Source of the DNA: an uncultured virus (IMG/VR IMGVR_UViG_3300028840_003545)
Taxonomy: Duplodnaviria; Heunggongvirae; Uroviricota; Caudoviricetes
IMG/VR virus record: IMGVR_UViG_3300028840_003545
DNA length: 20,000 bases
Reading direction: 5' to 3' (one strand)
In this document: piece by piece, positions 1 through 20,000 of the stretch
Position numbering within the stretch: the stretch's first letter is position 1
Layout of the letters: each line of letters opens with the position of its first letter
Translations under genes and position numbers: made by a program
The notes under the pieces: model-generated
The model's database searches: none
What the model was told of the DNA's origin: nothing
The model's input: the letters and a program-made list of their open reading frames with translations, nothing else

Positions 1-761
1 TTAGATACATATGTATGATTATCTCCATGAGTTAGGAGTTTCTTATATTTAGCTTTCTCCCAATCATCATCACTTGTATATGGTTCTGCTCTTCTTGCTA
101 TAGCATAAACCACCCTTCCTCTAAACCAGTATGGAAAGAATAGTCTATTTTTGAAAAAATCTTTTACACCTCCTCCTTTTATTTTTACAAAAAGTCCTGT
201 TTTTAGTATATATTCGTGATCTTCTTCTTCTAGTTCTCTTTTTAGATATTTATATAGTTTTCCGTCAGCCCAACCTAATTGAAGATCGTTTATTGTATCG
301 TCAGTGAATCCATACTTTTGTTTGTAAAATTCGTCTCTTATTTTATTTGGTAGGTTTTTATGATAATAAGCAGTTGCGAGCGTTAGTATATGTTCTACTT
401 TAATACGTTCTTCATAACTACTTGTTTCTTCATCATGAATCTCAGAGTCACTAAAATCTTTTTTTAACCAATAAGGTTCTAGTCCACATCTTTCGGCTAA
501 AATTTCTACTGCTTCACTAAAACTGCATCCTATTTTCTTTTGTATATATTCGAATACATCCCCACCTTCTCCGGTTCCAAAATCAAACCAGCTTTCAGTG
601 TTAGGATATACAGCAAAACTTGGATCTTTATCGTCTCTAAGTGGAGAACAGCATAATAGTACATTACCTTTTCTATTTAATTGAGCATCTTCTTCAACTA
701 TACTTACAATAGAGGTTCTATTTCTAACCTCTTCTACAAAGTCTTTGTAACTAGTATTCAT
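1..761 (-). CDS. dnaG: DnaG-type DNA primase, N-terminal part (runs off the left edge)
   Basis: Not in the ORF track; translated by hand from ATG at 761 (TGATG overlap with the helicase stop): MNTSYKDFVEEVRNRTSIVSIVEE...CCSPLRDDKDPSFAVYPNTESWFDFGTGEGGDVFEYIQKKIGCSFSEAVEILAERCG...LQLGWA...KTGLF...DFFQNRLFFPYW...ARR...KAKYK. This matches the DnaG zinc-binding-domain fold plus the start of the catalytic core. Confidence 0.9.
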   Translation of the reverse strand, partial: MNTSYKDFVEEVRNRTSIVSIVEEDAQLNRKGNVLLCCSPLRDDKDPSFAVYPNTESWFDFGTGEGGDVFEYIQKKIGCSFSEAVEILAERCGLEPYWLKKDFSDSEIHDEETSSYEERIKVEHILTLATAYYHKNLPNKIRDEFYKQKYGFTDDTINDLQLGWADGKLYKYLKRELEEEDHEYILKTGLFVKIKGGGVKDFFKNRLFFPYWFRGRVVYAIARRAEPYTSDDDWEKAKYKKLLTHGDNHTYVS

Positions 762-2173
762 CAGATAATAAACTTTCTTGGCTCTCTGATGTCTAGCCCA
801 ATACTATTAAATATTCTTTTTCTTTGCATCCATCTTGCTAATAGAGTAGGTACTCTAACGTCTACTATATCGTATATAATTGCGCTATTTTTACCCGGAC
901 GCATTACCCTACCAGCTCTTTGTGTTGTTCTTCCTTTGGCTTTACTTGGTAAAGCTAATATTAGTCTACTTAAATTAGGAACATCTAGACCTTCGTCAGC
1001 CAAACTAGTTGCTGTTAGACATTGAATTTCACCAGTTCTAAATTTATCTAATATTGGTTTTCTTAGTTTCTTTTTAGTTTTACCAGTTAATGAAGTACAT
1101 TTAATTCCTTTTTTTGATATTTCTTCTGCTAAAAAGTAGCAATGTTCTACTCTGTTTGATAATACTAATATACTTTCACCTTTTCTAGCTTCTCTATTAG
1201 CTAATTCAATTATAATACTATTTCTCCATTCGTCAGTAATTAAAGCTCCAGTCATTTTATGAACATATTCTGTACTACTAGCCGATTCCCCAAACATTTG
1301 AGAGAATGTAAAATCTGTTTCTATAGGCACAACAGATGCGTGCATTAAAAATCCATCTTCTATAAGCTTGTCCGTTGGATAATTAAATAGTTGAGTACCT
1401 AAAGACCAATACATTAAATTAGTTAGTCCATCTTCTCTATCTGGTGTGGCTGTTAGTCCAAATCTATATTTTGCTGGCAAATGTGGTAATATTTTTTGAA
1501 ACGTATTAGCTGGAACATGATGAGATTCGTCTACTATCACTATCCCAAATCTTGTAAAAAGTTTGATATTATCTTTATTTTTTAATACATTTTCAATTGA
1601 ATCTACTATAGCTACAGTAACATCTTGTATATCTACTATACCGTCTCCAATTTGACCTGCTTTTATTCCTATTTTTTTTAATGATTCAAGCCATTGATCT
1701 CTTAGGTCTTTAGTATGAACTACTATTAAGGCAGTTCTTTTCATTTTACCTATAATGGATACACCAATAAATGTTTTACCTCCACCACAAGGTAATACTA
1801 TAACTCCTTGCACTCTTTTTATAGCTGATTGCTGTGCATTTCTTTGATATTCTCTTAGACCTAAAGCGGCCTTACATTTTATTGGTTTACCAGTTGTTCT
1901 TCCATCTATAATTTGTACTATTATATCATGTTTATCTAGAATATTTCTTATAATATTAACTGCACCTCTAGGAGCGTGCGCATATCCTATTTTATCTGGT
2001 TTTACACAATATATTCGTTTTGGTATATGATCCACATTACCACTTGAACTAAATCTTTTGGCTGCTATATAATAGGGATTTACGAAGCTTAACGCTTCTC
2101 TAAGTTCATGAAATACAGGCTCTGGCAAACCTTTAATTATTATTTCGCCAGATACTAATGCTTTTACTTGCAT
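761..2173 (-). CDS. Superfamily 2 DExH helicase (ResIII/UvsW/XPB-like)
   Basis: Q motif LREYQ, Walker A LPCGGGKT, motif II DESH, motif III TATP, motif V EGLD, motif VI QRAGR. Confidence 0.93.
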   Translation of the reverse strand: MQVKALVSGEIIIKGLPEPVFHELREALSFVNPYYIAAKRFSSSGNVDHIPKRIYCVKPDKIGYAHAPRGAVNIIRNILDKHDIIVQIIDGRTTGKPIKCKAALGLREYQRNAQQSAIKRVQGVIVLPCGGGKTFIGVSIIGKMKRTALIVVHTKDLRDQWLESLKKIGIKAGQIGDGIVDIQDVTVAIVDSIENVLKNKDNIKLFTRFGIVIVDESHHVPANTFQKILPHLPAKYRFGLTATPDREDGLTNLMYWSLGTQLFNYPTDKLIEDGFLMHASVVPIETDFTFSQMFGESASSTEYVHKMTGALITDEWRNSIIIELANREARKGESILVLSNRVEHCYFLAEEISKKGIKCTSLTGKTKKKLRKPILDKFRTGEIQCLTATSLADEGLDVPNLSRLILALPSKAKGRTTQRAGRVMRPGKNSAIIYDIVDVRVPTLLARWMQRKRIFNSIGLDIREPRKFII

Positions 2174-2189
2174 GATCTTTAGACTGATA

Positions 2190-2209
2190 CGCCCCGATAG
2201 TACGGGGCG
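2190..2209. other. GC-rich hairpin between the SSB and helicase genes
   Basis: CGCCCCG-atagta-CGGGGCG, a perfect 7-bp stem with no U tract on the minus strand. May be an mRNA stabiliser, processing site or weak terminator. Confidence 0.55.
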
Positions 2210-2240
2210 CTAAATGATTTCAATTATTTATTTAGACAAA

Positions 2241-3044
2241 TCAGGCAAATGGATCATCTTCATCTTCATCATCATCGACCTTATCTTTATTTTCAAGTTT
2301 GTCTATGAAAGCTACAGCACTTTTAAGCTGATCTTCTTTAAGGTCTTTAATCTTCTTTATTCCAAATTCTTTTAGGAATTCAGTAAGCTCTTCTCTTGGT
2401 CTTAGTTTTAGTCTTTTGACTATATCTTGAGCATCGTCACTATCTATAGGTGAATCGTTTTTTCTTTTATTACTGTTGGATGATTTAGATTTTCTTTCTT
2501 TTTTATCGTCATCATTGTCATCATCGTCATCATCGTCATCATCATTATTTCTACCAGTAAGATCGAAAAGCTCTAGCTCAGAGAGCATTTCTTTATCTTC
2601 TTTCGTAAGTCTATCTTCTGGTAGTACGTTTATTTTATATCTTGTCTTAGTGCTTTTAGCCTTACCTTGTCTTTCAATTTCAAACCAATATTTTTCGAAT
2701 CCATATTTTTCATCAGTGGCAACTAGATCATTAAAGAAGTATATACCTTGTTCAAAGATTCTTACCTCTTCAATGTCTTCTTCATCATAACCTTTCTTAA
2801 GTTTAGTGTATTGGGTTTTGACGTAAACGTTTATACTAAACTTAGCTTGTGGTGGGCCTTTTTTACAACGTTTGCAATCTTCTCCTTCACATAGCTCTGT
2901 ACCACCATCCACCCAATGTATTTCTTTACCTTCAGGTTCACCTAAAAAGGCGACCATTATCTTATCGCCGTCATTTTCTAGCTTAATAAACGAACCGCCG
3001 CCTCTAGATTTATCTGCTACTTCTTTAGCACTATCCCAGCCCAT
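2241..3044 (-). CDS. Putative phage single-stranded DNA-binding protein (gp32-like)
   Basis: N-terminal FIKLENDGD, H/C cluster (IHW..LCEGEDCKRC), IERQG..TRY, a long acidic linker and an acidic tail ending DDPFA; SD AGGAG; lies directly upstream of helicase and primase. Confidence 0.7.
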   Translation of the reverse strand: MGWDSAKEVADKSRGGGSFIKLENDGDKIMVAFLGEPEGKEIHWVDGGTELCEGEDCKRCKKGPPQAKFSINVYVKTQYTKLKKGYDEEDIEEVRIFEQGIYFFNDLVATDEKYGFEKYWFEIERQGKAKSTKTRYKINVLPEDRLTKEDKEMLSELELFDLTGRNNDDDDDDDDDNDDDKKERKSKSSNSNKRKNDSPIDSDDAQDIVKRLKLRPREELTEFLKEFGIKKIKDLKEDQLKSAVAFIDKLENKDKVDDDEDEDDPFA

Positions 3045-3096
3045 GGTTTTTCTCCTATAGTTATTTTATGATGCATAGCACCATTGAACTGAACGA

Positions 3097-3126
3097 AGTG
3101 TAACCTGGAACGGTTCCAGGTGTCAA
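3097..3126 (-). promoter_or_regulatory. sigma70-type promoter of the SSB-helicase-primase operon with a palindromic operator in the spacer
   Basis: Minus strand TTGACA (3126-3121), 18 nt, TACACT (3102-3097). The spacer is filled by the perfect dyad ACCTGGAAC-G-GTTCCAGGT (3103-3121). Confidence 0.65.
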
Positions 3127-3459
3127 TCGATGTCAACCTGGGTTACTCATCACAGTTACTATATGCTATGCTAGATACGTACTAGTTATGTTAACTGTGC
3201 GGTAAGTAATGCACTTCTGACATGTGGATCATGTAGCTATATTTGATTGTTCCATGTTTTTAGTGAACATGGAAGAGGTATGATAAAAGGAATCGTCTTT
3301 GTTTGGACGTAATTGACCCTGGGATCGATTTTGGGCTGATTAGTGTATAGGATACTTGAGTCACAATTGGACGCTATATAGCTAGCGAATTGGGGCAGTA
3401 ATTGGCGCAATTGGGTAGCGCTCGGATTAGGGCAGGGGTAGAACGCGTTTTTGAGCCTA

Positions 3460-3487
3460 GGGGTAGGGGGTAGTGTAGGGGCAGGGG
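3460..3487 (+). other. Canonical G-quadruplex-forming motif
   Basis: GGGG-TA-GGGGG-TAGTGTA-GGGG-CA-GGGG inside a G-skewed tract (about 3390-3530). Confidence 0.55.
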
Positions 3488-3550
3488 TGTCGAGCCTTTA
3501 CGGGTCGATTTCAGGGGTAGGACAAGGTAGGATTTATCGAGTGTTAGAAT

Positions 3551-3597
3551 TAAATAATAAAACGGTGGCTTTAGATCTATTTTGCTAAACCACCGTT
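3551..3597 (-). terminator. Second putative intrinsic terminator downstream of the wHTH gene
   Basis: Stem AACGGTGG-c-TTTAG ... CTAAA-CCACCGTT, followed on the minus strand by TTATTATTT. Confidence 0.5.
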
Positions 3598-3623
3598 AAC
3601 TAATTCTATAGACTTAAATGCGG

Positions 3624-3644
3624 AAAGCCCCGCTTTCGCGGGGC
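3624..3644 (-). terminator. Intrinsic terminator of the wHTH gene
   Basis: Minus strand GCCCCGC-GAAA-GCGGGGC-TTT (GNRA tetraloop), about 30 nt after the stop codon. Confidence 0.7.
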
Positions 3645-3675
3645 CTATGTGGTGGGACGTAGTACGATGTAGGTT

Positions 3676-4221
3676 TTATTCTTCGTCGCTCGTGTCGTCG
3701 CTGTCGTCCACATTTTCCACGTTCAGGAAGTAGCGCGTTCCGCGTCGTTCTCCCTCTTTTCTTGCGGTTCCATCGGCGAGCATGGCTTTCGCGATTCGGG
3801 AGACTTCCTTGCTTTCCAGACCACAGGATGCGGCGAGTTGACCCACCGTTTTTCCTTCGCCGTCGAGATGGTCAAGCAATGCTTCCTTTTCTTCATCGCT
3901 GGCTTTCGCCGTGTTGGTAGAAGAACCGGACGAAACAGACTTCTTACGAACCTTCAAGGACTGACAAAGGAACGTGATTTTGTCATCATCGGACGCGGTG
4001 GCGCCCATGGGACCGGCGTCAAACCACTGCAAAAGTTCTGCTGCCTTTTCTTTGCGCGTGCCAAATCCGCTGATTTGCTCTTCGAGTGTCTTGACCGCTT
4101 GCTTCGCCTTTTCTAGGCTTTCGTTCAGCTTCGTAAGCTCCGTTTCGTCATCAATACCCCAACCAACTTCACCATAGAAAACTTCGAGAAATGCGGACTG
4201 TGCTTTGTTAAGCTTCGCCAT
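3676..4221 (-). CDS. DNA-binding protein: N-terminal coiled coil plus C-terminal winged helix-turn-helix (alternative in-frame start at 4257)
   Basis: GGAGG SD before ATG 4221. C-terminal GKTVGQLAASCGLESKEVSRIAKAMLADGTARKEGERRGTRYF has the HTH plus wing pattern. Markedly GC-richer than its neighbours. Confidence 0.75.
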   Translation of the reverse strand: MAKLNKAQSAFLEVFYGEVGWGIDDETELTKLNESLEKAKQAVKTLEEQISGFGTRKEKAAELLQWFDAGPMGATASDDDKITFLCQSLKVRKKSVSSGSSTNTAKASDEEKEALLDHLDGEGKTVGQLAASCGLESKEVSRIAKAMLADGTARKEGERRGTRYFLNVENVDDSDDTSDEE

Positions 4222-4448
4222 GTTGGTTCCTCCGTTGCTGTTCTTACGTGCGCCCATTTTGGTTCCCCTTTTCTTTGGGAACCGTTGTTTCGTTCTGGGT
4301 ATCGGTTCCCGTTGCGTGCATTGGGAAGGTAACTCGGCTCAAAACCGTTGTCCACCCAAATTCGTATCGATATCCAAAAAAAAAATTACATAGGCAAAAA
4401 CGGTTACTTACACATATGGCAATCGGCAACCTAACCGGACACGAACCG

Positions 4449-4474
4449 TTAATTAATTCGAATGGATTAGTTAA
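4449..4474. promoter_or_regulatory. Dyad site A, TTAAYTAAT-N8-ATTAGTTAW
   Basis: TTAATTAAT-tcgaatgg-ATTAGTTAA; same geometry as 4652-4677. Confidence 0.5.
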
Positions 4475-4512
4475 GTTATTGATAGCAAAGATTCTCGAGG
4501 ATTAATGATTTT

Positions 4513-4534
4513 TGGCATATGGATTGCTAACGCG
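4513..4534 (+). promoter_or_regulatory. sigma54-type -24/-12 box, copy 1 of a 22-bp direct repeat
   Basis: TGGCATATGGATTGCTAACGCG: GG-N10-GC with TGGCA and TTGCT. Confidence 0.65.
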
Positions 4535-4589
4535 CGAGCGCTGTGTAAGACAAGGTGCGTGATAATTATGATAGCTGTTTTGCCAATTC

Positions 4590-4611
4590 TGGCATATGGA
4601 TTGCTAACGCG
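4590..4611 (+). promoter_or_regulatory. sigma54-type -24/-12 box, copy 2 of a 22-bp direct repeat
   Basis: Identical 22-mer, 77 bp after copy 1. Confidence 0.65.
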
Positions 4612-4651
4612 TGCGCGTTCCTTTCTCACGTTAGCGAAGTGTAGCAAAACG

Positions 4652-4677
4652 TTAACTAATTGCGTTCGATTAGTTAT
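4652..4677. promoter_or_regulatory. Dyad site B, TTAAYTAAT-N8-ATTAGTTAW
   Basis: TTAACTAAT-tgcgttcg-ATTAGTTAT; the dyad extends outward to AACG...CGTT. Confidence 0.5.
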
Positions 4678-4720
4678 CGTTCGAAAAGAAAATTGAATGG
4701 GAAAGGGATAGTATAGATAT

Positions 4721-5479
4721 CTAAATATCTGACAGACTTTCTATAAGCATATTAAGTTTTTCTTCTAGTTTAACAAGGGTCGGTGCCTTTAAGGTTCCGG
4801 CTCTTATGCTTTTATGCTTCTTAAGGTATGGTCTTATATGTGCCACATAACCTTTAGATGTTTTATTTGATAATTCAAAACCTCTTTTACCAAAAAAATC
4901 AGTACCTTTAGTTAATATTCTAGTACGCAATGTTGTAGCATGTTTGGTTGGTTTAGGCTCACTGATTGAATAAAAGTCATACTTACTTATATTAGCGTCA
5001 CCTGCATCAGAAAATGAATAAAAGCCGCTGCCGGTAACTACTAGATGATCTACTACATCTATACCTATAATTCGACCGGCTTTAACACATTCTTTCGTTA
5101 GGTTAAGGTCTGCTCTACTAGGTTTTAACACGCCAGAAGGGTGGTTATGTGCTACTATTATATATACAGCACCAACGATAATAGCTGCTCTAAATATATC
5201 TCTTATGTGTACACCTAAGTTATTAGCTGTTCCACGAGCTACCTCTGATACGCTTAATACCTTCATTTGAGAGTCTAAACAGATAACATAAAATACCTCT
5301 TGTTCTTCAGAGGTAACTCTCTTTTCTAGTATATCCCAAGCCTCAGACGCTTCTCTAACTTCTCCTAAAACTGGTTTATCAAAAAACTTAGTATCTCTAC
5401 ATATTCTAATCCATTCTGGACCGCTTCTTTCTATCTTACACGAAGATTTAGTATTGCTTTCCAAATTTCTTTTGCCCAT
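4721..5479 (-). CDS. radC: RadC-like JAB/MPN domain protein with a basic C-terminal extension
   Basis: EQEVFYVICLD, RDIFRAAI, HNHPSG..PS..D and DHLVV motifs. Start moved from 5785 to ATG 5479 (AAAGGGA upstream), because the longer ORF is a shadow of the SGNH gene; the exact start is uncertain. Confidence 0.88.
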   Translation of the reverse strand: MGKRNLESNTKSSCKIERSGPEWIRICRDTKFFDKPVLGEVREASEAWDILEKRVTSEEQEVFYVICLDSQMKVLSVSEVARGTANNLGVHIRDIFRAAIIVGAVYIIVAHNHPSGVLKPSRADLNLTKECVKAGRIIGIDVVDHLVVTGSGFYSFSDAGDANISKYDFYSISEPKPTKHATTLRTRILTKGTDFFGKRGFELSNKTSKGYVAHIRPYLKKHKSIRAGTLKAPTLVKLEEKLNMLIESLSDI

Positions 5480-6015
5480 TGTTGATATCCCTTTCCAGAA
5501 GGATGCACTCCATCTGGCAAATTTATGTCTAATTGATCTGATGGAAAGTTTTCTATCCCTGTTTGCAGCAGCTTTTCTCTTACTATATCTATATTTTTCA
5601 TGTTTACTTTTGGTGGCATTATCCAATAAATTCGAGCATTGCCAGCAAGCTTTCTTATTTGTTCTACATATTCTGGTACTTTGTTCGGATCTACGAAGCC
5701 ATAAGCGTCGTTTGTTCCTAAAGATATAAGTATAATAGTCGGTTTGAATTCTTTTACTCCTTGCCACCATGATTCTTTTATCCAATGAGTCATAGCAGTT
5801 CCACCTTTAGACGATACGCCAAAAGGTACGTTTTGTGAATTAGCTATCTCTCTTAAAGGAGTTTTAAGGCCAACAGCTAAACTGTCGCCTATAAGGTAGA
5901 CTCTTTGTTTACTAATATCTATTTTAGGTTTATAGAATATTGCAGTAGCAGTAGCACCTACTCCTGCTACTATCAAAGCTATAGAGCCGTATTTCAGTGT
6001 ATCATTCTTGATCAT
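5431..6015 (-). CDS. SGNH/GDSL hydrolase with an N-terminal membrane anchor
   Basis: IGDSL, GG, LGTND and DGVHP catalytic blocks; hydrophobic IALIVAGVGATATAIF. Start probably ATG 6015. Confidence 0.88.
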   Translation of the reverse strand: MIKNDTLKYGSIALIVAGVGATATAIFYKPKIDISKQRVYLIGDSLAVGLKTPLREIANSQNVPFGVSSKGGTAMTHWIKESWWQGVKEFKPTIILISLGTNDAYGFVDPNKVPEYVEQIRKLAGNARIYWIMPPKVNMKNIDIVREKLLQTGIENFPSDQLDINLPDGVHPSGKGYQQWAKEIWKAILNLRVR

Positions 6016-6799
6016 CTTCCAAAAAATCCAATCCGTCAGATTCACTTTTACCACAGTGATGACATTTAGAGTTTACTTTCTTAAATCTATTACAATGACT
6101 GCACTTGTCTACCTTAAACTGAATGAATGATTGCAAATCCGAAACATCTTGGGCTAGCATTTGTATTTGATCTGTAAAACCTCTAACATGTTTTTCTACA
6201 ACCTTTAAATGTTCACTTGTTGTAGCTGCTTTAGCTAGTAGTACAGCATTGTAAAGTGTGTAATCTACACTTCCTTTTATCCATCCATCTGGAGTAAACA
6301 CTTGTAAAGTAGGCCAACCATGAGCACCTTGTGGACCCTGCGTTTCAAATGACTTTAGCATAGCTTGCAAGGCTTCTTTACAAGCTAGCGTAATAGCTTC
6401 CATCTGATAGAATTTTTTAGTTATACCTCTAAGCTCTTTAACTCTATCTGACGCTATCTCTAATTTGGATTTGGCTATTTCTGTTTCTCTATTTTGTTGA
6501 TTTGCTTTTTCAACTATAGATTGTATCTGATTAGTTTGAGCTAATGTAATACCCATATTAGCCAGTTCAGTAAGAGCTTTCTGTCCTACAATACTAACTA
6601 TAATTTCTTCTTGTGTAGGCTGTCTTTGAGGAGCAGGAGAATTATCCTCTAAATCAGCTTCAGTTATATTCTGAACTGGGGTTGGGGTGGAATTTTTAGA
6701 CTCTTCTGTGGTTGATTCATTTTGCATATTAATATCCTTTTCTTTCTTTTCTTGTTGTTTTTTAGCTCTTCTTACTTTATCTCTGTAACTTTCACTCAT
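6002..6799 (-). CDS. Hypothetical protein, coiled coil with C-terminal zinc finger
   Basis: 265-aa ORF with ATGA coupling; CSHC-x8-CHHC near the C-terminus. Confidence 0.75.
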   Translation of the reverse strand: MSESYRDKVRRAKKQQEKKEKDINMQNESTTEESKNSTPTPVQNITEADLEDNSPAPQRQPTQEEIIVSIVGQKALTELANMGITLAQTNQIQSIVEKANQQNRETEIAKSKLEIASDRVKELRGITKKFYQMEAITLACKEALQAMLKSFETQGPQGAHGWPTLQVFTPDGWIKGSVDYTLYNAVLLAKAATTSEHLKVVEKHVRGFTDQIQMLAQDVSDLQSFIQFKVDKCSHCNRFKKVNSKCHHCGKSESDGLDFLEDDQE

Positions 6800-7560
6800 A
6801 CCGGAAGCCCAACCGTTCTGTTAGCATTTAAAATGCTTTCATAAAACTTCACCCACGTTTGGTCTTGAGCGCTAGCCATTCTAGCAGCTTCTAGTGCAGC
6901 AGTCCATTGTAGTACATTTACTAGTTTTAGTGCTCTATATGCATGTACTAAATTTGCTGCATTTAGATGCATATTGTACACCATGCATGATAGTAACGTA
7001 TTTTCGAATTCTTGAACTATACCAGAAGCTATTTGTTTATATTCTTCATAAGAGAAATTAGTAACTTTAGTTTCTTCTTTAATTTCTATAGGTATACCAA
7101 GAGATCCCATCGGTTGAGCATTTGGCTGATTTACCAATGGTCTATCTGGTTCTACTTCAAATGGAGGCTCATCTTCGTCAGGTTCTGGTTCACGAACTTT
7201 AGTTGCCATTCTTTTGGTGGCTACGTTTGGTGCGTTTCTCTTTTTTCTAGTCTTTTTTTGACCACTTCTTTTTGAACCTGGAAGCAATACCTCTTCCCAT
7301 TGACTTATATCTTTAAGACATAAGCTTCCGTTACCACATTCTTCAGCCCATTCAGAGAATGTCTTGTAATCTGAGAACTTTTCTAGTAAAAATAACCTAA
7401 CCTCTTCAGTGTCTTGAAAACCCCTAAATGGTTGTTCAGGTATAGATTTATATTTAGTTCTACTGTTTGCACCTGGCTTATGATTATTATCATACCCTAC
7501 AACGTAAGCTTTAAATGCTCCGCCAGGAGTTTCTGCTATGTATAATTTTACTTCTTTCAT
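6796..7560 (-). CDS. Hypothetical protein
   Basis: 254-aa ORF, 4-nt stop/start overlaps at both ends. Confidence 0.75.
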   Translation of the reverse strand: MKEVKLYIAETPGGAFKAYVVGYDNNHKPGANSRTKYKSIPEQPFRGFQDTEEVRLFLLEKFSDYKTFSEWAEECGNGSLCLKDISQWEEVLLPGSKRSGQKKTRKKRNAPNVATKRMATKVREPEPDEDEPPFEVEPDRPLVNQPNAQPMGSLGIPIEIKEETKVTNFSYEEYKQIASGIVQEFENTLLSCMVYNMHLNAANLVHAYRALKLVNVLQWTAALEAARMASAQDQTWVKFYESILNANRTVGLPV

Positions 7561-8066
7561 TTTCCACCCTGACCAACATCGGGCATAGAGATAATTGGTT
7601 GAGTATGTATTTCAGCACCAGGAGCCAGATCTTCTATTTTCTCTGCTTCTTTTGGTATATCATCATACTGTGATGCTATACGTTTTGTTTCTTCATCTCT
7701 TGTTGTAACGAGTTTATCTAATCTTTTTTCCCATTCTTCGTTATCCAAAATTAGCTCTGGTTCTTTTAATTTAAGTCCAACCATTGATTCAATTTCATCT
7801 GGCTCTATAGGATTATGAATAGGCTCCCCATCTTCCCAGAATACAACTATCGCTCCGAATTTATCTTCAAATTTTTCTATTCTACCAAAAACTTCTCTCC
7901 AGTTATCTGTTGTTATCTCTTTTACTCCTATAACATCTTTCATATACCATAATACAGCTTCACCTTGTTTTGTAAGGGTTCTTTTACCGTTTTTAGCTCT
8001 AGAATAAAATAGAGACTTGTCAGCCATATCTGTTGTGCTGTGTTTGATATCTTTAGCATCTATCAT
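7557..8066 (-). CDS. Hypothetical acidic protein
   Basis: 169-aa ORF, SD GAGGT upstream. Confidence 0.78.
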   Translation of the reverse strand: MIDAKDIKHSTTDMADKSLFYSRAKNGKRTLTKQGEAVLWYMKDVIGVKEITTDNWREVFGRIEKFEDKFGAIVVFWEDGEPIHNPIEPDEIESMVGLKLKEPELILDNEEWEKRLDKLVTTRDEETKRIASQYDDIPKEAEKIEDLAPGAEIHTQPIISMPDVGQGGK

Positions 8067-8124
8067 TTACTTACCTCTTGTGAACAAATTGGTAACAAAG
8101 TATGATGCATACATGTGTGTGGTG

Positions 8125-8469
8125 TCAACCGTTATCAACCCACGTGTAGACTAGAGCATTCGCAAGTCGCTGAATAGAAACAATTCTTCCATCCTTTGGG
8201 TACAGCGCAGCCCACTCGTCAAACAGAGATTTTTGATTTTTAAACAGTTTTCTTATATGTTCATGAACTTGTGGTATAGTTTCATAACCATAATGAGGTT
8301 GATCTGGTACAGGCATTATATAGTATTTCCATACTAGTTCTCCAGACAGCTTTCTACCAACATGTCTATGTAATGCGTATATCTTGTAAAATCCTATCCT
8401 CATATACATGTATATAAGTATACTATCGTAATATGAGGTTTTACGCACATTTCCGAAAGGATGTTTCAT
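8125..8469 (-). CDS. Hypothetical protein
   Basis: Start reassigned to ATG 8469 (MKHPFG...), which overlaps the upstream stop as ATGA. Confidence 0.65.
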   Translation of the reverse strand: MKHPFGNVRKTSYYDSILIYMYMRIGFYKIYALHRHVGRKLSGELVWKYYIMPVPDQPHYGYETIPQVHEHIRKLFKNQKSLFDEWAALYPKDGRIVSIQRLANALVYTWVDNG

Positions 8470-10523
8470 ATTATCTGATTTGGGTACAGTGTTGAGATTT
8501 TCTCTATGTTTTCTTCGATATTTTCGCCGTCTTTTTGCCAATCTTTAATAGCGTTACCAAAATTCTTCTTTAGTAGGTTTATGAATACGTCAAAAAATGC
8601 AGTAAACATTACGTTAGCAAATTCTTCTGCACTGTCATATTTTACAGTTTTATCTAGTTTACTGTTTACTTTTTCATTTCCGAATCCAGGTAAGGTTATC
8701 TGGTAACATTTCTCTCTTGTATATCCATGGAATAGTACAATTGGAACTTTAGGTGACATTACCATTGCGGATATACCAAAATTATGAACTACAATTTGGG
8801 TCCAAAGTGTTATCGGGTATCTTTTACGTCCTGCTGTAAACCTTAACTCTACAAGACCTACCTTAGCTTCTTTAAACGGCATACTTGGAATCCAAGCATC
8901 TTCAGCTTTCCTTAGTCTTATTGCAGCTGTTCCTCCATACACTTTTCTTTCTTGCTCTATATTGTATTCTATTTCTGATAAGAACTTTCTTTTACAGTCT
9001 AAATATCCAAGCTTCTTTTCTCTTGCTCTATTAAGTTCTCTCTCTTCTTTTTCAGCTTCAGGTAAACCTATCTCAGATTCGTATTCTCTTCTTAGTTGAT
9101 TTCTTTCTGACCAGGTTAAATCTCTTGCTTCATGTTCTAATTTAGATAAGTAAATGTGTAATTTTTTCTTTAATTCTTCAGCTTTATCATATACAGCTTG
9201 TTCTGATGCAGATTTTTTACTGTACATCTTTTCTAGGTCTGCTTCTTTTTGTTTTAGACCATCTGATGTTATATCTCCAATCCATTCTACATTAAATGCA
9301 TATTTTTGGTTAGGTAACTTTTTAGCTTTCTTAGGTGGAGCTTTAGTTCCAGTAGTTACAATTTTACATCTGTTAACTTTAGTTTGTGAAACCCCTTTAT
9401 ATTCTCCGTGTTCTTTAACTGTACACATAAGTGTATGTTTAGAGCCTATAGTTAATTCTGTTATAGCTTTAGACGAATACCATAGTATGGCATTTCCACT
9501 ATCGTCTATCATGTCATACATATGAGTTGTACCACGGAAACCTTTAAAGCTTCTCACTGCTCTTACAGTTACATTTGATACTATCTTCTCTCCTACTTCA
9601 CCTACATGCGTACTAGATTCAGCTTCTATTCCTTTAGCTAAATCTCTGTGATACGCTGGTACCATACTTGCTGCTAGGTATATATCCTTATCTTTTACGT
9701 ACTCTCTCTTTGCTATAACATGTAAGTTCCATAGATAATCAGAACTAGTATTTTCATCTATATTCTTTCCCCATTCTACAGTCTTTTTAGCTGTTTCACG
9801 GTCTGATTCTTTTGGCGTGTACTTACCAGCTATTTTATCTGACCTAATTATGAATGTAGCTACTGTAGCTGTAGGTGCTATCGGTTCTAAGCTTGTTTTA
9901 AAACTTTCATCAGCTTTGCTTTTAGAGACGAATCCAGAAGTTCTAACTACATATGCTACGTACGTTAGATAAAAGTCTAAATAGAAAGCTTTAGCACTAT
10001 CTGCTGCTGCTGATGGGTCAAAGTCACTTTCAGTTTCTAAAAAGTCTTTAATTAACACTAATCCGTCTGCTACGTCTGCTATAGCTGCTGGATTTTGGTG
10101 TCCAGTGAAGTCTTTTAAACATTCTCTTCCAACTTGCTTGTAATCGACACCACCAACTTTTCTTATTAGGAATGTATCTTTTCTACGTCTATTAAGTTTA
10201 CAGTGGTCGCATTTAGCTCCACTTTTTCTGTATTTTTTTGGTATAGGTAGCTTACTTAGTGGTTTTAGAACATTTCCTTCTTCGCTATGTTCTATTTTAC
10301 CAGCAAATTTCCATCCACCAATAGCGGGTAGATTTCCTGCTATAGTTACAGGAATAACTTCTACAACAAATTTATGACCTTTTTGATCTTCTACTCGTTT
10401 AGCTTTAGTTTTTCCTAACTCATAGTCGAATGTTATTCCTAATTTAGATGCTTTATTCTTGAGTCTCTTTAGCTTTTTTACTACGTAGTCTATACGAGAT
10501 TCTGGTATTTCGAATGTGGACAT
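8466..10523 (-). CDS. Large phage protein with Zn-ribbon-like and OB-fold-like domains
   Basis: CDHC..RRRKDTFL..QVGRECLKDF motif, then HVGEVGEK...W...GSKHTLMCTVKEHGEYKGVSQTKVNRCK (OB-fold-like), then a coiled coil. Confidence 0.75.
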   Translation of the reverse strand: MSTFEIPESRIDYVVKKLKRLKNKASKLGITFDYELGKTKAKRVEDQKGHKFVVEVIPVTIAGNLPAIGGWKFAGKIEHSEEGNVLKPLSKLPIPKKYRKSGAKCDHCKLNRRRKDTFLIRKVGGVDYKQVGRECLKDFTGHQNPAAIADVADGLVLIKDFLETESDFDPSAAADSAKAFYLDFYLTYVAYVVRTSGFVSKSKADESFKTSLEPIAPTATVATFIIRSDKIAGKYTPKESDRETAKKTVEWGKNIDENTSSDYLWNLHVIAKREYVKDKDIYLAASMVPAYHRDLAKGIEAESSTHVGEVGEKIVSNVTVRAVRSFKGFRGTTHMYDMIDDSGNAILWYSSKAITELTIGSKHTLMCTVKEHGEYKGVSQTKVNRCKIVTTGTKAPPKKAKKLPNQKYAFNVEWIGDITSDGLKQKEADLEKMYSKKSASEQAVYDKAEELKKKLHIYLSKLEHEARDLTWSERNQLRREYESEIGLPEAEKEERELNRAREKKLGYLDCKRKFLSEIEYNIEQERKVYGGTAAIRLRKAEDAWIPSMPFKEAKVGLVELRFTAGRKRYPITLWTQIVVHNFGISAMVMSPKVPIVLFHGYTREKCYQITLPGFGNEKVNSKLDKTVKYDSAEEFANVMFTAFFDVFINLLKKNFGNAIKDWQKDGENIEENIEKISTLYPNQII

Positions 10524-10525
10524 TA

Positions 10526-13500
10526 TTATCTAGCCTTTTTTAGTGTACGAAGTTTTACACCTAATTTATCAAATACACCCATAGGCTTGAATATTGGTTT
10601 ATGTGATTTAAGTACAGCTATTATATCTTGTACTTGTTTATCTGATGGGAATGGTGGGAATGTTTTATTCATTCTCTTTACATTTGCTATCCATTTAGCT
10701 GTAAATGGTGTAGACATTCCCTCTTCTTTCAGTGCGTCGAAATACTCATCTAAAAACTTGATTGAGCTTCTAGCTACTTCTCTTTGAGATTTGCTATATT
10801 TACCATCCTTAGTTGTTGGTTTTTCTATAGCTTTAGTAGCGGTTTTTTCTTTCTGTAGTTGTGCTACAAACATTTCAGCTACTTTAATATCTGAAGAGTA
10901 TTTTTTAGTTATCAATCCAATACCAGGTATGAAAATTAAAGTTCTTACACCTGGCTGTCCATAAGATACGTATGCATATTTACCAGGGCTTGTAGTTGTG
11001 CCGTCTTTTCTTTTGTAGGCTATGCCTATTCTTTTTATGTCACGTATTTCATTAGTTCTTTCACTACCTTCGAATTCTTTGATAGCCACTGGTGGAGAGA
11101 ATTTATATTCCCATACTTTGTATGTAAGTCTAGGATCTACTTTTCCAGATGGTTGTTTTATATCATTATCTTCGTATACAACTTCTCCCCAGTAAATATC
11201 TTTAAGTGACTTCGTTTTAATAGGAACATAGTCAGGGGGTTCTGTATTACGTTTTTTAGTCTTTTTGCCGATAGGTTTAACCTCTGCCGGTTTATCGTCA
11301 CTAGCAGGAACCTTTTTAGGTCTACCTCTACCTTTCTTAAGCTTCATACTTACCATCAGTGCTTGATATTTGTCATCTAGCTGTTTCCAATAAGTATTCA
11401 GTATACCCTTAAATACATCAGCTAGCTTATCACTTATATCTGTTTCATCTTCAATTTTAGAGCATTCTTCTGTTAGTATTTGTAGATCTATAGGTTCCAA
11501 GTCTGTTGCATTATCTGCTAACCATTTAGACGTTAAAAGAAGGACCCTTTTTTGCTTATTTGTAAATAATGGCTTTTCATCTTTAGGCCAAAGACCTAAG
11601 ACGTCTCTTGTATGATTATCTAATTGACGTCTATGGGTATTTAGTATGGGTAGAGCTATATCCATATCATTATCTTCTAAATATGGTTGAGAAGCTAATG
11701 CCTTACCAGGATAGCTGTTTGGTTTATTAAAACCCATACCATCCTTTTCTTGTGCTCCGTCACATATAGTTGCTAGGTAATTAAGTGCAGAATGAGCTAT
11801 TTGTTTTTGTTCATCTGTATAAGTTTTAGTAGCTACAGTCTTAGCTTTTGGTTTTTCTTCATAATCTTTACTACTAGATATAGCAGAACCTTCTTCTTGT
11901 TCATATGTGGAAGTTGCTTGTATGCCAGCTACTTCGATCTTTTTAACTATATCTTCAGGATCTACGCCTCCCTTTGGAATATCCTTAGCAGGAACACCTA
12001 TCTTGGAATAAAGATCCAATGCACTAGTTATAACCTCCATTTTTTCTACGAACATTCTCGAGATTTTGGCGTCTATAGAATCTGCGTAAACAAGGTGCTG
12101 CACTAGTACATTCTTACGTTGTCCTATTCTATGGGCTCTATCTTCGCCCTGTAGCATTTCAGATGGTACGAATTGAAGCTCTACAAAAACAACCACATTA
12201 GCTTCCGTTAGTGTAATACCAGTATAAGCCGCACTTGTTCCAATGAATACCTTAATAGGAGAATCTTTGTCCTGAAATGTATCGATAGCAACTTGTTTTT
12301 GTTTACTATTCATCTTACCCGTGTAAACTACGGGTTTGTATTTATCTGTGTAAACTTCACCCTTACCTTTTACAGTTTCATGGGTAAAGCCGTATTCAAG
12401 TGCCTCTACAACATCATGATGGTGGGCGAATACGATAATTTTATCTACACCGTTAGACATACTGTCTATAATGTTTTTACAGTGTTCTACTGCTGCTTTA
12501 ACCTTAGCAAGACCGATATCATGTCTGATTTCAGCTATCTCTTCAAAGTCTACTTTTTCCTCTTCCATTGAATTAGCTGCAGCTACAAATTCAGCATCGT
12601 TGTTTGTAACTTCAGCTTTTTCTAATAGTTTTACTAATTTATTACCGCTAGAAGGTAATCTTTTCTTTTCTTCTTCTAGCATTTTCTTTGTTTTTGTATC
12701 TGGTTCTAAAAATACCAGTTGTCTAGTTTTAGCCGGCAATTCGCTTAAAACGTCAGACTTTAATCTTCTTATCATTATAGTAGATCTAAGAAGACTTTCT
12801 AATTGTGGCAGTTTTGAACTACCTTTAACATCTAAAGCTTCTCTGCCGTATCCGATACCTACTTTTTTGGCGCAACAGTACGTGTAAACATATCTTATAT
12901 AATTATTAAATGTGTTAGGATCTAATGTAGAAACCAAAGACCAAAGTTCAACTGGTCTGTTTTTTATTGGTGTACCTGTTAGATATATACGTTTTTTAGC
13001 TACAGTTGCTATCCCATCGTGAAAAGTAAAAGGCTCTTTTAGCTCTTGATATCCAAGGATAGCTCTAGTTCTTTTAGCAGCGGGGTTTTTCAGATTATGA
13101 GCTTCGTCGACAACTTCTCATACAATTTGGTCGTCTTTTTGGTATATCAGCTACTTTATCTACTACAACTGTTTGACATTTTCTAGTTGCAAACTTTTCA
13201 AATTCTCTTTGCCAATTTATCTTAACTGCGGAAGGGCATATTACTAAAACATCTTGGATAGTTGAGTCTACATTGGTTACACCGATTGCTTGAAATGTTT
13301 TACCAAGACCTTGCTCATCAGCTATTAGGGATCCACTTCGTTCTAGTGCCCATTTAATTCCTGCTCTTTGATAGTCTTTAGGTTTAATACCAGGAGGAAC
13401 AGGTACATTTATATCTGCACTGCTAGCTTTAGATTGTTGTATTGTTTCATTGTAAGCATGCAAAAGTTCTGCTGCTAGTCCTGTAGCATATTGATTTAAT

Positions 13501-14036
13501 AGGTTTGCTACGAATATATTTGGCGTCCACCAAGTATTAGGTGGCACCCCGTATCTTTCAGTCATATCTCTCATATATTTAGGAAATTTCTTTTGTCCCT
13601 CTTTGCTTTCTGAATACATAAATCCATAGTTACCCTTGCGACAAATATCGTCTTTATCATACCATACACTCCTAAGAGTTTTGGAATGTATTTTGGAGAA
13701 TTTTGAAGCATAAAAATAAGATAAAGTTGGATCACCACATTCCATATAGCTTATTTCTAATTCAGCAGTTTCTAATTCTTTTTCAAATTCTTTCATTGCC
13801 TCCAATGCTTCTTTATCTGCAAAATTTTGCATTCGTAAGGCAATTTTATAATCTGTTGTATACCATGTCCATTCTGGTACACCTAATCTTTGCGCATAAG
13901 CATTACCAGGCCAAGCAGATGTAAAACCATTTTCTTTTAGAATATAAGGATCGGTACCTTCTTGTTTTGAGCTACCTCTACCTGATTTGGCCCAAAAATA
14001 TTCTTTATTTTTATTGTAGTGGATTGTTATTGCCAT
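10526..14036 (-). pseudogene. SNF2/SMARCAL1-like helicase, disrupted near 13095-13140 (true lesion or assembly error)
   Basis: Frame 1 (14036-13095) has YQ, DEQGLGKT and motif Ia CPSAVKINW. Frame 2, open 13117-10526, has VVDEAH (DEAH at 13097-13108), LTGTP, IRRLKSDVLSELPAK, GITLT and QGEDRAHRIGQ. Confidence 0.85.
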
Positions 14037-14087
14037 TGCGATTTCTTTCTATTCACAAACTAGCTTTGTCGCCCAATTCTGTGAGCG

Positions 14088-14122
14088 ATTATAGCACAAG
14101 ACACTTGACACGTGGCTTGTGT
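14088..14122 (-). promoter_or_regulatory. Extended -10 promoter of the SNF2 operon overlapped by an inverted repeat
   Basis: Minus strand TGTGCTATAAT (14098-14088); dyad CACAAGaCAC-N7-GTGgCTTGTG at 14095-14121. Confidence 0.6.
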
Positions 14123-14219
14123 TCTGAAGGGTAGGAGGGTCAGGGAGCGGCTTTAAAGGGCCGCGAAGGGGGGATTTGAGGCTCTGACGGGGGGTCACGA
14201 CGCAGGATCGTCTAAATAT

Positions 14220-14846
14220 TTACCCGCTATCGTTATCTTCGTCTTCATCTTCCATTTCTTCCATAACGTTTTCTAGCTTACTTACGAGCCACTTTCTAAA
14301 TTCTCTCTCATCATCTTCGTTAAGAAAGGTACCGTTTAGTTCCTTCATCTTTTTCATAACTTCATCAGTATCTTCAACTGCGATTTCTAGTCTTTCTTCA
14401 GCTTTCATTTTTATCTTCCTTTCAAAATGACGGTAAGGGAATTTGAAGCCAAATTTATGAGTTAGATAAAAACGGACTTCATAACTATCTCGTCCGTAGT
14501 TACCTATCATATCTTCTAGCTTCTCTTTAACCCACGAAGCCTGTAAAGCAGGATAAACTGTATGATTGAAGAAATTGTATGCTAAAACATTGTCAAAATC
14601 TGGTCGTCTTATTATCCATTTAACTTCGAGATCTATACCTTCACATAATAGCTCATTTAAAACTTGATTAGCTAGCGACTTGTTATGTGGATACTGTTTA
14701 ACATGTGTAAACCAAAAGCAGTATGGACTACTGGATTGAATGAATCCAGCTCCATGTTTATTTGCTACATGTGTTATAATGGTAATATCATTAGGATTTG
14801 GCTTTTTAGTACCAAATCCGAACATGTGAGCATGAACTTTGATCAT
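14220..14846 (-). CDS. Hypothetical protein; possible internal start at 14408
   Basis: 208-aa ORF; the acidic last 62 aa have their own AAGGA SD and ATG. Confidence 0.65.
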   Translation of the reverse strand: MIKVHAHMFGFGTKKPNPNDITIITHVANKHGAGFIQSSSPYCFWFTHVKQYPHNKSLANQVLNELLCEGIDLEVKWIIRRPDFDNVLAYNFFNHTVYPALQASWVKEKLEDMIGNYGRDSYEVRFYLTHKFGFKFPYRHFERKIKMKAEERLEIAVEDTDEVMKKMKELNGTFLNEDDEREFRKWLVSKLENVMEEMEDEDEDNDSG

Positions 14847-14851
14847 TGTAA

Positions 14852-15058
14852 TTATTCCACCTCAATAGAAGCTTTACGTTCTTCATCTATCATCCATCTA
14901 GCTAAACTACGTAGACAATTATTACAAGATTTATTAATTGCGTATAGCATTTCACCATAAGTTAGATTATGCTTTTGTATAATAGAGTTGATTGATTTTT
15001 CAATCTCTAAAGTTGCAAGATCTGTTATTCTTTCACGCTCATGTCTCGTTAAAGTCAT
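14852..15058 (-). CDS. Hypothetical protein
   Basis: 68-aa ORF, TAATG coupling to the upstream ORF. Confidence 0.7.
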   Translation of the reverse strand: MTLTRHERERITDLATLEIEKSINSIIQKHNLTYGEMLYAINKSCNNCLRSLARWMIDEERKASIEVE

Positions 15059-15174
15059 TACTTTAGTCCTTCTGAAGTTCTAAATATTTTACCTTTATAT
15101 ACAATAGGATATAATGACATGTTACCAAGCCATCCAAACGGAAGAGTTGTTTTAGTGAATGCTATTTCATTCAT
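15058..15174 (-). pseudogene. Truncated NADAR (YbiA-like) family gene
   Basis: Hand translation MNEIAFTKTTLPFGWLGNMSLYPIVYKGKIFRTSEGLK* resembles the NADAR N-terminus (I.F...pyG.lSNf...pi...g..y.TsEh), but stops right after TSE. SD GGAG present. Confidence 0.65.
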
Positions 15175-15323
15175 TTGTAACTCCGTTTTGGCTCCAATTT
15201 AATATTCATTGGAGCACGTAATACTGCGTCCGCTCCGTTGTATCCTAACAACCAACTTAGATACTCTCTATTGGTTTTGAATTGTGGAGCTTGCTTCTGG
15301 ATTTTGTAAGTTTGTTTCTTCAT
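15171..15323 (-). CDS. Small hypothetical protein (50 aa, below the track cut-off)
   Basis: MKKQTYKIQKQAPQFKTNREYLSWLLGYNGADAVLRAPMNIKLEPKRSYK*; AAGGA upstream, ATGA overlap with the next ORF; overlaps the upstream ORF by 56 nt. Confidence 0.5.
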   Translation of the reverse strand: MKKQTYKIQKQAPQFKTNREYLSWLLGYNGADAVLRAPMNIKLEPKRSYK

Positions 15324-15480
15324 ATTTAGTTACATCCTTCATATTTTCTACTTTTACACTTAAGTTGTCTGGAACCCATATAATTAATTCATTAACATCT
15401 AATAATTCTATCTCTGGGTTATCCCATATTAGTTCAGCGAACACATCAAAAAATTTGACTTTATATTTCATTACATTCAC
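15268..15480 (-). CDS. Hypothetical protein
   Basis: 70-aa ORF in the gene train. Confidence 0.6.
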   Translation of the reverse strand: MNVMKYKVKFFDVFAELIWDNPEIELLDVNELIIWVPDNLSVKVENMKDVTKYEETNLQNPEASSTIQNQ

Positions 15481-16012
15481 ATGTATTTCCGTTACATGTT
15501 CCTTTGTAGCCTTTATCTCCTGGAACGTAACAGTTTACGCACCATTGTTGACAAGAATCGTCTTTACATTCTTTAGGTATTGTATGGTGGATACATTTAC
15601 CACCGCTACATGAGTAGTCCATTGATGGACAGTCCATGTAATAGCAACATTCTGGTTCAGGATAGTAGCAACTATTATTTACTACTTCACCTCCAGGAAA
15701 ACATGTTAAGGCTTCTATAGGAGCGTCTACATTAGGTTCGTCTACAGGGGAATCTGTAGTTGAGTCTGTAGCTGAGTCTGTAGCTGAGTCTGTAGCTGAG
15801 TCTGTAGCTGAGTCTGTAGCTGAGTCTGTAGTTGAGTCTGTAGTTGAGTCTGTAGTTGAGTCTGTAGTTGAGTCTGTAGTTGAGTCTGTAGCAGGGGAAT
15901 TTGAGTCTGAGGCGTCAGATGCATTTACATCTAAACCGCTGTAAATGTCTGTAGTAAATTCAGAACCACCACAGCCAAGAAGAATAAACGAGATGGTTAG
16001 TAGTTTTTTCAT
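15461..16012 (-). CDS. Lipoprotein with a Ser/Thr/Asp repeat stalk and Cys-rich C-terminal domain
   Basis: MKK, hydrophobic core and LLGC lipobox; (A/T)TDS x12; many Cys in the last ~80 aa. Confidence 0.82.
   Translation of the reverse strand: MKKLLTISFILLGCGGSEFTTDIYSGLDVNASDASDSNSPATDSTTDSTTDSTTDSTTDSTTDSATDSATDSATDSATDSATDSTTDSPVDEPNVDAPIEALTCFPGGEVVNNSCYYPEPECCYYMDCPSMDYSCSGGKCIHHTIPKECKDDSCQQWCVNCYVPGDKGYKGTCNGNTCECNEI
15753..15892. repeat. 12-bp coding tandem repeat TCTGTAGYTGAG, 11 full units plus 8 bp
   Basis: Order on the plus strand: 1 T-variant, 5 C-variants, 5 T-variants, partial unit. Confidence 0.97.
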
Positions 16013-16016
16013 TTTA

Positions 16017-16229
16017 CTATCCTTTATCTAGTGCTGAGTGTACAGCACTGTTGAATGCCAGGTTAGCATGTACATCTTTATTCATATCATCTTCTGATAT
16101 TTTAGCTAATGAGTGTTGCATTTTTGTTAATGGAATGTTATCATTTAAACAATGATCAGCTAAAATTCTAAGTAGTGTCCTTGTTTCTACAGTATCTTCT
16201 ATTTCTATAGTTATCTTAGACATGATCAA
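16017..16229 (-). CDS. Hypothetical protein
   Basis: 70-aa ORF, ATGA overlap. Confidence 0.65.
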   Translation of the reverse strand: MIMSKITIEIEDTVETRTLLRILADHCLNDNIPLTKMQHSLAKISEDDMNKDVHANLAFNSAVHSALDKG

Positions 16230-17095
16230 AATTCCTCGTCATCTTTAAATTCTTCATTTTCATTTTCCGTTGGATAGTCAACGCGAATTGCTTTTTTACC
16301 ATCTGGCGTGTCGTATATTTCAACTAGATCGTTTTCAACCAATTGATCTATAATATTTCTTCTTTCAGCAGCAGATTGCGGTATCTGATTACTAGACCAA
16401 CGCGTTACGAAGTAGTTGACTCCTACGTAACCAGAGCCAAACTTTTCTTGTGCTTTAGAAACCTCTTCTACGAAGTGCTCAAACATAGTTTGCTCATCTA
16501 CTTCTGGAATATCTTCTTCTATATTATTTGGTTGAGCTTTAGTATTGTAGTTAAAGAAGCTACTACCTCTATTGAGGTTAATGTGACAGAATGCTGCTTT
16601 ACGAATTTTGTTGGATAGTCCACTACCACCCCAACTAGCCACCGCTACCTGTTTAGCTAGTCTTTGAACACCTTCAATAGCAGGACAATAGTCGCTATCA
16701 CCACTAATCAGCACGCATCGATCAAATGCATTGATTGCTGCGTAAAACATCATATCAGCGACCATAGACGTATCAACCTCTTTCTCTTGTGTAAAGAAGT
16801 TGACTTGTCCACAGTCAGCACAGTCAAATTGTTGCTGTCTACGTGGGAATCGGCGAACGAAAAATCCGCTTTGAATCTCTAACATATCAAGGAAGCTATT
16901 TAGTTTTTCTTGTTGTTCTGTTTCAGAATTGGAGCCAACTTCAATTCCTGTATAATAGTATACAGCGAATAGTTCACTACCACCACACTGGTCTATAATC
17001 CACTTAGTCATCTTTTGAAAATCAAGCTTTTCACCGCCAGATTCTTTCCACCCAGCATAAAAATTCTTACCATCGATAAAGATTGCAATTTTCAT
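16226..17095 (-). CDS. NYN domain (LabA/DUF88, PIN-like) nuclease with CxxC insert and C-terminal helical domain
   Basis: IFIDGKN, EKEVD, LISGDSDY and C-terminal SNKIRKAA motifs; start ATG 17095 after TAAGGA. Confidence 0.9.
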   Translation of the reverse strand: MKIAIFIDGKNFYAGWKESGGEKLDFQKMTKWIIDQCGGSELFAVYYYTGIEVGSNSETEQQEKLNSFLDMLEIQSGFFVRRFPRRQQQFDCADCGQVNFFTQEKEVDTSMVADMMFYAAINAFDRCVLISGDSDYCPAIEGVQRLAKQVAVASWGGSGLSNKIRKAAFCHINLNRGSSFFNYNTKAQPNNIEEDIPEVDEQTMFEHFVEEVSKAQEKFGSGYVGVNYFVTRWSSNQIPQSAAERRNIIDQLVENDLVEIYDTPDGKKAIRVDYPTENENEEFKDDEEF

Positions 17096-17105
17096 TTTTT
17101 TGTCC

Positions 17106-17333
17106 TTAGTATTCGAGGTTATACGCAAAATCTACTACAGTATCGCCGTCTTCGTTTTCTGTAAAAAACGCAGTTAATTTGTTACCTTTATCTGAAGCTG
17201 TTTCTATTATATTTTTACCTGTTGCTTTTCTTGATTTACATATATCGAACAGCATTCTTTCGCTTATTCTTATATGGTCACCATTGATAACCAGATCCAT
17301 AGCTTCGTTAACTCTTTCTTCTTCTTTAGTCAT
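17106..17333 (-). CDS. Hypothetical protein
   Basis: 75-aa ORF in a tightly packed train. Confidence 0.7.
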   Translation of the reverse strand: MTKEEERVNEAMDLVINGDHIRISERMLFDICKSRKATGKNIIETASDKGNKLTAFFTENEDGDTVVDFAYNLEY

Positions 17334-17334
17334 T

Positions 17335-17841
17335 TTAACTCTTTGAACTAAATAGATTATTATCTACAATTCGTTTTTGAGGACCGTCCATAGCATCCTC
17401 TTTCATTTCATCTTTAGTTAGAAATCCATTATTCGTAAAAAATACAAGTTCATTAGCTGGTATAAGATGCTCTTTCTTAAACTTTTTTTCCAAACAAATA
17501 CGCTCATCTGGTGTTCGCCACCAAGAGCTATAACATACCCACCATGACCCTTCTCTTCTAATCACATACCACAGATGGGTAGGATCTTCTTTATCTAATA
17601 CTGCTCGACCTACCCAGATATGTCTAGATCCTTTGTATACCTTAAATGATATAACATTTCCTTTAGAAGCTCCGTCTACTTTTAGGCGCTTTTTCATAGC
17701 TCTTTTAGCACCTTCAGTAGAATCAGATTCTACTCCATATTCACCGTCACCAATCAACGCAAGTGGACCCCTTAATAGACGACAATACCATGTATTTTGA
17801 GATTCATCGCCCATTTGGAACACTTCAGCTAAAAGAATCAT
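17335..17841 (-). CDS. Hypothetical protein
   Basis: 168-aa ORF, abuts its neighbours. Confidence 0.72.
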   Translation of the reverse strand: MILLAEVFQMGDESQNTWYCRLLRGPLALIGDGEYGVESDSTEGAKRAMKKRLKVDGASKGNVISFKVYKGSRHIWVGRAVLDKEDPTHLWYVIRREGSWWVCYSSWWRTPDERICLEKKFKKEHLIPANELVFFTNNGFLTKDEMKEDAMDGPQKRIVDNNLFSSKS

Positions 17842-18048
17842 TTAGTATTCGTTTCCGCTATAATCCCAAACGGTTCCACATTGTAAGCATATTGTGTCAC
17901 CAATAGAATTTCGTTTAGTCTTTTTATGATTACACAATTGGTTCTTTGGAATTTCTAATACTTTACCTGGCTTCACTTTACCATAAATTACATCCAAGTC
18001 TCTTACACCCTGTTTAGTCATTTTAGTCATTTTTGACTCCTCTATCAC
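17842..18048 (-). CDS. Small putative zinc-ribbon protein
   Basis: CNH...CLQCG motif. Confidence 0.65.
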   Translation of the reverse strand: MIEESKMTKMTKQGVRDLDVIYGKVKPGKVLEIPKNQLCNHKKTKRNSIGDTICLQCGTVWDYSGNEY

Positions 18049-18632
18049 ATCACCATATCCATAAGAGCGACGTAAGCTGGTGATACGTGTTTTCTATGTT
18101 CTTTTAGTATGTTTCTGATTTCGGATTTAATTTCTGCAGATTCTGTAGTTTTCCACCATTTAGAAATGTTCAAAAACTTTATTAGAGCAAATAGTGATTC
18201 ATCGCTTTTCATAGAAGGTGGTTCATTGATATCAAGCTCATTAGTTTTACACAGTACATCTACAATTTCTTGTATCTCAGTTGGCCTATCTTCCTTATCC
18301 ATATAAAAGTCGATTTTATGTCCTATTAGGTAGATCGGTTTAAATTTAGGATCCGGAAGTCTACTATTGTAGTATTCAGCACGACTAACCACATCTTTAG
18401 TTAGGAATCTACCATCGGATTGCTTAACCTTTACTAGAGCTACTCCGACTAGAGTGTGAAATTTTGTATATTCTTTTTCTTCACCTTCTGGACCATCCAT
18501 TCTAGCTCTATACCCTCTGCGTTCCTTTTGTAATATCATAAGCATTTCATTTTCAGTACAAATGCAAGGTTTAGCACCTCTGAATGTGTATCTGGGAGCA
18601 ATTACAATAAAACGTTTACGTTGTCTAGCCAT
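18045..18632 (-). CDS. Hypothetical protein
   Basis: 195-aa ORF, AGGAG upstream. Confidence 0.75.
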   Translation of the reverse strand: MARQRKRFIVIAPRYTFRGAKPCICTENEMLMILQKERRGYRARMDGPEGEEKEYTKFHTLVGVALVKVKQSDGRFLTKDVVSRAEYYNSRLPDPKFKPIYLIGHKIDFYMDKEDRPTEIQEIVDVLCKTNELDINEPPSMKSDESLFALIKFLNISKWWKTTESAEIKSEIRNILKEHRKHVSPAYVALMDMVM

Positions 18633-18635
18633 TAT

Positions 18636-18908
18636 TTATACTTGCTCCTGGATGTTTTGCCAATCGTTCATATCGTAATCATGTTCAACAATATATGCTT
18701 CTTCTGATTCGTTAAGGTACACTTCTGCTCTTCTATTACTTAAAGGGAATATTCTATTTCCTTTTTCGTTTTCTAAGAAGAAGAATTTTTTATCAGCAAA
18801 TTCAACTACTAACAGATTACCGCGTTCTCTCCATGTGTCGGCAAACAGATTACGTTCTCTGTCTACAAAGTCTACTATAGCTTTACCAAGTTGTTTTATA
18901 ATTTTCAT
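18636..18908 (-). CDS. Hypothetical protein
   Basis: 90-aa ORF, AGGT SD. Confidence 0.72.
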   Translation of the reverse strand: MKIIKQLGKAIVDFVDRERNLFADTWRERGNLLVVEFADKKFFFLENEKGNRIFPLSNRRAEVYLNESEEAYIVEHDYDMNDWQNIQEQV

Positions 18909-18916
18909 AACAATAC

Positions 18917-19180
18917 CTAGTTAAAGATTTTATCGTAGTTATCTCTGTATTGTTGGTTGTTAACTATTGCTGGACCAGAACTGTATTCTTCTTTTACTTT
19001 ATATACATTATATTCACCTTCGATATGTTCCAACGACACAATGGTTTTACCATTTAATGGTTCTCCATCTTTAACTGTTTCAATTACTCCAGGCGTAATT
19101 TTACCATCTTTATCTCTAACTACAAGTCTTTTACCTTCAGCAATTTCAGGACCCACTGCGATTGTGTCTTTTTTATTCAT
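18917..19180 (-). CDS. Conserved hypothetical protein with GPAxV...YRDNYDKIF tail
   Basis: 87-aa ORF, GAGG SD; by recall it resembles an uncharacterised myxobacterial family. Confidence 0.72.
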   Translation of the reverse strand: MNKKDTIAVGPEIAEGKRLVVRDKDGKITPGVIETVKDGEPLNGKTIVSLEHIEGEYNVYKVKEEYSSGPAIVNNQQYRDNYDKIFN

Positions 19181-19550
19181 CTTTGGTATCCTCTTGCAGT
19201 TCGAACGGTTTGATAGTGGATAGCGTTTCCAAGTCCTTCGAAGTAAGTGGAACTATTATTCTAGACCATCCAGGTTTACCTAACTCACGATTGCGTTCAC
19301 TATCGCAGTTTTCTATATGTAGGAAGTATTTATCATCATCAAAGTCTGCCATAAAATTAAAGTTTTCATATGTACAGTGTGATTTATGTTTTATTGACTT
19401 AATGAATTCTACAAATTTGGAAAATTGATTTTCAGTCATTCCGAACGATATTTCCACAGAACCACATTGAATAAATAATATACTATCAAGTCCACCATGA
19501 TACCAAAATGTTGCTTTTTCTGTTTCGTAGAATCTCTTATTAGCTGTCAT
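19173..19550 (-). CDS. Hypothetical protein
   Basis: 125-aa ORF overlapping both neighbours. Confidence 0.7.
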   Translation of the reverse strand: MTANKRFYETEKATFWYHGGLDSILFIQCGSVEISFGMTENQFSKFVEFIKSIKHKSHCTYENFNFMADFDDDKYFLHIENCDSERNRELGKPGWSRIIVPLTSKDLETLSTIKPFELQEDTKDE

Positions 19551-19746
19551 AGGGTCGTCCTTTTCTCCATAGCTCCCAATGGGAGTCTTGTTTTACCTTT
19601 ACATATTTTGGTGAAGTCTGATTGTATATTGGAATAACAGACACAGTAAATCCAAAACAGAATTTAGAATTTGCAGATAAGGGGTAATACTTTACGCCAT
19701 TGTAAAGTACATAAAGCATACCCCAAGATGATAGTATCTTAGTCAT
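19540..19746 (-). CDS. Hypothetical protein
   Basis: 68-aa ORF, short overlaps with both neighbours. Confidence 0.62.
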   Translation of the reverse strand: MTKILSSWGMLYVLYNGVKYYPLSANSKFCFGFTVSVIPIYNQTSPKYVKVKQDSHWELWRKGRPYDS

Positions 19747-20000
19747 TTATCGTAGCTCAAACAAGGACAGTCTTTACTGTAAGCCTCTTCATATGCTTCG
19801 CAGCTAGTAGGATTGCAAGGATGTTGGTGAAATGGAACATTGTCATTGTTTAGAGTGTCAATGTGTGCTTCGAAGTTTTTGAGCATAGTAAGAAATGTTG
19901 TAACGTTTTCTTGACTGTCATGCTCCCACCATAACGATACAAGACAAGCGGTAAGATACATGCTGTTTTCTGCATAGATAGCAGTTATAACGTCGTTACG
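19743..20000 (-). CDS. Hypothetical protein, 5' end outside the window
   Basis: The frame stays open from 20000 (RNDVITAIYAENSMYLTAC...) to the stop at 19743. Confidence 0.6.
   Translation of the reverse strand, partial: RNDVITAIYAENSMYLTACLVSLWWEHDSQENVTTFLTMLKNFEAHIDTLNNDNVPFHQHPCNPTSCEAYEEAYSKDCPCLSYDK

Follow-up and report, generated by a model that had tools for sequence, protein, structure and literature searches.

Transcription by the sigma-54 (RpoN) holoenzyme is normally treated as part of the bacterial response to stress and nutrient supply, and its textbook promoters, such as glnAp2, pspA, and nifH, carry -24/-12 elements. Phages, for their part, reportedly carry morons, that is, extra transcription units set between conserved phage genes, as described by Hendrix and colleagues. 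The nearest published parallel to the locus presented here is provided by misoriented sigma-54 sites on the chromosomes of Escherichia coli and Salmonella. In the parts of these reports drawn on here, sites in E. coli that point away from the genes next to them are bound by sigma-54 (PMC4591121), and the roles suggested by the authors for the misoriented sites of the two organisms are antisense RNA, transcriptional interference, or repression (PMC4591121, PMC3844500). One strongly bound E. coli site, in a table footnoted with an "outside antisense" class, begins with CTGGCATAT, as does the second of the two boxes described below (PMC4591121). A 2026 preprint proposes a phage protein that resembles enhancer-binding proteins and is without the sigma-54 contact loop. 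In the literature searched, outside the subscription journals, we found no paper describing pairs or arrays of sigma-54 sites in phage genomes.

The DNA analyzed here is a 20,000-nt stretch (henceforth the window) from an uncultured marine-sediment phage, whose protein relatives point to phages of several phyla. Its minus strand carries every long open reading frame (ORF), and its gene content has the look of a phage replication region, with a primase, a helicase, an SSB-like protein, RadC (PF04002; E = 8 × 10^-37; radC at 4721 to 5785, minus strand), the pieces of a split SNF2 helicase, and a NYN protein. The phage genes have strong Shine-Dalgarno sites, and a TTGACA-type promoter lies 5' of the SSB-like gene. 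Between the SSB-like gene and radC is a region of 1.7 kb of another character, where the sole gene is ORF193. The 440 bp upstream of this gene are filled by a module consisting of a dyad, two direct-repeat boxes, and a second dyad, which is divergent from ORF193 (Table 1). Searches for relatives of the region as a whole recovered little: there was neither a DNA match to the region nor a match to ORF193 as a protein query in 50,697 phage records, queries with ORF193, the SSB-like protein, and RadC against IMG/VR gave no useful syntenic locus, and the sole return of a metagenome scan was a distant, high-GC winged-helix gene (L003).

Table 1. Positions of the module, of ORF193, and of the surrounding elements in the 20,000-nt window
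Feature	Position	Strand	Description
Third half-site	3594-3604	+	CGTTAAYTAAT, exact copy; just downstream of ORF193
Strain-variable, GC-richer segment (moron-like cassette)	~3596-4698		Holds ORF193 and the entire module
GC-rich hairpin, probable terminator	3621-3645	-	GCCCCGC GAAA GCGGGGC, then TTTCC; 31 nt past the ORF193 stop
ORF193	3676-4257	-	Helical N-terminal half, C-terminal winged helix, acidic tail
Inverted repeat	4277-4310		GGGAACCG ... CGGTTCCC; inverted 8-mers in the ORF193 leader, a helix in the fold
Dyad 1	4449-4474		TTAATTAAT-N8-ATTAGTTAA; centre 77 bp upstream of the start predicted for box 1
IHF-like match	4472-4484	-	TATCAATAACTTA; between dyad 1 and box 1
Sigma-70-like pair	4491-4518	-	ATGCCA-16-GAGAAT, 8/12; -35 is the reverse complement of TGGCAT of box 1
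Box 1	4510-4540	+	31-nt repeat unit with TGGCATATGGATTGCT, then AACGCGCGAGCG; GG 4514-4515, GC 4526-4527; predicted start ~4539
Sigma-70-like pair	4568-4595	-	ATGCCA-16-TATCAT, 9/12; -35 is the reverse complement of TGGCAT of box 2
Box 2	4587-4617	+	Second copy, then AACGCGTGCGCGTT; GG 4591-4592, GC 4603-4604; predicted start ~4616
Dyad 2	4648-4681 (core 4652-4677)		13-nt arms 4648-4660 and 4669-4681

The two boxes share an identical 22-mer, TGGCATATGGATTGCTAACGCG, on the plus strand (4513 to 4534 and 4590 to 4611; 77 bp from start to start). At up to three mismatches, these are its only matches in the window, none of 200 shuffles gave any, and the 22-mer was not found in IMG/VR or in genome contigs. 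The similarity of the repeats spans 31 nt at 90% identity, and neither the 46 nt between them nor their outer flanks can be aligned. In both boxes, the GG and GC doublets stand at exactly 10-nt spacing, the extended consensus YTGGCAYR-N4-TTGCW is matched at every specified position; the tail in the window reads TTGCTAACGCG. The core, TGGCA-N6-TTGCW, has exact matches at these two sites only, against 0.08 expected per window, and two were reached in 1 of 200 shuffles; as the boxes are copies of each other, the two matches count as one event, and the choice of this locus from very many windows for its sigma-54 likeness inflates the apparent significance of the motif. With starts placed 19 bp past the motif centre, the rule given in the part of the source used here (PMC4591121), the conserved unit of box 1 runs, in coordinates relative to that start, from about -29 to +2. 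The unit would thus comprise a whole sigma-54 promoter and nothing else.

An earlier note on this DNA had reported the two identical 22-mers and assigned them to the GG-N10-GC class of sigma-54-type elements. Its coordinates and the 77-bp distance were verified, the repeat being longer than it had stated, and the assignment agrees with the doublets, their spacing, and four further positions calibrated on other phage DNA (see below); the scan of the window for the motif, which it had proposed, is the one reported above. It had also allowed for the duplication being an artifact of assembly. A 1,133-nt Logan unitig in each of two runs (X1, from 2018, and X2, from 2021) covers positions 3596 to 4728 with no differences, and the exact repeat, at 22 nt, is shorter than the 30-letter overlap between neighboring unitigs. 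X1 and X2 are runs of different studies, either of which may be the source sample. The presence of the same sequence in independent unitigs of the two runs therefore refutes an assembly artifact.

Both dyads are exact instances of TTAAYTAAT-N8-ATTAGTTAW, at the positions and at the distances from the boxes that had been noticed earlier (38 bp, 4475 to 4512, and 40 bp, 4612 to 4651). Dyad 1, centred at -77 of box 1, does not match any activator site that we could name. The IHF-like element between it and box 1, noticed post hoc, is one of two matches on both strands of the 20-kb window to the IHF consensus, WATCAANNNNTTR. Dyad 2, centred 48 bp downstream of the start predicted for box 2, lies downstream of both boxes; on the minus strand, this dyad folds into a hairpin followed by TTTTGC, 40 nt past the radC stop. 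The half-site CGTTAAYTAAT is found in three exact copies, all on the plus strand between 3594 and 4660, where 0.03 are expected, and the three bracket ORF193. The copy at 3594, like the divergent winged-helix gene itself, had been overlooked in the earlier note.

The genomic context of the module was evaluated from base composition and from the assembly graphs. The GC content is 0.45 to 0.58 over 3600 to 4350, as against ~0.35 for the window. The Logan unitigs of X1 and X2 end at 3596 to 3625 and 4699 to 4728, which are branch points of the assembly graph, and to the right of this second break, from 4699 on, the window is matched by one X1 contig that has 255 unlike letters to the left of that point. 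At least one co-occurring genotype has a different sequence that replaces the right part of the segment. The graph branches and the shift in composition together fit a moron-like cassette. In the runs examined, we saw no contig bridging an empty site; run X3 gave no cover over 3606 to 4698, which is no evidence that the segment is absent from its phage. The cassette resembles phage morons in having one small gene, a terminator-like hairpin, a long upstream region, and deviant composition, in its position between the SSB-like gene and radC, and in the alternative sequence of a co-occurring genotype, as shown by one alternative junction rather than by a full empty site. It differs from them in that its upstream region bears outward-facing sigma-54-type sites. 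The hairpin downstream of ORF193 is present in the minimum-free-energy fold and was missed by a simple terminator scan because of its short T run. The picture of a free-standing noncoding unit given in the earlier note is not borne out: the module forms the upstream DNA of a divergent gene within a variable, composition-deviant segment. For the origin, packaging, or partition site that the note had entertained, an essential one is unlikely at such a location. Its remark on myxobacteria has no bearing on this phage of 35% GC.

ORF193 probably starts at the ATG at 4221, which lies behind GGAGGA, a strong ribosome-binding site, and gives a protein of 181 aa, as in P0001; the 193-aa form is the longer one. 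Its predicted structure (AF2 pLDDT of 85) recovered generic winged-helix regulators as the sole matches in a structure search, and at the sequence level, its match to MarR_2 (E = 8 × 10^-4) fell below the cutoff. Pfam, PHROG, NCBIfam, and PADLOC left it unnamed, the defense and naming libraries giving a weak winged-helix match at most. The family is tiny, with 22 representatives among 1.84 billion proteins. Its nearest relatives (P0002, 73%; P0004; P0005) are known as proteins alone, and distant homologs with 27 to 28% identity (L018, L036, and L037) occur in the early/recombination regions of other phages, with genes for RecT, DUF5131, and thioredoxin as neighbors. A link to Z-DNA was also considered, as the winged helix superposes on Z-alpha domains (TM of 0.77 to 0.81; E of ~0.01 to 0.04) and alternating CG follows the boxes. 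The key position in Z-alpha domains is a tyrosine; this reading was dropped because that position is variable across the alignment of the ORF193 family.

The boxes point rightwards, away from ORF193 and against all genes of the window. The next feature to their right is radC, which lies on the opposite strand and has its 3' end towards them. The only plus-strand ORF of at least 25 aa starting past 4539 is a 29-aa frame with a GTG start (4555 to 4644) that runs across box 2, and the plus-strand ORFs at 4248 to 4505 and 4505 to 4696 were rejected as genes, matching no family. No intrinsic terminator was found on the plus strand downstream of the boxes. Searches of Rfam with either strand recovered no family at the gathering score, the matches at E ≤ 5 being at chance level and none of them falling within 4258 to 4720. 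The fold of the plus strand is unremarkable (z-scores of -1.6 for 4539 to 4700 and -1.7 for 4440 to 4700, with -0.7 for 4258 to 4700 on the minus strand). Judged by their letters, both boxes fall within the definition of sigma-54 promoters, and both fail the expectation of a downstream gene, which bears out the earlier observations that they face the radC end against the genes of the window and have no sense gene to drive. A search for an encoded RpoN or enhancer-binding protein, proposed at the same time, could be carried through for the window. The 21 ORFs that were scanned gave no Pfam family of either kind, and the remaining ORFs, of 207 aa (5431 to 6054, overlapping radC) or at most 138 aa, are too short for RpoN or an activator.

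To place these boxes among others of their kind, we scanned IMG/VR for two TGGCA-N6-TTGC boxes 47 to 77 nt apart, which recovered at least 123 loci. After removal of 10 loci that were true tandem repeats and of exact duplicates, the matches listed comprised 104 boxes outside ORFs and 74 boxes inside ORFs of at least 90 aa, the latter serving as an internal control. Among these matches, the intergenic boxes (n = 104) and the in-ORF boxes (n = 74) differ at four positions that the search pattern leaves free: a pyrimidine before TGGCA is found in 90% versus 58%, C or T at position 6 in 95% versus 47%, G or A at position 7 in 93% versus 74%, and A or T after TTGC in 92% versus 47%. Both boxes of the window agree with the sigma-54 consensus at all four. 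As the intergenic boxes fit the consensus at free positions and those within ORFs do not, the comparison shows the former to be genuine sigma-54-type elements rather than chance matches, and the pattern of intergenic tandem boxes thus supports, at the level of sequence, the sigma-54 identity of such sites. Contigs that bear them hold clusters, and a control with the reversed pattern found none.

The orientation of these pairs was evaluated from crude ORF calls. Of the 52 intergenic pairs among the matches listed, 17 have the next ORF on their own strand and 14 have it on the opposite one; 21 were unscorable, many of the loci in this count being short. With 14 of the 31 scorable pairs facing away from the next gene, a pair that has no gene to drive is not exceptional among phages. 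A tail of the form TTGCT(A/T)CGCG, like that of the window, is present in 6 of the 104 intergenic boxes listed, with different N6 spacers; these are analogous rather than homologous elements. Palindromes showed no preferred distance across 233 phage boxes, so the dyads appear to be particular to this cassette rather than shared by the wider class. A search for activators of the PF00158 family on other box-bearing contigs gave one weak match and was uninformative, as all 14 control genomes, archaea included, matched as well.

Against this background, the locus can be compared with each of the known types. With bacterial sigma-54 promoters, it shares the doublets at 10-nt spacing, the extended consensus, and a dyad ~77 bp upstream with an IHF-like match between; it differs from them in lacking a downstream gene, in its tandem identical copies, in a CG tract from -10 to +1, in having a second dyad downstream, and in being carried on a phage cassette. 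With the misoriented E. coli and Salmonella sites, as far as the parts of those reports used here describe them, it shares consensus quality and the absence of an appropriately oriented neighboring gene; they are single sites on the chromosome to which binding was seen in chromatin immunoprecipitation, whereas the sites here form a duplicated pair on a mobile phage segment. The other phage box clusters have the same core, the same preference at free positions, a tandem spacing of 62 to 92 bp, and often an orientation away from genes, and some have an ACGCG-type tail. They often form larger arrays, some of them head to head (e.g., L110), unlike the window, with its two boxes, winged-helix gene, and two dyads. 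A site for a lambda CII-type activator, which has the form TTGC-N6-TTGC with 10 bp from start to start, was ruled out, the window having TGGC-N7-TTGC with 11 bp.

We tentatively favor, as a reading that may well prove correct, an interpretation in which a mobile winged-helix cassette carries the boxes in its control region as host sigma-54-type sites, divergent from ORF193 and antisense to radC, with the dyads as operators or enhancers. The 31-nt repeats would be read as RpoN -24/-12 sites by the sigma-54 holoenzyme of the host's RNA polymerase. Once fired by an activator, which might sit at dyad 1, the DNA between it and box 1 being bent in an IHF-like manner, the boxes would give plus-strand transcripts from ~4539 and ~4616 that leave the cassette some 80 nt farther on and then run antisense into radC. 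Without the activator, the holoenzyme would remain parked in a closed complex that is stable and covers the -35 hexamers of the two leftward promoters of sigma-70-like type, which could drive ORF193. On the simplest view, the dyads and the third half-site would be operators to which a dimeric regulator binds; this could be a host enhancer-binding protein or ORF193, and ORF193 itself would be the most economical reader of the dyads. Observed here are the anatomy, the statistics, the cassette context, and the commonness and consensus fit of such boxes in intergenic phage DNA; the sigma-54 binding, the transcription, the dyad-reading protein, and any effect on radC or ORF193 are what we infer. 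Several observations go against the sigma-54 reading, among them the lack of a gene, terminator, Rfam match, or notable fold on the plus strand past the boxes and of an rpoN or activator gene in the window. Between -10 and +1, the DNA is an alternating CG tract and thus difficult to melt, the position of dyad 2 is unusual for an enhancer, and neither boxes nor dyads occur within 3 kb of the distant ORF193 homologs L018, L036, and L037. Moreover, the copies of the box are identical even where sigma-54 is without preference, and such identity at free positions fits a recent copy or a stricter reader as well as a promoter.

A somewhat unlikely alternative is that the module is the ordinary promoter/operator region of ORF193 and its sigma-54 likeness is coincidental. 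The 22- to 31-mers would then consist of the -35 hexamer ATGCCA on the minus strand and an upstream activator site, in two tandem leftward sigma-70-type promoters, and the dyads would be operators of an ORF193 dimer that regulates its own gene, possibly with looping between the three half-site positions. Such an arrangement supplies the missing gene to drive and accounts for the identity of the copies where sigma-54 is indifferent; the -10-like hexamers TATCAT and GAGAAT lie at the same 16-nt spacing from both boxes, the three half-site copies are placed around the gene, and a protein predicted to combine a helical half with a winged helix suits palindromic sites. The two sigma-70-like pairs, the only such minus-strand matches in 4230 to 4720, are nevertheless weak candidates: pairs this good occur at 8.4 per kb per strand in the window, and their -10 hexamers fall outside the conserved unit. 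Nor is the 22-mer palindromic, and among 256 phage boxes, there is no general excess of a -10 hexamer on the opposite strand at 16 to 18 nt (21 observed, with ~14 expected from the other spacings). A perfect sigma-54 core and four further consensus positions would also be left unexplained.

It is improbable, if conceivable, that the boxes are relics, inert in their present place, of a cassette captured together with a divergent sigma-54 promoter region whose target gene was cut off at ~4698. In bacteria, the gene for a regulator is often divergent from the promoter that it controls, and this common layout, the foreign composition of the cassette, a right edge that comes ~82 nt past the second predicted start without a gene, and the distant homologs without boxes are all as such a history would have it. 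Decay is hard to reconcile with copies that are identical over 22 nt and 90% identical over 31 nt in unalignable surroundings, which point instead to selection or recent conversion, and the sequence is unchanged between the runs of 2018 and 2021. Far less probable still is a nucleoprotein site with a role in replication, partition, or packaging, such as an iteron-like origin on which ORF193 acts, or else a centromere- or pac-like site in which the motif happens to recur, despite the setting of the module amid genes for primase, helicase, the SSB-like protein, and RadC, its direct repeats and dyads next to a gene for a DNA-binding protein, and the strongly structured fold of the adjoining region (3045 to 3675). 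The hallmark of an iteron origin or partition site is a set of at least three direct repeats that keep helical register and adjoin a gene of the initiator or ParB type; here there are just two repeats, 77 bp (7.3 helical turns) apart, and ORF193 matches no Rep, DnaA, other initiator, or ParB family. The co-occurring genotype with an unrelated sequence left of 4699 further makes it unlikely that the segment is essential.

Returning to the sigma-54 reading, this single locus, being judged at the motif level, makes a modest case, and the wider pattern in IMG/VR appears to be the stronger lead. It is plausible that the locus is an instance of an apparently widespread and undescribed use of sigma-54 sites by phages. 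Should phages set consensus sigma-54 sites against genes of their own, infection could become linked to physiological signals of the host via its enhancer-binding proteins; alternatively, the parked holoenzyme might act as a roadblock or insulator. A bolder proposal, which we regard as speculative and improbable, is that the pair belongs to a widespread class of phage sigma-54 sites, undescribed in the literature searched, in which a stably parked, activator-gated host polymerase forms a switchable counterpromoter or insulator bordering early or accessory cassettes, made portable here by a moron that also encodes the winged-helix reader of the dyads. Were this true, read-through out of the replication operon into the moron would come under the control of the device, which would fire antisense transcripts back into radC upon a host signal. 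The locus is compact and testable, with two sites, two dyads, and one candidate regulator in ~260 bp.

Finally, the viral contig L005/L007 has 28 of 32 nt in common with box 2, three of the four mismatches falling within the spacer. This match sits inside a 266-aa ORF that has no protein similarity to the window, so that the relation is ambiguous, and the contig carries three exact cores, all of them intragenic.

Among the IMG/VR contigs recovered by scanning for tandem TGGCA-N6-TTGC boxes, the jumbo-phage contig L052 (322.5 kb) carries a pair, TGGCATAAGGGTTGCA and TGGCATAGGGATTGCA, at positions 1201 to 1292, whose 77-bp spacing is identical to that of the two sigma-54-type boxes of the window and whose spacer is similar to theirs. 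This contig further contains four boxes of the TGGCATCCTTTTTGCA type, located on both strands within 2.6 kb. A different layout was observed in the 17.8-kb contig L110, where sigma-54-type boxes with ACGCGCG tails (positions 1090 to 1330) lie in a CG-rich non-coding stretch, both back-to-back about 10 nt apart and face-to-face about 14 nt apart; the contig as a whole has 7 exact cores. A protein other than sigma-54 that binds as a dimer could also be served by this palindromic arrangement. Eight contigs of giant-virus size (L057, L058, L076, L087, L089, L090, L168, and L169) have long arrays of 68- to 72-bp tandem repeats, every unit of which holds TGGCAG-N5-TTGCA. These are true tandem repeats, and their position 6 departs from the sigma-54 consensus; the box counts omit these arrays.

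Within the window, the non-coding stretch that separates the SSB-like gene from the probable terminator of the winged-helix gene ORF193 (see the table) folds far better than its shuffled counterparts on both the minus strand (z = -5.0) and the plus strand (z = -3.4), each value being based on 20 shuffles only. It includes a G-rich TAGGGG-type repeat (3458 to 3488), and a roughly 90% diverged variant of two of its segments (3222 to 3398 and 3467 to 3625) is also present in the same sequencing runs. At the promoter-like site of the SSB-like gene, the perfect palindrome CCTGGAACGGTTCCAGG sits between the TTGACA and TACACT hexamers, and GGAACC/GGTTCC motifs are found again in the leader of ORF193. 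These motifs and the palindrome may represent an operator of a phage regulator.

Non-coding and protein-coding features of the window
Feature	Coordinates	Strand	Description
Non-coding stretch	3045-3675		Between SSB-like gene and ORF193 terminator; fold compared with shuffles
Promoter-like site of SSB-like gene	3097-3126		TTGACA-18-TACACT
685-aa protein	8466-10523		PHROG 2319 match over first 390 residues (E = 2e-71)
ORF	10526-12937	minus	Remainder of SNF2 domain and Helicase_C
ORF	13095-14036	minus	Start of SNF2 domain
NYN-domain protein	16226-17128		Further match to HEC-09, a candidate defence family of PADLOC (E = 8e-22)

The C-terminal 300 residues of the 685-aa protein are without assignment; its relatives occur in jumbo Vibrio and Aeromonas phages, and one of them carries the annotation RecT-like annealing protein. 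The SNF2-type helicase (10526 to 14036) is encoded by two separate ORFs with a gap of about 157 nt. Its gene could be split or frameshifted, or an intervening element could separate the two parts.
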